Source: Naegleria gruberi
Lineage: Eukaryota
DNA: 64,000 nt
Assembly (NCBI GenBank): GCA_000004985.1
Contig: GG738899.1
Direction: 5' to 3' (one strand)
In this document: in pieces, positions 1 through 64,000 of the stretch
Position numbering within the stretch: the first letter of the stretch is position 1
Layout: every line of letters begins with the position of its first letter
Program-made: the position numbers and the translations under genes
Notes under the pieces: generated by a model
Seen by the model: the letters and a program-made list of their open reading frames with translations, nothing else
The model's database searches: none
Told to the model about the DNA's origin: nothing

Positions 1-5
1 TAAGC

Positions 6-1058
6 TCAGAATTTTTCATACCACTTTACAGGGAGTTCTTGTAATAAATCTTTTTCTGGTTTTTGAGAAATCAGAGAGCAATGAAATTCCAAGTTTCCTC
101 TTTTTCCAACTCTAAATTGACCTCCAACGAATGATAACTTTCCATTCCTGAGAACATTTTCTTGCAAATGTTGATTATTGATAGTGACATAGTTTTTCCA
201 ACTCCAACCATTTTTCTCTTTTGAATTGAGTCTTCTGACAGTGTCATCTATCTCATCTAAAAACTTGTCAATTCCACCTGCAATAACTCTTTCATTATTG
301 AGGCTGACAAGAGTTTCGTTTTCTTGAATTTTTCCATCTCTTGTTCCAATCAAATTAGTGTGCATGTAGAAATCGACAATTATTTCCCTTGAGGGATTGG
401 TAGGATCTATAAATTTCATAACCATTGGATTGTTTCTGATAATATAAAAATTGTGAGTGGAATAATCGAAATTTCTTCCTGGACTTCTATTATAGCAAGT
501 AAGAAAATAGTGAATTAAGAGAATTTCGTCTGAACCTATTGGGCTGGTTTCTAATGGTTTCTTGTTGAATGAGCTAATAGGAGTTTTTGAATTTTTCAAC
601 AATATTTTACCATTTAGCTTTACAAATGGTTGTGATTGACCATTTTCAAGAGTTTCTTTCCATATCTTTTCATCCAAAAATTCAGAATTAATAATTTGAA
701 AGAAAACACCATCCCTTTCTTTGTCCCAATACCAAAACACAAGCAAGAACGAGGAAACCATTAAACATAATACAAATAAATTACTGGTGTAGCTTGTTCG
801 AAGTTTGCTCGCTGCAATTGTTATCACTGGTTCTCTTGCAACATGATTAGTATGGAATCTTCTCATCAAAGAGGATGCATGTTGTTGATTGACAGTTTTC
901 CAAGTGTTGAATTTTTTATTGGATGAGTTAAAGATTGAAAATTTTGAATATTGGAATGGTGGAACAAAGAATGTTAATTTGTTCTTGTTTGCACAACCTC
1001 TAAGCAAGTTAGAAATTAATCTGGAGGATGATCTTACTGGTTTTAAGAGTTTATTCAT
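6..1058 (-). CDS. Hypothetical type II membrane protein (350 aa) with a single N-proximal transmembrane helix and a large luminal or extracellular domain; possibly a Golgi glycosyltransferase-like protein.
   Basis: Complete ORF with ATG at 1056-1058 and TGA at 6-8. Hydrophobic segment FVLCLMVSSFLLVFWYW near the N-terminus. No motif I can name with confidence. Confidence 0.5.
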   Translation of the reverse strand: MNKLLKPVRSSSRLISNLLRGCANKNKLTFFVPPFQYSKFSIFNSSNKKFNTWKTVNQQHASSLMRRFHTNHVAREPVITIAASKLRTSYTSNLFVLCLMVSSFLLVFWYWDKERDGVFFQIINSEFLDEKIWKETLENGQSQPFVKLNGKILLKNSKTPISSFNKKPLETSPIGSDEILLIHYFLTCYNRSPGRNFDYSTHNFYIIRNNPMVMKFIDPTNPSREIIVDFYMHTNLIGTRDGKIQENETLVSLNNERVIAGGIDKFLDEIDDTVRRLNSKEKNGWSWKNYVTINNQHLQENVLRNGKLSFVGGQFRVGKRGNLEFHCSLISQKPEKDLLQELPVKWYEKF

Positions 1059-1209
1059 TTTTTTGATGAAACGTATTGTTCAAGACTAATATTAGTCATA
1101 AATAGATTGGACACTGGCCAATCAAAACATCTACAAGGAGAATTACATAATCTCTTTAAAAATATGAAAGTAACACGCACAAAATAGTATGAGACACTAC
1201 AAAATGTAC

Positions 1210-1282
1210 TCCCCCTGGTGGGCTCGAACCACCGACCTGCAGATTAACAGTCTGACGCTCTACCGACTGAGCTAAGGGGGAT
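1210..1282 (-). tRNA. tRNA-Asn (anticodon GUU)
   Basis: The reverse complement folds as a 73-nt cloverleaf: acceptor TCCCCCT/AGGGGGA, D-arm GCTCAGTCGGTAGAGC, anticodon loop CTGTTAA (anticodon GTT), T-arm GGTGGTTCGAGCCCACC. The anticodon stem has one U-C mismatch. A T-run follows on the coding strand. Confidence 0.85.
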
Positions 1283-1414
1283 TACATAAAATAAAAAAGA
1301 GTTTTGATAAACACTACGAAGTTAAAGGCATAGATCCCTACATGGAGGTATAGAAATAAATTACAGAACTTTTTATTAAAATTTCAATTATTTATTTTGA
1401 AAAAGAAATGTTAA

Positions 1415-4400
1415 TTACATGGTTGAAGTACTAGTAGCAGGCTTCAATCCTTCACCAACATATCTAATGGCATGCTTATTTTGTGAAATGGCAATACGAA
1501 CAGTCTCCTTATTGATAAATCTTTCAGCAAGTCTTCTCAATACAAGTCCATTTGTAGAGACAGCAACCTTTACCATATCTTCACTGATACGGTTGGCATG
1601 TCTGATGAGGAATGGATTCTTCTTGATAATAGGGGTCATGAATTCAATGTCAGATCTGAGGAATCTTGAAGCATAACGAATGGAATTCACACATTGATTA
1701 GTGGCAACGGCAACGAGTTCCTTATCAAAGGTATATTCATTTGGAAGATAGTCCAACAATCTACCATTCTTCTTGAGAGCTAATTCGCACAATTCTCGGT
1801 TAATCTTGTTAGATTTCAAGAATTGAATGCAATTTCCATATCTCTTGACAGACTCTCTAACAAATTCATCATCATTTCTCAAAGATTCGTCCAAAAATTC
1901 GAATGATTTACCATTACTTGTCTTGAGTGAAATCTTGGCAATTTCCAAATCCTTCTTCAATTCTGATGGAGCAAACTTGACAGCCAATCCACAATTTTTT
2001 ACAGCATCCAAAACAATTTGCTTGGTGTTTTGCAAATCAGCAGAGGCAAACTTTAAGGCACGACCATTTACTGAAACTGCCTTTTGAACAATTTCGTAAT
2101 CACTTCTGAATGGAATTGCCAAATATTCCAAGGCAAGACCATTAATGGCAATTGCTAATAGTGCAAATTCTCTGTCTTGTTTGAGGGTTTCACTGGCATG
2201 TTTGAGGGATTTTCTATTCTTCTTGAAACAATCGAGGACAAACTTGGAATCACTCTTCAAATCATCAGAGGCGAGTTTGAGGATAGTAGCTCTGTGATTG
2301 ATTGCTTCCTTGATGTGAGAGGTGTCGAAGGATTGGTCAACCTTTTTTGGATTCTTACGAGCAAGTGAGAGTTTGACATCTGAATCTTGTTGTAATTCCT
2401 TAGAAAGATAAACGAATGATTTTCCACTTTGATTGAGAGCTACCAAAGCAACTTGTTTGTTATTTCTCATATCTTCAGATGCAAATCTAATGGCAGATCC
2501 ATTTTGCTTGACAGCTGCCAAAACAACACTCAAATTATTCTTCAAATCATTGGAAGCATAATCCAACAACAAACCATCCTTCTTGACAACTTTCAAGGTA
2601 ACTTGTTCATTGTTTTGCATTTCCTTAGAAATGAATTTGTAAGCGTCCTTACTGCTCTCAATAGCTCTCTCAACAATTTCCAAATCTTCCTTAAGATGTT
2701 CATTGAGATATTTGATAGAGTCTCCATTATTGGCAACTGCCTTCAATGCAAATTCTCTTTCATTTCTCAAATCGAGAGGTAAATATTGAAGAATTTCAAC
2801 ACCCTTATGATTCAAAGCAGCGTTAGCAATTTCCTTATCAATAATAGTACTACAGGCATATCTGATAGCAGTAGAGTCACATTCAACAGCATATTTTGTG
2901 AATTCCTTATCTTCCCACAAATCAATTGAGACATATTTCAAACTGTCATAGCTTTCCTTGACAGCAACTCTGGCATATTCCTTGTAATCCTTGGAATTTT
3001 CGTCCAAATATTTGAGTGAAGCTCCTTCATAGTACAAGGAAGCAAGAACAACATCTCTGTCACTTAACAAACTCTCGTGAACGTATCTGATGGCGCTTCT
3101 GTCAGTTTTCATAGCTGCCAATGCAATTTCCTTATCCTTGAGAATTTCCTCATCAAATACATATTGTAAACTGGAGCCATATTCTTGAATAGCTGTCATG
3201 ACAATTTCTCTATCTTTCTTAATATTTTCTGGAAGATATTCCAAAAGACATCCTTCAATTCTTACTAATTTCAGTAAAGCTTGTTTGTCATGTCTCAATG
3301 GATGATCAGGAAGTTTGGCCAAAACCAAAGGTTGCTTTACAAGAGCTTCACTAATAAATTCAGGATCATTTCTGAATTTTTCTGGAACATACTTGATATT
3401 ATCTCTATTTTCAATCACAGCTCTGAGGCAGAGTTCTCTATCATTCATAATATCATCGTGACTGATAAAGTATTCTAAACCACATGAAGGCAAGGCAATC
3501 TTGACAAGTTTTGGATCATTTCTCAATTCGAAAGGAATATAATTAATGGAATACTTGCTGGACTGAATGGCAGTCATGTAAACATCTCTTTGTAAGGCAA
3601 GATGAAGTGGTGCATACTTGATTAAATCTCCACTCTTTCTAATGGCAGTCATGAGAATTTCCTTATCATTCAATAATTCAACTGGAAGATATTCGTAGAC
3701 GTTTGGTTCCTTTTCAATAATTCTCATAACAAATTCTCTATCTCTTTGGAGTTCAGCACTGGCATATCTGAATGCTGTATAATAATTCTCCACAGCTGTT
3801 GTGACAATATATCGATCATTGGTGAATTTGGAACCAGCAAAGAGAAGTGCACCTCCACTGCATCTCACAGCTTCCAATACAATTTCATAATCTTCTCTCA
3901 ATTCAAGAGCAGCAAATGCAAGAGCATCACCATTTTCTTGAACTGCAATTTTGACAATTTCTCTGTCAGCTTTGAGTTCTTCACTGGCATATTCTAAACA
4001 TCTTCCATCAAGATATACTGCAAACTTTACAAAATCTCTATTAGAAAGAAATTCTGGATCAACAATGGCATCAATAGATCTTTCCTTGACAGCTGTCATT
4101 ACAACTTGAAGATTGCTTGCAAATTCCTTGCAGGCATGTTCAAAAACGTAACTGCTGTCTCTAACACAAATCTTGACAAGCTCTGCATCTGAAAGATGAG
4201 TTTCATCATCAATATATCTCAAAATAGATCCATCCATTTTCAATGCCTTCTTAACAATTTCTCTATCAGATTGCAACTCTGATGGGAAGTAACGAATGTA
4301 ACTGCACTTTAAGGCATTCATGTAAATCTCAGCGTCATTCTTGAAATGTTCACACTCCTGTAAGACACTTCCATTGTTCTTGATGAGTCTCTTGATGAAA

Positions 4401-6745
4401 TCTCTGTCACTCAATAATTCCTCTGAGAGAATCTTTGGTTCAACGGCAATTCCATGATCGAGTAATTTGGTCATGAATTCTCTGTCTTCTCCTAATTTTG
4501 TATCAATATCGTTGAATCCATACTGATTGGTAAGGAGTGAGAGTAGAGCAATTTCTCTATCTCCCTTAAACTTTGGCAAATCTTCAATGTTTCCACCATT
4601 AAATTGACAAACTGTTTTGGCAAATTCTCTGTCGCTTCTGAGTCTTTCAGAAGCAAATTTGAGAGAATTATAATTGCCCTTACCTGACCAGAGAACAATC
4701 TTTTCATCATCTTTTTGTTGCTTGGTAACATATTCAAGAACTCTTCCATCATTTTCCAATGCAACCATTACAAGAGAAATGTCTTTTTTCAATTCATCAC
4801 TGGCATGAGCAAATGCTCTACCATCCATTCTAATTGCAGTTGAGACAATTTCTCTATCATTCTTGAGTTCTTTAGAGGTATACTCCAAAGCATCTCCTGA
4901 TTTCATTACTGCTCTCAACACGACCCCTCTGTCATTCTTGAGGTCACTCGAAGCATACTCCAATGCTGAGCCATTTTCAGAGACTGCCATCAGGACAATT
5001 TCCTTATCGTTTTTGAGCTCAGCAGAGGCAAATTCAAGTTCTCTACCGTTATTCTTGACCAATTCCATAACAATCTCTCTGTCATTCTTCATTTCATCAT
5101 TCAAATATTCCAGGATAGAGCCCCATCTTGAGAAGCTAGATTTGAGTTTGATTATTTGCAAACATAAATCTCTATCATTCTTGATATTATCTGAAACATA
5201 TTGTAAAGCATTAGTGTTCGAAGAGAGGGCAAGCTTTACAATTTCAAAATCATCTTTCAATTCATCAGAAGCATAAGCAAGAGCTGAACCATCTTGTCTG
5301 ACAGCTTGTTTGACAATCTCTCTGTCAGATTTAACTTCTTCTGGGGCAAATTCCAAAGCAGAACCACGAACCTTGATAGCAGCCTTAACAATTTCAATAT
5401 TTTCTTTGATTTCATCAGAGGCATACTCTAAAACTGAGCCATTCTTTCTGAGTGCCTTCTTGACAATTTCAATATTATTCTTGATATCATCTGAGAGATA
5501 GCTGAGAGCTCTTGGATCTTCTTCGAGGGCAATTAATGCAATTTCCTCATCATTCTTCAAATTATCTGAAGCATATTCAACAATACGACCATTCTTTCTA
5601 ACAGCCATTTTGACAATTTCTCTATCATCTTTCAAGGAATCATCAACGTATTCCAATACATCTGCATTAATCTTGATAGCTTGTTTCACAAACTCTCTAT
5701 CTTGTTTCAATTCATCAGAAACATATCCACATGCTCTGGCATTACTAGAAATGGCAGCAAGGGCAATTTCCTGATCAGATTTAAACTCATCCACAACATA
5801 TTCCATCACATATCCATCTGATTTGACAGCTTTCAACACCAAATCTCTATCACTTTGCAATTCTTCTGGTATTTCCCTTAAATCACTTCCATTTACCAGT
5901 AAAACAGCTTCAACCACTTCACGATCCTGTTTCAATTCATCAGATAAATCGCTCACTAATGAACCGAAAAAGAATGAACATCCTTCTTCCTTTACACCTT
6001 TCAAAACCTTCAAACAAAGATCCTTTTCAGTTCTGAACTTTGGATGAGCATGTGAAAAAACAGTTCCATTATATGACTTGGCAATTGCACTAATCACAAT
6101 ATCAATGTCAGCTTTCAATTCTTCTGGACAAAATTCAAGTGCAGAGCCACTCTTATCCAAAGCTATGAGTGCCAATTCTTTATCTTCTCTCAATTCTTCT
6201 GATGCAAATTGGAAAGCATCTCCATCATTCTGAACTGCAATTTTCACAATTTCATAATCAGCTTTCAATTCATCAGATAAATATTCCAAATTAGAACCAG
6301 CATCTTCAAGAACAATTAGTGCAATTTCTCTGTCGTTTTTCAATTCGTCTGATGCATATTTGATGGATGATTTATCTTCTTTAATGGCCAATAGAACTAA
6401 TTCTTTATCATTTCGTAAAGAATCGGATGCATTTTCTAATAAATTGCCTCGTTTAGGGAGAGCTTTCAAAAACACTAGTTTACAATCATTGTCTGGGAAT
6501 GGATTTTCTGTTAAAAAATCGTCAACGGCAAAGTAATCATCATCAATTCGTCCAAAAGCTTCGAATAATTGTTCCAAATGTTCGAAAGCTTGTTTCTGAC
6601 GATTAACAACTTGATTACGTAAATAGATTCGATGATTTAACAGAATGGAATATGCAGAATTATTGTTGCCATCACATGAATGATCATAGCTTGATCCTCC
6701 ATTAGCGTTCAATGTGACAATTCTAGCATCTTCAAAGTTTGACAT
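1415..6745 (-). CDS. Giant tandem-repeat protein (1776 aa) built from about 40 copies of a roughly 35-36-aa repeat; the repeat resembles the Pfam DUF4116 repeat (my recollection, unverified).
   Basis: Single uninterrupted ORF, ATG at 6743-6745, TAA stop. The repeat appears as variations of SDELKNDREIVLKAVKQNGSALEYASEELKND almost end to end, with a non-repeat N-terminus of about 170 aa. The small ORFs on the opposite strand are antisense artefacts of the repeats. Confidence 0.8.
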   Translation of the reverse strand: MSNFEDARIVTLNANGGSSYDHSCDGNNNSAYSILLNHRIYLRNQVVNRQKQAFEHLEQLFEAFGRIDDDYFAVDDFLTENPFPDNDCKLVFLKALPKRGNLLENASDSLRNDKELVLLAIKEDKSSIKYASDELKNDREIALIVLEDAGSNLEYLSDELKADYEIVKIAVQNDGDAFQFASEELREDKELALIALDKSGSALEFCPEELKADIDIVISAIAKSYNGTVFSHAHPKFRTEKDLCLKVLKGVKEEGCSFFFGSLVSDLSDELKQDREVVEAVLLVNGSDLREIPEELQSDRDLVLKAVKSDGYVMEYVVDEFKSDQEIALAAISSNARACGYVSDELKQDREFVKQAIKINADVLEYVDDSLKDDREIVKMAVRKNGRIVEYASDNLKNDEEIALIALEEDPRALSYLSDDIKNNIEIVKKALRKNGSVLEYASDEIKENIEIVKAAIKVRGSALEFAPEEVKSDREIVKQAVRQDGSALAYASDELKDDFEIVKLALSSNTNALQYVSDNIKNDRDLCLQIIKLKSSFSRWGSILEYLNDEMKNDREIVMELVKNNGRELEFASAELKNDKEIVLMAVSENGSALEYASSDLKNDRGVVLRAVMKSGDALEYTSKELKNDREIVSTAIRMDGRAFAHASDELKKDISLVMVALENDGRVLEYVTKQQKDDEKIVLWSGKGNYNSLKFASERLRSDREFAKTVCQFNGGNIEDLPKFKGDREIALLSLLTNQYGFNDIDTKLGEDREFMTKLLDHGIAVEPKILSEELLSDRDFIKRLIKNNGSVLQECEHFKNDAEIYMNALKCSYIRYFPSELQSDREIVKKALKMDGSILRYIDDETHLSDAELVKICVRDSSYVFEHACKEFASNLQVVMTAVKERSIDAIVDPEFLSNRDFVKFAVYLDGRCLEYASEELKADREIVKIAVQENGDALAFAALELREDYEIVLEAVRCSGGALLFAGSKFTNDRYIVTTAVENYYTAFRYASAELQRDREFVMRIIEKEPNVYEYLPVELLNDKEILMTAIRKSGDLIKYAPLHLALQRDVYMTAIQSSKYSINYIPFELRNDPKLVKIALPSCGLEYFISHDDIMNDRELCLRAVIENRDNIKYVPEKFRNDPEFISEALVKQPLVLAKLPDHPLRHDKQALLKLVRIEGCLLEYLPENIKKDREIVMTAIQEYGSSLQYVFDEEILKDKEIALAAMKTDRSAIRYVHESLLSDRDVVLASLYYEGASLKYLDENSKDYKEYARVAVKESYDSLKYVSIDLWEDKEFTKYAVECDSTAIRYACSTIIDKEIANAALNHKGVEILQYLPLDLRNEREFALKAVANNGDSIKYLNEHLKEDLEIVERAIESSKDAYKFISKEMQNNEQVTLKVVKKDGLLLDYASNDLKNNLSVVLAAVKQNGSAIRFASEDMRNNKQVALVALNQSGKSFVYLSKELQQDSDVKLSLARKNPKKVDQSFDTSHIKEAINHRATILKLASDDLKSDSKFVLDCFKKNRKSLKHASETLKQDREFALLAIAINGLALEYLAIPFRSDYEIVQKAVSVNGRALKFASADLQNTKQIVLDAVKNCGLAVKFAPSELKKDLEIAKISLKTSNGKSFEFLDESLRNDDEFVRESVKRYGNCIQFLKSNKINRELCELALKKNGRLLDYLPNEYTFDKELVAVATNQCVNSIRYASRFLRSDIEFMTPIIKKNPFLIRHANRISEDMVKVAVSTNGLVLRRLAERFINKETVRIAISQNKHAIRYVGEGLKPATSTSTM

Positions 6746-6990
6746 TTTTTATGTGTTTGAATTTTGACGTTTTCCTTTATCACATTTAAAGCAACCAAGA
6801 ATAGATTTGGTTTGATGTTAAAAAACTTTGAGTCGACGTTCACTGACTTGGTTCATTATTGTCGCCCTTACAAGTTATGAAAAGTTCGCAAATTGATTGC
6901 AAGTTGAACGAATAAGATCTAATAATGTTAAAAAGTCACAGTTTTTTACAACAATGTTCAGCTTTTGGTAACCAAAAAACTAAAAACATT

Positions 6991-7064
6991 TACCGACAAT
7001 GGGGCTCGAACCCACGACCCCAGGATTAGAAGTCCTGTGCTCTATCCAACTGAGCTATGACGGC
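6991..7064 (-). tRNA. tRNA-Arg (anticodon UCU)
   Basis: Reverse complement: GCCGTCA-TA-GCTCAGTTGGATAGAGC-A-CAGGA CTTCTAA TCCTG-GGGTC-GTGGG TTCGAGC CCCAT-TGTCGGT-A. The anticodon stem is perfect; the loop is CTTCTAA, giving anticodon TCT. One U-U mismatch (5-68) in the acceptor stem and a G-U (49-65) in the T-stem. T-runs follow downstream on the coding strand. Confidence 0.7.
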
Positions 7065-7441
7065 ATCACATAGAAATGGGTCAAAGGATTAAATTCTTAC
7101 TATTCACCTCAGACCACAAAGTAGGTATACCGTAGGTACCCACACTTTAATATTCTTTGAAATTTTATGGTGCATATTTATCTTGAAACATTGAAACAGA
7201 GCTATCATTGCAATTTGATTCCAGAAATGTTTAAGGTGTTACTCATGATAATGTGCTTAAATTTTGGTACGATTGTAGCCCCTTACAATAAATCTTCTAT
7301 TTTTAAAGGTCATGACATAAGGGTGAACTTTGCGCCATAAAACAAGATAAAACACGCCAAGATCTTGCTGAGACAAAATTTCAACAACAAAAAAACAAAT
7401 TAATTGATAATAATCATAATTATAATAATAATAATTAGAAA

Positions 7442-8509
7442 ATGATTAATAATAACACTGCCAACACTAATGCTTCCGAACCAATTGGAATTAAATTAAA
7501 TTATATAATGAAGAAGCATGATGATGATCAAATTATTGAACAAAGTTTGCCTTCCTTCTCTCCATTGGAAAATCTTCAAGATTTGAAAGATTATATTGAA
7601 AAGCAATTTAATTCAAATTTGATGAATGATGAAGAACCAAAATCCGTCAAGATTGTTAAAGTTAAGGATTTCAAGGCAAAATCTGGTAAAAAGTTTAGAG
7701 CCCTTCATACTGATGAAGATTGGACCAATTCTATTAATTCCATTCTTCAACATCGTCTTGATTCCTCTACCACAACTTCTGTTGAACCATTCATTGTTGA
7801 TTTCAAGATTAGAATGAAAAAATCCAAGAAGGATAAAGTTTCTAATGATAAGAGTGAAAGAAAAGCTGAAAGAGAGCTCAAGAAACAAGAACGTCAAGAA
7901 AAACGTCGTTTCCAAAATGAAGAATCTCAAAAGATTCATGCTGATGATGTAATTCTTGTAGATGAAAGTACTGGAATTGCATCCAAGATGAATCCAGAAA
8001 TTAGTAGAATTATCATTGATGGTAATAATCTCTTCTTCCAAACCAGTACTTTGAGAGGTTTAATTCTAAAGAGTAAGAAGAAACACCAAGTTGAAGAATT
8101 ACTAGTTCATATGGCTAAAAAGTATTCTCAATTCTCTGAAACAACTTTCAATCAAAAATTGAATTTAATGCATGTTGTTTTCGATGCTTCAAGCAATCAA
8201 GTTAATGGTACTTCCAATGATGGAACATTTGTTGTTTCATCTGCCAAGAAGGAAGGTTTCACCATTGCTGATGATATGCTTGTTGAATTAGCAAATAGAC
8301 AAAATATTGCTGGCACTTTGGATTCTTGTCTATTTGTTACATCTGATAGAGGATTGAGAGAACGTTTGAAGTCCATTGGAGCTAAATGTATCAAGTCTGG
8401 AAGATGGATGGCATTTGCTCATGCTCATCTTTGTCCAAATGCATCCACTACTTCAATTGATGACTGGACTGCTCAATTATTGAGTGAAGTTACTAATGAA
8501 AGTAACTAA
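7442..8509 (+). CDS. Hypothetical protein (355 aa); weak resemblance to a NYN/PIN-like nuclease fold in the C-terminal half (IIIDGNNLFF ... FVTSDRGL).
   Basis: Clean ORF ATG..TAA with a lysine/glutamate-rich middle. The domain call comes from motif resemblance only. Confidence 0.5.
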   Translation: MINNNTANTNASEPIGIKLNYIMKKHDDDQIIEQSLPSFSPLENLQDLKDYIEKQFNSNLMNDEEPKSVKIVKVKDFKAKSGKKFRALHTDEDWTNSINSILQHRLDSSTTTSVEPFIVDFKIRMKKSKKDKVSNDKSERKAERELKKQERQEKRRFQNEESQKIHADDVILVDESTGIASKMNPEISRIIIDGNNLFFQTSTLRGLILKSKKKHQVEELLVHMAKKYSQFSETTFNQKLNLMHVVFDASSNQVNGTSNDGTFVVSSAKKEGFTIADDMLVELANRQNIAGTLDSCLFVTSDRGLRERLKSIGAKCIKSGRWMAFAHAHLCPNASTTSIDDWTAQLLSEVTNESN

Positions 8510-9413
8510 ATTGAGATTTTAATATTAAGATGGCACAAAGATTATCCTTAATATTCATTAATTAATAAATATTGTATTGATTACAACCCTCTAAATTGTT
8601 ATCAAAAGAATCCTTTCATGGCAGTAAAAGCAACAAGAGTTTCTGTTCAAATCCTAGAATTAACAGGAAGGGTGAAGGTAAACTGACAAAACTGTTCCTT
8701 TAACAACCCAACAATTTATTTGTTTTTATCAATCTCCACTGTTGAGTTTACAAACAAAAAACCGTGTCTTTGTTTGGGCACTCTTGTTTTGCAACTCAAG
8801 AATTCCCAAGTCTGAGACGAAAAAAAATACCTCCATTCACTCATGACCAAATTGCTTGAATGAAAATATCTACCTGCCTTTCAAAGAAAGGCAGCTGCAA
8901 ATCAAATGTTGTTGCTCTGAATTCAACACAGTCGAAAGAGCATGTAAGCCAACAATATCAGAACTATTGTAAAGATATACACCGCCTCATACAACATGTC
9001 ATCTTGGTTGTATACAACAGACAACGCATACTCCATCCCTTTTCTTTTTACAACCAATCTTCCTCGAATGGTAAAGAACATTCCTGATCAACATTCCTCT
9101 TCTTGATTTTAACTCCATGATTAGAAACACTAGTTTTGTTAACATGATCTTCATCAACTAATCATATCCCAGCACATGCCACATGTGAGAGTTATTATAA
9201 CAACAAGTTAAGTTACAACATCCATATACATGCAACAGATAAATGGCGGAATGTCCAAAAATGGATAAAAAAGAAGGTTTCTCTCTAAAGGCAAACACAA
9301 AAAAGCTAAAGACATGCTGATGGATTGAAATGTTTTGGGAGGACGCAACGTTTTCACACAATAATAGTAGTAGTACTCTGTGGTGATGAGGTGATTATCA
9401 CAATAATAAGGAG

Positions 9414-9980
9414 GTGGACAGATGCGTTCCACTAGTATTTTCACAACACAAAAAAACACAAACAACAACAATGCAAACAGTACAACCAACAACAATCACC
9501 AATATTTCAGAACGTGAAGACATGATGGTGGATGCATACATATCACAACACCATAACACACATCTGCCACTTGCCAATACAAATTATTCACAAACTAGAA
9601 TAATTGTTAACATGAATATTCATCCAATATCCATGCATGCATTCGATTCAACAACATGTCCAGACCCTTTCAAAGATACTCTTGAATACTATTGCAAAAT
9701 TGGAATCTTCATCAATAACTTGCCACAATTTCACAATGAGCAAACATTCTTTGTTTTCTACATTCAAAACAAGCAAACCCTCGAATACAAGGAATGGATA
9801 AGATTTGAAGGAGCTGATGGTAATTATAAGGATATTTGCTTTGGATCACTCTTCTTGAATTATATGGAAGCTATGAATTTACTCAATTCTACATGTAGAA
9901 TGGTAATGATACATGGATCACATCAGAGATCACGTGAACAGGCAGTAGAATTGCGCACTACACTTGCTTATAAGGGTTAA
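9414..9980 (+). CDS. Hypothetical protein (188 aa), no recognisable domain.
   Basis: ORF from the track. It sits in an otherwise feature-poor AT-rich stretch and may not be a real gene. Confidence 0.25.
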   Translation: MDRCVPLVFSQHKKTQTTTMQTVQPTTITNISEREDMMVDAYISQHHNTHLPLANTNYSQTRIIVNMNIHPISMHAFDSTTCPDPFKDTLEYYCKIGIFINNLPQFHNEQTFFVFYIQNKQTLEYKEWIRFEGADGNYKDICFGSLFLNYMEAMNLLNSTCRMVMIHGSHQRSREQAVELRTTLAYKG

Positions 9981-10657
9981 TGACATGCTGTTATTGAAAA
10001 TAATAATTAGTAATGATATTGATCAAGCCTCAATATTGAGTTTTAGAAAGCTAATGAGAAATGATCTCATAGTTCCAATTTTTGCAGAGTTTTAAATTAA
10101 AAATAATAAAAATATATTTAAATAAAATAATAATAATATAATAATTAAATTAATAGCAATAAGTGGCTCGGATAATTTTTTTAAAGTATTTGTTTGTTAT
10201 TTTCATCATGATGAAATGTTTCCCGCCATCTTCCTTAAAAAAATGAAATGATTCGGAAGCCTTGAACTTCTTAATACTCTAACTCAAAAATTGCAAGACT
10301 TTTTCGAGAGATCAACGTTGATTCACCATCAAGCTATTTGTAATCTGAACTGTAGTAGGAGGAGAATGGAACAATGATGAACAAGAAAATACAAAAGTGG
10401 AAAGTAAAATTATTTAAAATCAATTGGTGAACCAACACGTTCAACAAAACCAGATGTTGCATCAACACCAAAGGCATCATTCATATAATTAATAATTGAA
10501 TAATAATATTACAATAATTGAATGGATTCACATGTGAAGAACTGAAAATTGTTGCTATTGTGTACTGGTATTTGGAACATTATTGTCTTGTGTCAGCCAT
10601 TGTTCTTTAAGGATCTCATCAATCAACAAGTGATCCTGTCCGTTAAAAAATATTTTA

Positions 10658-12591
10658 TTGGAAAGTAGAAAAAAATACGAAACCGTTAAATTAAAACCAA
10701 GTGAAACTCGCTTGATCACAATGCCTAGTATTCCCAAGTTGAGTCTTGGTCATCAAAGACAAGCTTCTGTTGACACAACCCATTCTAACAATTCTTCAGA
10801 CGAAACAACTTCTAATTCTTCTTCAACTCTTAGCAATAATTTTCTGAGTGGAACTATTTCATCCGACAATTTAATTTCACAATTCATTGAACCGTTGAGT
10901 AATGCAAGAAAATCTAACGCCAAAATTCATTGGAAGTGTGTCCATGTGATTTCACATCCTGATTTTGAAAGAAAGTAAGTGTGATGATCAAATTTAAAAT
11001 ATTAACTTTAACAAGTGCTTTAGATGATGATTCCTCCTATCATACTACCTTACAGCTTATTCCATTCAGCAGTATGGATGTTGCCACACAAAAATCTAGA
11101 TTTGCCATTATTCACTCCAGTAAGAAGGGTGTTTCAGTGTTGGAATTAATTAATGAACTTACTCAATCAACAGATAATAAGATTGGAAATCAATGGATTG
11201 TAAAGTATCACACAAAATTAGAGTCCAATGGTTTCGGATCAAGTGCAGTATTAACAAAACAAACTACAGAAAAGAAGGAAAAGATTGTTTTCTTTGGTGG
11301 TTACTTCCATGAAAATCAAGAGAGTAATGACAAGTCTTCCTTGTTCCAATCTCAACAAAGATACTCTCTTGAATCCATTAGTCACAATAGAACCCTAACC
11401 AGTAGAATGAAAAAGCTATTCAAATCCTCGAAAGGAGATGTATCTGCTTGTCCTCACCCATCTAACATGTTTTTCAAATACAGATTTGATAAGTATGAGT
11501 TTGGTTTTTCGAAATCTGGGGAAGAAAATTCAGGATCTGAAAAAACACTATCCAGAAAGCCATCATTCATGACTGGTACAACCAATTACTGGCCTGCAAC
11601 TCATGCTAACCACAAAATTTTGAGTGTTGGAAAAGAAATTTATGTATTTGGAGGACATTACATGAAGTGGAATGAACTTACTGAAGATAATCAAAACGAT
11701 GCAGAGAAGAGGACATCTTTTGTCTATATTTTCGATACAAAGAGAAAGAAGTTTGAACAGCCAAAGTTAGTAAGCTTTACACTTCCAAAACCTCAATCAT
11801 CAGTTAGTACTACTGTCAGCACTGATTCACTTGATAGTGCTTCAACACCAACAGCAGAAACACATAAGGATATTCAACTTCCAATTGAAAATGAAGTTGA
11901 TTCAAAGCAAAAGGAAAGAAGAAATTTCTTACTTGATAGTATTAAATCTTTCAGTAGAGAAAGAAAGAACTCATTCCATGATGGAGATAAAATGATGACA
12001 GACCTTCGTGATATTGCTCCAATGAATAGATTTGGTCACAATGTTGTAAATGTAAACGGTGTAGCATATATTTATGGTGGTAAATTAAGAAAGCAATACA
12101 ATAGTGGTAATCCAGACCAAGTCAATCCTCATTCAGATGATTCTGTTTACAGCTTTAATTTCAGAACTGGTCAATTCTCTAGGTTAAGAATTAAAAGCCA
12201 TGACAAGCCACATCCTAGAATGTTCCATGCCATGGTTGAAATTCCAGAAAACAATTGTTTCCTTATGATGGGTGGTCAAAATGTAACAGAGCAAGTTCTT
12301 GAAGATGAAACACTAAGTATGATGATGGAAGAAGTTAAAATGAAAAAGGGGACTGAAACAGAGGCAACAAACTTCTTGGATGATTGTTATGTTTTCGATA
12401 TTCTGAGATCAGAATGGTCAAAAGTCAAACAAAGTGGTCACTTGCCACTCAATGCATCAAACTTTGGATTTGAACATGAAGCAACTAGAGTACCTGTTGC
12501 CCTAGCTAGAACTAAGGAAGGAGATTTCTTGTGTGTTGTAAAGAATGGTCTTGGATCATTGGAAGTCTATTTAGGACAATCTAATTTTTAA
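10658..12591 (+). CDS. Kelch-repeat (beta-propeller) protein; proposed two-exon model join(10658..10974,11016..12591).
   Basis: The downstream ORF has repeated Kelch-like motifs: VFFGGYFHEN, IYVFGGHYMKW, AYIYGGKLRK, CFLMMGGQNV. A perfect GTAAGT donor sits at 10975 and an AG acceptor at 11014-11015; the resulting 41-nt intron joins the two track ORFs in frame (ER-N-ALDDDSSY). The true start within exon 1 is uncertain. Confidence 0.5.
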
Positions 12592-12731
12592 ATTAAATTT
12601 TATTTACATTAAATCCTTAAGAAATGATTAATTTGGATCAGAGTTCTATTTAAAGAATTGATTAATTAATCAGTGGAATAGATGGTAGTGAGGCAAACAT
12701 TTTATTGGATAGGCTTCCTCTCAAGCTTATT

Positions 12732-15700
12732 TTACATTAAATTGGATTGTTTCAATAATTCTTCTCTGCTGTTACTGGAAGTGGAATATTCTTCAAACTC
12801 TTGTGTATAGAAAAATCTAGAGAAAGTATCTGATAGATTGATTAATATTTGATCTGTAAGGGATTTGATATTATCAACAACCATATCAGATAAATTTGCA
12901 GGAAGGGAGTTCTTTTTTGTTTTGGAAACTGATTGCTTCTCGTCTACTAATTCGAGATTATTTGCATTTTTCAACTTTGCCACCATTGAGGCAAAAGATT
13001 TTCTGCAATCAGATGGAATATTCACTTCCCTAATAGAACCAGATTTCACATAATCATCATAAATATTGTTAATAAACTCTATTATTTCTGCCAGTCCCTT
13101 TTCGATAATATTGGAGTTTTTGGTTAAATGTAAATAGAGTTGAAGATTTTCAAGTGAAAACTCTTTTCTGCAGAAACTATCAAATATCTTTAGGAATATT
13201 GGATTTTCTAGGTATTGATTGATTTCTACCTTCTCTTGTTCATTCTTTTCACCATTCCACACTTTCATTCTTTGGGCTAACAATACAAGAAGGGAATAAC
13301 CTCCATACACTAGCATGTATGTAACAATATGTAATACCTCGAAAATGATTGAAACCGAGTCATAGGTCACTACAGTTCTTACTATAGCCAATGGTGCTAA
13401 TTTTGTTTCGGTATAACCTGTTAGTAACAGCCTATAGTTAAGACTAGCCATTCCCAAAGCTTGTACAATGACAAGGAAAATAAATGAAATAACAAACAAA
13501 ATCATTTCAGCTCTGAAGAACAGTGGAGAATCAGCCTCTACAAACCAAGAAAAGAGGAAATTGAAAACCTTACCCAAAATATTTTGAGCTTTCATCTTTT
13601 GAGATTCTTTAGATCTGTTGGTTGTTTCATTCTTGTTCAAATTTCTCTGATACCATGTCATTATCAAATCTACTGAAAATATACAACAAACAGCAAAACC
13701 AATAAATAGAATTGCAACAGTATAAGAAATGGAAACTATTTGGGTGTATTCAGGGCCAGTAATCACGTTTGTTCTAACTAAAATAACCCACAAAGTCCAA
13801 TATGCTAAATTGATAAATGCAAAAGTAATCAACATAATGCTGTAGAATTTTGCAGATATCAGATGCTTGATAAAGTGAAGAAATCTACTTGCAGTCACCT
13901 TATCGTTCATTAAGGATAATTCATTATAGAAATATTTTAAAAATTCAAATCTCATAACCTGATACAAGTATGTCATGATTGCACACAGGGTTATGGTGTT
14001 TACAATAATTGTAATAATATTTGCCAATATAGAGGAAGCTAGATAACTATTGGCATCGTTTGATTGGGTAGAGGAAATCAAAACACTTCGTTGAACAATG
14101 AGTAGAAGAGAGCTTTGGGTAATCAAAGCTGCCATTCCCAAGAAAGGGGTTGTGAATCTGCTCTTTACAGGTTGTTTGTTAGCATTCAAAGCTAATCCTA
14201 TCAAGACTGCAACAGCACAAATCAAGTAAACTGAACCTAGGGCAATCTGAGTACCATGAACACCAATAAATTGATCGACATATGGTTCAAATGTAATACC
14301 CACAGGAACTTGCTCTATAAAAGCAGAAAATAAAGTGGTATGAGTACAAGAGCAAACAATTTCACCAGTTGCCGAGTTTAAGGATTTCAAAGTGCAACCG
14401 TCAGTATCCCATTTGGACATGGTTTCATTCCAATATTTACAAATGATTCTACTATTATTGCTAGAGCTAATGGGGGTGTTTGAATTGAATGAAATTGAAA
14501 AAGGTTTCACAAGGCTCTTCAAATTCATGCTGTTGCCGTTCCTATGCATTGTGAAATCCTTAGCATTGGCAGCGAAGGTGGCATTAGTCTCTGGATACAC
14601 TATTCCATTAAAGGATACTACAGATAAACCAACTTCAGTGGAGAAGGAGGAGTATTGTGCAAGAATGGAATCAGCTTCAAATAAAATTGAGTCAAACCGA
14701 TTTGTTACCGTTGAAGTTGAAGCACTGTCTTTCGAAAAACTTGAGTATGTAATATTAATATTGGCTGAAGTTATAATTGTTGAAGGCAAGAGTGTATCAC
14801 TTGAAGTAAGGAGGGTTGGTATTGAGGAAATTACTAAAAGTGAAGACAATTTGGTCGCTAAACGACTATCCAATCCCTTTTGAACTAAATTGGATGATGT
14901 TGAAAGAATCGTTTTCGTATCTTCATCTGAGATCTTGGAAGACACAAATCCCTGTTGGCTCTTTTGAGTTTTGTAAGAATTTACAGAATTTCCAAGGTAA
15001 GAATCCAGGTTTTGTATAATTAAATTGGACACAGAGGTAGTGAGATTTTTTTCAGACATAGAATACAGTGATCCAAGTCCAACTGTTGGATTTTCCGCTG
15101 AAATAGTGAAATTCTGCATAGCCATTAACAGTAATTGGTCATATTCATCCGATGATCCAGTGAATGATGAGTCATATGGAACCACTTTAGCAATTCTTGA
15201 ATCGGTCTTCATTAGAGACATTGCCTCACTTGGGGTGCTGTAGAATCTAAGCATTGTCACAACTGATTGAACTAAAACTGACTGTACATTAGATAAGTTA
15301 TCCTTTGCAAAGACCACCAAGTCTGTTGGCTTGTTTTGTTCCATATTTTTTGTGAAAGGCAAATAAGTCAGTAATTGTTGGCCCATAGGTACAAATTCAG
15401 TTAATCGTAGAGTCTGGTTGTTGTAAACAATACCTATTGCAAAAGAAAGCGGGGATTGATCTGCAGAGAAAATTTTCCAGTCGCTTTCGTTTTCCTGAAT
15501 ACTAAACAAGGTATACAGACCAACTCCTCTGTTAGGAGATATATTTAGATTTGAATTTGATGACTTTCTAATTATTGAGCTGGCTACAGGAATGGTGTGA
15601 TTAATCACCATAGTGTTTTGGATAGCACCAGTAATTGTAAAGGAAAGGGTAGCAAAATTAGTAGAACCTTCAAGTTTTACCAATCCTTTGACATTAACAA

Positions 15701-17564
15701 AGGGGTTGAGACTAATACTGGTGAAATTAGAGTTTTTGTTTGCTGTTCCTCTTGTAGTAATTTGATCAGAGCTTGAATATATTCTTTCCTCATACACAAG
15801 CTTCCATGAAATAGAGATGATAGTTGAACAGCTATTACATTCGTTTTGGTTAATTAATGCCAAAAATCTTTTTGTGTCAATGTTGAATCCTGTCAGGACA
15901 CTGTCAATCATTTGATTTTGTGATAGGGATATAGCTTTGATTATATCAGTAACATTGGAGGTGCTATCAAAACTTGAATTATTTGCATAAGTTGAATTGA
16001 ATGTGCTATTATCTACCCCAATTGGTGGTATTACAGTAACTGTAAAATTAACAGAATTAGAGGTTCTAATTATTGCTCCTTCTTGTATATGATTCACCCT
16101 AACAGTTACAATGAAGGTTCCAAGGCTTGAAGCATTAAATAACAATGAACTGAAATTATTATCAATTGGCATTGCACATTTTTCGCAATTCCATATAAAA
16201 TTAATCCCATTAGTAATAGTTTCTGAAACATTAATCTGTAGAACTTGAGATTTTCCTATCTCAACATCATAATTTGAATTAATTGCATTGATAAGAAAAG
16301 ATGAATTGAATTGGCATTGATTTCCCACGAATCCTACTCTACAACTGCATGTATCAGTTTTTGCGCAGTTGCCTCTTCCACTGCAAACAGATGAGTCGTT
16401 TGATAATTTTCCATAACAATAACTTATCAGACATTGTGGATCTGAGCTATTTGTATCACAATTCATTAAATTGAGTCTTCCTATCTGTAGGGTATTCGTA
16501 TCTGTGAAATAGAGAGTTCCGTTTGAATGGACATATAATCCAACAGGTTTGCTAACAGAGATTCCATATTTAGATTCTGCCAATATCGTTCTTATTGTAT
16601 TCTTCTCTATATTAAATACTTTGATTTTTCCTGAATCAGTATCAGCAATATATAGCATTTTACCATCTGGACTCAAAGCTATCCCTTGAGGATTATTCAA
16701 GTTGTGACTAAGAGGATCCAAAGCATCATTTTCAGAAGTGAAAGGGTTTTCTCCTGACCCCACAACAGTTTCCAATAATTTGCTAGAAACGTTATATCTC
16801 TTGATCAAGTTTGTTTCACTATCACAAATGTAGAGGATATCACTTGAAGACATTGCCAGAGAAGTTGGTTTTTGTAGGCCTCCTTGTTGTATCCCTAAAT
16901 CAATCTCAATCTCATTTACAAATCCATCCGTGCCAACTCTAAATATCTTGTCATTGCTGGTAACATAAAGAATTGAGGAATAGAGAGCCAATCCCTTTGG
17001 TTCAATAAGATTAATATGCGCCTTATCATAAGGTGGCGCATATTCAGCCGACCTGTTTCCACTTCCAACATAGTTTTGCAATATCCCTGATGATAGTACT
17101 AGTTTTTTGATGAAATCATTATTAGTGTCAGTAAATAGTACAGTATCCGAATCCATAAAAACAACAGAAGATGGTGAATTTAGAGGAGAAGTAGGACCAA
17201 AAGCAGAACCACCAAGGTCAATAGTAGCATTACCTGAATAACCTGCTCCAGCCAAAACATATGCTGGTGCACCATTATCTGAGAAAAACAACAATCTATG
17301 ACTTCCACTATCAACAACAATAATTGTGTTAGCATCCTTAACTAAAACCGAAGTTGGAGACTTTAAAAGTGAAGTATCCACTGGAAACAAATCCGCCGAT
17401 GTTACAACAGTAGTATCAATAATTGTTGTATTGACATCGATAAGTTCTGGAGGAAGAGGAATTGGTGTTGGTGAGGGTCCAGGAGCCGGCGCAAAATCAG
17501 CAACGATAACTGATGTCAGAACAAGCACAAGAACCAAAAGAAATAGAGGTGTGTATCTTGACAT
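12732..17564 (-). CDS. Adhesion-GPCR-like receptor with a C-terminal RGS domain (1610 aa). Domain order: signal peptide, NHL-repeat beta-propeller, EGF-like module, long Ser/Thr/Asn-rich stalk, GPS/GAIN-like motif, seven TM helices, RGS box.
   Basis: Signal peptide MSRYTPLFLLVLVLVLTSVIVA. NHL-like blades (e.g. LNNPQGIALSPDGKMLYIADTDSGKIKVFN). EGF module CSGRGNCAKTDTCSCRVGFVGNQCQ. GPS-like motif CKYWNETMSKWDTDGCTLKSLNSATGEIVCSCTHTTLFSAF sits immediately before the first of seven hydrophobic helices. C-terminal RGS-like motif FLKIFDSFCRKEFSLENLQLYLHL. Single ORF, ATG at 17562-17564, TAA stop. Confidence 0.8.
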   Translation of the reverse strand: MSRYTPLFLLVLVLVLTSVIVADFAPAPGPSPTPIPLPPELIDVNTTIIDTTVVTSADLFPVDTSLLKSPTSVLVKDANTIIVVDSGSHRLLFFSDNGAPAYVLAGAGYSGNATIDLGGSAFGPTSPLNSPSSVVFMDSDTVLFTDTNNDFIKKLVLSSGILQNYVGSGNRSAEYAPPYDKAHINLIEPKGLALYSSILYVTSNDKIFRVGTDGFVNEIEIDLGIQQGGLQKPTSLAMSSSDILYICDSETNLIKRYNVSSKLLETVVGSGENPFTSENDALDPLSHNLNNPQGIALSPDGKMLYIADTDSGKIKVFNIEKNTIRTILAESKYGISVSKPVGLYVHSNGTLYFTDTNTLQIGRLNLMNCDTNSSDPQCLISYCYGKLSNDSSVCSGRGNCAKTDTCSCRVGFVGNQCQFNSSFLINAINSNYDVEIGKSQVLQINVSETITNGINFIWNCEKCAMPIDNNFSSLLFNASSLGTFIVTVRVNHIQEGAIIRTSNSVNFTVTVIPPIGVDNSTFNSTYANNSSFDSTSNVTDIIKAISLSQNQMIDSVLTGFNIDTKRFLALINQNECNSCSTIISISWKLVYEERIYSSSDQITTRGTANKNSNFTSISLNPFVNVKGLVKLEGSTNFATLSFTITGAIQNTMVINHTIPVASSIIRKSSNSNLNISPNRGVGLYTLFSIQENESDWKIFSADQSPLSFAIGIVYNNQTLRLTEFVPMGQQLLTYLPFTKNMEQNKPTDLVVFAKDNLSNVQSVLVQSVVTMLRFYSTPSEAMSLMKTDSRIAKVVPYDSSFTGSSDEYDQLLLMAMQNFTISAENPTVGLGSLYSMSEKNLTTSVSNLIIQNLDSYLGNSVNSYKTQKSQQGFVSSKISDEDTKTILSTSSNLVQKGLDSRLATKLSSLLVISSIPTLLTSSDTLLPSTIITSANINITYSSFSKDSASTSTVTNRFDSILFEADSILAQYSSFSTEVGLSVVSFNGIVYPETNATFAANAKDFTMHRNGNSMNLKSLVKPFSISFNSNTPISSSNNSRIICKYWNETMSKWDTDGCTLKSLNSATGEIVCSCTHTTLFSAFIEQVPVGITFEPYVDQFIGVHGTQIALGSVYLICAVAVLIGLALNANKQPVKSRFTTPFLGMAALITQSSLLLIVQRSVLISSTQSNDANSYLASSILANIITIIVNTITLCAIMTYLYQVMRFEFLKYFYNELSLMNDKVTASRFLHFIKHLISAKFYSIMLITFAFINLAYWTLWVILVRTNVITGPEYTQIVSISYTVAILFIGFAVCCIFSVDLIMTWYQRNLNKNETTNRSKESQKMKAQNILGKVFNFLFSWFVEADSPLFFRAEMILFVISFIFLVIVQALGMASLNYRLLLTGYTETKLAPLAIVRTVVTYDSVSIIFEVLHIVTYMLVYGGYSLLVLLAQRMKVWNGEKNEQEKVEINQYLENPIFLKIFDSFCRKEFSLENLQLYLHLTKNSNIIEKGLAEIIEFINNIYDDYVKSGSIREVNIPSDCRKSFASMVAKLKNANNLELVDEKQSVSKTKKNSLPANLSDMVVDNIKSLTDQILINLSDTFSRFFYTQEFEEYSTSSNSREELLKQSNLM

Positions 17565-18964
17565 GCTTTTTTTTCTAATATGATTGTTGACACGATTAAT
17601 TGACCTGCCGAAATCACATGAGTTCTGCAGTGCAGAAATTTTTAGTTACTTGGCGAATTTGCTTTACCTTCCAAACTAAATATGATTGTAATCATATCTT
17701 TTTACGTAACATCCTGTCCGTTGTATTTAATTTTTTGATGAACCACCTTAAACCTCACAGTGATCAGACGTTTTAATTTCCGAAAATAAATTCATGATGA
17801 AAAATAAGGTACGATGCTTGTTATTAATGTTTTTGCATTTTTTTTAAGGTTTCCAGAAAATCTTTTACAATAAAATACAAAACTCTCTGAGATCTCCTTA
17901 ACAATGAGTTTGAGATTCAACAAAAACCCCATTCCTTTTCAGATTCAAATTGACAATTATCCTCGATCTACAGTTTACAGTAAATCGTATAAAAGGAGTT
18001 GAACATTTGAGATTGAATCACACCCTTGATCTATATGACTTTAATGAATAAAATAAAGTTTAGTACTTGTTACAAATAACATTCCAAGGCAAAGAGAAGG
18101 AAACCGTACTGGAGTCCATGTATTATATACTATCTATGTCTCAATTTGTGACTAATCTCCATGGGTTATAAAATGGTATTGTTTAGTATATGGACTATAC
18201 AATCAAGTTCATTAGATAAGCGACCTCACCCCAAGTACATATTTGTATAAGATGAATTGTATAAAAAAAGCTAATTGAGACAAATGATACAAGGATCCTT
18301 ACCACACATCTCTATTAATTGAAATAGATAGAAGGAAGCCATTCTTGGAGTTTATTAAATATGAAAGAGGATTCTCCCATACTATACTACTGTATGATTT
18401 GAAAGAATCCTCTAAAACAATAATAAGGCACTTTTATGTACACAAAATGCATTTTCCACATTTTTAGTTTATTTATTTTAATTACATTGACGAGATTTAA
18501 TGAATACAGATCAACAGGATTTACTTCATCACTTAAGATACAATTATTACACCTCATTCATTCTTAATATAATTGTTCACCACTCATCATTGCAAGTCGA
18601 CACAAAATCATATCATCCAATTATATTAATTGTAACTAAGATCCACTTACTCTTTCAAACCTTCTCTTCATCACTCACCAATATCCTGCCATCACGGATT
18701 TCCATTGTTTTTCGTTTTATTGTCGCTACGTCTCATCATGAACAAAAATGGATTTTTTATGGCAATGCATCTTGTTAAAGTCACTATAAGAAAAGAGCAC
18801 GGGATTCTCAACAGCTAGAACCTCCGTACTGTTAGTTAAGTCTTATGACAACGTTTTATTATTTGAAAAGGTTTAAAAGGTACAAAATGCAATGATTCTC
18901 AGGACATATCAAAAAAAAACAAATCAATACAATCTGTTTCTCTAATATCTTTAAAAGAATAACA

Positions 18965-19525
18965 ATGAAGCAAATTAACGAACTAGTACAGCTGAGTCAT
19001 GCCGCTGCTTCTGATTCTCAATCAGAATCAAATTCATCATCATGGATACAACCAGGATTAAAAGGCAATCAACTTTCTATTCCTTCAAGTTTAGTTGCCC
19101 CAAAACGTCAAAGACGTTCCACAGACCATTCCAAAGTTATCGTAAAGAATTATAAGAATACTAGTAGTGATAATGGAGCCATTCTTACTCACTTTAAATC
19201 ACTTGCCTACAAACCACAAAAGCGTTTGAGAAAGAAGAAGAAGGCTGACCCAAAGTTAGTCGACTTTTTATGGCGTCAAATTGATTCTGCTGATATTCAT
19301 GCTGTTTCTGTCTTTGGTGACTGTCAACAATCAAGTGGTTGGTGTTGTGCAACAAACAAATATCATGCTGGTCATCATCATTTTGCTTGTGTGAATCATA
19401 AAACAACCAAAGCAAAGAAAGCACAAGACTATATGAATCCTTCCTCTTCCACAAGTACAAGCAGTGATGAAGACGGTAAAAAGATGCAGAGAACATCCAT
19501 CTCTATCAGAGAATTGTTACTTTAA
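18965..19525 (+). CDS. Hypothetical basic protein (186 aa) with a Cys/His cluster (CQQSSGWCCATNKYHAGHHHFACVNH).
   Basis: ORF from the track; no confident homology. Confidence 0.3.
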   Translation: MKQINELVQLSHAAASDSQSESNSSSWIQPGLKGNQLSIPSSLVAPKRQRRSTDHSKVIVKNYKNTSSDNGAILTHFKSLAYKPQKRLRKKKKADPKLVDFLWRQIDSADIHAVSVFGDCQQSSGWCCATNKYHAGHHHFACVNHKTTKAKKAQDYMNPSSSTSTSSDEDGKKMQRTSISIRELLL

Positions 19526-20545
19526 TGCTTTGAACGATCGAGAATCCTCTCACATTTTTGGCGAATACGATATCCGATACGAGTTGAACGATGAACGAAC
19601 TGACCACTACTTGAATAACAGCATTGTGCTACTTGAAACAGAGTCTAAAGTTGTTGTAATCAGCATTGCTCTCTAATTGTTGTAATTTTAAAATAAATAC
19701 AAATTGAAAAACAAATAATACTCAAATAACGTATTTTTCTTTTATTCTCCAATTCAAGGATGATAACACATCATATTGTATTTTCTTTGAAAATCTTGTC
19801 TCAACACTAACATTTTCATATAAGGAATGCAAGAAGGTTGATAATAAACTAACTGCTTGCGTAAATATAATTTTCTCAATCTTCCCATTTGGAAGCTCGG
19901 GTTCCACGTCTAGCCAGAAAGACCTCACGCATCGGTACGTTGTGCCTTAATTCGCTACAAATTTGGGGATGGGTCAGATTACTTATAAGACTTGAGGAAA
20001 CACTATAAATTGATGGCACAAATCAATTCATATTTGCACCAATCAAAACAAAAACAAATCTAAAATATCTTCCATTAAAGAAATTGTCCAACCATTCTAT
20101 ACCAAGTGTTTGATTGTTAATGAAGATGGTGTTGAAAAAGTTGCTCCATTGAAGGAGGCCCTTACTTGCTGATTCATTCGAATCTATTAACATTTCTGAA
20201 ACCAAGCAAAAGGCTAAATTAATTGGACAAGTTCAATTCTTCTGGTAATAAATTCCAAATCTTGCTTGGTCTATCCAGGAAATGTTGCAAGATGGCAATA
20301 AGGTTATTGTCAGATCAATTGCCACTGGTAATCCAAAGGGTAATTTTATGGGAATTGAATGTGATGGCCCTAAGGCATTCAAGATTATGACCATTGATAT
20401 TAACACAGTTGAAAATAATCAAATTGCCAAGGTTCACCATTTGGAGGAATCGATCAAACAATTGCAACAATAAGGACGTGAGCAAATAAAACTCACAATT
20501 TAAGATCTTCTTAATGTTACATATCATCGGATTTTCTTAACTCTT

Positions 20546-21649
20546 TCAGCAACATCTTCTATGAACAATGGTAGGTCCACTCTCTTCATATTCTTCTCTT
20601 TTGATACACATGTTATTAAAGTTCGATAAGGATGCAAATATGCAACCTCCCTTCCAAGTAAGATAATTTCTATTTGGTAAATCTTTAACGTGTATCTTCA
20701 TTGTTGGTGCTAATTCACTCAATTCCTTGTGCATTCTCTCAGCAAATCCCCTAAACATAGTCGTTCCACCAGCCAAGACTATATTAGAAAAGAATTCTCT
20801 CCTCATATCCAAGTCAGATTTTCCAATAGAGTTGAAAACTATTTCAGCAACACCTGCTTCCTCCATTCCAAAAATATTTGGACTAAACAATACTTCTGTG
20901 CTTTTAAATCGTTCCTTTCCAATATTTATGATGGTCCCATCTGGTAATTCATAATCAATTAAAATGGATTCCTCGCTTAATTTAAGCTCTTCCTCATAAT
21001 TCAGAGCAACGTAGCCGAACAATTCCTTAATTTCTCTTACAATTCTTTTTTCTGATGTTGTTCTAAACTCATAATTTCTTGACTTGAATAACTCCACCAT
21101 ATTATCCACTATAACATCTCTGGACACAAATTTCAATTCCAAAACTGAATTATGGAGAGCATGACCTTCATAAATAGGAATAGCTCTCGTACAACTCTCT
21201 CCACCATCCAGAACTACTCCAGTGGTATTTCCTGATCCGTACAAGGCCAACACACCCTGTAAAGCAACATACATTCCTCCAAAATTGAAATCTTCAAACA
21301 TTATTTGAGTCATCTTTTCTCGATGACTTTTCGGAACGCCACAATTTTCACTCATTAAAATTAATTCATCTTCTCTCGATCCATTAAATTTATTAAATCC
21401 ATAATTCCAAATTCTTGTCATATCATCCCAATCAGTGATGATTCCATACTCCATCGGGTATCTTGCCTGAATAATTCCTCCCTTATTGGCTGCATCCTCT
21501 CCCACATAATCACCCTTATCACCATATCCTTGCCAATTATAAATTTGTTTAGGTTTTCCTAATAGCGTCGGAAAGTCTAGAGGTAATTCAGAGTTAGAGT
21601 AGCCGAGTTTGATCTTGAAGGAACCATTATCAACAATGAGTGTTTGCAT
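20546..21649 (-). CDS. Actin-related protein (367 aa); a divergent actin-family member, possibly Arp1/centractin-like.
   Basis: Actin-fold signatures throughout: LIVDNGS, YPMEYGIITDWDDMTRIWNYGF, REKMTQIMFEDFN, MYVALQGVLALYGSG, VLAGGTTMFRGFAERMHKEL, GPTIVHRRCC at the C-terminus. ATG at 21647-21649, TGA stop. No intron is needed. Confidence 0.8.
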   Translation of the reverse strand: MQTLIVDNGSFKIKLGYSNSELPLDFPTLLGKPKQIYNWQGYGDKGDYVGEDAANKGGIIQARYPMEYGIITDWDDMTRIWNYGFNKFNGSREDELILMSENCGVPKSHREKMTQIMFEDFNFGGMYVALQGVLALYGSGNTTGVVLDGGESCTRAIPIYEGHALHNSVLELKFVSRDVIVDNMVELFKSRNYEFRTTSEKRIVREIKELFGYVALNYEEELKLSEESILIDYELPDGTIINIGKERFKSTEVLFSPNIFGMEEAGVAEIVFNSIGKSDLDMRREFFSNIVLAGGTTMFRGFAERMHKELSELAPTMKIHVKDLPNRNYLTWKGGCIFASLSNFNNMCIKREEYEESGPTIVHRRCC

Positions 21650-21746
21650 TTTTTGATCTTTTAAAATTGTTTGGAAAATTGTAAAGTGTCATCATCAACA
21701 TCATCTTTCAAACATTATCAAAAAAATTGTCATTGCATTGTATTAG

Positions 21747-23181
21747 ATGATGAGAAGTTCCCTTGCCAAGTGTTCAAATAGGCTCCATAATGCCTTGAAA
21801 AAACAATCCGTTCCAATGAATTTTCTTCTTTCCGATAAAACAATATTGCCAAATGTCATTACTCAACAATTGACAAGAGAATACAATTCAAGATCAAATA
21901 TTTTGATGAATGAAAGTGCACTTCCAAAGGTTGAGAAACCATTGGCTGAAATACCATTGGAAGGAAAAACTGATTTGGAAATTAAAGATCCATCATTGAT
22001 CTTTGCTCGTGTGATCAAACATTTGGAAGATAAATTCGGAAGAAAGAGATTATACTTTCCAAAGGAAATTTATTGGCTAGTTGGAGCTCCAGGAGCGTAG
22101 GTTTAATTTTAATTCATTGTTGTGACCATTCATTATCTTTAGTGGAAAAGGAACAATGTTAAAATTTATTAATTCACAACGTGGTTTGACATCCAAGCCA
22201 ATTACTGTTAGTGATTTGTTGAATAGTGAGGAAATGAAAAAGATTAAAGATTCTGGAAGATTGATTAGTGATGCTCAAGTGATTGAAGCTGTTTTTACCA
22301 AATTGTTGGATCCAGAATATGAGAATGGTGTGATTGTGGATGGCTTTCCTCGTACTCCTGTTCAAGCTCAATGTATTGCCTTACTTTATGATTTAATGTT
22401 GCAATTTAGACATGAATTTCAATCAGACTCGGTTGTATCTCAAAAATTTAGAAGACCTAGCTTTAGACTTTGTGTCTTGTTTGTTGATGAAAAGATTTCA
22501 GTTGAAAGACAACTCAGTAGAGGAAGAAAAATTATTGAAATGAATAGAATTGCTACAGAAACTGGATATGGGAATCTTCAAGAAGTTAGAAGCACTGATG
22601 TTGATGATGACGCTGCCAAGCTCAGATACAAATACTTTAGAGACACCATTTATGAATCCATCAAGAGCTTGCAAGATAAATTCCCTTACAATTTCATTGA
22701 TGCTTCAGGATCAGTTGAAGACACTGCTGAAAATATTACCAAGGAATTGGCCTACCAATCCTCATTAGAATTGGGTAAAACTACTTTTGATTTAATTTCA
22801 TCCATTCCAACAGCTGATGAAATTACCATGCATGCCAGACAATTACTTGTTAGAAGACTTGATGGATACTCCTCTAGAAATGCTGAACTCTTCAAGAAAG
22901 TTCTCCAAGTCATCAAATCTGAATTTATACACATTCTCCAAAGACAAGCACTATCTGGAGTTGCAATTATTAGAAGTGAAAATCCTGTTTTCAAGGAAAA
23001 TCCACTTGCAGTTAATATTTTAATGGACGTACTAACTGAGAGAGGATTCCAAGTCATTCTCGATTATGAAAGAAAATTAGTACCATCAAGAGTTGATCCT
23101 TTTGATCACTCAATCATTCACGAACCTGTTCGAATTTTCCACTTTGAAATTCAATTTGAAAAACCAAGAATTAGAGAATAA
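21747..23181 (+). CDS. Adenylate-kinase-domain protein with long N- and C-terminal extensions (about 477 aa); two exons join(21747..22096,22143..23181).
   Basis: A 46-nt GTAGGT..AG intron splits the P-loop; splicing restores LVGAPGAGKGT. The downstream GFPRT signature (VIVDGFPRTPVQAQ) identifies the NMP/adenylate kinase family. The two track ORFs are in compatible phase. Confidence 0.75.
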
Positions 23182-23542
23182 TCTTGTATTTAATATTGTA
23201 TTATAGGGCTATTTGAATAAACAGATAGGGTCTCCTTTTGCCATTCGTTGACATTAAACGATACTAATCGATTATTTCATCATGATTTTGTACTACTTAG
23301 ACCCTTTTTGGTTTTTTGTAATTTTGGATGCCAGAAATTTGACGAAGTACAAAAAAATTTGATGGTGCTGGGAAACAACTAAAAATAATTTCCAGCAAAA
23401 ACAATCGTGAAAAAAAATTGAATTAACATCACACCCTCTTACTCTGCCCAAAAGAAAAACTGGGCATAAATCTAGGCTTGATTGAAACTCTTTCGGAACA
23501 AGATCAAACTCTATTGTATTATTATTCACTTTACAACATATC

Positions 23543-24187
23543 ATGAACCCATATAACAATTTTCAAACTTCATATTTTCAGTCGGATTTCCATCCTGACA
23601 ATTATAATAATAGTGGTGAAAATCCTAAACGGAAACGAGATGAATACGAATCATATAAATTCATTGATGATGAAGAGCAAATATCATCAGATAGTGAAGA
23701 AGATGAAGAATTGCAATTAATGCAAGGATATCAACCTGATAGAAAACGAACAAAAAGTTCAACATCAACCATTCCCTCTACCAACCTCCACAATAACCTT
23801 TCCCTCCAATCACCACAACAACACTTTTTAAATAATAATAATAACATTCATCACCACAACAATGAGAGTGGATCTATTGTTGAAAACAATCAAGAAGATG
23901 TTATTGATGGTGATTGTATGATGGACGATGAAGAAAGTTACCTTCAACAAGAAGAACCAAGCCTTTTTGTTCCACCTAACTTGCAAAATGATCCCTACTC
24001 AATCCAACAGTTCGAATACAAGAGAAGACAAGTGTATAATCATTACCGAATAGAGAAAGAACGAAAGATGGAAGAGATAGAATTGAAACAATCTATGAAA
24101 CAAGGAGAAACAAACTTTAGATTGAATCCAATACTTCGATATTTACACAATGAAAGGAAAAACAGAATAAATAGCCCGTTTGAATAA
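23543..24187 (+). CDS. Hypothetical acidic, Asn/Gln-rich low-complexity protein (214 aa).
   Basis: ORF ATG..TAA with a nuclear-localisation-like KRKRDEY and poly-N/H tracts; no domain. Confidence 0.35.
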   Translation: MNPYNNFQTSYFQSDFHPDNYNNSGENPKRKRDEYESYKFIDDEEQISSDSEEDEELQLMQGYQPDRKRTKSSTSTIPSTNLHNNLSLQSPQQHFLNNNNNIHHHNNESGSIVENNQEDVIDGDCMMDDEESYLQQEEPSLFVPPNLQNDPYSIQQFEYKRRQVYNHYRIEKERKMEEIELKQSMKQGETNFRLNPILRYLHNERKNRINSPFE

Positions 24188-24856
24188 TATAATTTACCCT
24201 TTAATTCAAATAGGTAACAAAGTGGGTCCAATTTGATTTTTCCCTTCCGTGAACTAGTTGTACTCCACAAATTAATAACATAATTTGTATTGTAGAAAAT
24301 TAGGATCAAGTTTATAAAATCGTCTCTTGACTCGTTTATGGTCTTTCCAAAACTTCCATATGATGCTTGGTGGCACTACCCCAAATGAGGAGAGTAGAAT
24401 AGACGAGGAAAGCTGGACCAGCATCAATCAACAATCTTCTACCTCTGACCCAGAGTCTCTTTGGCATTCCGTCAAAGAAGTGCTTGAAAACGTGTTGGTG
24501 GTTTGGTGAAACGTGTCTGTGGACTCTTCCCTTCAACATCTAAACAATCCATAGTAGTAAAATTATTAATATTATTCCGCAATTTGTTGTTGGAAAATTA
24601 TTGTTGTTGATATTGTTGTTGTTAACAATCAGTTATTATTATTAATAGTAAAATGATGAAGTAAATATATTAATTCATATTGATATCAATTATCCAATAA
24701 CACAAAGCAGAGAGAGTAAAAATTTGGTCAGATAGCGTCAGATGGGGATGTTGCGAAAAATAAGACGTACCTTTGTTGTTTTATTATTTTTTAAGGATTT
24801 TACAATAAATTCTCCAAACAGCAAACAACCAAGCAAATGCCTCTTTTGAAATAAAA

Positions 24857-25266
24857 ATGGTTCGTATGGGAGAAAGAGCATCTCGCTTCACAATTCTTGT
24901 GATGTTTTCGAGTATGCTTGTTGCTAATTTATTTGTAATGGGAAAAGCTATTAGTGGAGAACCTATTCGTATGTAGATTTTTATGAAAATAGTAGTTTTA
25001 ATTATTTTCTAAATCAATTTATTGATGACAATATATTTGTAGGTATCAAAGGCTTTGAAACAAAAGAAGAAGGAAGAAGAACACTTTCCAGATTGTATGA
25101 AATTGATAGTTATGATAAATTAAAACAAGAATTTCTTGACTCATTCAAACCATCAACAAAATCGGAAGAGGAAATTCAAAGAGAAATTGAAGTTATCAGT
25201 GAAAAGGAATCAGCAACTAAAATTAAAGAGGATGATGAAACATTCTACGTTAAAATTAAGAAATAA
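24857..25266 (+). CDS. Small signal-anchored or secreted protein (about 111 aa), two exons join(24857..24968,25043..25266).
   Basis: ATG at 24857, hydrophobic N-terminus FTILVMFSSMLVANLFVMG. GTATGT donor at 24969 and TTTGTAG acceptor ending at 25042 (74-nt intron) give an in-frame continuation to TAA at 25264-25266. Not in the ORF track because exon 1 is short. Confidence 0.4.
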
Positions 25267-25858
25267 TTTTATACAAATTGATTGGGCATGAATAACAGTG
25301 GAAGACAATTGTTACAAACCTTTATGAAAAGGAACAATTATTTTAATTATTTGTTGATAGGAGTTATTTCATTCACTGACGAAATGTTCTTATGGAAATC
25401 ATCAAGTTTTTTACTCATTGGAGAAATAAAAGAGAATATTGATAGCAAATTCATTTCCGTGCTACTCTTCAAGTATTGTAAACGATATCTTCAACAATGT
25501 GTTATCATTATAATATATTAATTATTATCATCTTCCCACCTATTGATATATTATAAAACTGTGTGAGTTTTAAGATTTCAATGTAAATCCAAAATATTTG
25601 TTTTAAGGGCTTCAACACCTATGGTCATCAACTTGTTTTTGAACTTCCATAGTTTCATAGAGTTCTAGTCTATGATTGAAGAATAAGCACTTCTTGCCCA
25701 CAGTTGAACTACTGGCCGTATTATGCAAACACCGAACGGAAAGGAAATCGAACGCATTAATTAAGCAGCTCAAAAAACATTCAATTTCATGTAATCATCA
25801 TCCTCGCTACTCGATGCTTTATATCTTTTCACAAACAAAAAAAACATTCAAATTCATA

Positions 25859-27402
25859 ATGACCCATCCAATGAATAATTCTCATGAAGAACATCTCCCT
25901 CATGGTGAGGAGAGGGATGAGGATGCAATTTTCACAACATTGGAGTGTGATGAAATTATCACAGCCAACCATAAAGATAAATATCACACCAATAGACTCT
26001 GTTGGAATAGAGCAATTAATGCATTTCCGAGAGTTATTACCTACTGTAAAACTGTTGAACATGTTCGTAAGTGCATTGCTTTTGCAAGAGAGCATGCATT
26101 ACCAATCAGAATTAGGTCTGGGGCTCACAGTTATGAGGGATTTTCAACGGGAGATGAGGTCATGATCATTGATGTGAGTCGTATGAAAAGTATTGAACTC
26201 GATATGCAAAAGTTGGAGGCAAGAATTGGTGCAGGTGTTCAAAATATTGAAATATTCACAGCACTCAAAGATAAAGGACTGATTGCTGTTGGTGGGGCAT
26301 GTCCAACTGTGGGTGTTTGTGGCTTTGTTATGGGTAAGTGTTTATTAGTAGTCACTTGTTTACTAATGTAACATTGTACATGCAATTATCAATCTATTGA
26401 AATAATGAAGGTGGTGGTTGGTCCTTCTCTTCAAGATACTTTGGTCTTGGGTGTGACAGTGTTATCGAGTTTGAAATTGTTGACTATGAAGGGAATTTAT
26501 TAACAGTCAACTCTGAATCCCATCCAGAATTGTTTTGGGCATGTAGGGGAGCAGGTGCTGGAAATTTTGGAATTTGTGTCTCAATGAAACTGAAAGTTTA
26601 CAATACATTTGATAGAGCAACACTGATTACCTTAAATTATCCAAATTGTTGCGAGAAGAAAATTGTTTCGAAAATTAAGGCATGGCAAAACTTTTTCAAA
26701 ACTTGTGATTTGAGATTTAATGGGAAAATTAATATTTATAATTGTTCAAAGGATGGAATTGGATTTAACTTTCTGATAGTGTTTTATGGAGGTGCAGATG
26801 AGGCCCACTCGTTGCTTCAACCATTACTGAATGATTGCTGTCCAGAGTATGAACCTTCGATAACAGCAGTGAAATATCCAGATTCATCCATTGATTTATC
26901 AATGCAAGAGTCATCAGTTTATAATACCTTAAAGACGATATGTGATATTCATCCAGATTATGAGAGTTTTAAATCAACAGGAGGATTTATGAGTAGAGAT
27001 TTAGAGACAGAAGAAATTCAAAATCTAATTGAGATTGTGAAAAGGAAAGCAACTGGGTGTACATATACAGCATTTTCTATTTATGGTTTGGAAGGAAATA
27101 TTCGAAAAGTTCCTCATGATTCGACAGCATTCCCATATAGGCAAGCTCAACAAATGATTGGACTCCAAACACAATGGGAGGATGAGCAATATGCAAAGGA
27201 GAATAAGGAATGGCTTGTTGATACAATTTTTAAACATATTCTACCAATAACTGATGGATTTTTTACAAACTTTCCCTTAATTGAATTGAAGGATTATAGA
27301 AAACAGTATTATGGAAGAGAAGAGTGGAGACAAGAGAAACTCTCAAAAGTTAAATATCAATATGATCCATTAAGAATTTTCTCTCATTCTCAAGGAGTGT
27401 AG
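25859..27402 (+). CDS. FAD-linked oxidase of the PCMH-type FAD-binding domain / berberine-bridge-enzyme-like family; two exons join(25859..26333,26411..27402).
   Basis: IRSGAHSYEG and the GGGWSF ... RGAGAGNFGIC motifs form the FAD-binding domain. The 77-nt intron (GTAAGT at 26334, AG at 26409-26410) splices VMG|GGWSF in frame. C-terminal BBE-like YQYDPLRIF. Start chosen at the in-frame ATG 25859; ATG 25814 is an alternative. Confidence 0.8.
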
Positions 27403-27586
27403 AACCTATAAAGAGCTAGCCCTTCTTTCACAACTAGAAATATTTGGTTTAATTGCACAACAGACTGACTTATTGAAAATGAATTAAATATAATCTCTTT
27501 AATTTTGATTTTGTCTTTTGTTATTCAATTCGAAATTTATTTAAATCTAATAGTTGATGTGAATGATCTCCGTAATATGTTGCTTG

Positions 27587-28096
27587 TTACAAGACATACA
27601 TGCAAATGATTGTATAAATACCCAAACTAACAGTACTCAATAATCCCCAAAACCAAACCAATGTTCTCCAAGGTTGTAAATTGAACCAATACATGAAAAA
27701 GTAGACCATTCTGGAAAGGGTAAAGCTTGCCATCAGAATATTCCCCACAATGGCATTCCACAAGGAATATTGAGGATCAGTAGTTGAGTTATAGCTCATT
27801 GTTGAGACAATAACATATGGAATTGCAATCATGATGAATGGCAAAACATTTTCAATATCATTTCTGTGAATGTTGCCAGCTAATTCAGCACGAGAGGCCC
27901 ATGAGGAAGGTTTCTGATCTTCGAGAGAGGAATCACTATTGTTAACTCCTTGCTTTTGTTTCTTTTTGGTGGCCATGGTATCAATCATTTTAGAAACACC
28001 TGTAATTTGAGCAGCAATGAATACACGAAACATTAGGAGAAAGACGTTATAGACGAATCCTTGAAGGACAGCATTGTAGAGAATGAGTGGTTGCAT
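27587..28096 (-). CDS. MAPEG-family membrane protein (microsomal glutathione S-transferase / LTC4-synthase-like), 169 aa.
   Basis: Four hydrophobic helices and the MAPEG signature NIHRNDIENVLPF (R-x-H-x-N-D-x-E-N-x-x-P-F). ATG at 28094-28096, TAA stop. Confidence 0.7.
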   Translation of the reverse strand: MQPLILYNAVLQGFVYNVFLLMFRVFIAAQITGVSKMIDTMATKKKQKQGVNNSDSSLEDQKPSSWASRAELAGNIHRNDIENVLPFIMIAIPYVIVSTMSYNSTTDPQYSLWNAIVGNILMASFTLSRMVYFFMYWFNLQPWRTLVWFWGLLSTVSLGIYTIICMYVL

Positions 28097-28455
28097 TTTG
28101 TTTGTTCTTTCACACCAGACTGTCTCGTTGAGCTATTTGAACTGTTTTGAATAAGTGTCAGCAAAAACAACATACATCCTCCCGCCCGTAGATCTTTAAA
28201 TGGAGGCGGGGTCTTTATTGAATTAGTGCGGCCAATAAGAACGTCCACAGTTCTGAGAACTATGCCTATTGGTATTTGTAACAATGTGCATTTCCTTTAT
28301 GAAGATGATGTTAATTTGTTTGAATGAGCAATCTTTAAAAAACCCACTCCAATTAATAATACAAAGCACTGCTCAAGAGTGTAGCATATCGATATGCTTC
28401 ACATGGTACTAACAGAATTGATCAAGTTGATATCTGGCATTTTATGATAATAGAT

Positions 28456-28574
28456 GGCTACGGCCATATCACGATGAATGCACCTCATCCCGTCCGATTT
28501 GAGAAGTTAAGCATCGTCGAGCCACATCAGTACTGAGGTTGGAGACAACTTGGGAACCTGTGGTGCTGTAGTCT
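28456..28574 (+). rRNA. 5S ribosomal RNA gene (119 nt)
   Basis: GGCTACGGCCATATCACGATGAATGCACCTCATCCCGTCCGATTTGAGAAGTTAAGCATCGTCGAGCCACATCAGTACTGAGGTTGGAGACAACTTGGGAACCTGTGGTGCTGTAGTCT. Conserved 5S blocks (CCGATC-like, AAGTTAAGC, GTACT, GGGAA) are present and the ends pair to form helix I. A TTTTT run follows at 28575-28579. Confidence 0.85.
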
Positions 28575-28579
28575 TTTTA
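28575..28579 (+). terminator. Pol III-type oligo(T) terminator after the 5S gene
   Basis: TTTTT immediately 3' of the 5S rRNA gene. Confidence 0.5.
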
Positions 28580-29188
28580 ATTTCGATTTAATTTATGTGT
28601 TGTTATCTTATTGTTTTTACAACTTTAAATATTGAAATGTAGAGATATTGAAAATGGAAATGTACAAATATGTGAAGAAAATTAAATACAAATCATTTGA
28701 CAATTTAAAGAACTTTATTGAAAAACTTGTAAAATTCAATCTTATCCAAATTGTTTGGGTTGTTGTTTACTATTAGGGAGACTCTTTTAACTGCTGTGGA
28801 TTCACATTACTGCAAATACTTGGTTACAATCAGGGATTACCTCACTCTACATTAATTATCAACCCTCTCGCCACTCTTTCTAGAACGATTTGATTGGACA
28901 AGAGGGCTCAATGAATCTATTAATATACTCGACTGAAGATTCATTGTAGTAGGTTTCTTTTTTTTTAATTGAACAAGAGACAATTTTCACATTCAAGCCA
29001 GCTCACTTTCTATTTATATTTTAGGAAATGCCACTTTCAACTTTTGAAGCAAACATTCATGAATGTAATTTTCATTTGATCAACAAGTTCATAGGAAGGA
29101 TCAATATCAGTTATATCTGTCTTTGTAAAAGAATAAGGAAGTATATTAATTGTACAATGTTCTATTTATTTTTATTTTTATAATGAAT

Positions 29189-29244
29189 GGCTACGGCCAT
29201 AGCAAGATGAAAGCACATCATCTCAATTAGGAACCTATCTTTTT
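29189..29244 (+). pseudogene. Truncated 5S rRNA-derived element: the first 40 nt or so of 5S, then unrelated sequence ending in a T-run.
   Basis: GGCTACGGCCATAGCAAGATGAAAGCACATCATCTCAATTAGGAACCTATCTTTTT. The 5' part matches the 5S 5' end with substitutions; the rest does not match 5S. Confidence 0.5.
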
Positions 29245-29854
29245 GCCTTATTGATTTTTCAACCTGGGTAAGTTGGCCTAGTTGTCCACTTCCATTTCAC
29301 AGATTATTATAGTATTTGTGCAAAGAATGAGGAAATTCTCCACTTTATTAGTTGTTTCTTACAACTTTCAGGAGGAAGTTCTTAAAAATTGTGAGCTGAT
29401 CTTGAAGCCATGATGGAAATTGCTCTTCCACCTCAATAATTAATCAAGTCAACATTCAATTATTTTCTTGAATCGAAATTTATATTTTTCACACATAAAA
29501 GTACCACAATTTTTTAACCTCACTTTTCACACATTCAAAACCAATATCATAAACCTCACAAATCAAACTTGATAAAGCCATTGACTGTACTTCTACAGGA
29601 TCTTTTCTGTAGGAATACATAAACTCGACTTTTTTGAGTCAATCTGACCTTTGAGGTTAACCAAGATGAAGACTCTGTAGTCACATATCTTGAGCATGAT
29701 ATCGAACTGGAAACATGCTTCGCTGTAGGTTTCCTCGTTCATAGATGATTGCTGCATTCCTTACCAGCCATGGTTTGTGAATGGGGGATTTGTGAACATG
29801 CAGATTGGTACCTTAATTTTTTTAATAATTAATAGAAACTTAAACAATTTCAAC

Positions 29855-29900
29855 GTCCTATGGCAGCATTTCAAGTTCTAGGAACCTATGTTTCTTTTGT
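29855..29900 (+). repeat. Degenerate second copy of the truncated-5S-derived element and its spacer.
   Basis: CCTATGGCAGCATTTCAAGTTCTAGGAACCTATGTTTCTTTTG and the following TTGCTTTGCACTTATCAACC align at about 75 percent with 29205-29270 (CAATTAGGAACCTATCTTTTTG ... TTGATTTTTCAACC). Confidence 0.35.
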
Positions 29901-30450
29901 TGCTTTGCACTTATCAACCAAGATCTATTTGGAACTTTCTTTGCATTAATAGGTACAAAGTGAAAGTCGCCTTAAAAAACTGACTAATAACATCATAAAA
30001 TTAGATTTAGAACAGACAATTACTGAAATTGTAAAACATTGAAAGTTTAATGATTGTTTGTAGGGTTGTATGCAACATTTCTTCTCCAGTATGAACGTTT
30101 CCTCTCAACCAAATATTTGGAGAATGAAACACAATGACCTTGTTTTACATGATGTTCAAAATCATTGTCACTAATTACTTCATAAACATTTTCTTTACAA
30201 ACAGCACAAAACGAAACTCCGTACGAAACCTCAATAAATTGTCTAAGGGAAATGAAAGAGTTCTTCACTATCTTGGCCAACAGATTGAAAAAACTCCCAA
30301 ACTTTAATTGAAACTTCCATTTCAGAGTTGGCTCTATTTTTAAAGAAAGAATTATACCATAATGAAATGAATGTTTTCAACAATCTGAAGCTAAGAGAGA
30401 TTGCAAACCAATACTGATTTTGAGGCATGTGTAATTCTAACATCACTATC

Positions 30451-30480
30451 AGCTCGTATTCTACCACTAAACCATCGACG
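30451..30480 (-). pseudogene. tRNA 5'-half remnant (acceptor plus D-arm only)
   Basis: The reverse complement reads GCGTCGATGGTTTAGTGGTAGAATACGAGC, a canonical tRNA 5' end with a GGTTTAGTGGTAGAAT D-arm. No anticodon stem or T-arm follows. Confidence 0.3.
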
Positions 30481-30738
30481 CTTCTTATTAGTCTATCAAA
30501 TATTATAATAATAGATAGTGTGATTTAATAAACTGTCATCAATGAAGTGTTGGTGGCGAAACTCCACCCATGCCTTTTTTACCTCCTGTTAAAATTACAT
30601 TAAGAATTTGAATGGAACATCATAAGTTTTATCTGGTTCAAAACCATCAATTTTCGAATGGTGTTTTAGTACTCACTCACAAATTAAACTATAACAAATT
30701 AAGAGATAGCTCATTATCTTAATTTTGATATTAACAAT

Positions 30739-30857
30739 GGCTACGGCCATATCACGATGAATGCACCTCATCCCGTCCGATTTGAGAAGGTAAGCATCGT
30801 CGAGCCACATCAGTACTGAGGTTGGAGACAACTTGGGAACCTGTGGTGCTGTAGTCT
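30739..30857 (+). rRNA. 5S ribosomal RNA gene (119 nt), second intact copy
   Basis: Identical to the copy at 28456-28574 except for one substitution (AAGGTAAGC versus AAGTTAAGC). Followed by TTTTT at 30858-30862. Confidence 0.85.
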
Positions 30858-30892
30858 TTTTAATTCAAAATATCAAAGTAAAATGAAATTTT

Positions 30893-31836
30893 TTATTTTA
30901 AATATAAATTGGATGTATTAAATAAACATTTACAATTTAATTCTAATTTATCAAATTTATATTGTTCAAGTACAGTGGTATCAAATTGTAATTCTTGTAA
31001 AATCAAACATTCAACAGTTAATTCATTTAAATTTAAAGGAATATTTAATTTTTTTAAATCATATTCAATAATTGTTAATTTTTTTAAATTACATAAATTA
31101 TTTAAATTAACTATTGTAGTTCCTAATTCTTCTAAATGTAATATTTCTAAATTAATCATATTATTTATAATATTAATTTCAGTTAAATAACATCCAGTTA
31201 AAGATAATTCAGTTAAATTTAATTTTGAAATTGCATTTAAAAAATTAAAATAATTTAATTGTTCTAATTCTGATTTAAATATTAAACTTTTTAAATTATT
31301 TAAATGAATAATACCTTCACCATTTAATTCTGTATCTGTAAATGATAATTTTGTTAATTTGGTTAAATATTTTAAATTAATTTCATTTTCAATTTCATTA
31401 CAATATAATTCTTTTAAATTATTTAATTTAGATAATAGAATAATATCCAATTCATTTAAATTAATTGATAAATGTAAAATTGATAAATTATTTAAATTAT
31501 TTAAATATGGTAATACTAAAATGTTTAAATAATAGAAGAAACCCTTAACATACCTTTTATATCACCTTTTAATTCATATATAGAATTAATGTAATTATTA
31601 TTTTCACAAAATTTAATAAAACTATTAATGTATTTAAATCTGCTATTATATTTGATATTAATAATTGATTTGTAATTTAATTTATTACAAATAATAACAT
31701 TCCATTCTTTTGATATTATTCTTAAATATTTACAACAATATTCAAAGGTAAAATATTTAAATAAATGTTCTATCAATATTTCCGATGGAATGTTCGGTGA
31801 GGAGGAATAATTAATCATATGAACTGAGGATGACAT
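30893..31836 (-). CDS. F-box / leucine-rich-repeat protein (about 301 aa), two exons join(complement 31554..31836, 30893..31515).
   Basis: N-terminal F-box-like IPSEILIEHLFKYFTFEYCCKYLRIISKEWNVII. The C-terminal part is made of LxxLxL leucine-rich repeats. A GTATGT donor and TTTTAG acceptor define a 38-nt intron; the exon lengths sum to 906 nt, which is in frame. The upstream extension of the second track ORF has no stops. Confidence 0.6.
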
Positions 31837-32073
31837 TTTTTTTAATAATGAAAAACAATTGATTGGAAATTCACATCAATTCCAGAATTACAGAAAAACC
31901 AGAAACATTTCGAACAAAAACCGAACACATGATGATTGTGGAATTACTTTATATGATTTCCCTCCCTTCTTCCTGTTAGATTGTTTAATTGTGTAGTGGA
32001 TAATCCAAAAAGTATCCAATGTGAAACAACACTATTCAGAATAGTTTTGATCAAAATTAATGTTTTATTTTAA

Positions 32074-33315
32074 TTAAATTGGAATAGATTGGATATTGGT
32101 AACTCTTCTCTGACCATTGATTCCAACAAGATACAACATTCCATTCACACTTGCATAAATTTCAACTGAAGTTCCACTTTCTCTTGGAACTTGCTTTACA
32201 ACTTGACCATTTTCAACATTTACAATTTGAATTCCGTCTTTCAATCCAATTGCAATTAAAGTTCTCTTATCATTGAGTGCTGCAAGGTTGGTTTGGAAGT
32301 TTGGGCTAGCAAGTTGCATGGCTTTGGTGATGGAAGGAAACTTTTGGGTTGCATTCAACTTGTAAATGGAAAGTGGACTATTTTCTGCTTGTTCATAACA
32401 GTATGATAGGAAGGTGAGTTGAATTTCTGATGTAGAATATCCTAAACCATGACAACTTTCGAATTCTCCAGCCAACCTACTTGGTTGAACAATGTAGTTG
32501 TTTTTAATCGAGTAGAAGGACAACAAATTGTTATTGTAAATGATTGAAAACCATCCATTTCCTGCATAGGCCATTTTGCCATACTCAACTGAATCATTTG
32601 ACCAATCATAGTAATTGAATATTTTGCCACTACTAACATCGAGTTCCATAAATGTATTTCTAGCCAAGAAGTAAACCACACCATTGTCTTGTCTAAATAC
32701 CAAATTACTAGAAATTGTAATTGGAGTTTTCCATACAATGTTCAAAGAATTGGTATCAATTGAATAAATGAATTGCTTATCTACTGAAACAAGCAATCGA
32801 TTAAATTGAGGAGTAAGAATGAGTGAATCGAATTTTGATAAAGGTGGAAGTGCAATTTCTTGTTGTTGTAAGGTAAAGCTTTTGAAGTTAAACTTGTTGA
32901 TAGAAATAGTTCTGGACTTGGACAAAAAGTAAACATTTCCCAAAGAATCAACTACTTTGGAACTGACTAATAGACCAATTCCTGGTCCTGTCATTTGAAA
33001 TTTTGCATAATTTCCAGAATTCATGTTCAATACCAATAGTTCATCAACTGCACGAGGTGAATCATAATAATGACCAATCATGAATCCGTTAAAAGAATCA
33101 ATAACGACATCTTCTAAAATATGTGAAAAGTTGCCAGTAAGCCATGGATTGTGCTTTGTAGAATAGGCTGCCAAATTGGAGTGAAATTCGTCCAAACCCT
33201 TTTGAGTCCAAGCATTGGAGACAACACATTGGACGCAGGATGCAACCATCAAGCAACACAATAGCAATGCAATGTTGCGCATATTTTTTTTGTTTCCTCT
33301 CGTTCCAGTTATCAT
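32074..33315 (-). CDS. Secreted hypothetical protein (413 aa) with a cleavable signal peptide; possibly a beta-propeller-like fold.
   Basis: ATG at 33313-33315; signal peptide MRNIALLLCCLMVASCVQCVVS; no named domain. Confidence 0.5.
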   Translation of the reverse strand: MITGTRGNKKNMRNIALLLCCLMVASCVQCVVSNAWTQKGLDEFHSNLAAYSTKHNPWLTGNFSHILEDVVIDSFNGFMIGHYYDSPRAVDELLVLNMNSGNYAKFQMTGPGIGLLVSSKVVDSLGNVYFLSKSRTISINKFNFKSFTLQQQEIALPPLSKFDSLILTPQFNRLLVSVDKQFIYSIDTNSLNIVWKTPITISSNLVFRQDNGVVYFLARNTFMELDVSSGKIFNYYDWSNDSVEYGKMAYAGNGWFSIIYNNNLLSFYSIKNNYIVQPSRLAGEFESCHGLGYSTSEIQLTFLSYCYEQAENSPLSIYKLNATQKFPSITKAMQLASPNFQTNLAALNDKRTLIAIGLKDGIQIVNVENGQVVKQVPRESGTSVEIYASVNGMLYLVGINGQRRVTNIQSIPI

Positions 33316-33512
33316 CTTCGCTGAGATAAAAGAAACTCCGACAGATGTAGAAGCATGAACTGCAAAGATCAGCCGGGGTTACTAACTCCTTTGAGGGGGA
33401 ACATTTCTCTTTGTACGTCTCTACATGTTCGTATGTACAATTATTACTGGAAGATTAAATGAAATTCGGATGTATTGTTGCTATAAAGAAGTTGTTTTCA
33501 TTATGAACAACA

Positions 33513-33584
33513 TCCCGTGTAGTCCAATGGCTAGGATACCTGGCTTTCACCCAGGAGGTCCGGGTTCAATTCCCGGCATGGGAG
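33513..33584 (+). tRNA. tRNA-Glu (anticodon UUC), copy 1
   Basis: TCCCGTG-TA-GTCCAATGGCTAGGATAC-CTGGC TTTCACC CAGGA (anticodon loop CTTTCAC, anticodon TTC) -GGTCC-GGGTTCAATTCCCGG-CATGGGA-G. All stems pair. Followed by AATTTT. Confidence 0.85.
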
Positions 33585-33682
33585 GATAATTTTAACCTGT
33601 CTTGATAAATTCTACAGTCTTTTGCTTGTGGTTCCGAATATTTTTTCTATGTGGCTTAATTTAAAATTAATATTTAAAAAAA

Positions 33683-35173
33683 ATGATCACACAACCAAAA
33701 CATTCCATCACTTCATTTTCGAAAATACAAGAAAATAGTCCATTCTCTGACGATTCACTCTTTGAAATTTTATCTTTTCACGATGATTTTAAATTTATTG
33801 TACAGAGTTGTGCATTGGTTTCCAAACAGTGGTTTCATGTCATTAAAAATTCATGTAAACACCTCTCGATAACACGTAATAGTGATTGGGAAATGGTTGG
33901 TCAATTGCCGTTTTTGGAAAATATTGCAAATCTAAGAGTGATAAATAATGAAGTTGGATTTAATTGTGAGATATTGGATTCGATGAAAGAATTGAAAAAA
34001 CTCAATTTAGAAAATAATTCTAATATTCATCCAAGTGGATTCAAGTATATATGTTCATTGGAACAATTGACTGATCTTTATATGACTTTCTGTTATTTTA
34101 GATTGCCTATTGCTAAACATTTACCATCGTTGAAATCACTAACTTATCTTCTTATTACGGGTAATTATATTGGTGTAGAAGGAGCCAAGTATATTGGTGA
34201 AATGAAGCAATTGAAACAACTTCATATTGCTAATAATAATATTGGCCCGGAAGGAGCCAAGCATATTAGTGGCCTTGAACAATTGACTATTCTTAATATC
34301 CGTGCCAATGAAATTACTGTGGATGGAGCAAAATTTATTAGTGAAATGAAACAGTTGACTGTCCTTAACATTATTGGCAACGATATTTGTGACGAAGGAG
34401 CTAAATTTATTAGTGGAATGAAACAATTAACTAATCTTGATATTTCTGTTAATAATATAGGCGAGAACGGTGCCAAGTATGTTAGTGAAATGTTGAATAT
34501 AACCAAACTCAATATTGGTTTTAATTCTATTAATGATTGTGTTGAGTGTTTTGGCAAAATGAAACAATTAACAGATCTTAATGTGAACAGTAGCTGTATT
34601 GGATTGTGTGGAATAGTTTTCATTTCGTCATTTAATCAATTAACTCATCTTTCTATAGCTAGTAATAGTATTTCAAATTACGAGGCAAGTCACATTAGCC
34701 AAATGAAAAATGTAATTAAGCTTGACATTTCTGATAATCGTATTGGGGATAACGGAGTCCAATCTATAAGTGAAATGAACCAATTAACTGAACTTAATGT
34801 TTCTAGTATTGATATTACACCAATAGGTATACAATATATCTGTAAAATGGATAATTTAACGTATCTAATAATTGCTCATAATAACATTGGAGTGAAAGGT
34901 GCAAACCAAATCAGTGAAATGAAGCACCTAGCACAGCTTTCTATCTATAACAACGCTGTTGGAGATGAGGGAGCCAAATTTATAAGTGAAATGGAACAAT
35001 TAACTTTTCTAAATATAGGTTCCAATGAAATTGGTGACGAAGGCGTTAAAGCCCTAAGTGGAATGAAGCAATTAACAGAACTTAACACAGTTGATAACAA
35101 TATAAGTGAAGAGGGTGAAAATTACATTCGAGAAATGAATTTGACAGATCATACAGGTATTTATGATGTTTAA
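33683..35173 (+). CDS. F-box-like / ribonuclease-inhibitor-type leucine-rich-repeat protein (496 aa)
   Basis: The N-terminus LFEILSFHDDFKFIVQSCALVSKQWFHVI is F-box-like. It is followed by about 14 repeats of 24 aa of the NNIG-EGAK-IS-MKQLT-LNI type, i.e. RNI-like LRRs. Confidence 0.7.
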   Translation: MITQPKHSITSFSKIQENSPFSDDSLFEILSFHDDFKFIVQSCALVSKQWFHVIKNSCKHLSITRNSDWEMVGQLPFLENIANLRVINNEVGFNCEILDSMKELKKLNLENNSNIHPSGFKYICSLEQLTDLYMTFCYFRLPIAKHLPSLKSLTYLLITGNYIGVEGAKYIGEMKQLKQLHIANNNIGPEGAKHISGLEQLTILNIRANEITVDGAKFISEMKQLTVLNIIGNDICDEGAKFISGMKQLTNLDISVNNIGENGAKYVSEMLNITKLNIGFNSINDCVECFGKMKQLTDLNVNSSCIGLCGIVFISSFNQLTHLSIASNSISNYEASHISQMKNVIKLDISDNRIGDNGVQSISEMNQLTELNVSSIDITPIGIQYICKMDNLTYLIIAHNNIGVKGANQISEMKHLAQLSIYNNAVGDEGAKFISEMEQLTFLNIGSNEIGDEGVKALSGMKQLTELNTVDNNISEEGENYIREMNLTDHTGIYDV

Positions 35174-35229
35174 GGGAAATGAACTTGATCAAGATTAAAA
35201 TTCTATGAGTCCCTCATCAAGGAAGGATT

Positions 35230-36380
35230 TCAATTTGGCAATTTGCTCCTGTTGTTCTGATGATAATTCAGTTTCAGTAGTGGTACTTGATGGAGAAGAT
35301 TGACTTGATGATGAAGTGCCAATAATTTAGATTGTTTCATTTCGAATTGTTCTTGTGAAATGATTCCATTCTCCAAAAGTTTCTTGGCATTTGAGGTGTT
35401 TCTTGGAGAGGTTTCAACCTTTTTTGGTTGTCTCATTTTGAGGTTTTCCATAGAGTTTGTCAAAATTACACACCTTGATTTTTGACCCACCATTGTACCT
35501 TGTTATTTATTGCTGGATTAGCTCAAAGTTACAATTTGCATCATAAACTCCAAATGCAGGAAACAATTCAGGTTGGTTTGGAATATTTGAAAAGGCAACT
35601 CCATAATTAACACCATTGATTGTATAGGATATTTTACCATCTTTAAATTCACATTCAACAATTGATCCATCTTGAATTTGACTGGAATTATTAGAATAAC
35701 TTTTGTTTGATTCTCCATTCTGAGAATAAATGGTTCCACTAGCAGCATACAAATAATATCCACATTTAGAAAAATTATTTGTTTCGTTTACATTAATACT
35801 TTTAGGTGCAAATCCAATTAATAGTTTAGAACAATTAGATATGAGTTTAACTTTGAAATGATTTGATTTTGTTCCTAAAACACTTGAACTCCAATCAGAA
35901 GTGTTTTTTCTCTTTAGTATAGTTGGTGTTTCCAAGACAAGATTTGCAGAACAATACTGTGGATCAAATACTACTGTTTTTGAGTTTCCTTAATTTGAGC
36001 TACTTGTATCATTCTCTAAAATAATTCCATACTTGGATTTGAGTAAACTTCTTCCTTTAGGTGGAAGAATTTCATAAATTGGTGTAATTTGATAATAGAC
36101 AACTTCTTCCAAAAAACCCAGAAGGTCATTCCCATTCAAATTTTCAACTTGGTCCTTGATGTCAATTCCTCAAATAATTTAAAATCAGTTGAAACTGCTC
36201 AAAAGGTCTATCAACAAAATAGGCATTGTCATCTTCCTCAACAGTTGGACTAAAATGATCATTGAAATATCCAGTAAAGAATGTATCCTTCACACTCTTC
36301 AATGTTTGTAAGCTAGTGGAGAATATCTTCCCACCGACGTTTAATTTTACCACTTGATTCTTTCCCAATTTACTTACCAC
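35230..36380 (-). pseudogene. Disrupted BTB(T1/KCTD-type) - SPRY-like - SHOCT-like locus; probably a decaying gene.
   Basis: ORF 36162-36380 encodes the N-terminal half of a T1-type BTB domain (VKLNVGGKIFSTSLQTL ... YFVDRPFEQFQLILNYLRN) and ends in TGA. The rest of the T1 domain (GIDIKDQVENLNGNDLLGFLEEVVYYQITPIYEIL) continues in the +1 frame. It then runs through a single in-frame TAA into the ORF 35507-35935 (GYYLYAASG ... SIVECEFKDGKISYTINGVNYGVAF). After another TAA come two SHOCT-like motifs (KKLLENGIISQEQFEMKQSKLL and IAKLKSFLDEGLIEF) in different frames. No canonical GT-AG introns rescue the frame. Confidence 0.4.
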
Positions 36381-36665
36381 AGAGGCAGTGAATTATTTCG
36401 ATTTTGTTACAAGGAATCTTATCCAAATCCAAATACAAAACAAATTATTTTCACAAGACACTTCCAACCCTCAAACTTTATGAATTGATTATCAATAATA
36501 TTGCTTTCCTCTTTGAGAAAATGGAGTTTGTCATATTTTGGAAATTGAGATGCAATATCTGTATCTCCACTGCGGAAATCCTGAAATTAATGAACTTGTA
36601 ATTTCGAATAAATTCTGCCCAACGTTCTTCACATTCTTCTTTCAAAAAAACAAACAACCCAAGAA

Positions 36666-37214
36666 ATGAAAGCTATCATTCTCTCCATTGTCCTCCTTGC
36701 TTTCCTTGCCATCACATCAGTCAATGGTCAATTTCTCAGATCTTCCGTTTACACTGACTCCAAATGTTCAAGCACTCTCCCAATGTTGGATCTCTACATT
36801 CCAAGTACTAACTGTACTTCCAACCCAAACTGTACTGGCAATAACATCAACACACTCTTTACCACTAGTCAATGTACTTCAACTGTTCCTTCCATTGGTT
36901 CCAAGAATACTTTACAATTATCCATTTATTCCGACACTACTTGTGCTAGTGGCAACTTGGTTGTCTCACAAATCTTCCCATTGGATACTTGTGTCGTTGT
37001 TCCAAGTGTTGGTTCTTATAAGAGTACTGCCTGTAGATATTTGACTGTTTATTCTGATAGTGTCTGTACTAATGTTAAACAAACTGTCGATTTTTCTGCA
37101 TATAATGGAGTTTGTCTTTCTGGAACTAAATATGTTTGTTCTGGAGCTGAAAAGATGATTGGATCAAGCATTTTGATGGCATTGATGATGATTTTTTCAT
37201 TCTTTACTTTTTAA
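36666..37214 (+). CDS. Cys-rich secreted or GPI-anchored-type surface protein (182 aa) with internal repeats.
   Basis: Signal peptide MKAIILSIVLLAFLAITSVNG. Repeated S-x-C-S-S/T-x-P/V modules (YTDSKCSSTLP, TSQCTSTVPS, SDTTCASGNLV, YSDSVCTNV). Hydrophobic C-terminus GSSILMALMMIFSFFTF typical of a GPI signal. Confidence 0.55.
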   Translation: MKAIILSIVLLAFLAITSVNGQFLRSSVYTDSKCSSTLPMLDLYIPSTNCTSNPNCTGNNINTLFTTSQCTSTVPSIGSKNTLQLSIYSDTTCASGNLVVSQIFPLDTCVVVPSVGSYKSTACRYLTVYSDSVCTNVKQTVDFSAYNGVCLSGTKYVCSGAEKMIGSSILMALMMIFSFFTF

Positions 37215-37270
37215 AATAAATAGTATTTTCAATAACATAAAATATTAGTTGTTATTACTTGGGAAATGTT

Positions 37271-37296
37271 GCATTCATCGTGATATGGCAGTAGCC
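37271..37296 (-). pseudogene. Isolated 5S rRNA 5'-end fragment in reverse orientation.
   Basis: GCATTCATCGTGATATGGCAGTAGCC is the reverse complement of GGCTACTGCCATATCACGATGAATGC, i.e. 5S positions 1-26 with one mismatch; nothing 5S-like follows. Confidence 0.4.
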
Positions 37297-37833
37297 GTCA
37301 CTTATTGAAAATTTGAAATTTTAAAATCAAATTCAAACCATCATCTTCAAAGAAGCTGACTTGCTTGATGGTGACATATTTGGAGTTGAAGTCAACCCAA
37401 TCCAGTTGAGTTTTCAAAACTCATTGAAATTGCCTATTTATTTTTACAGAGCTCTTCACTTTTGGATAACAATACCAGTATCCTCATATTCTTCTTTCAG
37501 TTATCCACATCTGCCAACAAGTTGTAATTTTAAGACCAATATGTGATTATTGTCGGATGGTTGGATGGCAATTCATATGACTTTTCAACTGAGGATGATC
37601 TAGCAGCAACCTTCATTTCAGCTTCAAAATCCAAAACAAAATAACAGAGCTTTTCCTTGATATCTCTGATAATTTCTCTTTCAGCAGTTGAATAAGTAAC
37701 CTCTTTCCATCAAAATTTTCATCAAGTAATCAGTCAAGTCACAACCAGCCAAATCCAATCTCAAAATGGCGTATGGCAAGGTATAACAGTGTGTGAAACA
37801 CCGTCACCAGAGTCCAAAACAATACCAGCACTC

Positions 37834-39951
37834 TTATTGTTTTGTTTCATGTGGTTTCAACCTTTCTATAAATGTTGAAGAGTTACTACTACTGTTATTA
37901 GTTAAATAGAGCCATTCTTTAGCCCTTGTAATTGCAACATAGAATATTCTATCCTCTTCTCCTTCATGGACAATTTGTTGCTTTTTCAGTTGTATTGGAT
38001 CTGATTTCTTGATAAGTGGCATGACACCATCTTGCACTTCTGGTACAAAAACATGTTTCCATTCTCTCCCTTTTGCTCTGTGGACAGTGCATATGTGAAT
38101 TCCCTTTCCATCTGATGAGTTATTATATGTTTCATCATTAAATGAAATAAGAGAATCAATCAGATCAGAAGTAACTAATTCATCATTTAAGCCCAATCCA
38201 TCAATTATTAGAGGATCGTCCCAATTGAATTTCTTTTGAATTGTTTCAGCAAGTTTTAAAAAAGTTGTGTTTGCTAAACCTGCTGCCAATTCGTTAATGA
38301 CTGTAAAGAAACGGATGAATTTCTCTAATTTGTCTTTCTTAGGTGCTTTTCCTTTTGTAGGTACTTTCGTACTAGGAGTTTCCTGATCCTTTAAATATTG
38401 TAAATATTTTTCAAATGATTTCTCTCCAATCCCTTTAAAATAGATGAAATGCTTAATAATCCATTTCATTGATTTTGTAAATTTTTCATCCTTGATTTCC
38501 ACACCATCACATATCAACTTCATCAGATTCAACATTACTCGGGTATCATCCTTGGCATTCTTTGAGATTGGAATCTTTTTGTTCTTGAGTATACTTTCCA
38601 ATTCGCTGGTATTAGTACTTCTTCTCATTAGTATGGCAATATCATTATAAGATACTCCCTTATTATTCAATATTTGAATTTGATTTGCAATATATTGAAA
38701 TTCTCCATCACGAGTACTAAAATTGTTTAAAGTGATAGCATCTTGGGAATCGGTTTCTATTGAATTTTCTGTTGATGTTTTCATAAATCGATTAGATGCT
38801 AACACAATTGACTTCATGCTTCTATAGTTTCTTCTGAGCTTTAATATTGTTGCAGATGGGAAATCTTCCATAATTTTGTCAAATATCTTTTCTTGAGCGC
38901 CTAAGAATGAATAGATTGCTTGATGTGGATCTCCAAATACTGAAAATCTCGTTTTCTCTCCAATAATCATTTTCATAAATTTATACTGAACTGTGGATGT
39001 ATCTTGAAACTCATCAATTAAAACATCTGAGTAATGTTGTTGATAAAAATCTCTTGAACCTTGATGATTACTCGTTAATATATAGCAAGCTTCTCTCATA
39101 AGTGAAGATAAAGTAAGCATGCTCTTGGCTATTTCTTCATATATAGTCAAGGCAGCTTTGTAATCTGAAGTTGCAAACTCATTAGCAGAGACTTCTCTTG
39201 CGTATTCATCTTGTGCCCAATCAACATATTTCTCAACAGTCTCTGTAAGTGTAACATTTTTCTTTTCTAATTGCTCTTTCATCTCCTTAATAATCGATTC
39301 TTTTGTTGAAATATATGTTTTTCCTTTAGCTCCGTATTTTCTGCAAATTGACAAGGCAAACGCATGGATAGTTTTTACATCATATCTCTTTTCCACTCCA
39401 TATTTTTGTAATCTTTCTTGAATTTCCCTAGTTGCATCTCTAGAAAATGTTACAAGCAAAAGACAAGCATTAGGATTAGTTTCAATAATCTTCTTGGCCC
39501 TAAATGTCAACACAAGTGTTTTACCACCACCTGGTGGTGCCTGTACAACAAGATATTTGGCAGAATCATTTTCAATAACACCAAGTTGATCGGCATCGAA
39601 CTTTGGCACCTCTACAACAGGTACAATTGCGTTACAGTCAATTGTTGCCTTCTTTTTCTTCTTTTGAAAAAATGGATGCAAAGGAAGGGATGAAGTAGGT
39701 GTTTCTATTATTGATGAAGGTGACACTTCTATTTGGCTCTGAGTATCATCGGGATTCTGTTCTTGCTCCTGGCTCGGAGAGGATGAAGTGGAATTTTCTT
39801 TACTTTTAAGTGGTTTGAAAAATTCAACCACGGTTTTTTGTTTTTTACTATCTGGAATTGTACTATTGGAAAGTGATTTGGATTTTCTCTTTAGAGAATT
39901 ATTTCCTGATGATTTTGATGAAGAAGGCAAGCTTTTTCTTCCCGAAGTCAT
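37834..39951 (-). CDS. UvrD/PcrA/Srs2-like superfamily-1 DNA helicase (about 705 aa) with a Ser/Lys-rich N-terminus.
   Basis: SF1 motifs: Walker A APPGGGKT, motif II VLIDEFQDTS, motif III GDPHQAIYSF, motif VI CTVHRAKGREWKHVFV. The track ORF starts at a GTG; the first ATG is at 39949-39951. TAA stop. Confidence 0.8.
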   Translation of the reverse strand: MTSGRKSLPSSSKSSGNNSLKRKSKSLSNSTIPDSKKQKTVVEFFKPLKSKENSTSSSPSQEQEQNPDDTQSQIEVSPSSIIETPTSSLPLHPFFQKKKKKATIDCNAIVPVVEVPKFDADQLGVIENDSAKYLVVQAPPGGGKTLVLTFRAKKIIETNPNACLLLVTFSRDATREIQERLQKYGVEKRYDVKTIHAFALSICRKYGAKGKTYISTKESIIKEMKEQLEKKNVTLTETVEKYVDWAQDEYAREVSANEFATSDYKAALTIYEEIAKSMLTLSSLMREACYILTSNHQGSRDFYQQHYSDVLIDEFQDTSTVQYKFMKMIIGEKTRFSVFGDPHQAIYSFLGAQEKIFDKIMEDFPSATILKLRRNYRSMKSIVLASNRFMKTSTENSIETDSQDAITLNNFSTRDGEFQYIANQIQILNNKGVSYNDIAILMRRSTNTSELESILKNKKIPISKNAKDDTRVMLNLMKLICDGVEIKDEKFTKSMKWIIKHFIYFKGIGEKSFEKYLQYLKDQETPSTKVPTKGKAPKKDKLEKFIRFFTVINELAAGLANTTFLKLAETIQKKFNWDDPLIIDGLGLNDELVTSDLIDSLISFNDETYNNSSDGKGIHICTVHRAKGREWKHVFVPEVQDGVMPLIKKSDPIQLKKQQIVHEGEEDRIFYVAITRAKEWLYLTNNSSSNSSTFIERLKPHETKQ

Positions 39952-40196
39952 CACGAATTTTTTTTGATTTATTTTTAATTACCTTAAACGTGATGATTGA
40001 CCATATGCAAAGGTTATTGAAATCAAGTTAATTGGATAAGCACATATTGCTCATATTAAAAGTAAATGATCATTATTTTGTAAACACCAAAAGTTGTAAA
40101 GTCAAATAGAACCCTTTTAGATCATGATGAACATTCTATCATTGATGTGGGTTGATTAGATCACCCGATGACAACTTTTTAAATAATCAAAAAAAA

Positions 40197-41381
40197 ATGA
40201 TGAACACAACTGGACCTCCCTCACTCAATCTTACCATTCACTCTGGATATTCCTTACCAAAGGCTGATTTACTTTCTTCAATTGATGCCTATTGTGTTGT
40301 ATATGTTCCATTGTTGGGTGGAAAGTTGGATATTATTAAAACCAAGGTTATTGATGATAATGCCAATCCTACATGGAATGCTGCCTTGTTTCGTACAGAT
40401 GTTGATGCCAGTCGTGATATGTTGATTGAAGTTTGGGATAAAGATGCTCTCAAAGATGAAATTGTATGTCGTGTTAATGTACCTTTGCCAAGATTGTGGA
40501 ATGAAAGATATTGGAATAATCAAAAATTTGTTTTAGAATGTTTGGGAAAGCACAAACCATACAAGGGAGCATCAGAGTGTGGTCTAGTAATTTCTGCCTT
40601 CTCTCAGATTTCTTTTGCTGATCTGGTTCAAAGAGTGAATGCTCCAAATAAGTTTGTTGATCCAGTTAAGAAGATATTGGTCTATCCAATCATTGGAGTT
40701 TTGGAAGATAAGCTTTATTTGAAGGTTTCTATCACTAAACGATTCAAAGTTTCCATTCTCGATACATCCTTGAGCAGAAATTTGGCCCTATTCGAAATTG
40801 TTGGAAGAGATGTTGGCACCAAAATCATTACAGCCAAGAGTCCAAAGACCAAGTTTGGAATTACCTACAGAAGAAAACTCAAATTGAAAAAGTGTGATCC
40901 ACATGCTCTTGCCAATCTCAAACTCCTTGTTGCTGGATTAACTAAAGTTGAATCAAAGGGTGTTGATGTAATTGTTGGAGAGCATGGATGGGCTGGATCA
41001 ATGTCCTACGATCAAGCTAAAAAGACTCTACGTAATATTACAGTGGATGAACAGAAAAAGAGAATTTTCATGAATGAAGCCAACTATGCTTACATGGTTG
41101 ACTATGATAGCTCAAATTTTGATCAAAAGATTTGGTTAAAGGAAGAAGCATCTGCCAAAGGTTATCATGCTGAATTCATTTACCATAAGGGAAAGAGTTG
41201 TGTTGTCACTTCACATCAAGAACCACAGTTACAACAACATACTGGAGCTCTCTATAGATTTAGCTCACAGGTAAAGGACTCTGAATATGGAACACCATTC
41301 AAAGAATTCTCAGTTGATTTGTACCAAAGAATCAATCCTATGCAAGTAATGCTCAGTGGAACTTATCTACCATTATTGTAA
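40197..41381 (+). CDS. C2-domain protein (about 394 aa)
   Basis: N-terminal C2 domain LNLTIHSGYSLPKADLLSSIDAYCVVYV ... NPTWNAALFRTDV ... LIEVWDKDALKDEIV. The remainder has no named domain. The first in-frame ATG is at 40197; the track start at 40152 is TTG. Confidence 0.65.
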   Translation: MMNTTGPPSLNLTIHSGYSLPKADLLSSIDAYCVVYVPLLGGKLDIIKTKVIDDNANPTWNAALFRTDVDASRDMLIEVWDKDALKDEIVCRVNVPLPRLWNERYWNNQKFVLECLGKHKPYKGASECGLVISAFSQISFADLVQRVNAPNKFVDPVKKILVYPIIGVLEDKLYLKVSITKRFKVSILDTSLSRNLALFEIVGRDVGTKIITAKSPKTKFGITYRRKLKLKKCDPHALANLKLLVAGLTKVESKGVDVIVGEHGWAGSMSYDQAKKTLRNITVDEQKKRIFMNEANYAYMVDYDSSNFDQKIWLKEEASAKGYHAEFIYHKGKSCVVTSHQEPQLQQHTGALYRFSSQVKDSEYGTPFKEFSVDLYQRINPMQVMLSGTYLPLL

Positions 41382-41538
41382 TTTATTAAATTTTGTAATG
41401 GTTCGTAATAGATTCTACCAAGAGTCAAGTTGGATTCTAATTATAATGAGATTTTCGAATTTCCCAAAAGTTGTGGGAGCGTTGAAATGGTATCCATAGT
41501 TTTTTTGAATACCATACGGCGTTAAGATCTAAAAAAAA

Positions 41539-42369
41539 ATGAACAAGAAGTTATTTGGCTTGATAATAGTGGCCGCTTTGACACTATTCCTACTCACCAC
41601 CTTTGCAGTATGGATGGGTTTGTTGCTAGGTGAGAAATTATATGAACCTATAGAAACCAGCTATACAGAATATCTTAATACCACATGTTTGGTAAATCAG
41701 ATGAATTTGACCTCCACTAGTTGCTGCTCCAAATCATGTTCGCAATGTAGAGAATGTGATCGGTCTTTGTATCCATCATGCTATAATACCACCTTTTTGG
41801 ATGTTGTATTTCTTAATCAGTCATCTTCTCCTTGTTGTGATTCTTCTAAATGTTGTAAGAATTGTTGTGAAACATGTAAGAACTGTTGGTGGACAGGAAA
41901 ATATCAACAATGTTCTAGTTATGAATGCAATTGTAGATGTTGTTCATCTGTCAGCTCTAACTTATGTACCTATGAATGTAATCCATGCTGGAAAATTCAC
42001 ATAACATTCAGCTATTCAACAACTCAAAATGAAACTTTCTCACAGTACGAATATTTTACATGCTCTTCACAAACTTGTGTTGATGAAAAAACAAGCAATT
42101 ATGCTGTGAATAACACGGTGGTATGCTACTACAGTCCAATTAATCAATATCCATCACTATACAGGTCCTACAGTGAGACCACAACCACCAAGGATACTTA
42201 CAAGTTTGGAATTATGTATACCTTTGTAGCCTTATTTATTATTTCTTTAGTTGGTTTGATAATCACTATAATTGTGTTGCTTGTTAATTGTTTGAGAAAT
42301 GTGAGATATTCCAATCCAGTATTTAATGCTGGTCAAAATGAACTACGTTCGAATGAATCTACCCAGTAA
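41539..42369 (+). CDS. Cysteine-rich membrane protein (276 aa) with N-terminal and C-terminal TM segments and a CC/CxxC-dense ectodomain.
   Basis: TM LFGLIIVAALTLFLLTTFAVWMGLLLG near the N-terminus and TM FVALFIISLVGLIITIIVLLV near the C-terminus. The ectodomain has clusters such as CCSKSCSQCRECD, CCDSSKCCKNCCETCKNCWW, CNCRCCSS. Confidence 0.5.
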   Translation: MNKKLFGLIIVAALTLFLLTTFAVWMGLLLGEKLYEPIETSYTEYLNTTCLVNQMNLTSTSCCSKSCSQCRECDRSLYPSCYNTTFLDVVFLNQSSSPCCDSSKCCKNCCETCKNCWWTGKYQQCSSYECNCRCCSSVSSNLCTYECNPCWKIHITFSYSTTQNETFSQYEYFTCSSQTCVDEKTSNYAVNNTVVCYYSPINQYPSLYRSYSETTTTKDTYKFGIMYTFVALFIISLVGLIITIIVLLVNCLRNVRYSNPVFNAGQNELRSNESTQ

Positions 42370-42435
42370 ACTTATTTAATATCGTCGATTGCTTAAACGA
42401 GTTTCATATATAGACACTAAGGACATTAATGAGCA

Positions 42436-42508
42436 GCCCCGCTAGCTCAGTCGGTAGAGCGTTGGACTTTAAATCCAACGGTCGTGGGTTCGAGCCCCAC
42501 GTGGGGCG
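42436..42508 (+). tRNA. tRNA with anticodon UUA on a tRNA-Lys-like body; it would decode the UAA stop codon (ochre-suppressor-like).
   Basis: GCCCCGC-TA-GCTCAGTCGGTAGAGC-G-TTGGA CTTTAAA TCCAA-CGGTC-GTGGGTTCGAGCCCCAC-GTGGGGC-G. The anticodon stem is 5 bp and perfect, which fixes the loop as C-U-U-U-A-A-A: U33, anticodon 34-36 = UUA (42469-42471), A37. The D- and T-arms match the tRNA-Asn here and eukaryotic tRNA-Lys(UUU). One T to A change at position 36 relative to Lys-UUU would produce this anticodon. A TTTTTTT run follows. Confidence 0.7.
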
Positions 42509-42515
42509 GTTGTTA

Positions 42516-42522
42516 TTTTTTT
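42516..42522 (+). terminator. Pol III oligo(T) terminator downstream of the UUA-anticodon tRNA
   Basis: TTTTTTT begins 8 nt after the tRNA 3' end. Confidence 0.5.
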
Positions 42523-42831
42523 CATGAAGTTATCAAGGAATGCCGTTAAAAACACAACTTCCATATTTTATATTTTTTCTTTTGCTTCAATTAAGTAAAT
42601 CTTAAAGAACCCATTTTGATAATTTCATAGCAAGATTATCTCCTTCCAGCACTCAACCCCAATACATAACACAACACGTTAATATCAGCTTCCTTTACAA
42701 TACAAGTTCTCTCTTCAGTCAAGTAGAGTGTCTCCTCCACTGGAAAGTCTTTTTTAAACTTGTCAAATTATTGTCATCACTCATCAGGTTGTTCCCTTCC
42801 ACAAGTAAAAAAACATAAAAAATATTTAAAA

Positions 42832-43652
42832 ATGACCACAGGTAGGTTCGTTGCGAAATCTCAACATTCCGCTTACAAGAAATTTAATCAATATCACCTT
42901 TGATCATACTATACAATGAATCATGATTATTAATCTAATACTAATAATAACAATATTGTTGATATTTACGTTCTCTTTGGAACTTTACTACTATTGTATT
43001 GAATTTTCACCACCCTGTGTTTTACTGTGATGATATGAACAATAATAATAACAATAACAGGAAACGAAAGTATTGATCAAATCCTCAACAAGGATACTGA
43101 AGATGAATCTCTCAGAAAATACAAGGAACAATTGTTGGGAGCTGCTGCTAAAGGAATTCCAAAGACTGATGATCCTCGTCGTGTTGTTGTTGAAACTTTT
43201 GGATTGAGATTCCCTGATGGTGAACACCCAGACATTATTAGAGAAGTTGACACCAAGGAAAAGGTTGCTACTTTGGAAAACGAACCTATCAATATCAAGG
43301 AAGGTGTCAAGTATTTATTCATTGTTACTTATAGAGTACAACACGACATTGTCCCTGCTTTGCACTTTGTTAACACAATCAAGAAGACTATGGTCACTGT
43401 CGATCAACAAGTAAGTAATTCAAATTTTGAAACAAATTAGAAATTGAATTAATAATTATATAGAATACTATGATGGGAAGTTATGGTCCTCGTGCTGAAC
43501 CATACACCTACAAGTCACAACCACAATATGCTCCAAGTGGTATGTTGGCTCGTGGTTCTTTCAAGGCCAACACCAAGTTTGTTGATGATGATGGAAAATG
43601 TCACTTGGAAATGAACTACAGTTTGGTCATTAAGAAGGACTGGACTGATTAA
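42832..43652 (+). CDS. Rho GDP-dissociation inhibitor (RhoGDI), about 182 aa, three exons join(42832..42841,43061..43410,43464..43652).
   Basis: Exon 2-3 protein: DESLRKYKEQLLG ... then MMGSYGPRAEPYTYKSQPQYAPSGMLARGSFKANTKFVDDDGKCHLEMNYSLVIKKDWTD, which matches the RhoGDI C-terminal beta-sandwich signature (MVGSYGPR ... GMLARGSY ... IKKDW). Exon 1 is a 10-nt micro-exon ATGACCACAG with a GTAGGT donor. Intron 1 is 219 nt with a CAG acceptor at 43058-43060; intron 2 is 53 nt (GTAAGT at 43411, TAG acceptor at 43461-43463). All exons are phase-consistent with the track ORFs. Confidence 0.7.
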
Positions 43653-43708
43653 ACTGTAATAAAATGTAGAGATAGATGTATAGTAACAAATGATTTATTC
43701 TATTGCTG

Positions 43709-45199
43709 CTACTTTTTGGAGGTTGGTTGGATTTTGTTTTTCAATTCTCTAATATTATTCAATAATTTCTCTTGCTCCTTCAGTAAGGCATTGAAATCCT
43801 TCACATCTTTCTGAGATCTGTATGAGGAATCACTTAGGAAGCTATTCTGCTTACTAAAGGTATCTTTTGGAACTATTCTGGAGGAAGATTTCATTGTTTG
43901 GCTAGTGGAGGAAATGGTTTTTTGTTGAGGTTTAACAGTTTCGATTGATATGGAGCTTTTTGGCCTTTCGGCAAAACTTGAACTAGGTCTCTTACTTGAG
44001 TTTGTTGGGGTGGTTGATCTTCTTGTCAATGATGGCGTGGAAGGTCTTTTAATTTCTGGAATTGGTCGAGAGAGGATACTATCTTCTTTAAGGAAAGTTT
44101 CTCTCCTCTGTTTCTCATCTCTTATTGCTTTTGCTCTCATGTTCTTGCTCTCTTGAAGCTCCCTTCGCTTATCCTCAATCCTCTTCTTTCGTTTTTCTAC
44201 TTCCAGTGAGTTTTGCAATTGTGTTAATGTTAAAATCGGATTACTCTCGTAGAGAGGTTTCGTCACAACTCTTTCTGAACTAGTATACACTCTAGGTTTA
44301 GGGGGAACAATCCTTTTTGGAGGTGTCGATTCCCTTTTCACTCTATCTTCCAAATAACGTTGTCTCACTTTGAGTCTTTCCACTGTCTTTTCAATTTCCT
44401 TCTTGTCTTTAAGAGTAATTGAAGAAAGATCAGAAGGAGGAGTATAAATTGCTTCCTCTGAAATTGTCTTTGAAATTGGAGAAGCTGACCTCACTGACTT
44501 TGAGTTTGTAGGAGTGGTTGGCCTATTATGTTGTCCCAATAATTCATTTTCCAATTCCAAATCACGTTTAAACGATGGAGAAGATTTTGCTTTTGATTTG
44601 GAAGAACTCGAGGTATGATCTAATGAAAATCTACTAGCTGATGATCCAAATCCAAAACTACCATTCAATGATGACGATGTAGAATTTCTTACCAGAGTTG
44701 TGGTTGTATTTCCTTTAAGAAGGTTTGATCGTGAAGAAGAAAAGGAGCTTCGGAATGACGAATTTTCCTTAGGCTGGTGTTGAACAGTCGTACTTGTTCT
44801 AAATTCTGCGTTGGTTTTTAAAGGCTTTGATTTTGGTGGTGATAATTTTGTCAATTCATGTTGTTGATTAAAATTGAGTTCTTCATTCTCATCTTTTGAT
44901 TCCTCATCATTATAAGAATGTTCTATTAAAACAAGTTGATTAAATTCATCATCTGATTCTTCTTCTTGATCAGAATCTTGATGATTTTGAAAATGGAAAG
45001 AAGTGTTGGTTTGTATTCTTGAATTTTGATACTCGGAATTTTCCTCAATTTCAATTAAGGAACTACTAATGGTACTTCTTGGACTGCTATCACCAAGTGA
45101 GAGTACCTCTGCATTATTTAATGATAATTGTTCTTCTCGTATGCTCGGAGTTGATTGATTTTCCAAAACATTCATCAATACTGATGAAGCTGACAACAT
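43709..45199 (-). CDS. Ser-rich low-complexity protein with a basic, coiled-coil-prone C-terminal region (about 496 aa); hypothetical.
   Basis: Long ORF. The first ATG is at 45197-45199 (the track start is TTG). No domain recognised. Confidence 0.45.
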   Translation of the reverse strand: MLSASSVLMNVLENQSTPSIREEQLSLNNAEVLSLGDSSPRSTISSSLIEIEENSEYQNSRIQTNTSFHFQNHQDSDQEEESDDEFNQLVLIEHSYNDEESKDENEELNFNQQHELTKLSPPKSKPLKTNAEFRTSTTVQHQPKENSSFRSSFSSSRSNLLKGNTTTTLVRNSTSSSLNGSFGFGSSASRFSLDHTSSSSKSKAKSSPSFKRDLELENELLGQHNRPTTPTNSKSVRSASPISKTISEEAIYTPPSDLSSITLKDKKEIEKTVERLKVRQRYLEDRVKRESTPPKRIVPPKPRVYTSSERVVTKPLYESNPILTLTQLQNSLEVEKRKKRIEDKRRELQESKNMRAKAIRDEKQRRETFLKEDSILSRPIPEIKRPSTPSLTRRSTTPTNSSKRPSSSFAERPKSSISIETVKPQQKTISSTSQTMKSSSRIVPKDTFSKQNSFLSDSSYRSQKDVKDFNALLKEQEKLLNNIRELKNKIQPTSKK

Positions 45200-45511
45200 T
45201 TTCAATTAAATTCTCTGATTCCAACTCTGTTTTCTATTATTTTGTACAAGTTTATTATCTTTTAATCAATATAAAAACCTGCTTTATCTTTAAATTATTA
45301 CTCGAACTACAATTTTTTGTATTTTTTTATTAAGGAAGTTTCTTTGAATGGATTGAGTCATCAGATGGGTGGGGTTGTGGAGTTTAGTTTGCGACAACAT
45401 TGCAGAATTGTTGGTGGTTGAATTATTGGATGATTGCTGTTTTAACGGATTTCAAGTGACTTATTGGAGAGGGTTATTTACAAGAGGAGGGTAATCATGA
45501 GCTATCAGAAT

Positions 45512-47845
45512 TTACCATAATCCAAAGCTAAAGACGTCTCGGTTGAGTATAGATGATGAGGTGTTTTGATTTGAATCCTCTGGGGTGGGCGTGTCTTCAT
45601 CTACTTTGTGGATTCCAGAGAGAAAATCTTTTACACTATGAAGTGAGAGTGTTCTCCTGTTATTGTTTGATTTTTCTGATTCACTTGAGGAAGTGCTGCT
45701 ATCTTGTTGATGTTGTGAACGGTGGTCATCTTTGGAATCTTTGGTTCCAAGAAATATTCCTTTCACTGATTTACCAACACTCAGTAATTGTCTATGTATC
45801 TCAATAACTGGATGGATTTTTACACTCCTCTGTTGGCCAAATATATCTTTTTTGAGGTTTAGTAGAGTTCTCACAAGTTTTTCAGAGTCAGGTCTATCTT
45901 TAGGTTCTAGAGAGAGCATTGATATGATGAGATTGGCAAATCCTTCATGATATTTGCTACACCGTTTTCTGATCAGCCCGTGGAATTGTTGTTGATCTTT
46001 CATGGCCATAATGTATGGTGAAAAATTGAGGATTTCACATCCAACAAGCTCTAGAAAAACTATTCCCATTGACCATATATCAGAGGAGTAAATATAATTC
46101 ATGAATAAAGATGTAGGGGCTATTGGTTCCTTAGAATCCAACTCTGTTATATCTTTAACACCAATATGACACTCTGGTGATTGATATTTGATAGTACCTG
46201 CACTTGAGATTGTATCATTCAAATTTTTAGAGGTTAATGATCTCAAATTATAAATTAAACCAAAATCTCCAATTTTACATTCTTTGAATTTTGAACTGAG
46301 TAAAATGTTCTTTGGTTTTATATCTCTGTGAAGAAGCCCATTCAAATGAAGATGATTTAGACCGGCAGACATTTGAATCATCAGAGACAGCAGGTGAGCC
46401 TCTTGAATTGTTTGGCCTTGATCTTTGTGTCCATTAATGAATTGTTCTAAATCTCCATCATCCATGTATTCCATTACTAGACAGAGTGTAAATAGTGATG
46501 AGAATTCATTGTCTGATTTTGAAAAGTAAATGTCCTGTATAGATATTAATTGAGGATAGCTGATTTTTCTGATTGGCCAAAATTCAACGAGGGCATCATT
46601 TGCATTATTGATATCGTCACAATTAATTTTCTTAATACCAACTGTTACTCTATCGGATTTTCTTACAGCTTTGTACACTTTACCAAAAGATCCTCTTCCG
46701 ACTTCTTCCAGAATTTCATAATGACTCTCTTCATACAGATTTTCACTATTATTTTGTGGTAGATCAAAATTGCTGTCACATATGCTTGTCAGTTTTTCAG
46801 ATGATGGTTTCTTCTTAAGGCCGGATAATATGAACGAGTCATCAAATGAAATTGTTTCGTAATCATGTAAGCTCTCTAAAGAATTATTTGGTGATATGTG
46901 GTGCTTCACACCCTCGAATTTTTGTGGTAATATTAATTTCATTCCTATTGTAACAACTCCTGTTTTATCTTTACCTCGTTTCAGAGATAGTTCAATCATA
47001 TCCACAGATCTAGATCTAAAATCCATCAATCTGTTAATATCATACACAGCCTCTCCAATAAAGTTAACATGAGGTTTACATTTCATTATATAGTTGTGAA
47101 GCATTTCTGAAGTGGCAGAAATGTTATCCAATTGCATAGCAATTTGTGGTAGAATTTTCTTCGACTCCAACGATGAAGAATGTTCAAATACATAATGTGA
47201 TTCATTACTATTATTACTAGCTGAATTGCAAATGGTCATAACTTGTTGATATTCTGCCTCTGATAATTGGATTGGTAATATAACCTTCTCTCCTTTCCAT
47301 TTGAATGTAAATCCATCAGAGAGAGGTGATTTTCTAATTCGAGATGAATGGGCTACTACTTGTTTATATTCATCACCTAATAATTCTTCTTGTTCATCAC
47401 TTCTTTTTACACTAAATGTTAAACAAGTATCAAATATCGAAGCACTAAAGTATTGAGTAAAACTCAAATCACTTGCAAGTGTTACAGTTCCAATACTAAA
47501 TTCAATTCCAATATGATTCGGAGGTAAAATTAATGGTTGTTTGTTATTTTCCTCGATATCTTCTTCATCAGAATGATTATATTTATCACTAATTAAATTA
47601 TCATTTTCCGTAATTAAATTATGTAACATTTCACTAAATGATTTCCTTCTCGGATGTTCTTGTTGCTGTACTTTGAGAGTATTGTTATTATTATTCTGTA
47701 CATTTGATTTTTCCTTGTTTCGATCATTACTATTATTATTATTACTATCGGAAGATGATTGTGGTGGTGTAGTCGTTGGTGTTGGTGAGGAGGTTGATGA
47801 ACTCTTGTCCAATCCCATAAACGACCTGAATCCACCAAAGAACAT
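45512..47845 (-). CDS. Ser/Thr protein kinase (777 aa) with a long non-catalytic N-terminal region.
   Basis: Kinase subdomains: GRGSFGKVYKAV (Gly loop), VGIKKI (VAIK lysine), HRDIKPKNILL (catalytic loop), IGDFGLI (DFG), SDIWSMGIVFLEL. ATG at 47843-47845. Confidence 0.8.
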   Translation of the reverse strand: MFFGGFRSFMGLDKSSSTSSPTPTTTPPQSSSDSNNNNSNDRNKEKSNVQNNNNNTLKVQQQEHPRRKSFSEMLHNLITENDNLISDKYNHSDEEDIEENNKQPLILPPNHIGIEFSIGTVTLASDLSFTQYFSASIFDTCLTFSVKRSDEQEELLGDEYKQVVAHSSRIRKSPLSDGFTFKWKGEKVILPIQLSEAEYQQVMTICNSASNNSNESHYVFEHSSSLESKKILPQIAMQLDNISATSEMLHNYIMKCKPHVNFIGEAVYDINRLMDFRSRSVDMIELSLKRGKDKTGVVTIGMKLILPQKFEGVKHHISPNNSLESLHDYETISFDDSFILSGLKKKPSSEKLTSICDSNFDLPQNNSENLYEESHYEILEEVGRGSFGKVYKAVRKSDRVTVGIKKINCDDINNANDALVEFWPIRKISYPQLISIQDIYFSKSDNEFSSLFTLCLVMEYMDDGDLEQFINGHKDQGQTIQEAHLLSLMIQMSAGLNHLHLNGLLHRDIKPKNILLSSKFKECKIGDFGLIYNLRSLTSKNLNDTISSAGTIKYQSPECHIGVKDITELDSKEPIAPTSLFMNYIYSSDIWSMGIVFLELVGCEILNFSPYIMAMKDQQQFHGLIRKRCSKYHEGFANLIISMLSLEPKDRPDSEKLVRTLLNLKKDIFGQQRSVKIHPVIEIHRQLLSVGKSVKGIFLGTKDSKDDHRSQHQQDSSTSSSESEKSNNNRRTLSLHSVKDFLSGIHKVDEDTPTPEDSNQNTSSSILNRDVFSFGLW

Positions 47846-48051
47846 TTTTTATTCTTAAAATTAGCTGAGAAATGAACTTGTAGGTTTATCAGAAATGAAT
47901 TGGATGATCTTGTTTAAATTGGATATATTTCTCTATGCAGTTGATCGAAATGTTCAGGCAACGTTTTCAATTCAATATTGAAAATGAATTACAAAATTCT
48001 TTATTATTTATTGATAATTTATTGAGCCGAAAGTTAATGGTTTCGACTGCC

Positions 48052-48813
48052 TTAGTAGAAGAGTTTATTTGCAACAACATATTGTTCAGTGCTATTTGGT
48101 GCATATCCTAGATTACCTCCTTCGAATAAAATTTGGAAAGCAGCAATAGTTGCATCAAAATCAGAATTCAATTCTGAAACAACTTCATGAAATGAAATGC
48201 CTGGTTTCTTAGCAACAAGTTCATAGATAGACACTTCCAGAGTTTTTTGTTGTTGAACTTTTGGCACTTTCTTCCCTACAAGTGAACCATATTGAGAATG
48301 CAGAGATGCAACAATTACGTCCAATAAGTGAGTGGTAAATTCATTGATATCCATAATTAGTGATAAACCTGTACCAACAATATATCTTGTTCCAGTTCTA
48401 TTATCAATATTCAAAATACCATAAATTCTCAAAAAGAGTCCATTTTCAATAACACCACCACAAGCTTCAAACTTTTTCTCAGTATCAATTGCGTACAAAA
48501 TTACGCTCATCCTTCCTGTACCATCATCAAGGAATAAATTTAATTTTCGTTTCTCGGGTTCATTAGTAAATTTTACAATTTGTGCAACAAGAGTAACTTG
48601 TTCAATTCTTTTCTTCTTTGTCTTGCAGTCAATGACGAAATGATTGGTTTCTGGCATTTCGGCATGGATTAATTGTCTAATATTTACAGGTGTAATACCT
48701 CCTTTCTCGGAAGCACTTTCACTACTATTTACATGTGATGTGTTATGTACCATGGATTGATCTACATCTTCACCACCATGCACATCACTTCCTCTAAAAT
48801 CATGATCATCCAT
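48052..48813 (-). CDS. Replication protein A 32-kDa subunit (RPA2)-like protein (253 aa)
   Basis: OB-fold region ITPVNIRQLI ... VTLVAQIVKF ... LFLDDGTGRMSVILY and the characteristic DINEFTTHLLDVIVASL (compare RPA32 DMNEFTTHILEV). C-terminal winged-helix-like tail. ATG at 48811-48813. Confidence 0.7.
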   Translation of the reverse strand: MDDHDFRGSDVHGGEDVDQSMVHNTSHVNSSESASEKGGITPVNIRQLIHAEMPETNHFVIDCKTKKKRIEQVTLVAQIVKFTNEPEKRKLNLFLDDGTGRMSVILYAIDTEKKFEACGGVIENGLFLRIYGILNIDNRTGTRYIVGTGLSLIMDINEFTTHLLDVIVASLHSQYGSLVGKKVPKVQQQKTLEVSIYELVAKKPGISFHEVVSELNSDFDATIAAFQILFEGGNLGYAPNSTEQYVVANKLFY

Positions 48814-48977
48814 CTTGATTGCTGGGTATTTTTTTAAATATTTGATGTTCTAAATTTAATGTTTTTCTATTCTTCTAAAAAATAGAAACAAAATTTCTAG
48901 TTTTATCTGGAAGACAAAAAACTATTGATTCATTACAGAAAATATGTCAAGTTAAATTAATAGTAATTACAATTAGT

Positions 48978-49643
48978 TTAATTCTTCTTATGATGAGAAT
49001 CCTTTTCATATTCAAATTCAACCAATTCATTAGCACTGCAGTACATTTGAATAAAGTTCATCAATTGTTTACCAGCCCATGTTGGAACAAGAAGAGCCAA
49101 AGCAATAATCAACCAGAGTTGACTCAATTGATAGAAATGAATGGCATATAAAAAGACATAGAACAATTCATTACCAACACACAAAATAGCCATGAATGTC
49201 TTGTTAGTATAATATAAAGCCAATAAGTAACTTCTGTCCCAATCAACATCCTTGTGACTAGCAGTACCAATAACCAAACTGACATACATACGGAACCAAT
49301 GTGAAACAAAGTCCAAAATATTCAACAAGACAAAATATGGAGTATAATTTGGATAAAAGTTAGAAAGAATGGTAACAAGAGCAGCAGTACTGAAACGATC
49401 AGTGACCATATCTAAAACAGCTCCGAATCTAGAACATTGATTATAATGACGAGCAGCAATACCATCCAAACCATCCAAAACAAAACTTGTTGTATAGATA
49501 ACAATCACAGTTCCTGGATATGATTCATAAATAAAGAAAGATAAAAGTGAAAGGAAAACACGAAGATAACCAATCAAATTTGGAATATAAAAATAAATTT
49601 TGTAGGCCTCTGGGTTTCTTGGAGTAACTTTAGTAGCTGCCAT
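48978..49643 (-). CDS. CDP-alcohol phosphatidyltransferase, most likely phosphatidylinositol synthase (about 221 aa)
   Basis: Family signature DGLDGIAARHYNQCSRFGAVLDMVTDR (D-G-x2-A-R ... G-x3-D-x3-D), multiple TM helices, N-terminus YFYIPNLIGYLR typical of PIS. First ATG at 49641-49643 (MAATKV ...). Confidence 0.75.
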   Translation of the reverse strand: MAATKVTPRNPEAYKIYFYIPNLIGYLRVFLSLLSFFIYESYPGTVIVIYTTSFVLDGLDGIAARHYNQCSRFGAVLDMVTDRFSTAALVTILSNFYPNYTPYFVLLNILDFVSHWFRMYVSLVIGTASHKDVDWDRSYLLALYYTNKTFMAILCVGNELFYVFLYAIHFYQLSQLWLIIALALLVPTWAGKQLMNFIQMYCSANELVEFEYEKDSHHKKN

Positions 49644-50061
49644 CTCTTTCCGAATCAACAAATAAATAATAATAATACTAGAAAAATCCGTTGTTGGATG
49701 ATGAAAATATTTTTTCTTGTTGAAATTTTAAAAAATTCAAATCCAAATTTTTAAAAACAACGGAAAGTGAATCAAATTAGGCGAACAAAGCGGCACCGTT
49801 TTTTAACCCTAATATGTTGAACCAGCATTTAGATTAGGTTCAGTGTTCGTTTCGAATAGATTGGCTCAATTTCCAAGTTTACAATTTTACGGTATTGCTC
49901 TATCTCTTACCAAAAGGTTTTATTTATGAAATTAATGTCTATTTTACAGACATAAGAATATTATTTGTCTTTTATTGATTCGTTTTTCTAATAGAGGTTT
50001 CCACATTATTCGAAATGATTCACATTTAGAAGCACTGTCACTTGTCAACAATCCAAAAAAA

Positions 50062-51117
50062 ATGAGTTCAAAGGAAATGAAGATTGTCGTCGTTGGTGAC
50101 GGTGCTGTTGGTAGGTGTTATTTTTACCTAGAATTGGATTTGATAATTATTTCAATATATAGGCAAGACATGTTTACTATGGGTTTATGCTAATAACTCA
50201 TTCCCAGAGACTTATGTTCCAACTGGTAAGTCTTTCTTATATGATGATAAGATTCGAATAGAAGAATGATTAGTATTTGACAATTATAAAACAACAGTTT
50301 CGCTGGATGGTAGAACTGTAAAATTGGAATTATGGGATACTGGTATGTACACAAAGTTTTTTTGATCATTTTACGACGATGTAAATTATAGCTGGTCAGG
50401 AAGAGTAAGTTTTCGAATAGTGATGATGACGAGGAATATATATTTTTATTGTATTATTATTATAATGATCGGGTGATGAAACTCTCTTTTTGGAATCAAA
50501 TATTTGATCAACATGTTGATATGGTGATGAAACATTCATGATGATGGATTCTATTGTTATTATTGTTCTTATTATTATTATATTGGAAAAATAACTAAAG
50601 ATATGACCGTTTGCGTCCACTCTCATATCCTGGTACACAAGTTTTCTTGATTTGCTTTTCAACAGTTGATGAAACTAGTTATGCTAACATTAGGTAGGTT
50701 TTTTATAATGACAAGATGATGACAATAATCTTCTACTACTACTAAACTTTTATTATGATTCACATCAATAATAATAACATTTAAACAACAATTATTAACA
50801 CAATACTTTAATATAATGATACAAAAACAATTAGAACTAAATGGTATCCAGAAGTTAATCATCACTCTGATGGTGTTCCAATTGTTCTTGTTGGTACAAA
50901 AGTTGATTTACGTGAGATGGGTGACAAATCACAAGGAGGTGACAATATTTCACCACAATTGGGTGAAAAACTAAAGGCAGAAATTAAAGCTATCAAATAT
51001 GTTGAATGTTCTGCCAAGACACAACAAGGTGTTAAAATGGTCTTTGATGAAGCCATTAGAGCTGTTCTTTTCCCAAGAAGTGGATCTGGAAAGAAATCAG
51101 GATGTGAATTATTGTAA
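50062..51117 (+). CDS. Rac/Rho-family small GTPase (189 aa), six exons: join(50062..50110,50163..50225,50274..50342,50392..50404,50601..50693,50835..51117).
   Basis: Spliced product [122 protein letters not shown] ... [22 protein letters not shown] ... CELL (CAAX). Every intron is GT-AG (GTAGGT, GTAAGT, GTATGT donors; 52, 48, 49, 196, 141 nt). The exon phases sum to 570 nt. Confidence 0.85.
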
Positions 51118-51221
51118 ATTAATTTGCCTTTTTGTAGATAATTGCTATTGTAAAGCAATAATGAATTTTATATATTATATTTAGTATTTGTTTCAATAGG
51201 ATTGTAATTTTTGATAACCAT

Positions 51222-51455
51222 TTCAGAGAATATGTCTATTTCATCCCAATTTGAGTTTTCGACATTTTCTTCCTCTTGCAGTATCTTTGAAAGATTACTT
51301 TTGGAGGTTCTTCTTCTTCTTCTTGTGGTTCTGTATTCACTTGACTCTGTGAAGAAATCTTCTTCGTCATCGTGTTAATCTTCCATACTATCAAATCCAA
51401 GACTCTTCTTCTTTGGAGATGGCTGAGGTTGTTTTGAACAATTAAGTATGGATTT
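51222..51455 (-). repeat. Partial, internally deleted duplicate of the 3' end (C-terminal coding plus 3' flank) of the SCY1-like gene at 53452-56241.
   Basis: CCATTTCAGAGAATATGTCTATTTCATCCCAATTTGAGTTTTCGACATTTTCTTCCTCTTGCAGTATCTTTGAAAGATTAC ... TCTTCCATACTATCAAATCCAAGAC ... is near-identical to 53463-53560 and to 53780-53830, but with several internal deletions. The track ORFs 51236-51499 and 53601-53942 share RRRVLDLIVWK as alternative-frame artefacts of this repeat. Confidence 0.6.
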
Positions 51456-52293
51456 ATTAGTTGAACCACCAACCAAAACAACATCATCAATTTGTACACT
51501 GCATCTGTACCTGTACCTTATCTAAATATTCCCTACTTGAGGATCGTAAACACTTTTTTAGTATTCCAAAAGTTCAAGAAATGCTCAGAATTCTTTAATG
51601 GAAGGAATTGTGTAAATCAATCCAGATGAAGCAGTTGTTAATGGTGCTGCAGTTCAAGGTGTGTTTTAATTGGTAAATTCTCTTATCGATGTTACTCATT
51701 ATGATTAGATGCACCATCTAGAAGAGATTCATTAATACGATTGTTTTGAGATTCCACATTTCTCTTATTGGAAGAATCACTCAATTTTCCACATCTGAAA
51801 CAAGATTGATAACAAATTTTCAATTCATCCAAACTAAATTCCATATATAACAAGCCACTGACCACAATAAATAAAATAAAATTCAGAATGGCACCAATAA
51901 TTGGTTCAGTAAATTCAGCTCCAGTGTTCTGAGATTCTTGAACCAGATAAATTATTACCATTAATATAAAACATGGAAATACAATGGAAACAAATATCAA
52001 AAAGTTGGCATACTAAAATTGTTAATTATTTCCATATATATATTTAACTCACCCCAGTGTTCCAAATATTAATATCTGATACTTTTTTCATAGCTCTAGC
52101 GATAATTAATCCAACAATTAAAAATACTTTTTCATTATTGTTATGATTTACTTTCTAAAAAAGTATTACTTACTAAATATAGATAATAACAACCAAAGTG
52201 CAATAAATATTTTGACATATTGAAAAGCAAATGACTGAATAATAGCTATTGATACAATCCCTAATACTGAGAATATAATTGGTATAGCATAAA

Positions 52294-53313
52294 TCAATAT
52301 ACTATAAATGGTTTTTCTCTTATTGACAACGCCAAAACTATTCGTGACCAATTTCCTAACCAGGAGAATAAAGCCAAAAATAAGAAAATATGAAAATAAT
52401 CTGACACTATTACCACAATGGTTCTCTGGTAATTCTCAAATCTAAGGATGTATCTATACAAATAAGTTCCAAATTCACTACAAATCCTAAAAGTAATATA
52501 TAAAATAGTAATAATTGGATATAAGGATCTTAATTTGACACACTGAATGAGTTTAGGAATGAAAACTAAGAAGAATGCAATAATTAATTGACCAAATGTC
52601 AATATTATTGAAATGATACCAACTGCAAAAGTGAGATATTGCTTATTTGGAGAATAAAAACATTTTTCAAAGAATGCACTGTCATTAATAGAGCAAGCAC
52701 AAAAGTATGAAAATGGATATCTCAAAATTCCATTCACATTTGATTGATTAAATAAAAAAGGAAATCCAAAAATACTGTCTCCACAATAAAGCAATCTTGT
52801 TGGAAAATAATTAATCATCTCATGTAACATAACCAAATTAGGATTACATTCTTCTCGTTTCACCATTTTCCTATAAATTAAACTGTTATTTCCACAATAT
52901 TGACATGCATTAATCCATTCCTCTGCTGAACTATCCAATCTTCTCATCATATCAAGAGTAGCAGCATTTGCATTACACAACACTTCAAAGCAAGTTTGAT
53001 TTAAAGTTTTTTCTAATTTTCCAATTTTTTCACAAATATTAATTCTCGGAGATTGATAAATTAATTTGGTTGATTCGGAATCAATGGTTGGTCCTTTGGT
53101 TATTACTAGAGAGACATTGCTGGTGTATGAAACATCGAGACAATTGAAATTATTTGGAAGAAACTGATCTAAATCATATTTCGGAAAGAGAAACATTCGC
53201 CAAACGTTTTCAATTGTGCAGTTGGAGAAGAATACTTTCTCTGAACCATGGACTGTCAGATGGCAGGAAATGAGAAGGAATGCCGAGAGGATAAAGAGAT
53301 ACCTTGTTGACAT
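52294..53313 (-). CDS. Multi-pass membrane protein with a signal peptide and a Cys-rich N-terminal ectodomain; the gene model is incomplete and further exons probably lie in 51692-52351.
   Basis: Signal peptide MSTRYLFILSAFLLISCHLTVHG. Cys-rich region of about 170 aa, then hydrophobic helices. The overlapping or adjacent minus-strand ORFs 52166-52351 and 51692-52000 are also strongly hydrophobic, which suggests unresolved introns. Confidence 0.4.
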   Translation of the reverse strand: MSTRYLFILSAFLLISCHLTVHGSEKVFFSNCTIENVWRMFLFPKYDLDQFLPNNFNCLDVSYTSNVSLVITKGPTIDSESTKLIYQSPRINICEKIGKLEKTLNQTCFEVLCNANAATLDMMRRLDSSAEEWINACQYCGNNSLIYRKMVKREECNPNLVMLHEMINYFPTRLLYCGDSIFGFPFLFNQSNVNGILRYPFSYFCACSINDSAFFEKCFYSPNKQYLTFAVGIISIILTFGQLIIAFFLVFIPKLIQCVKLRSLYPIITILYITFRICSEFGTYLYRYILRFENYQRTIVVIVSDYFHIFLFLALFSWLGNWSRIVLALSIREKPFIVY

Positions 53314-53451
53314 TTTTTTACTTTGAGCTTTTCAAACTCCGAACTAATTTGAATTAGTTAGAAAAGAGATGGAAGATAAATAGATTCATATTATTTCTTA
53401 TTCTTAAATTCGGAAAGAATATGACAAAATATCCTCAGCAGCTTGAGGTCT

Positions 53452-56241
53452 TTAATTTTTGATATCCATTTCAGAGAACATGTCTATTTCATCCCAATTT
53501 GAGTTTTCGACATTTTCTTCCTCTTGCAGTATCTTTGAAAGATTACTTTCTTTTGGAGGTTCTTCTTCTTGTGGTGCAGTTGGCAGAGTTGGTTCTGGTT
53601 TCACTTGACTCTGTGTAATCTTTGATTTTGGAGGTTTTCTTTTACCACCTCTTGATGATGGGCTAGCTGTTGTTTTTGTTGTTCCAGCAGTTGGTTTTGG
53701 TGAAGTTTGGACAGTTTTAGGTGTGCTTTCTTGTTCCTTTGAGAAATCTTTGAAGAAATCTTCTTCCTCATCGTGTGGTGTGTATGAATCATCTTCCATA
53801 CTATCAAATCCAAGACCCTTCTTCTTCTTTTGGGAGGAGCTGGCTGAACTTGGAGATGGTTGAGGGTTGTTTTGCACAATTGTTGTTTCTTGTGGAATAG
53901 CTTTAACTGTTTCAACAACTTGAACAGACTTTTCTTCATCATCTGACCAATTCTTCCATTCCTCGTCTTCGCTGTGGGCTGGACTAGAATGGGATTGAGT
54001 CTGTTGAGCTACAGCTTCAATAGACTTGTTGGATGCTGTTTTGATTAATTGTAGTCTTGATTGTTGTTGAGATTCTACTTGAGCTTCAGGTGTCTTCTCT
54101 TGTGGTTGAGGATTGAATTCTTTCTTGACAACTGCTGGGGAAGACGGTGGAGTATTTTCAGTAGAACGTCCACCTTCATCTATTGAAGATTTTGATTGTT
54201 GATCACTTTCAGAGAATTGGATTACATGTTTTGGAGATTGACCAGAGAAGATTTCAACTCGAACAAGTTCTTTTTGAGATTGTGGAGGGAAGAATGGTGT
54301 AACATTTGTAATACCATCATTTGCTGAGGTAATCATTCCTAAATTACATCGGGAAAGATCAGATTCTGACAAGTACTCTAATGCAACTTTCATTACTTGG
54401 GTAGCTTTTGATCTGACTTGTTCCTTTTCATGGAGAGTTAATGGAAGTACAGGTTTCATTACATAGGTCATGAGTTCTCTTGGATCAAATCTCGACATGT
54501 GAATTAAAATTACATTCAAAGCGTGTACTTTGAGTTCTGAAATATCCTTATCAAACAAGTTAGAGTGTAAAGCTGTTAAAATTATTCCCTTATTGGCTCC
54601 AGGTAAATTCCATAATTCCAAAAGGCATAAAAGAGCATGAGATCTCAAAGCAATAACACTTTCAATGGCTTTTTCCTTATCAACTTCTTGGCCAATTCTA
54701 GGGAATGAGTTTTGTACAGCATAATGATGAAGGGAAGGAAGGAATTGATTATTAATAATTTCTATTCCAGTGGTGGATTGAGTAGATTGATCAAGTTTGG
54801 AAAGGTACTTGGAGAAGGCTACACAGGCATTCATAGTGAACATGACAAGTTCATTACTAGAGTCTTTGATGGCCTTCATTATTTCTGGAATAACTTCTGA
54901 AATGGCTACACTAGGAGGAATTTGATTTTGATAATATTCCAAGGTTTGAAGTATCCTAATTCTTAAACTATAATTCTTACTAATATAACATTTACGAATA
55001 AAAGTAAGAATGTGCTCATCGTAATCCTTGCCAGATAAGATACCATCAATTCCTCTCTTGGATGACTCTTTAGCTGAGAACAAGTGAGCCAAAAAGGTAC
55101 CTGAGGCAGGCTCTGTAACGAACGGAAGAGTTGTCATTCTTGGCAAAATTCTCTTTTTAAAAAGTGAAAGAGACAATTTGTTAACTTGGCTCTTGAGTTC
55201 CTTAAAGAAAGATTCCTTTTCAGATGCCTTTTTCAATCTCATATCATCAAAGAATAGCATAATGCTACAGAGTGGATCTTGTTCAAAAAGTTTCAGTTTT
55301 AAAAAGCTGGCAAAGGTAGCTCTTGATTGAGGTTCACTTTCAAGTGCCTTTGACATCCAAAATTTGATGGCTGGTAATTTCAAAAAAGATTGATAGTTAA
55401 CTTCGTTAGGAACGTTATTCTTCTTGCAGCTTTCTTCAATTTCTGCGAATATCTTGGATACTAATTTTTCAAAAGCATATACATCTCTACATGTACTTGT
55501 ATATTTTTGGAATTTCTTCATTCCTTCTTCTGGAGTAATAGTTTCAGAGTATCTAATTTCCTTAGTATTTTCGTAAAAATCCTTATCAATATTACTAAAT
55601 TCCATAGCAAATTGGAAATCACCAAGCATCCACCTCATTTGTTTATCTTTTGTCACATAAACAGAATCCAAATGAACATTATTAAATGTAATTTGGCATT
55701 GATCGTTCAAAAAATTGAGAGCACTCTGAAAAAGATGTGAGATGACTATTCAAACTAAAATACTCACAGATATTTGAAGTAATCCCAACAAAATTTCCGA
55801 CATTTCCAATGATGGCAAAACAGATCTGAGGGGTACAACAGGCTCTGTAGCTATATAAAAGTGTGAATTATTCAACTCAATGTCATCAACATATTTCAAA
55901 ATTGATGGATGTCTAAGAGTTTTTAAAAACTTCATTCCTCTTCTAGCACACTCAATAATTGTTTTTGCAGGTTCCTCATCCAATGGTGAAATTTTAGTTT
56001 TTGGCTTTTCCGCAGTTTGATTATCATTTTCATTCTTTTGTTGTCTCAAAATCTTTGGTAAATCTTTAGCTTGTTTATCCGTTAATTCAAATTCAAAAAC
56101 AGAAACATTTCTATTATCACTTTGAACATTCTTCTGAAAAACACCATCATATAATTTCCAAAATTTAAATCTCTTATCCGTATCAACCAATGGAACTGGT
56201 TGGAGGGATGAAAACTTTTGTGAGACGTTAGAATTTCCCAT
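53452..56241 (-). CDS. SCY1-like pseudokinase / HEAT-repeat protein (about 915 aa), at least two exons join(complement 55768..56241, 53452..55725).
   Basis: The exon 1 product MGNSNVSQKF ... ARRGMKFLKTLRHPSILKYVDD ... IATEPVVPL ... EILLGLLQIS matches the SCYL N-terminal pseudokinase. A 42-nt intron (GTGAGT donor, TTTTTCAG acceptor) joins it in phase 0 to SALNFLNDQCQITFNNVHLDSVYVTKDKQMRWMLGDFQFA (compare SCYL1 HGNITPENIILNKSGAWKIMGFDF). A long HEAT-like region follows, then a Ser/Pro/Gln-rich acidic tail. TGA of exon 1 at 55750-55752 is bypassed by the splice; the final stop is TAA at 53452-53454. Confidence 0.75.
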
Positions 56242-56488
56242 CTTGTTGATTGTGATGATGAAAAAAGCCTTCGGAAAAGTAAGCTTTCACCTTGTTGGTG
56301 TTTTATTTTTTTAAATAATAATAAAATTAATCGTTGTTACAGTATGATGTAATATTGCTTCTAATTAGAAGGTTACAGTTATTAGAAATGTTGTTGTTTG
56401 ATTGTAAAATAATAATCAAAATACTATAGTAATTTTAATTAAATATATTAAATTATTAAAAAATTTGTCGCAATATTAAATTGGATCC

Positions 56489-56995
56489 ATGAACAAGCCT
56501 TCCTTGTTGCAAATTTTGTTCAAACGTCATTCGGTGGGAACTCTCAAACCAACCCGTTCGTTGTTGGATCAGTGGATTGGAAAATTCTCTGAAAAGATTC
56601 ATGATAAAGTTTGGAATCAATGGTTTACAGTTTCATCAATTTACAAGACACAATTAATGTTCGGAAATGTTGAATCTCTTGAGGATGGAAAATATGAGAA
56701 GCAAGTTATGAAGGAAAGATTATTATTCTATCAAAAACAAAAACGATTATTATTAAAGAAGGCTAAGGAAAGATATCAGGAACAACTTTTGATGGATGAG
56801 CTAGCTGTTCTCAATGCAGATATATTTGATGAAATTGATAGAAAATATAGAAAGAAAACTCTTGGTGATAGAGTTGAATTTTGGAAGTTGTTTTTCAAGT
56901 ACTTGTTCACAAAGAAGGAGAAACCATTATTATTGCTTTCCGATGTCAAGGATTATGATAAATATGCAGAGGAATTCAAGATTAAATCATCATAA
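56489..56995 (+). CDS. Hypothetical basic protein (168 aa); the N-terminus looks like a mitochondrial presequence.
   Basis: ORF ATG..TAA; Lys/Arg-rich, no named domain. Confidence 0.4.
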   Translation: MNKPSLLQILFKRHSVGTLKPTRSLLDQWIGKFSEKIHDKVWNQWFTVSSIYKTQLMFGNVESLEDGKYEKQVMKERLLFYQKQKRLLLKKAKERYQEQLLMDELAVLNADIFDEIDRKYRKKTLGDRVEFWKLFFKYLFTKKEKPLLLLSDVKDYDKYAEEFKIKSS

Positions 56996-57074
56996 CAATT
57001 TAATTTGTGTTTTGGAATGAAAAGAATAATTCAGATTGAGTGTAATAACTAAAGGAGAAAGAGAAGAACATGTT

Positions 57075-58214
57075 TTATGAAGCAGTTTCTATGGTCAAAT
57101 CAATAAAAAAGGAAGATCTATCATTGAGCAAGTTCTTAAAGTTATCATTGAGTTTTTTCTTTTTAGACGAGTTCTTTTTTGCCATACTAACCAATGAAAA
57201 GCCATGTCCATATTTCACATCTATAAAGTTGAATCTTTCCAACAGTTCACTCAAATATTCATGTACTGTTGAGCTATTGTATTTTGGCTCTTTTAGACCT
57301 AACTGATTATTTTGGTTAGCTCCACAACAATAAATCTTATTATTCTGTTTATCAATCTCAAAATATGATAAATAGGAAGGTAGAATCTCAAAGGTAGATT
57401 CTTTAAATTGACTTAAATCAGTTGAATAACCATGACTATAATAAGATTTTGCGGTTCCATCCTTCAAGTTCTTGATTTTAAAGCAACTGGCTGAAATTAG
57501 ATCATAAAATACATAATTTGGAGAATTCAATGTTTCTATCCAAGCAGAACCAGAATAAATAAATATTCTTCCATTTTTAGTGGTAAAGGCAAATGAATCC
57601 ATTGATCCAAGCGCAATTTCTGAAATTTCAGAATATCCAAATCGTTGTAAAACATCAAATTCCTGTATTCTACCCTCGCAATTCAAAACAATAAACCTCT
57701 TATCAATTACAGTCAATATAGTATTTTCAAAAGTCTCTAAATGTGTGAATTTTTCTTGACCAGGTTTTAAACTCAGTTCCTTGAATGGAATAAACCATGA
57801 TGATTTAATGGTTTTCCCTTTTCCACAATCATATTCTCCAGATATCATAATTTTTTTCCAATCATTGCAAATAAGTACTGAATGATTTCTTCCACAAGCA
57901 AACTCATTCACACAAAACGTTTTCACAACTACTTGTTCACACTTTTCCTTTTTTTTCTTTCTATTCTTATCTGGATTCAATCTTTCCTCCTTTCTTTTAT
58001 CTTTCCTCCTCTCCTTCTTATTCTTAATTTCATATGAAACATTACTTTTCGAAACTCTTGTATTCAAATTATCCTCCATAATCTCACCAATATCAAATAG
58101 ACATGGATTCCATGCCGAGACGTTTTTAGCCTTTGAAGAACATGCACATTGTCCCTTGGAATTTCCTCCGAATGAAAATAATTCACCAAATTTTGCTAAT
58201 TTAATAATCATCAT
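57075..58214 (-). CDS. RCC1-like repeat protein (379 aa) with a Lys-rich basic insert.
   Basis: Repeated RCC1-type motifs: FSFGGNSKGQCA, FACGRNHSVLI, YCCGANQNNQLGL. Beta-propeller-like periodicity. Call based on motif resemblance only. Confidence 0.45.
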   Translation of the reverse strand: MMIIKLAKFGELFSFGGNSKGQCACSSKAKNVSAWNPCLFDIGEIMEDNLNTRVSKSNVSYEIKNKKERRKDKRKEERLNPDKNRKKKKEKCEQVVVKTFCVNEFACGRNHSVLICNDWKKIMISGEYDCGKGKTIKSSWFIPFKELSLKPGQEKFTHLETFENTILTVIDKRFIVLNCEGRIQEFDVLQRFGYSEISEIALGSMDSFAFTTKNGRIFIYSGSAWIETLNSPNYVFYDLISASCFKIKNLKDGTAKSYYSHGYSTDLSQFKESTFEILPSYLSYFEIDKQNNKIYCCGANQNNQLGLKEPKYNSSTVHEYLSELLERFNFIDVKYGHGFSLVSMAKKNSSKKKKLNDNFKNLLNDRSSFFIDLTIETAS

Positions 58215-58641
58215 TCATCATTTAATTGTATACTAACATTTCATCATTATGTGATTAACTCCACATTTGACATCAAAAATAATTATATCCGATGGTAGAC
58301 TTGGTAATTTACAAAAACTTGTAGAATGCCATACTTGACTATTGTGACCACTTATCTTTTGATGATTTAGTATAAATTAAATTGTTGTTGTGGTATATAT
58401 TTCTACCTACATAGAAAGCAAGCTCTTCCCCTTCATTACTTGTTGACATTTTTTTCAGTTCCAAAATTGAATTTTTATTATTATCTTGTTGTAAAGTTAA
58501 GAATACAAATAATGAAGGATGCATTGACTATGGTAATGTAAAAGTATCATCCAAAATGCTAATGAAACATAAAAAAGGAGGAACTCCATATGAATAGAAT
58601 GTATTGTTGCTATAAAGAAGTTATTTTCATCATGAATAACA

Positions 58642-58713
58642 TCCCGTGTAGTCCAATGGCTAGGATACCTGGCTTTCACCCAGGAGGTCCGGGTTCAATT
58701 ACCGGCATGGGAG
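58642..58713 (+). tRNA. tRNA-Glu (anticodon UUC), copy 2, with a T-stem mismatch.
   Basis: Identical to copy 1 except a C to A change (CAATTACCGG versus CAATTCCCGG) that creates a G-A mismatch in the T-stem. About 45 bp of upstream flank (TGTATTGTTGCTATAAAGAAGTT.TTTTCAT.ATGAA.AACATCCCG) and the downstream GGATAATTTTAA are also conserved with copy 1. Confidence 0.75.
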
Positions 58714-58830
58714 GATAATTTTAAACTTTTGGAAATCAATCCTCAAGGAATCCGCTTGTTGATGACTTTATTAAGGGTGATGATTCATCAAAGCAGAATC
58801 TTATAAACTAAGAATTTACTCCATTAATGT

Positions 58831-59370
58831 TTAAATATTGGATTCAAATACTCGTCTCTTCTCTAGTTTTGCCTTTCCGAATTCAATCACATATCCCACA
58901 GATTTAATCTGATTCAACAACAACAAGACAAACGACATTGAATTCAAAATAAGATGGGAGGTGCCAGCAAAAGGACCAAGATAAAAACAAGAATGCACAA
59001 AAGCAACAAAATTAACAAGGCTGTACATAAACATTCCAAGTGGATCTCTGGTTGCCATCGAATAAAAACCACATGCAACTCCAGCCATAGATAACAAGAG
59101 GATCCATACCGGTTGGGAGGTGTTAAACAAAAACAATACTGACAATACAAAAATTAAGAACAGTTGGAATGAAAACATATTTGCCAAGTTTGCCAAATTA
59201 GCTGGTCTGTTGTATTGCTTTTTCTGTACCACTTCAATAAATTGTTCAATGTACTTTGCGAACATATCATAGAGTGGAGTTTCGCTGTGGTTAGTGGTAT
59301 TGTTATTCATTTCTCCAATAGGTGCTGAAGGTGATGCTTCCAATGTTTGATGAGCTTCGGAATTGTTCAT
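58831..59370 (-). CDS. Hypothetical small membrane protein (179 aa) with four predicted TM helices arranged as two hairpins (PRA1/Yip-like topology).
   Basis: ATG at 59368-59370; four hydrophobic segments; no confident family assignment. Confidence 0.4.
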   Translation of the reverse strand: MNNSEAHQTLEASPSAPIGEMNNNTTNHSETPLYDMFAKYIEQFIEVVQKKQYNRPANLANLANMFSFQLFLIFVLSVLFLFNTSQPVWILLLSMAGVACGFYSMATRDPLGMFMYSLVNFVAFVHSCFYLGPFAGTSHLILNSMSFVLLLLNQIKSVGYVIEFGKAKLEKRRVFESNI

Positions 59371-59772
59371 TTGTTTTTTAATAGAGATGTGTTCTTTACT
59401 GCAACGTGTTTTTTATGTGACATAATTATATCTTCCTTTTCAAAAGTCTCCGCTTCACTAAATTACAGTTGCTTTTCAAGCTTATTCGTCATGTCAACTA
59501 TTTTCTTAAGCTTAACATTCTCTGGTTGTGTTATATTATTGTAACGTGGTAATGAAAGCTAGTCTATTGCTCATTCATATCCTGTGTTTAGCTGTTTATT
59601 AGAGAGTCAACCAATTCCTTAATAGCTTCAATGCTACCAAGTTATCGTTGATGATATATTAGAACACGATTAGTTTTTGAACAAAACACGTGTTTCTGAA
59701 ATTGGAACAAAACGTGTTATTGGGTTCTTTAAAGTTCAACAGCAGCAATTTTGATTTCAACAACAATAAAAA

Positions 59773-60813
59773 ATGTCACAAGAACTTGTAGCCTTGGAAG
59801 CAGCCTATCAATACATCTATTTATTCGGAGGAGGTATTTTAGCCTTCATTGTATTGAGAATTATATTGAATTGTATAATAACAGTCTCAACGAATGAAGT
59901 TGTTCTAGTTGAATATTTGGGAAAGTATTCGAGAACATTAACGAGTGGTTTTCATATTCTTCTTCCGTTTGTAGAATCAGTGAAGGAAGTAACTTGGATA
60001 AGAACCATTGAAGATACTCTAACAAGAAGAACTAAATTGAGTACAGTTAGAACAGGTAGAATTTCAACATCAGAAGTAATGTTTGATTTTCCTGCATTGG
60101 ATGTCAGTACAAAGGATAGAATTATTGCCAAAGTCAATGGTATTATGTTTTTCAAAATTGTTAATCCATATAAGGCAGTTTATGAAATTTCTGATTTGTA
60201 TCAATCGATGGAACAATTAGTTTATACTTCAATGAGAGATGCCATTTCAAAGATTACACTCGATGAAGCTATTGAAGGTAAATCTACAATCAAAGCTTCT
60301 ATTCATGAAGATTTTAAAGGATTGGAAAATTCTTGGGGAGTTAAATTGACCAAATTTGATATTCAATCAATTGAAGCTCCAGAATCTATTCAAAAGAGTA
60401 TTGAGAAATTAGTTTCAGCCCAAAGAGAAGCCCAAGCCGAATTGGAAAAAACACGTGCCTTACAAGAAGCTAAAAAGCTCAAAATTCAAACAGAACAAGA
60501 AATTCAATTACTGGAATGTGACGCCAAGAATAAGCGAAACATTATGGAAGCCAACACTGAAGCACAAGTTTTGAAAGCAAAGGCAGAATCAGAAGCTATG
60601 AATATTGAAAAGATGGCAAAAGCTGAAGCTATCTATTTGGAAAAAATTCTTTCAGTTAAAGGTATTTCACAAGAATATTTACTTCAAAAGGAATACACCA
60701 AGTCAATTGAGCATTTAGCAAAGTCAGGAAATAGAACATTTATAATTCCATTCGAAAGTGCAAAATATTTTGGCATGAACAATGTTTCCTCTCTTCAAGA
60801 AGTTCAACAATAA
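59773..60813 (+). CDS. SPFH / band-7 (stomatin-prohibitin-flotillin) domain protein with an N-terminal TM anchor and a C-terminal coiled coil (346 aa).
   Basis: TM ILAFIVLRIILNCIITV. SPFH core NEVVLVEYLGKYSRTLTSGFHILLPFVESV ... IMFFKIVNPYKAVYEI ... SMRDAISKITLDEAI ... LENSWGVKLTKFDIQSIEAPESIQKSIE. EA-rich coiled-coil tail. Coordinates taken from the ORF track. Confidence 0.8.
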   Translation: MSQELVALEAAYQYIYLFGGGILAFIVLRIILNCIITVSTNEVVLVEYLGKYSRTLTSGFHILLPFVESVKEVTWIRTIEDTLTRRTKLSTVRTGRISTSEVMFDFPALDVSTKDRIIAKVNGIMFFKIVNPYKAVYEISDLYQSMEQLVYTSMRDAISKITLDEAIEGKSTIKASIHEDFKGLENSWGVKLTKFDIQSIEAPESIQKSIEKLVSAQREAQAELEKTRALQEAKKLKIQTEQEIQLLECDAKNKRNIMEANTEAQVLKAKAESEAMNIEKMAKAEAIYLEKILSVKGISQEYLLQKEYTKSIEHLAKSGNRTFIIPFESAKYFGMNNVSSLQEVQQ

Positions 60814-61176
60814 CTTTCATATTCTCTTTAATAATACTATTGGACTGCGTTTGTTTCTCAAGAGGTTATTTCTATCTTTGAATATTTAATTGTTGGTATA
60901 AACTAAATATTGTAGTTGTTTTGTAACATTAAATACAATTGTGGCCCAAAGTACCATGTATTGGTGAACTTGGTTGAAATTATAGAAAAGCATCTTGTTT
61001 AGAAATATTCGAAATTAACCTAAAACCATACATCCTTACTCAAAAGGAGAGACATTGAAAAATAAACAAGGGGTTTGGTTACTTGTTAAAAACATGGTTC
61101 GATATAGTTGACCACCACAACATGGCACATAATTTCGAAAGAACAGAAGAAACCATCTCTTTAAAAAACAAACAAG

Positions 61177-64000
61177 ATGCCAGAAGTAATTACCAGCAGC
61201 ACTGTTGGTAGAACAGCTTTCGGTCCCAACCTTTCCTTGTTGAAGGTAAGTTATTACTCATTTACATCTCGCAGTAATTTTTTTTTGACTTTCTAATAAC
61301 AAACAAACTAAGAACTTCAAAATGAACATGTTGAAAATAATATATAGGGTGGTACAATCTCTCAAACAATTGTTGGTTTAATAGTTTCTGCTTCTGTTGT
61401 TGCCTCTCTCGTTGTTACCATTGTAATGATTAGTGTTGGTGCAGGTGTTCAAAATCCAACATTGAAACCAGACTATTATGAACTTTACAAAAAGACACCA
61501 TCAAAACTCTATCCTCTTCTCAATGATATTGATCCAAGAGGTGGTAATTTGACAATTTTAAATGTTACTCAACCATTACATGGTAAAGCTGTGTTATCTT
61601 CTGCTGGCATGGTTATTTATACAAGTATTGGTTCTTATGCTGGTAATGATACTTTCGAATATTCGGTTACTAATGGATGGACAACTGCGACTGAACATGT
61701 TTATCTTAGTATTTTGAATCGTGCTCCAGAAGTAGTTGACATGACATATACTGTTAATAAGAATTCAAAGAAAAATTCATTTGATTTATTTGGATATGAA
61801 AGTGAAATGGGTGCTAAAATTAAGGATATTGACGGTGATGATTTATCTATTACTGACATTATTCTAGTTTCTCCTAATGTTGGTAGTTTAATCTCATTCG
61901 ATCAAAATTACTTGTACTATACTCCTGCTTATGGTTTTAATAATATTGAATTACTTAACTATACAATCTCAGATGGTTATGCCAATGTTTCAGGTGTCAT
62001 TACTATTAATGTTGCCAATGATAAACCAACAGCTGAACCTGACACTTATACCATTACAAAGAATGCTTTGGGTACTTTTAATATTCTAGATAATGATTTT
62101 GATATTAATGGTGATAACATTTCAATTACCACTGCTGGTTTAGGTTCATCTGGTGTTGTTTTAATTTCCTCTGATAATTCAAATATCGAATATATTCCAA
62201 AGCCATTTGTAGCTCCATATACTGATGCTTTTGAATATGAAATCACTGATGGAGCTTTGACAAGTTCTAGTTATGTTTTTGTAAAGATTGTCAATTCTCC
62301 TCCAACTGTTTCTGATAAGGTTTTCAATGTTGCAAAGAATTCAAAGAATAATCTTTTAGATTTGACATTCTCTGATCCAGATGTACTTGATACTGTTACC
62401 TTGACAGCTGTTAGTAAGCTTGCTCGTGGTAATTCCTCATTGTCTGTTACTAGCTCAATGGCATCTGTTTATTATCCAACAGGTGACTTTTTACAAGTTA
62501 AGAAGAATTTGTACTCTCTTGTTTATACACCAGATCAAGGTGTTATTTATACTGATTCCTTTAAGGTCAAAGTTAGTGATGGTGTGGATGTTGCTTATGC
62601 CACCATTACTATTAATGTAGTTCCTTCTCCTCCTGTTCCTGTTAATGATACTGTCACTTGTCAAAAGAATGGACAAGTCTCTCTTGATGTTATCAGTAAT
62701 GATTATAGTGCTTCTGGTGATGTTTTGAAATTGAATTTTGCATCATCTACTTCCAATTTTGGTGGTAAACTTGTTAAGATTGATGATAATAATGTAAAAT
62801 ATGAGCCAGCTAAAGGATTCCTTGGTCAAGATGAAGCTCAATACATTGTTATTAACACTAACACTGATGGATCTAGTGAAGGTACTTTCAATAGAGAGGG
62901 ATATGTTCTTGTTAATGTTGTGAACTCACCTCCAGTTGCTGTTCCATTAACTTTGACAGTTTCAAAGGGTTTGACAAGTGCTCTTAATTTATTAAGAGAT
63001 AGTTATGATCCAAATGGTGATTCTATTAATTATAATAGTATTGCTAAGAGTACTTATGGAGTTTCATTGTCCTTCACTTCTGGTAATGCAAATGTTAATT
63101 ATGCTGCCTTGTCATCTGTCTACGTTGATTATGTTGACTTTACTGTTGTTGATATTGATGGAGCTATTTCACAAGTTGCTACAGCTACCATTAACGTTGT
63201 TAATGATGCTCCTGTTCCAGTTGATGATACTGCTGCTGTTTCTTGGAATAGAAGTATTGTCATTGATGTTTTGGCAAATGACAAGGATGTTAATGGTGAT
63301 TCTCTAAGTGTTAAGAGTGTTAGTTATACTTCTAATAATGGTGCAACTGTTACTGTTCATCAAGGTGGTAAAACTGTTCTCTACACTCCAAAGGATGGAT
63401 TTGTAGGAAATGATACCTTCTCCTATGTTTGTTTTGATGGAATTGATTCATCTGTCACTTCTGGATTGGTGACAGTTGTTGTTAGTAATACTGCTCCATC
63501 TACTTCTCCAGTTACTGTTAGTGTTCATTGGAGAGATTCTTCAGTTATTATTCCAGTATTGACCTATGCCAGTGATATTGATGGTGATTCTCTTCATGTT
63601 GAATCTTTCACACAAGGATCAAAGGGATCTGTTTCACGTGTTACACTTACTGATGGTACAGATGGTTTGCAATTTACTACTTCTGGGTCAAATAACTATG
63701 TTGGAAGTGATTCTTTTACTTTTGTTGTTAGTGATTATGGTAAATCAAGTGTTGGAAGTGTCAACATTCAAATTACTGACACTGCTCCTGTTGCCAATGC
63801 TGATTCATTCTCAATGCATTGGAGATCAACTGATAATGTTTTATCTGTTCTTGCTAATGATGTCGATGCTAATATTGATCCAATTACTGTCAAATCATTT
63901 ACTAAACCACAAGGTTTTACTGGAACACTTGTCAATGTTAATTCTCATTTGACATTTACACCAAGTGCTTCAAGTGTTGGTACTCAAACATTTACTTACA
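61177..64000 (+). CDS. Large single-pass surface protein with tandem cadherin-like / VCBS-type Ig-like repeats; 5' partial within the window: join(61177..61245,61348..>64000).
   Basis: Exon 1 MPEVITSSTVGRTAFGPNLSLLK ends at a GTAAGT donor. A 102-nt intron (acceptor TATAG at 61343-61347) leads into an ORF that stays open from 61348 to the window end; every printed line starts on a codon boundary with no stops. TM helix TIVGLIVSASVVASLVVTIVMISVGAG. Then repeats of about 95-100 aa, each with D-x-D-x-NGD / DGD and Y-T/E-P ... GF-G-D-F-Y motifs and ending V-N-D/S-x-P (e.g. NVANDKPTAEPDTYTITKNA ... DINGDNISIT ... YIPKPFVAPYTDAFEYEITDG). Confidence 0.65.

Follow-up and report, generated by a model that had tools for sequence, protein, structure and literature searches.

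A long minus-strand reading frame of Naegleria gruberi (GenBank assembly GCA_000004985.1, contig GG738899.1) raises the question of whether a single gene joins an adhesion-type ectodomain and a predicted self-cleavage site to a seven-transmembrane (7TM) domain and an RGS box and, if so, how such a receptor might act on G proteins. The frame was analyzed within a stretch of 64,000 nucleotides (the window), where a preliminary description had read it as one open reading frame fusing an NHL propeller, an EGF module, a GPS motif, seven TM helices, and a C-terminal RGS box. This reading was borne out, with the frame occupying exactly 12732..17564 and both the GPS motif and the RGS box scoring above their Pfam cut-offs (35.1 vs 22.5 bits and 35.8 vs 23.9 bits, respectively). 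Judged by its coding sequence, 12732..17564 is one gene, and four species contain more than 80 relatives with this fusion. The encoded protein belongs to the heterolobosean GPS-containing 7TM-RGS family and is a surface receptor in type I orientation.

Gene layout and extracellular modules

The 1,610-aa product displayed 100% identity at full coverage to the NCBI entry "predicted protein [Naegleria gruberi]" (P0001). Its domain order from the N to the C terminus is signal peptide, (putatively six-blade) NHL propeller, EGF module, REJ-like stalk, GAIN domain, 7TM domain, and RGS box, with the following positions in the window:

12732..17564, minus strand: whole gene, a single-exon ORF of 1,610 codons plus stop with no internal stop
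17499..17564, minus strand: signal peptide, aa 1-22, MSRYTPLFLLVLVLVLTSVIVA (N-terminal hydropathy peak 2.76; cleavage position judged by eye)
16470..17387, minus strand: NHL beta-propeller, aa ~60-365 (Pfam NHL 5.2e-15, above the gathering score)
16314..16418, minus strand: EGF-like module, aa 383-417, six Cys in canonical spacing from C383 to C417, ending CSCRVGFVGNQC
15195..16289, minus strand: stalk, aa 426-790, of which aa 578-781 are REJ-like by transitive homology only
14820..15194, minus strand: GAIN subdomain A, helical, aa ~791-915 (AlphaFold helices and profile matches)
14307..14819, minus strand: GAIN subdomain B, a beta-sandwich including the GPS, aa ~916-1086
14316..14441, minus strand: GPS motif, aa 1042-1083 (Pfam GPS 2e-8; residue-level alignment with ADGRG3 and ADGRD1)
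14334..14342, minus strand: predicted autoproteolytic triad H1075-T1076-T1077, scissile between T1076 and T1077 (canonical H-X-S/T match)
14262..14336, minus strand: Stachel-like segment and TM1 linker, aa 1077-1101, TLFSAFIEQVPVG..., aligning to the ADGRD1 tethered agonist TNFAILMQVVPL
13272..14261, minus strand: 7TM domain, aa 1102-1431, N-out/C-in, GPCR fold
12765..13229, minus strand: RGS box, aa ~1446-1600, with an insert of ~45 aa (Pfam, phmmer against the PDB, and family profile)

The Pfam families SGL, Lactonase, and Arylesterase, comprising six- and seven-blade propellers, overlapped the NHL region, and homologues of this part carried NHL, TEN_NHL, or SGL domains. Four blades were recognized by motif (aa 67, 128, 230, and 289) and two by eye (aa ~186 and ~337), suggesting about six blades as a count based on motifs rather than on a structural model. 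The EGF-like module fell below the Pfam threshold (EGF_2 and EGF_Teneurin, E 0.01, aa 391-418), and phmmer matched aa 376-425 to EGF repeats in 43 family members that Pfam names EGF_2/EGF_TEN. Outside the cell, the NHL propeller and the EGF module would be the likely ligand-binding or adhesion parts.

The stalk of about 500 aa in the preliminary description is not a plain linker, with aa 578-781 being REJ-like and aa ~781-1086 forming the GAIN domain. Its first ~150 residues contain two W-x-C-x-x-C / C-x-x-C pairs. Direct Pfam REJ matches numbered zero in the stalk and in the whole protein, and the assignment was made via the relative P0062, in which aa 112-316 aligned to aa 578-781 (E 5.8e-14) and were enclosed by a Pfam REJ match (aa 84-324, 28.4 bits vs a cut-off of 25). 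REJ was also significant in the relative P0049 (9.6e-9) and in one more family member. An iterative local search with aa 426-800 retrieved only the protein itself, and P0062 was retrieved with the shorter query aa 560-800. The region had also been called extremely rich in N-glycosylation sequons; 21 were indeed observed in aa 420-1040, but this is mostly an effect of the N/S/T-rich composition, from which 15.9 +/- 3.3 were expected (P = 0.08). Over the whole ectodomain, the excess over composition reached P = 0.03.

GAIN domain, seven-helix bundle, and RGS box

The GPS motif was present exactly as quoted in the preliminary description and adjoins TM1 on its N-terminal side, the placement known from adhesion GPCRs, with the layout C1042-x2-W-x6-W-x4-C1057-x13-C1071-S-C1073-T-H-T-T-L-F-S-A-F (Pfam GPS 2e-8, aa 1041-1080). 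It belongs to a genuine, complete GAIN domain: the true GAIN fold before the GPS, for which the preliminary description had proposed a structure model as a check, was found with both AlphaFold and the family profile. The model from a 6-sequence alignment had a pLDDT of 62.6 and a poor GAIN-B, and that from a 27-sequence alignment (pLDDT 82.4) was used for GAIN. Seven helices were modeled at aa 781-913 (AlphaFold model 2, pLDDT 72-92), and family-profile matches to ADGRL3, ADGRG6, and ADGRF1 began at aa ~824-877. For the GAIN region, single-sequence phmmer against the PDB gave E 0.02-0.03, significance requiring the family profile.

In the family profile, H1075 corresponds to position 563, where the chains of cleaved GAIN domains terminate, and the predicted scissile site falls on the known H-L|T position. 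In the model, the predicted triad occupies the turn that joins the final two strands (aa 1068-1073 and 1078-1085). The determinants of GAIN cleavage are H-X-S/T, an aromatic residue at S10.49, and Gly-Cys (PMC13062082), all three of which are present here as H1075-T-T1077, Y1044 (= S10.49), and G1056-C1057. Among 83 relatives, the His and the Gly were conserved in 83/83, the Thr at +1 in 82/83, and the Tyr or Phe in 80/83. The residue at -1 is Thr instead of the usual Leu, which H-X-S/T permits, and self-cleavage between T1076 and T1077 is predicted from this pattern. Beyond the scissile bond, T-L-F-S-A-F-I was compared with the agonist consensus T-x-F-A-V-L-M and proved compatible at +1, +3, +6, and +7, residues that also form GAIN strand 13. 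The family consensus at this strand was T-x-F-[SAT]-x-F-[ILV], with Phe in 81/83 relatives at both +3 and +6 and Ile, Leu, Val, or Met in 77/83 at +7. We infer from these positions that the Stachel-like segment may serve as an agonist.

Hydropathy revealed seven hydrophobic segments at aa 1102-1431 beside the signal peptide, with 19 Lys and Arg residues on the predicted inner side vs 2 on the outer, and AlphaFold placed seven long helices in the membrane domain. A 7tm_2-type domain was sought in Pfam, with the family profile, and by fold comparison, and was not matched; membership of class B2 was rejected on this test of the transmembrane domain. Relative to solved GPCRs, zero sequence relationship was detectable beyond TM1, so that homology to adhesion-GPCR 7TMs gives no ground for assuming a Stachel-binding pocket. 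The TM3-ECL2 disulfide is a defining adhesion-GPCR feature, and when sought here, both ECL1 (SSTQSNDAN) and ECL2 (TNVITGPE) lacked Cys.

The RGS signature noticed earlier in the cytoplasmic tail, FLKIFDSFCRKEFSLENLQLYL, belongs to a genuine RGS box, one that has the motifs for Gα contact. Pfam aligned RGS to aa 1450-1535 only (1.2e-8), phmmer against the PDB aligned the signature to RGS5 (1.9e-4), RGS14, and RGS16, and the family profile matched RGS10 (1.8e-16) and RGS4 (1.8e-10). Foldseek with model 1 gave TM scores of 0.70 to RGS8/Gαi3 and 0.69 to RGS4, at weak E-values. The alignment proposed for the catalytic Asn and Ser/Glu residues displayed all of the Ser/Glu/Asn, Asn, and Asp/Arg motifs intact, in EFSLEN (1468-1473), EVN (1513-1515), and DTFSRF (1579-1584), and the family-invariant positions coincided with RGS contact residues. 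In RGS4, we take the equivalents to be S85/E87/N88 for S1470/E1472/N1473, N128 for N1515, and D163/R167 for D1579/R1583. By homology to N. fowleri proteins, the box would be active as a GAP.

Heterolobosean relatives and comparable receptors

Profiling of GPS-7TM-RGS architectures in related protists, as the preliminary description had proposed, was carried out by exhaustive search and identified at least 83 relatives that carry GAIN and share the C-terminal layout, drawn from four species (N. gruberi, N. fowleri, N. lovaniensis, and Willaertia). A full-length, word-indexed search returned almost exclusively NHL propeller proteins and zero family members, and a C-terminal-half query was needed. 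A profile of the protein and three relatives matched the N. fowleri proteins P0051 (E 1.9e-214) and P0102 (4.4e-62) over the whole GPS-7TM-RGS span. Across the family, GAIN always lay ~25 residues from TM1, and the ectodomains were varied, including NHL, EGF, RCC1, malectin, and REJ modules. In a cluster look-up, the weaker, shorter 7TM-RGS matches were mostly metagenome proteins.

The domain combination, first thought unusual, is not so in this lineage, which holds a large heterolobosean family and for which GPS, EGF, 7TM, and RGS were published together in 2022 (PMC9283941). That study described 28 7TM-RGS proteins in N. fowleri, namely Nf 7TM RGS1-4 and 24 others, "a number" of whose ectodomains have GPS motifs, EGF repeats, and lectin domains (Bosch et al., J Biol Chem 2022; PMC9283941). 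For Nf 7TM RGS2-4, the RGS domains proved to be GAPs for N. fowleri Gα subunits, among them Gα5 and Gα7, which are self-activating; Gα2 and Gα3, which exchange slowly, are substrates of N. fowleri 7TM-RGS domains as well (PMC9283941). The protein analyzed here is an N. gruberi paralogue from the same genus, sharing the C-terminal 7TM and RGS core. The earlier account covers the GPS motif only, without the GAIN fold, the H-T-T variant, the Stachel-like sequence, NHL propellers, or REJ-like stalks (PMC9283941); its text contains 0 occurrences of "NHL" and "propeller", and a literature search for a GAIN domain in Naegleria found no paper. New here are the full GAIN fold, the near-invariant catalytic and Stachel-like residues (H-T-T-x-F-x-x-F), and the NHL-bearing members.

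Several known receptor types share parts of this architecture. To our knowledge, AtRGS1 has a short N-terminus without GAIN/GPS or adhesion modules. It nevertheless resembles the present protein in having an RGS box C-terminal to a 7TM domain, and it works at the membrane as a GAP for self-activating Gα under the influence of extracellular cues; other 7TM-RGS proteins occur in plants, Trichomonas, chytrids, filastereans, and ichthyosporeans (PMC9283941, PMC3971589). The adhesion GPCRs (latrophilin/ADGRL3, ADGRG6, ADGRD1, and CD97) have in common with it the four-Cys/two-Trp GPS, H-X-T, the stacking aromatic residue, Gly-Cys, the Stachel-like T-x-F-x-x-Φ-Φ, a large modular adhesion ectodomain, and a GAIN domain adjoining TM1. 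Unlike them, the Naegleria protein lacks 7tm_2, HormR, and the TM3-ECL2 disulfide, has Thr in place of Leu at -1, and carries a fused RGS box; we know of no animal adhesion GPCR with such a fusion. The GAIN/7TM module has been said to have arisen in stem holozoans and to be restricted to holozoan adhesion GPCRs (PMC12716839, 2025), and Naegleria lies outside the Holozoa, its stated birthplace.

In polycystin-1, PKDREJ, and the sea-urchin REJ proteins, a REJ module precedes a GAIN/GPS that adjoins the membrane on the outside, and in the present family REJ is significant in P0049, P0062, and one more relative. With its 11 TM helices, PLAT domain, and channel-like C-terminal region, polycystin-1 differs from the present protein, which has 7 TM helices, an RGS box, and zero Pfam PLAT matches. 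A polycystin-1-type identity was rejected because the number of TM helices is wrong and PLAT is missing. GPR158/mGlyR-RGS7-Gβ5 is a functional analogue in which the output of a 7TM receptor runs through an RGS GAP rather than nucleotide exchange, although its RGS is a separate polypeptide and its ectodomain is Cache-like; the family-profile search detected no sequence similarity to GPR158. Pfam applies the EGF_Teneurin, EGF_TEN, and TEN_NHL models to the family ectodomains, but only module types are common to the teneurins, which are type II proteins and latrophilin ligands rather than GAIN-bearing receptors, and whose YD shell and other features are absent here.

Candidate modes of action and their meaning

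The best explanation, of reasonable likelihood, is an ectodomain-regulated receptor-GAP resembling AtRGS1, not a classical GEF-type GPCR. GAIN would cut itself at T1076-T1077, the N-terminal fragment being held non-covalently via the last beta-strand (TLFSAFI...), and this strand would be tethered to TM1, ~25 residues away, in a bundle with the GPCR fold whose TM7 continues into the RGS box. The RGS box would be a GAP on the Gα subunits of Naegleria, of which several load GTP unaided. Binding or pulling at the ectodomain would alter the relationship between GAIN/Stachel and the 7TM, and this could change the reach of the RGS box to Gα, through conformation, clustering, or internalization, and thereby determine how much Gα-GTP is present. 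This link from the ectodomain to GAP output is a putative one.

An unlikely alternative is the self-terminating adhesion-type GPCR suggested by the preliminary description. In this scheme, Stachel exposure would make the 7TM a GEF for a slow-exchanging Gα and the fused RGS box would rapidly quench the same Gα, giving brief, spatially confined pulses. The GAIN-Stachel-TM1 layout and the conserved T-x-F-x-x-F-[ILV] resemble tethered-agonist receptors, and the bundle has the GPCR fold. Slow-exchanging Gα2 and Gα3 would require a GEF (PMC9283941), and as substrates of N. fowleri 7TM-RGS domains, they leave room for such a role of the 7TM. However, the reading presupposes that the 7TM is a GEF, and this 7TM is not 7tm_2-type, has no sequence kinship to solved GPCRs beyond TM1, and has an ECL2 of 8 residues without Cys, unlike the ECL2 that holds the Stachel in adhesion GPCRs. 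GEF action has been demonstrated for no 7TM-RGS protein, and the best studied, AtRGS1, is a GAP (PMC9283941). The GAP activity of the N. fowleri relatives on self-activating Gα fits an AtRGS1-type receptor-GAP at least as well.

More doubtful again is a force-releasable adhesin on a constitutive GAP anchor, where GAIN cleavage sheds the NHL and EGF modules under shear and the 7TM-RGS part is free of Stachel control; shedding of this sort has been proposed for microbial MAIN domains and for adhesion GPCRs working in "trans". Bacterial and archaeal GAIN-like domains self-cleave and release surface proteins without 7TM signaling (bioRxiv 10.64898/2026.05.12.724683), and the highly varied family ectodomains fit adhesion or scavenging. 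Shedding of this kind is at odds with the fixed GAIN-TM1 distance and with the conservation of F+3, F+6, the hydrophobic +7, and the 7TM core as strongly as the catalytic residues; conservation of strand 13 is also expected from GAIN folding alone, and this argument is therefore not decisive. An annotation or assembly artefact reading an adhesin and a 7TM-RGS protein as one, or a decayed member, is effectively refuted: obvious errors do occur among the family gene models (that of P0047 begins within the GPS strand), but such shortened models point to under-calling rather than over-calling of fusions, the 4.8-kb stop-free frame of 1,610 codons at 33% GC has a chance of ~1e-53 at this composition, the GAIN-TM1 junction is continuous in a layout common to >80 relatives in four species, and all catalytic and contact residues are intact.

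The single gene is an uncharacterized paralogue of a family known from N. fowleri and changes little alone. The family matters more, with its full GAIN domain, near-invariant cleavage residues, Stachel-like strand, and non-adhesion 7TM-RGS part in at least four heterolobosean species. This family clearly links GAIN to a 7TM beyond the Holozoa, is missing from current accounts of adhesion-GPCR origin, and directly contradicts the Holozoa-only claim (PMC12716839). It is conceivable, if rather improbable, that a catalytically intact GAIN domain and its Stachel-like strand are wired to a non-adhesion seven-helix bundle whose output is the fused GAP. Should the Stachel act on the bundle, tethered-agonist (mechano)sensing would be no invention of holozoan adhesion GPCRs; tethered agonism would be far older than the Holozoa or would have been assembled again on another 7TM scaffold, and it could also drive "inverse" G-protein signaling, in which GTP hydrolysis rather than exchange is regulated. 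The family offers a tractable system for asking if a tethered agonist can regulate a receptor-GAP. It has many members in the pathogen N. fowleri, and its extracellular domains, predicted to be self-cleaving, are conceivable drug or antibody targets.

Receptor gene and domain make-up

The window is nuclear DNA of the heterolobosean amoeboflagellate N. gruberi, and the neighbors of the receptor gene are ordinary eukaryotic genes, including an actin gene and the Kelch and DUF4116-repeat genes listed here with the tRNA genes:

12732..17564, minus strand: receptor gene, one ATG-to-stop frame of 1,610 codons
10981..12591, plus strand: Kelch-repeat propeller gene, convergent with the receptor gene, stop codons 140 bp apart
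1415..6745, minus strand: ORF of 1,776 aa, nearly all of it 36 DUF4116 repeats (Pfam 1257 bits)
33513..33584, plus strand: tRNA-Glu(UUC)
42436..42508, plus strand: well-formed tRNA gene (Rfam tRNA 70.8 bits, E 1e-15)
58642..58713, plus strand: tRNA-Glu(UUC)

The single ORF reported in the preliminary description was borne out by this frame and by 100% identity, end to end, with an N. gruberi "predicted protein" in NCBI/UniProt, for which the public gene model is the identical single exon. An annotation artefact is effectively excluded, a stop-free frame of this length having a probability of ~1e-53 at ~33% GC. The stop-to-stop spacing implies that the 3' UTRs of the Kelch and receptor genes are very short or overlapping. 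The two tRNA-Glu(UUC) genes, a tRNA-Asn, and a tRNA-Arg are dispersed among the protein-coding genes, and GC falls locally to 0.245 at 30001..32000 compared to ~0.33 elsewhere in the window. The tRNA at 42436..42508 (ARAGORN label "tRNA-Stop") has the anticodon loop C-U-U-U-A-A-A and hence a UUA anticodon that would read the UAA stop codon; its body resembles, by impression, the tRNA-Lys(UUU) type, and the gene could encode a suppressor tRNA or be a tRNA-Lys copy that has mutated.

Pfam identified NHL (5.2e-15), GPS (2e-8, aa 1041-1080), and RGS (1.2e-8, aa 1450-1535) domains in the receptor, all above gathering scores. The EGF module remained sub-threshold (E 0.01), although aa 383-417 contain six cysteines in canonical EGF spacing and align with EGF repeats found in 43 relatives. 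Hydropathy analysis revealed seven hydrophobic segments within aa 1102-1431 in addition to a signal peptide. By the Lys+Arg content of the predicted loops (outer 0, 0, 0, and 2; inner 2, 5, 7, and 5), the ectodomain is extracellular and the RGS box cytoplasmic. The extreme richness in N-glycosylation sequons previously claimed for the stalk was no separate signal: aa 420-1040 contain 21, and shuffling that preserved composition gave 15.9 +/- 3.3 (P = 0.08). Pfam gave no direct match within aa 426-790; however, aa 578-781 align with aa 112-316 of the family relative P0062 (E 5.8e-14), inside its above-threshold REJ match, and REJ is also significant in the relative P0049 and one further member. 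The ectodomain therefore reads NHL, EGF, ~150 aa without assignment, REJ-like, and GAIN, a REJ-GAIN tandem more reminiscent of polycystin-1 and sea-urchin REJ proteins than of the HormR-GAIN of animal adhesion GPCRs.

GAIN domain and predicted cleavage site

A first AlphaFold model based on six sequences was too poor in the GAIN region, while a second from 27 family sequences (mean pLDDT 82.4) contained seven helices (aa 781-913), ~13 strands (aa 917-1085), and then a helical bundle. Its best Foldseek matches were the CD97 holoreceptor (E 8.6e-9), BAI2, BAI3, CELSR1, latrophilin-1, and latrophilin-3. Evidence independent of structure came from the family sequence profile that matched ADGRL3 (1e-11), ADGRG6 (1.1e-11), ADGRF1 (4e-9), and the latrophilin-1 GAIN crystal chain (2.7e-6). 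These matches start at aa ~824-877 of the receptor and end at aa 1127, and so include much of subdomain A and the whole of subdomain B together with TM1 and the cleavage site. The GPS lies directly ahead of TM1, as in adhesion GPCRs and as the preliminary description noted. Predicted structure and profile both show a real GAIN domain before the GPS.

The GPS string quoted in the preliminary description was found letter for letter (C1042-x2-W-x6-W-x4-C1057-x13-C1071-x-C1073-x-H-T-T-L-F-S-A-F). Cleaved GAIN crystal chains stop at profile position 563, equivalent to receptor H1075, so that H1075-T1076|T1077 coincides with the established H-L|T scissile site. Alignment with ADGRG3 and ADGRD1 at the level of single residues agrees, and T-H-T-T forms the turn joining the last two strands of the second model. 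Efficient GAIN cleavage requires H-X-S/T, Gly-Cys, and an aromatic at S10.49 stacking against the histidine (Phe; ADGRE3 has Tyr, and L821Y works too), and the motif drifts in receptors with inefficient cleavage (2026 structural study, PMC13062082). The receptor has H-T-T, G1056-C1057, and Y1044 at the aligned C-x-[F/Y]-W. Among 83 GAIN regions from the family, aligned by HMM, the catalytic His and the Gly occur in all 83, +1 is Thr in 82, -1 is Thr (80) or Ala (3), and the S10.49 equivalent is Tyr (70) or Phe (10). Post-cleavage Phe at +3 and +6 (81/83 each) and I/L/V/M at +7 (77/83) were conserved as strongly as the catalytic positions and are the equivalents of the tethered-agonist core seen in animal receptors (T-x-F-A-V-L-M). 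This near-invariance argues for a working cleavage site, but as BAI2 is uncleaved with its motif intact, cleavage of the receptor is stated here as a prediction.

Seven-helix domain and RGS box

The seven hydrophobic segments support the seven TM helices first described, although neither the receptor nor 24 relatives matched 7tm_2 or other Pfam 7TM models. With the family profile, similarity to solved GPCRs likewise ended with TM1, into which the GAIN match extends, even at E <= 10, and ECL1 and ECL2 of the receptor have 8-9 residues each without cysteine. On these negative results the classification as an adhesion GPCR was rejected: the 7TM is a GPCR fold, not adhesion-class. A preference for class C may be a mere effect of the compact predicted bundle and the domain was therefore left without a GPCR class.

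The cytoplasmic RGS box was confirmed by phmmer alignment of aa ~1446-1550 to RGS5, RGS14, RGS16, and RGS1, and the family profile matches RGS10 (1.8e-16) and RGS4 (1.8e-10). Superposition of the C-terminal domain of the first AlphaFold model on RGS8, RGS16, and RGS4 from Gα complexes gave TM scores of 0.65-0.70, with weak E-values because that model is poor overall. The motifs EFSLEN (1468-1473), EVN (1513-1515), and DTFSRF (1579-1584) are invariant columns in family alignments, and a ~45-residue insert separates the latter two in the receptor. They are the counterparts of the RGS4 contacts S85/E87/N88, N128, and D163/S164/R167, respectively (RGS4-Gαi1 complex numbering).

Heterolobosean family and proposed role

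An exhaustive profile search of the GPS-7TM-RGS part against 1.84 billion cluster representatives gave 968 matches at E <= 1e-3. Of these, 93 reached E <= 1e-30 and are mostly 1,200-2,600 aa proteins matching the whole profile at the C-terminus. All named members are heterolobosean (N. gruberi, N. fowleri, N. lovaniensis, and Willaertia magna). A Pfam census of 24 members identified RGS in 23, EGF in 18, GPS in 14, NHL in 5, an RCC1 propeller in 4, and REJ, malectin, and NCD3G in one each. The NHL domains of N. fowleri FDP41_008291 and one Willaertia protein make the NHL-EGF-GAIN-7TM-RGS layout recurrent in a large family, and the combination can no longer be called unusual in this lineage. 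The RCC1-type propellers (E down to 8.5e-147) lie in the part expected to be extracellular; such propellers are unusual outside the cell. NCD3G, Ephrin_rec_like, and TNFR-like modules, rich in cysteine, occur together in one relative and the malectin domain in another. The public model of the N. gruberi paralogue P0047 (523 aa) begins MFSTFIEHNST, within the conserved post-cleavage strand, and is almost certainly truncated, without its GAIN/ectodomain exons; that of P0048 (N. lovaniensis) begins later, in TM3. Annotation-based counts of GPS-bearing 7TM-RGS genes are thus underestimates.

N. gruberi has 229 RGS proteins and 7TM-RGS architectures occur in many lineages (de Mendoza et al., 2014). 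N. fowleri has 28 7TM-RGS proteins, "a number" with GPS motifs and several with EGF repeats and lectin domains "reminiscent of the adhesion GPCRs," and three of their RGS domains are selective GAPs for Nf Gα, including self-activating ones (Bosch et al., J Biol Chem 2022, PMC9283941). The same study says nothing about a complete GAIN fold or the H-T-T variant, nor does it refer to conserved Stachel-like positions, NHL propellers, or REJ-like stalks, and a literature search pairing Naegleria with the GAIN domain found nothing.

The receptor is probably a receptor-GAP whose GAP activity is changed via the ectodomain. The RGS box would hold Gα, self-activating subunits included, GDP-bound at the membrane. 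Contact with the NHL/EGF ectodomain, or force applied to it, would be relayed by the cleaved GAIN/Stachel and the 7TM to alter GAP activity. The preliminary description proposed a self-terminating adhesion receptor: its main observation stands and its interpretation is supported in part, a GEF-type receptor with a built-in terminator being an unlikely reading of the 7TM and RGS box. Slightly less likely still is a force-releasable adhesin on a constitutive GAP anchor. Compared to these, the receptor-GAP is the preferred reading. The analysis directly supports the domains, fold, topology, and conservation; cleavage, GAP activity, and the coupling between them and the ectodomain are inferred.

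Taken literally, the statement that the GAIN/7TM module arose in stem holozoans and is confined to holozoan adhesion GPCRs (PMC12716839) is contradicted by this family, although, with a 7TM that is not of the adhesion type, the family may represent an independent fusion. Its weight lies in combining a GAIN-Stachel module predicted to be catalytically intact with a non-adhesion 7TM and a fused GAP, outside Holozoa.

Follow-up and report, generated by a model that had tools for sequence, protein, structure and literature searches.

The locus analyzed here raises the question of whether short 5S-like sequences near a pair of intact 5S rRNA genes in Naegleria gruberi are small transcribable elements or relics of 5S genes. 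A preliminary description placed two such sequences, E1 and E2, between the intact genes and interpreted them as transcribable 5S-SINE-like or chimeric RNA polymerase III (Pol III) units. All coordinates given below are positions in the window, that is, in the whole 64-kb stretch of DNA that was analyzed.

Two intact 5S rRNA genes in a dispersed family

The claim that the locus contains an intact 5S pair holds to the nucleotide: copy 1 (28456..28574, plus strand) and copy 2 (30739..30857, plus strand) give full-length matches to Rfam RF00001 (model 1-120), with 105.4 and 102.1 bits, respectively, for a gathering score of 38. The two copies were also said to differ by one base, and they do so at position 52 alone, which is T in copy 1 (the consensus sequence) and G in copy 2. 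The T52G substitution, which lies inside box A, breaks a model base pair, and position 52 is T in 10/10 other Naegleria-type 5S sequences examined; two environmental contigs, L008 and L007, carry a 5S identical to copy 1. The box A segment, AGTTAAGCATCGTCG, agrees with the consensus quoted in PMC3369914, and the box C segment, GAGGTTGGAGACAACTTG, fits the consensus at 10/12 specified positions. A T5 run lies directly 3' of both genes (in copy 1, the T-run at 28574-28578 is followed by AATT). Both copies therefore show the full-length model match, the internal control region and the T-run terminator of a 5S rRNA gene.

In Naegleria, the 18S, 5.8S and 28S rRNA genes are located on an extrachromosomal plasmid; the 5S genes are therefore scattered singly, or by two or three, among protein-coding genes. 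Table S1 of PMC3369914 (2012) lists 279 N. gruberi 5S hits on 117 scaffolds, 15 of them partial (80-106 nt), and already includes the pair in the window (scaffold_55, 252459 and 254742, gap 2283). A neighbor within 6 kb or less is present for 72 of the 279 hits in that table, with 38 gaps of less than 6 kb. The earlier view of the locus as a dispersed mini-cluster and not a tandem array agrees with these numbers. We conclude that small dispersed clusters among protein-coding genes are the usual 5S arrangement in N. gruberi, and that both 5S genes in the window belong, as ordinary members, to a dispersed family with ~280 copies.

The protein-coding surroundings noted previously are equally clear. 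The cluster is bracketed on one side by EFC39541 (27587..28096, minus strand), a microsomal glutathione S-transferase (MGST, MAPEG; PF01124; exact N. gruberi protein match), and on the other side by EFC39542 (32074..33315, minus strand), a predicted protein for which a homologue search found none. MGST has an 88% identical N. gruberi paralogue on another scaffold, of 397 kb, and a homologue of 66% identity on an ENA contig that, at 1.3 kb, is not long enough to include the 5S side. A protein-coding spacer was ruled out by an ORF scan, which found no ORF of at least 80 aa between 28285 and 30892, and by a Pfam search, in which the minus-strand spacer ORFs of 74 and 77 aa gave no significant match.

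The same pattern of dispersal is seen in nine environmental Naegleria-type 5S genes, which occur one per contig, amid ORFs, with unrelated flanks; the ~38 kb of contigs around these nine genes contained no extra 5S fragments. Peptide translations of the 5S gene, used as queries against a protein database, returned 11 spurious ORFs, and the eight contigs fetched, all Naegleria-type, each carried one intact 5S gene, with no U3 gene and no 5S fragment. A pattern scan with GGCTACNGCCATANCANGATGAANGCA returned one full 5S gene from JGI metagenomes (L002) and no matches in GTDB genomes or IMG/VR.

A U3 snoRNA gene between the 5S genes

The 5S spacer contains a U3 small nucleolar RNA (snoRNA) gene that the preliminary description had overlooked. 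The gene (29581..29809, plus strand, co-oriented with the 5S genes) matches RF00012 over model positions 1-219 with 76.1 bits (gathering score 34) and has the characteristic elements CAGGAUC..UUUUCUGUAG, GAUGA (box C'), UGAGCAUGA (box B) and AGAUGAU (box C); its box D is CAGA, not CUGA. Full-length model and boxes together identify it as a U3 snoRNA gene. Further Rfam families gave only sub-threshold noise in the spacer, and within the 64-kb window no repeats of the spacer were found besides the 5S genes themselves.

A T7 run lies 3' of the U3 gene, at 29817-29823, and every gene of Pol III type in the window (5S, tRNA and U3) has T4-T7 within ~10 nt downstream. U3 is transcribed by Pol III in trypanosomatids, other protists and plants (PMC2784804), and by analogy with other Discoba the Naegleria U3 gene is probably transcribed by Pol III as well. 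Small-RNA gene linkage is known in Discoba from the SL RNA-5S repeats and the U3-U5 linkage of Euglena and from trypanosomatid U3 with its companion tRNA gene (PMC2784804). The Naegleria locus resembles these cases in having Pol III-type genes co-oriented within a few kb and a U3 gene with its own T-run terminator. Unlike the Euglena and trypanosomatid cases, the Naegleria U3 gene is linked with 5S genes that lie 1.0 and 0.9 kb away, and not in a short tandem unit; and, unlike in trypanosomatids, there is no companion tRNA gene upstream of it, and A-box-like matches occur there at the background rate, which led us to reject a trypanosomatid-style arrangement with a companion tRNA or A/B boxes. 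At this locus, the nuclear genome of N. gruberi carries small RNA genes clustered in one orientation and ordered 5S, E1 relic, U3 snoRNA, 5S.

E1 and E3 are derived from 5S rRNA genes

E1 (29189..29244, plus strand) begins GGCTACGGCCATAGCAAG and matches 5S from about -9 to +34/36. Its local alignment with 5S scores 56, compared with 15.4 +/- 2.3 for shuffled sequences, and 0/2000 shuffles score as well. The reported 5S-like start of E1 is borne out by this score, and its reported T-run end by a T5 run at 29240-29244. E1 consists of 5S positions 1-36 with 5 substitutions, then CAATTAGGAACCT, which resembles 5S positions 90-104, and then T5. Compared with 5S positions 36-119, the E1 tail shows a weak collinear match to 90-104 (p ~0.01, relative to shuffles and to random genomic 16-mers), and E1 therefore looks internally deleted. 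Retaining only 5S positions 1-36, it lacks box A, the intermediate element (IE) and most of box C. We conclude that E1 is truly 5S-derived. It probably represents an old copy that has lost about 5S positions 37-89 and 105-116, the internal promoter having gone with them.

A third 5S 5' fragment, E3, was overlooked in the preliminary description. E3 (37260..37296, minus strand, starting at 37296) lies 6.4 kb beyond the second 5S gene. Positions 37296-37270 are identical to 5S positions 1-27 at 26/27 nucleotides, weaker similarity extends to about +37, and the score against 5S is 52, compared with 15.3 +/- 2.2 for shuffles. The 5S-like proximal upstream sequence is retained, and the tail resembles neither that of E1 nor 5S. 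We conclude that E3, too, is 5S-derived. At position 24, E1 has A, as do the environmental sequences L002, L003, L005, L006, L009 and L010, whereas E3 has the modern T of the present N. gruberi 5S; the difference is consistent with relics of different ages. E3 probably represents a younger copy, truncated past about +28 to +37.

Each of E1 and E3 has a 5S head that starts exactly at +1 and is joined to unrelated sequence, as expected if the two were chimeric retro-copies formed when a reverse transcriptase switched templates from another RNA to 5S rRNA; chimeric retrogenes of mammals involving U6 or 5S have reportedly been described by Buzdin et al. However, the similarity to 5S genes reaches into the untranscribed flank, at least ~9 nt upstream of +1, which argues that E1 and E3 are DNA-level copies; moreover, there is neither a poly(A) tail nor a target-site duplication, and the E1 tail resembles the 5S 3' part. 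We regard an origin by template switching as highly improbable. A mobile element inserted into 5S at ~+37 was likewise rejected: a 5S 3' part is found nowhere else in the window, and beyond the breakpoints the sequences differ.

E2 and the spacing of 5S pairs

E2 (approximately 29855..29900, plus strand) sits 45 nt downstream of the U3 gene and, contrary to what had been claimed, does not start like 5S: aligned with 5S, it scores 16, compared with 15.6 +/- 2.3 for shuffles, and 942/2000 shuffles score equally well or better. We therefore dismissed E2 as a 5S derivative. The further claim that E1 and E2 share a downstream motif is correct as regards the motif itself, an exact 11-mer, TAGGAACCTAT, with four G/C bases, which occurs at 29228 (E1) and 29879 (E2); it is not confirmed as regards kinship. 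No other non-self alignment in the window reaches the E1-E2 score of 27, but the runners-up, at 26, 25 and 24, come from unrelated segments, and with alternative scoring E2 is level with or below such unrelated segments in likeness to E1. Around TAGGAACCTAT, the flanks of E1 and E2 are loosely similar. The results show that the E1-E2 similarity is at chance level, barely above random matches, and that neither 5S origin nor kinship with E1 is demonstrable for E2, which is probably just the 3' flank of the U3 gene.

The spacing of 5S pairs bears on a different origin for E1 and E2. Among the close pairs in Table S1 of PMC3369914, 10/38 gaps fall within 2163-2482 nt (P ~0.004 to 0.02), and one gap, on scaffold_42 (93019/95304), is 2285, compared with 2283 here. 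Further close pairs in the table are on scaffold_85 (53800/56154), scaffold_81 (50274/52665), scaffold_7 (543593/545993) and scaffold_41 (297689/300171). This bunching of gaps at 2.16-2.48 kb implies that the unit may be repeated, with E1 or E2 perhaps as conserved parts. On that account, the 2.3-kb unit (5S, E1, U3, E2, 5S) would be a segment that recurs several times in the genome, E1 and E2 would be multi-copy by unit duplication, and E2 would possibly be a more decayed duplicate of the E1 type. The 88% identical paralogue of the neighboring MGST gene and the first rank of the E1-E2 alignment in the window are in line with this account, but that alignment is just one point above unrelated windows and, 5S genes aside, the spacer is unrepeated in the window. 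We consider a repeated unit unlikely.

Relics or transcribable elements

The promoter boxes of a 5S gene (A, IE and C) span about +50 to +97. The similarity to 5S stops at ~+36 in E1 and at ~+28 to +37 in E3; neither therefore has a 5S head with an internal promoter, as a 5S-derived SINE does, and E2 has no 5S head. Other properties of SINEs are likewise absent. No direct repeat of at least 7 nt was found around E1, and only an A/T-only 9-mer around E3, leaving no indication of target-site duplications. No A-rich, simple-repeat or LINE-like tail was found, the tails of E1 and E3 finishing in T-runs. Between the E1 and E3 tails there is no relationship (score 15, compared with 13.6 +/- 2.1), and a common body for the two was dismissed on this basis. 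E1, E2 and E3 fold no better than shuffled sequence (z = -1.6 for E1). E1 and E3 have the features of truncated pseudogenes: they match only part of 5S and lack the 3' strand of helix I, helices II-V and the internal control region. A covariance search with RF00001 leaves both undetected even at E <= 5.

Known 5S SINEs keep boxes A, IE and C and have a shared body, a LINE-related or A-rich tail, target-site duplications and many copies. E1 and E3 resemble SINE3 of zebrafish, the 5S SINEs of some mammals and the plant Cassandra TRIMs in starting with the 5S 5' end; unlike those elements, they were not found to have promoter boxes, a shared body, the tail type or target-site duplications, nor, in the window and the ~38 kb of related contigs, multiple copies. 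The proposal of transcribable 5S-SINE-like or chimeric Pol III units thus fails on E2, which is not 5S, on the loss of the promoter boxes, on the unrelated tails and on the absence of target-site duplications, and the SINE-like reading is unsupported by the sequences analyzed here. We infer, with the lack of fold stability as indirect evidence, that E1 and E3 would not be expressed. The interpretation that we consider likely is that of an ordinary, dispersed family of 5S genes, accompanied by pseudogene relics and by a linked U3 gene.

Some observations run counter to a reading of the fragments as relics. E1 and E3 both retain TTTT..ATAA.. at -16 to -1, in both similarity is lost at +28 to +37, and in both a T4-T5 run follows at +52 to +61, a regularity that random decay does not need. 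In addition, the 11-mer TAGGAACCTAT is unique, within the 64 kb, to the E1 and E2 sites. No recognisable TFIIIA was found in N. gruberi (PMC3369914), which makes an upstream-driven 5S promoter conceivable. E1, E3 and perhaps E2 could then be short 5S-headed Pol III units, SINE-like or chimeric, driven from upstream and ending at the T-run; the intact-gene pattern at -16 to -1, the T4-T5 runs and the similar endpoints of 5S similarity in E1 and E3 are what such units would show. Set against this are the missing internal promoter region (+50 to +97), the unrelated non-5S bodies of E1 and E3, the lack of a 5S head in E2, the lack of target-site duplications, of an A-tail or LINE-like tail and of a stable structure, the frequency of T4-T5 runs in DNA of 67% A+T, and the absence of any such fragment in the ~38 kb that surround nine further 5S genes of Naegleria type. 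We judge such units to be improbable here. In a broader proposition, fragments of the E1/E3 type, with ~30-36 nt of the 5S 5' end, the proximal upstream motif and a T-tract, would be genome-wide upstream-promoter Pol III units producing ~55-60 nt RNAs, since 5S transcription in this lineage may require neither TFIIIA nor the internal control region; in a related version, genes for ribosome biogenesis would form a conserved unit, the 2.3-kb 5S-E1-U3-E2-5S block, in repeated copies. Both appear very unlikely.

Proposed turnover of a dispersed 5S family

According to the interpretation of E1 and E3 as pseudogene relics, the 5S family would turn over through local duplication and decay, and its history would be one of birth-and-death evolution. 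The 5S pair itself is already published; what is added here is an unannotated U3 gene between the two genes and two short 5S relics, which illustrate the turnover of a dispersed 5S family in a heterolobosean. The significance goes little beyond annotation; if, however, 5' fragments were present in large numbers and transcribed, they would be informative about how Pol III promoters operate in a lineage in which no TFIIIA has been found.

The closest parallel is with filamentous fungi. In Aspergillus, there are 5S pseudogenes that correspond to the 5' half of the gene. Truncated pseudogenes make up 18-83% of dispersed fungal 5S families according to the statement in PMC5555474 that cites Rooney and Ward (2005). 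As in the families of filamentous fungi, the Naegleria 5S genes lie amid protein-coding genes with flanks unrelated between copies, and some copies are truncated, with the 5' part retained and the structure-forming 3' part gone. Unlike the fungi, Naegleria is a heterolobosean amoeba with plasmid-borne large rRNA genes, its fragments are very short (27-36 nt of 5S), and one of them lies within a 5S-U3-5S cluster.

Two intact 5S rRNA genes from a dispersed family

The window contains two full-length 5S rRNA genes on the + strand, copy 1 at 28456-28574 (105.4 bits with the Rfam covariance model) and copy 2 at 30739-30857 (102.1 bits), that differ, as the preliminary description had it, by one base: where copy 1 has T at position 52, copy 2 has G. 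G52 of copy 2 lies within the box A segment, with loss of a model base pair, and position 52 is T in 10 of 10 other Naegleria-type 5S sequences collected, which identifies copy 1 as the consensus gene and copy 2 as slightly aberrant. Similarity between the flanks of the two copies is confined to ~16 nt upstream and 8-9 nt downstream (TTTTTAATT); beyond those limits the flanks show no relatedness. The 5S genes of the locus are already known: among 279 N. gruberi 5S hits on 117 scaffolds, the published list places a pair on scaffold_55 at 252459/254742, with a gap of 2283 nt, which is the pair in the window (Table S1, PMC3369914). The claim that the arrangement is dispersed, and not a tandem array, holds. 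The same list contains 38 neighbour gaps of <6 kb, 72 genes with a neighbour within 6 kb, and 15 partial hits of 80-106 nt. N. gruberi 5S has an internal control region and a TATA-like box, and a TFIIIA homologue was not found (PMC3369914). Because the extrachromosomal plasmid that carries the Naegleria 18S, 5.8S, and 28S genes has no 5S gene (PMC12482156), the 5S genes are the only chromosomal rRNA genes. The window is gene-dense, with 31-36% G+C and the standard genetic code, and three of its intron-less ORFs match EFC39540, EFC39541, and EFC39542 (N. gruberi, 331,038-nt scaffold) exactly.

Ten of the 38 gaps of <6 kb in Table S1 (PMC3369914) fall at 2163-2482 nt, a pile-up for which P is about 0.004 if the null is uniform and 0.02 if it is smoothed; the scaffold_42 pair is 2285 nt apart, vs. 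2283 nt in the window. The microsomal glutathione S-transferase gene beside the cluster (EFC39541) is matched by an 88% paralogue on another scaffold, of 397 kb. Together, the pile-up and the paralogue suggest that the 2.3-kb 5S-to-5S unit may be repeated and that the locus may have segmental duplicates.

Naegleria-type 5S genes in environmental contigs

A degenerate 27-mer that fits 5S and the two 5S-like fragments described below (E1 and E3) was scanned in JGI metagenomes, GTDB, and IMG/VR; its only match was the full 5S gene of one JGI metagenome contig, and the other two collections gave none. Peptides translated from 5S, searched against a protein database, matched spurious ORFs, and the eight of their ENA contigs that we examined carry one intact Naegleria-type 5S gene apiece: two identical to N. 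gruberi 5S, one at 96%, and five that are identical copies from another species. The environmental 5S genes all sit among ORFs, their flanks are unrelated, and the ~38 kb of environmental contigs yielded no U3 gene and no further 5S fragment. The occurrence of single 5S genes among ORFs on these contigs indicates that dispersed single 5S genes are a lineage trait. The five identical copies (L003, L005, L006, L009, and L010; one metagenome, ENA sample ERZ27315067) are 91.7% identical to N. gruberi 5S and show compensatory helix changes (GGCTAC/GTAGTC to GATTAC/GTAATC, CCACA/TGTGG to CTGCA/TGCAG, and GATG/CATC to GGTG/CACC). Judged by sequence, these contigs represent a second Naegleria-like species, also with the dispersed arrangement. 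Several of them break off within the 5S gene or at its edge, which a repeat would be expected to cause.

Truncated 5S copies near the pair

The preliminary description proposed two elements between the 5S genes, E1 (29189-29244) and E2 (about 29855-29900), each beginning like 5S. For E1 this is borne out: local alignment with 5S extends from about -9 to +34/36 with a score of 56 (shuffles, 15.4 +/- 2.3), and E1 is genuinely of 5S origin. Past +36, E1 continues with CAATTAGGAACCTATC and then T5. The 16-mer after +36 resembles 5S positions 90-104 (CAACTTGGGAACCT) better than do 99% of shuffled or random genomic 16-mers, and is collinear with them, so E1 is most simply described as a 5S copy from which two internal segments, at about 37-89 and 105-116, have been deleted. 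The deletions take out box A, the intermediate element, and most of box C. Of the first 36 positions of E1, 5 differ from present 5S; one of the five, A24, is the state in the environmental relatives (L002 and L003-type sequences), which points to E1 being an old copy. Another piece of the 5S 5' end, E3 (37296-37270, - strand), lies 6.4 kb beyond copy 2, is identical to 5S at 26 of 27 positions, has weaker similarity on to about +37, and keeps 5S-like upstream sequence. The tail of E3 is unrelated to that of E1 (score 15 vs. 13.6 +/- 2.1) and to the remainder of 5S.

5S-derived SINEs (SINE3 and related) combine the 5S internal promoter with a common body, a LINE-related or A-rich tail, target-site duplications, and many copies. 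The proposal that such elements lie here is unsupported for E1 and E3: whereas 5S SINEs keep the internal promoter, the 5S part of E1 and E3 ends at least 14 nt before box A; their bodies differ from one another; they end in T-runs, not A-runs; and neither is bordered by target-site duplications. In folding, the putative transcripts of the three elements do not outdo shuffled sequence (z = -1.6, -0.3, and -0.1).

A U3 gene and its flank

Between E1 and E2 lies a U3 small nucleolar RNA gene, overlooked in the preliminary description, at 29581-29809 (+; Rfam 76.1 bits, gathering score 34, full model). It is detectable by a standard Rfam scan and has the 5' box A region and boxes C', B, and C, with box D as CAGA in place of CUGA. 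Downstream is a T7 (29817-29823), and, like U3, five tRNA and two 5S genes in the window have T4-T7 within ~10 nt downstream. Since U3 is reportedly transcribed by Pol III in trypanosomatids, other protists, and plants (PMC2784804), this likeness makes Pol III transcription of this U3 gene a reasonable inference. No companion tRNA and no A/B boxes were found upstream. The octamer AACCTCAC occurs there twice (29516-29523 and 29552-29559, +; ~-65 and -29 from the start) and could be a promoter element.

E2 was rejected as a 5S-headed element, its similarity to 5S being at shuffle level (16 vs. 15.6). Its supposed relationship to E1 is unproven: the two have in common an exact 11-mer, TAGGAACCTAT, found in the window at those two sites only, but when E1 or its tail was scanned against every position range of the window on both strands, E2 was the best match by one point (27 vs. 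26, 25, and 24); with the scoring changed, it ranked level with, or below, unrelated stretches. E2 begins 45 nt past the 3' end of U3, and so is just U3 3' flank.

Origin of the locus

We consider it probable that this is an ordinary locus of the dispersed 5S family, shaped by local duplication and then decay, that happens to contain a U3 gene; E1 and E3 would be 5S relics differing in age, and E2 the U3 flank. 5S pseudogenes of the truncated sort are already familiar. For fungi whose 5S genes are dispersed, PMC5555474, citing Rooney and Ward 2005, gives pseudogenes as 18-83% of the copies, a good many of them truncated. Three things leave this explanation short of certain: E1 and E3 both keep proximal upstream TTTT..ATAA.., break at similar points, and have T-runs at +52 to +61; TFIIIA is reported absent in N. 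gruberi; and the pile-up of published 5S gaps at 2.16-2.48 kb, with the paralogue of the neighbouring transferase gene elsewhere in the genome, hints that the 2.3-kb unit may be repeated.

Other features of the window

Immediately beyond copy 2, where the sequence is very A+T-rich (G+C of 24.5% over 30001-32000), are two unannotated ORFs of 185 and 103 aa (30893-31836, -), the former leucine-rich-repeat-like with a weak LRR_4 match. They look like the F-box/LRR gene at 33683-35173 and may be a decayed or unannotated member of that family. A sub-threshold Rfam match at 37889-37976 (-) to n00280, a Clostridioides sRNA "included into helicase gene" (35.5 bits vs. a gathering score of 65.2), lies inside a UvrD-like helicase ORF (37834-39954) and is most likely conserved helicase coding sequence, not RNA.

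The top-scoring tRNA in the window (42436-42508, +; 70.8 bits, then T7) looks intact, and with its UUA anticodon it would read UAA stops. The body is like tRNA-Lys(UUU), with anticodon loop CTTTAAA vs. CTTTTAA. Because TAA is the stop of 15 of the 20 long ORFs in the window, this is no change of genetic code; the gene may encode an ochre suppressor or be a mutated Lys tRNA gene. Two tRNA-Glu(UUC) genes 25 kb apart (33513-33584 and 58642-58713, both +) have nearly identical flanks, comprising ~40 nt upstream (TATTGTTGCTATAAAGAAGTT.TTTTCAT.ATGAA.AACA) and GATAATTTTAA downstream, which indicates that tRNA genes of the window, unlike the 5S copies, spread as DNA segments including flanks.

Follow-up and report, generated by a model that had tools for sequence, protein, structure and literature searches.

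Within the 64,000 nucleotides of Naegleria gruberi contig GG738899.1 (assembly GCA_000004985.1) that were analysed here and are referred to as the window, the minus strand at positions 35230-36380 reads as a BTB domain, a second conserved-looking domain and two SHOCT-like motifs, separated from one another by changes of reading frame and by TAA codons. The question raised by this locus is whether it is one gene that is read through by recoding, one gene that has decayed, or a juxtaposition of unrelated sequences. The first-pass annotation had regarded it as a single BTB–SPRY–SHOCT gene broken by two frameshifts and two in-frame TAA codons, and had drawn attention to a tRNA gene with a UUA anticodon in the vicinity. 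The analysis indicates that the interval very probably consists of two relics of unrelated genes that lie next to each other on the minus strand and are no longer functional, here termed relic A and relic B, and that these are ordinary genomic debris and not a recoded gene.

Genomic setting of the interval

Five ORFs of the window are residue-identical to proteins of N. gruberi NEG-M (D2VUN6, D2VUQ9, D2VUP4, D2VUQ1 and an adenylate kinase, the last in its ENA copy). The window has a G+C content of about 33% and is gene-dense, with 26-27 ORFs of at least 200 codons under the standard code, together with RNA genes for two 5S rRNAs, one U3 snoRNA and five tRNAs. Both relics are located on the minus strand inside an intergenic gap of about 1.5 kb, and the relics, their neighbours and the 5S and U3 genes were placed as follows.

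28456-28574, plus strand: 5S rRNA
29581-29809, plus strand: U3 snoRNA
30739-30857, plus strand: 5S rRNA
33683-35173, plus strand: F-box/LRR gene (stop at 35171-35173), convergent neighbour, called functional
35202-35462, minus strand: relic B, decayed 3'-end fragment of a multi-SHOCT-repeat gene (HMMER, blastn, MAFFT and tblastn)
35507-36389, minus strand: relic A, disabled and 5'-truncated BTB_2–SPRY copy (tblastn of eight paralogues, two frames)
36666-37214, plus strand: secreted Cys-rich protein gene, divergent neighbour, called functional

A collection of 5.8 billion proteins that includes the N. gruberi annotation contains no exact match to any part of the locus, for which the annotation thus has no gene model. 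Elsewhere in the window, the U3 snoRNA gene is flanked by the two 5S rRNA genes, all within 2.4 kb, and the lowest G+C content of any 2-kb bin (24.5%) was recorded at 30001-32000. Two same-strand ORFs at 25676-26371 and 26401-27402 (plus strand) are about 30 nt apart and could represent one gene with a short intron or a frameshift. An ORF of 1776 aa at 1415-6745 (minus strand) consists almost entirely of repeats of about 35 residues of the type DREIVLxAVxxNGxALxYASxELKxD, a pattern that we take to be DUF4116-like.

Relic A: a BTB_2–SPRY copy, its lesions and its stop

Three-frame translation of the minus strand yielded three pieces of relic A. The first (...FTASVVSKLGKNQVVKLNVGGKIF...LILNYLRN) is closed by TGA at 36164-36162; the second, one frame over, runs from GIDIKDQVENL to ILENDTSSSN and is closed by TAA at 35992-35990; and the third (GNSKTVVFDPQYC...NFELIQQ) is closed by TAA at 35509-35507. 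In tblastn searches, eight paralogues matched the window from 36389 to 35510 in two frames. A translation in which the frame change was bridged, as is required for the BTB_2 match, gave a Pfam hit to BTB_2 (PF02214) over residues 11-102 at 67.5 bits (E=1.4e-18; cut-off 21.4), bearing out the T1/KCTD-type BTB domain that had been proposed. The second domain was matched by Pfam as SPRY (PF00622) at 36.3 bits (E=6.7e-9; cut-off 26.3), and the conserved SPRY region begins with VVFDPQYC at 35974. The features of relic A are listed below in the order in which they are read.

36395-36378, minus strand: missing start (three-frame translation and coordinates)
36350-36080, minus strand: BTB_2 (T1/KCTD-type) domain, split by the frameshift (Pfam PF02214)
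36170-36168, minus strand: 2-bp deletion that changes the frame by a net +1 (codon comparison with L002, L003 and L004)
35992-35978, minus strand: 15-nt stretch with the premature TAA (35992-35990) as its first codon (translation and alignment)
35827-35519, minus strand: SPRY domain (Pfam PF00622)
35509-35507, minus strand: TAA, the ordinary stop of the family (paralogue alignment)

The bridged translation retrieved 31 homologues, among which BTB_2–SPRY proteins from Naegleria, 275-408 aa in length, rank highest. The best match is the N. gruberi protein XP_002668714.1 / EFC35970.1 (P0001, named 'predicted protein, partial'; E=1.4e-111, 87% identity). Across the comparisons relic A and P0001 are 87-90% identical, with 98% identity in the first 53 residues, whereas identity to the other paralogues is 45-62%. 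Both domains are present in P0004 and P0005 from N. gruberi and in P0002, P0006 and P0007 from Naegleria-like metagenome contigs, and the family DNA in L002, L003 and L004 consists of uninterrupted single-exon ORFs with the stop right after SPRY. P0001 and the intact paralogues share with relic A the order BTB_2 then SPRY, and relic A, including its SPRY part, aligns colinearly with them up to the final residue; however, the intact paralogues are uninterrupted ORFs, whereas relic A is without about 120 N-terminal residues and a start, and carries a 2-bp deletion and a TAA. The intact paralogues, for which the first-pass annotation had suggested a search, have the architecture (coiled coil)–BTB_2–SPRY, without SHOCT. 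The N-terminal element of this architecture comprises about 60-140 coiled-coil residues in most full-length members and is absent from relic A, in which homology to the paralogues begins only at their residues 121-128 or thereabouts, corresponding to window position 36389. P0007 (275 aa) likewise has no coiled-coil region, which is therefore not strictly required for the family. Metazoan KCTD proteins are described by the same Pfam BTB_2 model as relic A, and KCTD5-like animal proteins were recovered as weak matches (E of about 1e-6), but the KCTD matches carry other C-terminal domains (PF16017, PF07534), unlike the SPRY domain of relic A, and in this homologue search the combination of BTB_2 and SPRY was found only in Naegleria-type sequences. 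In the Naegleria-like metagenome contig L002, two divergent BTB_2–SPRY genes are present at 1-776 (minus strand) and 1430-2638 (plus strand), and a stray SPRY tail fragment (VNYGIAFSDIPNQPKFYP) lies at 2706-2765 (plus strand), some 70 nt past the stop codon of the intact one, so that partial BTB_2–SPRY copies occur in relatives too.

In the alignment, every paralogue reads NYLR-GID at the position of the frame change, which falls in an AGAGGA run within the BTB domain. The codons of the window at this point are TTG AG-GA ATT GAC, with the hyphen marking the shift, as compared with TTG AGA GGA/GGC ATT/ATC GAC/GAT or TTG CGT GGC ATT GAT in the intact paralogues, and the two tblastn frames of relic A overlap at 36168/36169, the N of 'YLRN' and the G of 'GIDIK' being products of overlapping readings. 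The frame change itself, at 36168-36170, was reported correctly in the earlier reading, whereas its placement exactly between YLRN and GIDIK was not correct, the lesion being a 2-bp deletion after NYLR. Introns that would repair relic A were considered and rejected, in agreement with what had been argued before: each intact paralogue whose DNA was read is one uninterrupted ORF, relic A differs from them at the shift by exactly 2 nt, and the 286-nt spacer that separates relic A from the gene at 36666 offers no ATG together with a splice donor. If the locus were instead a functional recoded gene, the frame would have to be changed by a programmed +1 frameshift at AAU-UGA (YLRN/DIK), and the closure of the zero frame by a stop right at the shift site is what speaks for this; against it, the paralogues do not share the shift site, being in frame there with two extra bases (AGA GGN).

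A TAA between the BTB domain and the second domain had also been reported, and this codon (35990-35992) does indeed precede what is a true SPRY domain. With this codon begins a stretch of 15 nt (TAAGGAAACTCAAAA, translated as stop-GNSK; alignment columns 270-275 or thereabouts) that is not present in the closest paralogue, P0001, which reads SSN-----TVEFDP, and the TAA lies within the length-variable BTB–SPRY linker with CTCAAA direct repeats on both flanks. The stretch is either a small duplication-type insertion that carries the stop, or the result of a 15-nt loss in P0001 combined with a point nonsense change here; the position of the premature TAA in an indel of a variable linker argues against its being a recoded codon. 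The second in-frame TAA, at 35507-35509, had been counted as a further disruption, which it is not: the window copy ends in ...FELIQQ, the paralogue ends are ...FEFVE, ...FEFINA, ...IELLDE, ...FEFIND and ...LEFV, each followed by a stop, and all eight paralogues terminate within two residues of this TAA, which is therefore the normal stop of the family and another point against recoding.

One lesion had been missed altogether. There is no ATG/Met codon in the BTB–SPRY frames, whose three ORF pieces together comprise approximately 290 codons; the possible initiator position is occupied by GTG (36380-36378), and an in-frame TAA (36395-36393) stands directly upstream of the point at which homology begins. 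Reading of the 286-nt spacer identified no ATG able to reach a splice donor before a stop. The same GTG and upstream TAA are present in L001, an independently assembled metagenome contig (ERZ929261) from a related strain that is 98% identical to the window over the spacer and the gene at 36666; its overlap with relic A covers the first 80 nt or so only, the contig ending at its match to window position 36300, inside the 5' half of the BTB domain where relic A is 98% identical to P0001. Beyond the gene corresponding to that at 36666, L001 (1092-5250) contains two ORFs of about 180 aa and SDA1, as opposed to the helicase-like ORF of the window (37834-39954), a difference in gene order that points to a rearrangement or to a paralogous region in the related strain.

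These observations bear on the reading that the organism has an intact gene and that the lesions arose through mistakes in sequencing or assembly, or represent a single null haplotype in a heterozygous polyploid strain. A 2-bp slip in the AGAGGA run would be plausible as an error or an allele, the conserved residues of relic A are undecayed, and the BTB 5' half, being nearly identical to P0001, is a repeat of the kind that may confuse an assembly, L001 also breaking there. However, this would require errors at three independent lesions, each of a different kind, and L001, from a related strain sequenced and assembled independently, shows the absence of the ATG and the upstream TAA as well. The 286 nt to the divergent neighbour leave no room for an upstream exon and contain no usable combination of ATG and donor, and no near-identical intact protein from the related strain occurs in the collection, although its orthologues of the neighbouring genes are present there. 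This reading is accordingly regarded as very unlikely.

Relic A is thus clearly homologous to paralogues that are intact in this genome, and it has more than the single disabling lesion by which a duplicated pseudogene is recognised, and of the features of a functional member only the position of the stop is conserved, the start codon and two bases of the BTB domain being absent and a premature TAA present. The pseudogene reading that had been offered as the parsimonious one is upheld for the BTB–SPRY part, in which three independent disabling lesions contrast with intact, intronless paralogues. All of the 46 family-invariant columns of the alignment (46/46) are kept in relic A, as they would be in a gene that is still functional, and these undecayed residues are the main residual argument for the rival explanations; with every family-invariant residue still in place, inactivation was probably recent. 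On the preferred reading, relic A is a duplicated pseudogene of a lineage-specific, intronless (coiled coil)–BTB_2–SPRY family, which may have been copied without its first 120 or so codons and start codon, or may have lost them later, and which has suffered the 2-bp deletion in the AGAGGA run of the BTB domain and carries the premature TAA in the linker.

Relic B: a fragment with SHOCT-like motifs

Relic B starts 45 nt downstream of the stop of relic A and includes two SHOCT-like motifs.

35388-35320, minus strand: SHOCT-like motif 1, AKKLLENGIISQEQFEMKQSKLL
35242-35198, minus strand: SHOCT-like motif 2, IAKLKSFLDEGLIEF, in a different frame from motif 1

A strict SHOCT-like pattern occurred once in the six frames of the window, against 0.06 occurrences expected by chance, and a loose pattern gave four matches in the window, two of which are those found here, 155 nt apart. 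Motif 1 was matched by Pfam SHOCT (PF09851) at 24.7 bits (E=1.8e-5), which is below the cut-off of 27 bits, and motif 2 was unmatched. The frame-corrected SHOCT-like peptide gave no match in a word-indexed homology search; the 87-aa ORF at 35493-35230 (minus strand), used as query in exhaustive HMMER searching, returned P0040 (E=5.3e-12), which clusters with N. gruberi NAEGRDRAFT_59074 / D2VS68 (P0045, 737 aa), the two proteins forming a near-identical pair. D2VS68 is named 'SHOCT domain-containing protein' in UniProt and is matched by Pfam SHOCT at 158.7 bits (E=1.3e-47) with seven repeats; the motifs of relic B are accordingly SHOCT-derived by descent. The C-terminus shared by P0040 and D2VS68 contains ...GKPQNETTTKVESPSSPRNTSNAK...KLLENGIIAQEQFEMKQSKLLGTSPSSTTTETELSSEQQEQIAKLKSFLDEGLID..., and the D2VS68 C-terminus ...KILGKPQNETTTTKVESPSSPRNTSNVKDQNVKVELAKLKKLLENGIIAQEQFEMKQSKLLGTSPSSTTTETELSSEQEEQIAKLKSFLDEGLIDQDDYQEELNKILNK corresponds to the text of the window, where it is split over two frames; tblastn of D2VS68 likewise matched relic B in two frames. 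The earlier remark that SHOCT is unusual in a eukaryote is fair in general, but the presence of the motifs at this locus is explained by an intact, annotated Naegleria multi-SHOCT protein, so that SHOCT in Naegleria is real but not new.

At the DNA level, with the SHOCT-repeat gene in L005 as the reference, blastn aligned window positions 35458-35202 with the last 280 or so coding nucleotides of that gene (3612-3891), 232 of 238 aligned nucleotides being identical (97.5%). Six indels relative to L005 (+1, +1, -6, -36, +15 and +2), at least three of them frame-breaking, were found by blastn. The two motifs do lie in different frames, as had been noted, but the stretch carries more than one frameshift: the blastn and MAFFT alignments show at least five or six indels. 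Homology is lost before the stop of the parent gene, or resumes after a 25-nt deletion and extends to about 35183, and the TAA that follows GLIEF lies outside the clearly homologous block. Relic B thus shares with D2VS68 the last two SHOCT repeats and a Ser/Thr linker as a nucleotide-level copy, but the D2VS68 gene is full-length, whereas relic B represents its 3' end only, lacks the terminal ...DQDDYQEELNKILNK and is joined in frame to nothing. The fragment is rich in indels and poor in substitutions (six indels and about six substitutions in 238 aligned nt), an unusual form of decay that could reflect error-prone copying at insertion instead of slow neutral drift.

No SHOCT-like sequence was present in the eight paralogues of relic A, nor downstream of the three whose DNA was read, and the idea that members of the BTB_2–SPRY family extend C-terminally into SHOCT repeats was therefore rejected. 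The proposal of a single BTB–SPRY–SHOCT gene falls with this, the family ending after SPRY and the SHOCT stretch being copied from NAEGRDRAFT_59074 / D2VS68; since the fragment derives from a different gene, the composite architecture is an artefact of adjacency. Relic B is a piece of about 260 nt from the last two SHOCT repeats of a gene of the NAEGRDRAFT_59074 family that was probably inserted or duplicated into 3' intergenic space, and several frame-breaking indels have scrambled it, probably after insertion.

The position of relic B raises a further reading, according to which the relics are untranslated but kept as functional RNA, for example as 3'-UTR or as antisense to the convergent LRR gene or to a paralogue. 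Relic B lies right beside the 3' end of the LRR gene and would be antisense to an extended 3' UTR, and an antisense or siRNA relationship to the parent genes might be possible in view of the high nucleotide identity; on the other side, neither transcription nor conservation nor structure lends this support, and six indels within the roughly 260 nt of relic B speak against constraint. A retained RNA function is considered extremely unlikely, and on the reading of two non-functional relics these sequences are presumably not expressed, neither being translated into a BTB–SPRY–SHOCT protein.

The UUA-anticodon tRNA, stop codons and the significance of the relics

The tRNA gene to which the first-pass annotation had referred was identified at the following position.

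42436-42508, plus strand: tRNA, anticodon UUA, 73 nt (ARAGORN and Rfam)

It is located about 6-7 kb from the BTB–SPRY–SHOCT interval and scored highest in Rfam among the five tRNAs of the window (70.8 bits), with all four stems perfect and a T7 run 6 nt downstream. It is unlike the two tRNA-Glu genes of the window; its D-arm, CU-UUA-AA loop and G73 resemble those of eukaryotic tRNA-Lys(UUU), presumably with a single U36A change. Genes of the type 'tRNA-Sup-TTA' are predicted in standard-code eukaryotic genomes, and the gene described here resembles them in having a cloverleaf with an anticodon one base off a sense anticodon in a host that uses TAA as a stop. Scans of JGI metagenomes with the tRNA body, using W at position 36 or a degenerate Lys-like body, gave no match, and a literature search for Naegleria suppressor tRNAs or BTB pseudogenes found nothing relevant.

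TAA terminates 21 of the 26 ORFs of at least 200 codons, which together comprise 12,789 codons, about 60% of the window, and are stop-free by construction, while their in-frame flanks contain 3.2% TAA. After a TAA terminator the next in-frame stop is usually again TAA, at a median distance of 9 codons, the next TGA or TAG following at a median of 23 codons. A genetic code in which UAA is a sense codon, of the ciliate type or similar, was rejected on these grounds, TAA being the main terminator and frequent in the flanks of ORFs.

The well-formed UUA tRNA with its downstream T-run at this distance, and the intact conserved residues of relic A, would be in keeping with a functional recoded gene in which the +1 frameshift and UAA suppression by this tRNA yield one BTB–SPRY(–SHOCT) protein. 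Recoding fails because the start is missing, with no ATG/Met in any piece and an in-frame TAA upstream, because the shift site is unconserved and the second TAA is a normal stop, and because the SHOCT part is foreign and would need at least three more frame corrections; the predominance of TAA as a terminator of long ORFs in the window argues in the same direction. A recoded gene at this locus is therefore as good as ruled out. A weaker proposal, in which the tRNA is expressed, chargeable and probably a Lys-type ochre suppressor whose low-level read-through lets recently nonsense-mutated genes such as relic A persist undecayed, is hardly credible; read-through of relic A would also require non-AUG initiation and a bypass of the 2-bp deletion. 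UAA suppression cannot rescue relic A, from which the start codon and two bases are missing as well, and of the suggestion made earlier the existence of the tRNA stands while its role in the TAA codons, one of which is an ordinary stop, does not: the tRNA plays no part at the locus.

The identification of two unrelated relics adds one unannotated pseudogene and one gene fragment to the map of N. gruberi and matters mainly for annotation hygiene, pseudogenes and gene fragments being commonplace in expanded protist families. It removes a false lead, namely stop recoding by a suppressor-like tRNA and a chimeric eukaryotic BTB–SPRY–SHOCT architecture, and leaves the tRNA(UUA) gene as the only nearby item that may be of separate interest. 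For the families concerned, it means that the BTB_2–SPRY family and the SHOCT-repeat gene have both shed partial copies.
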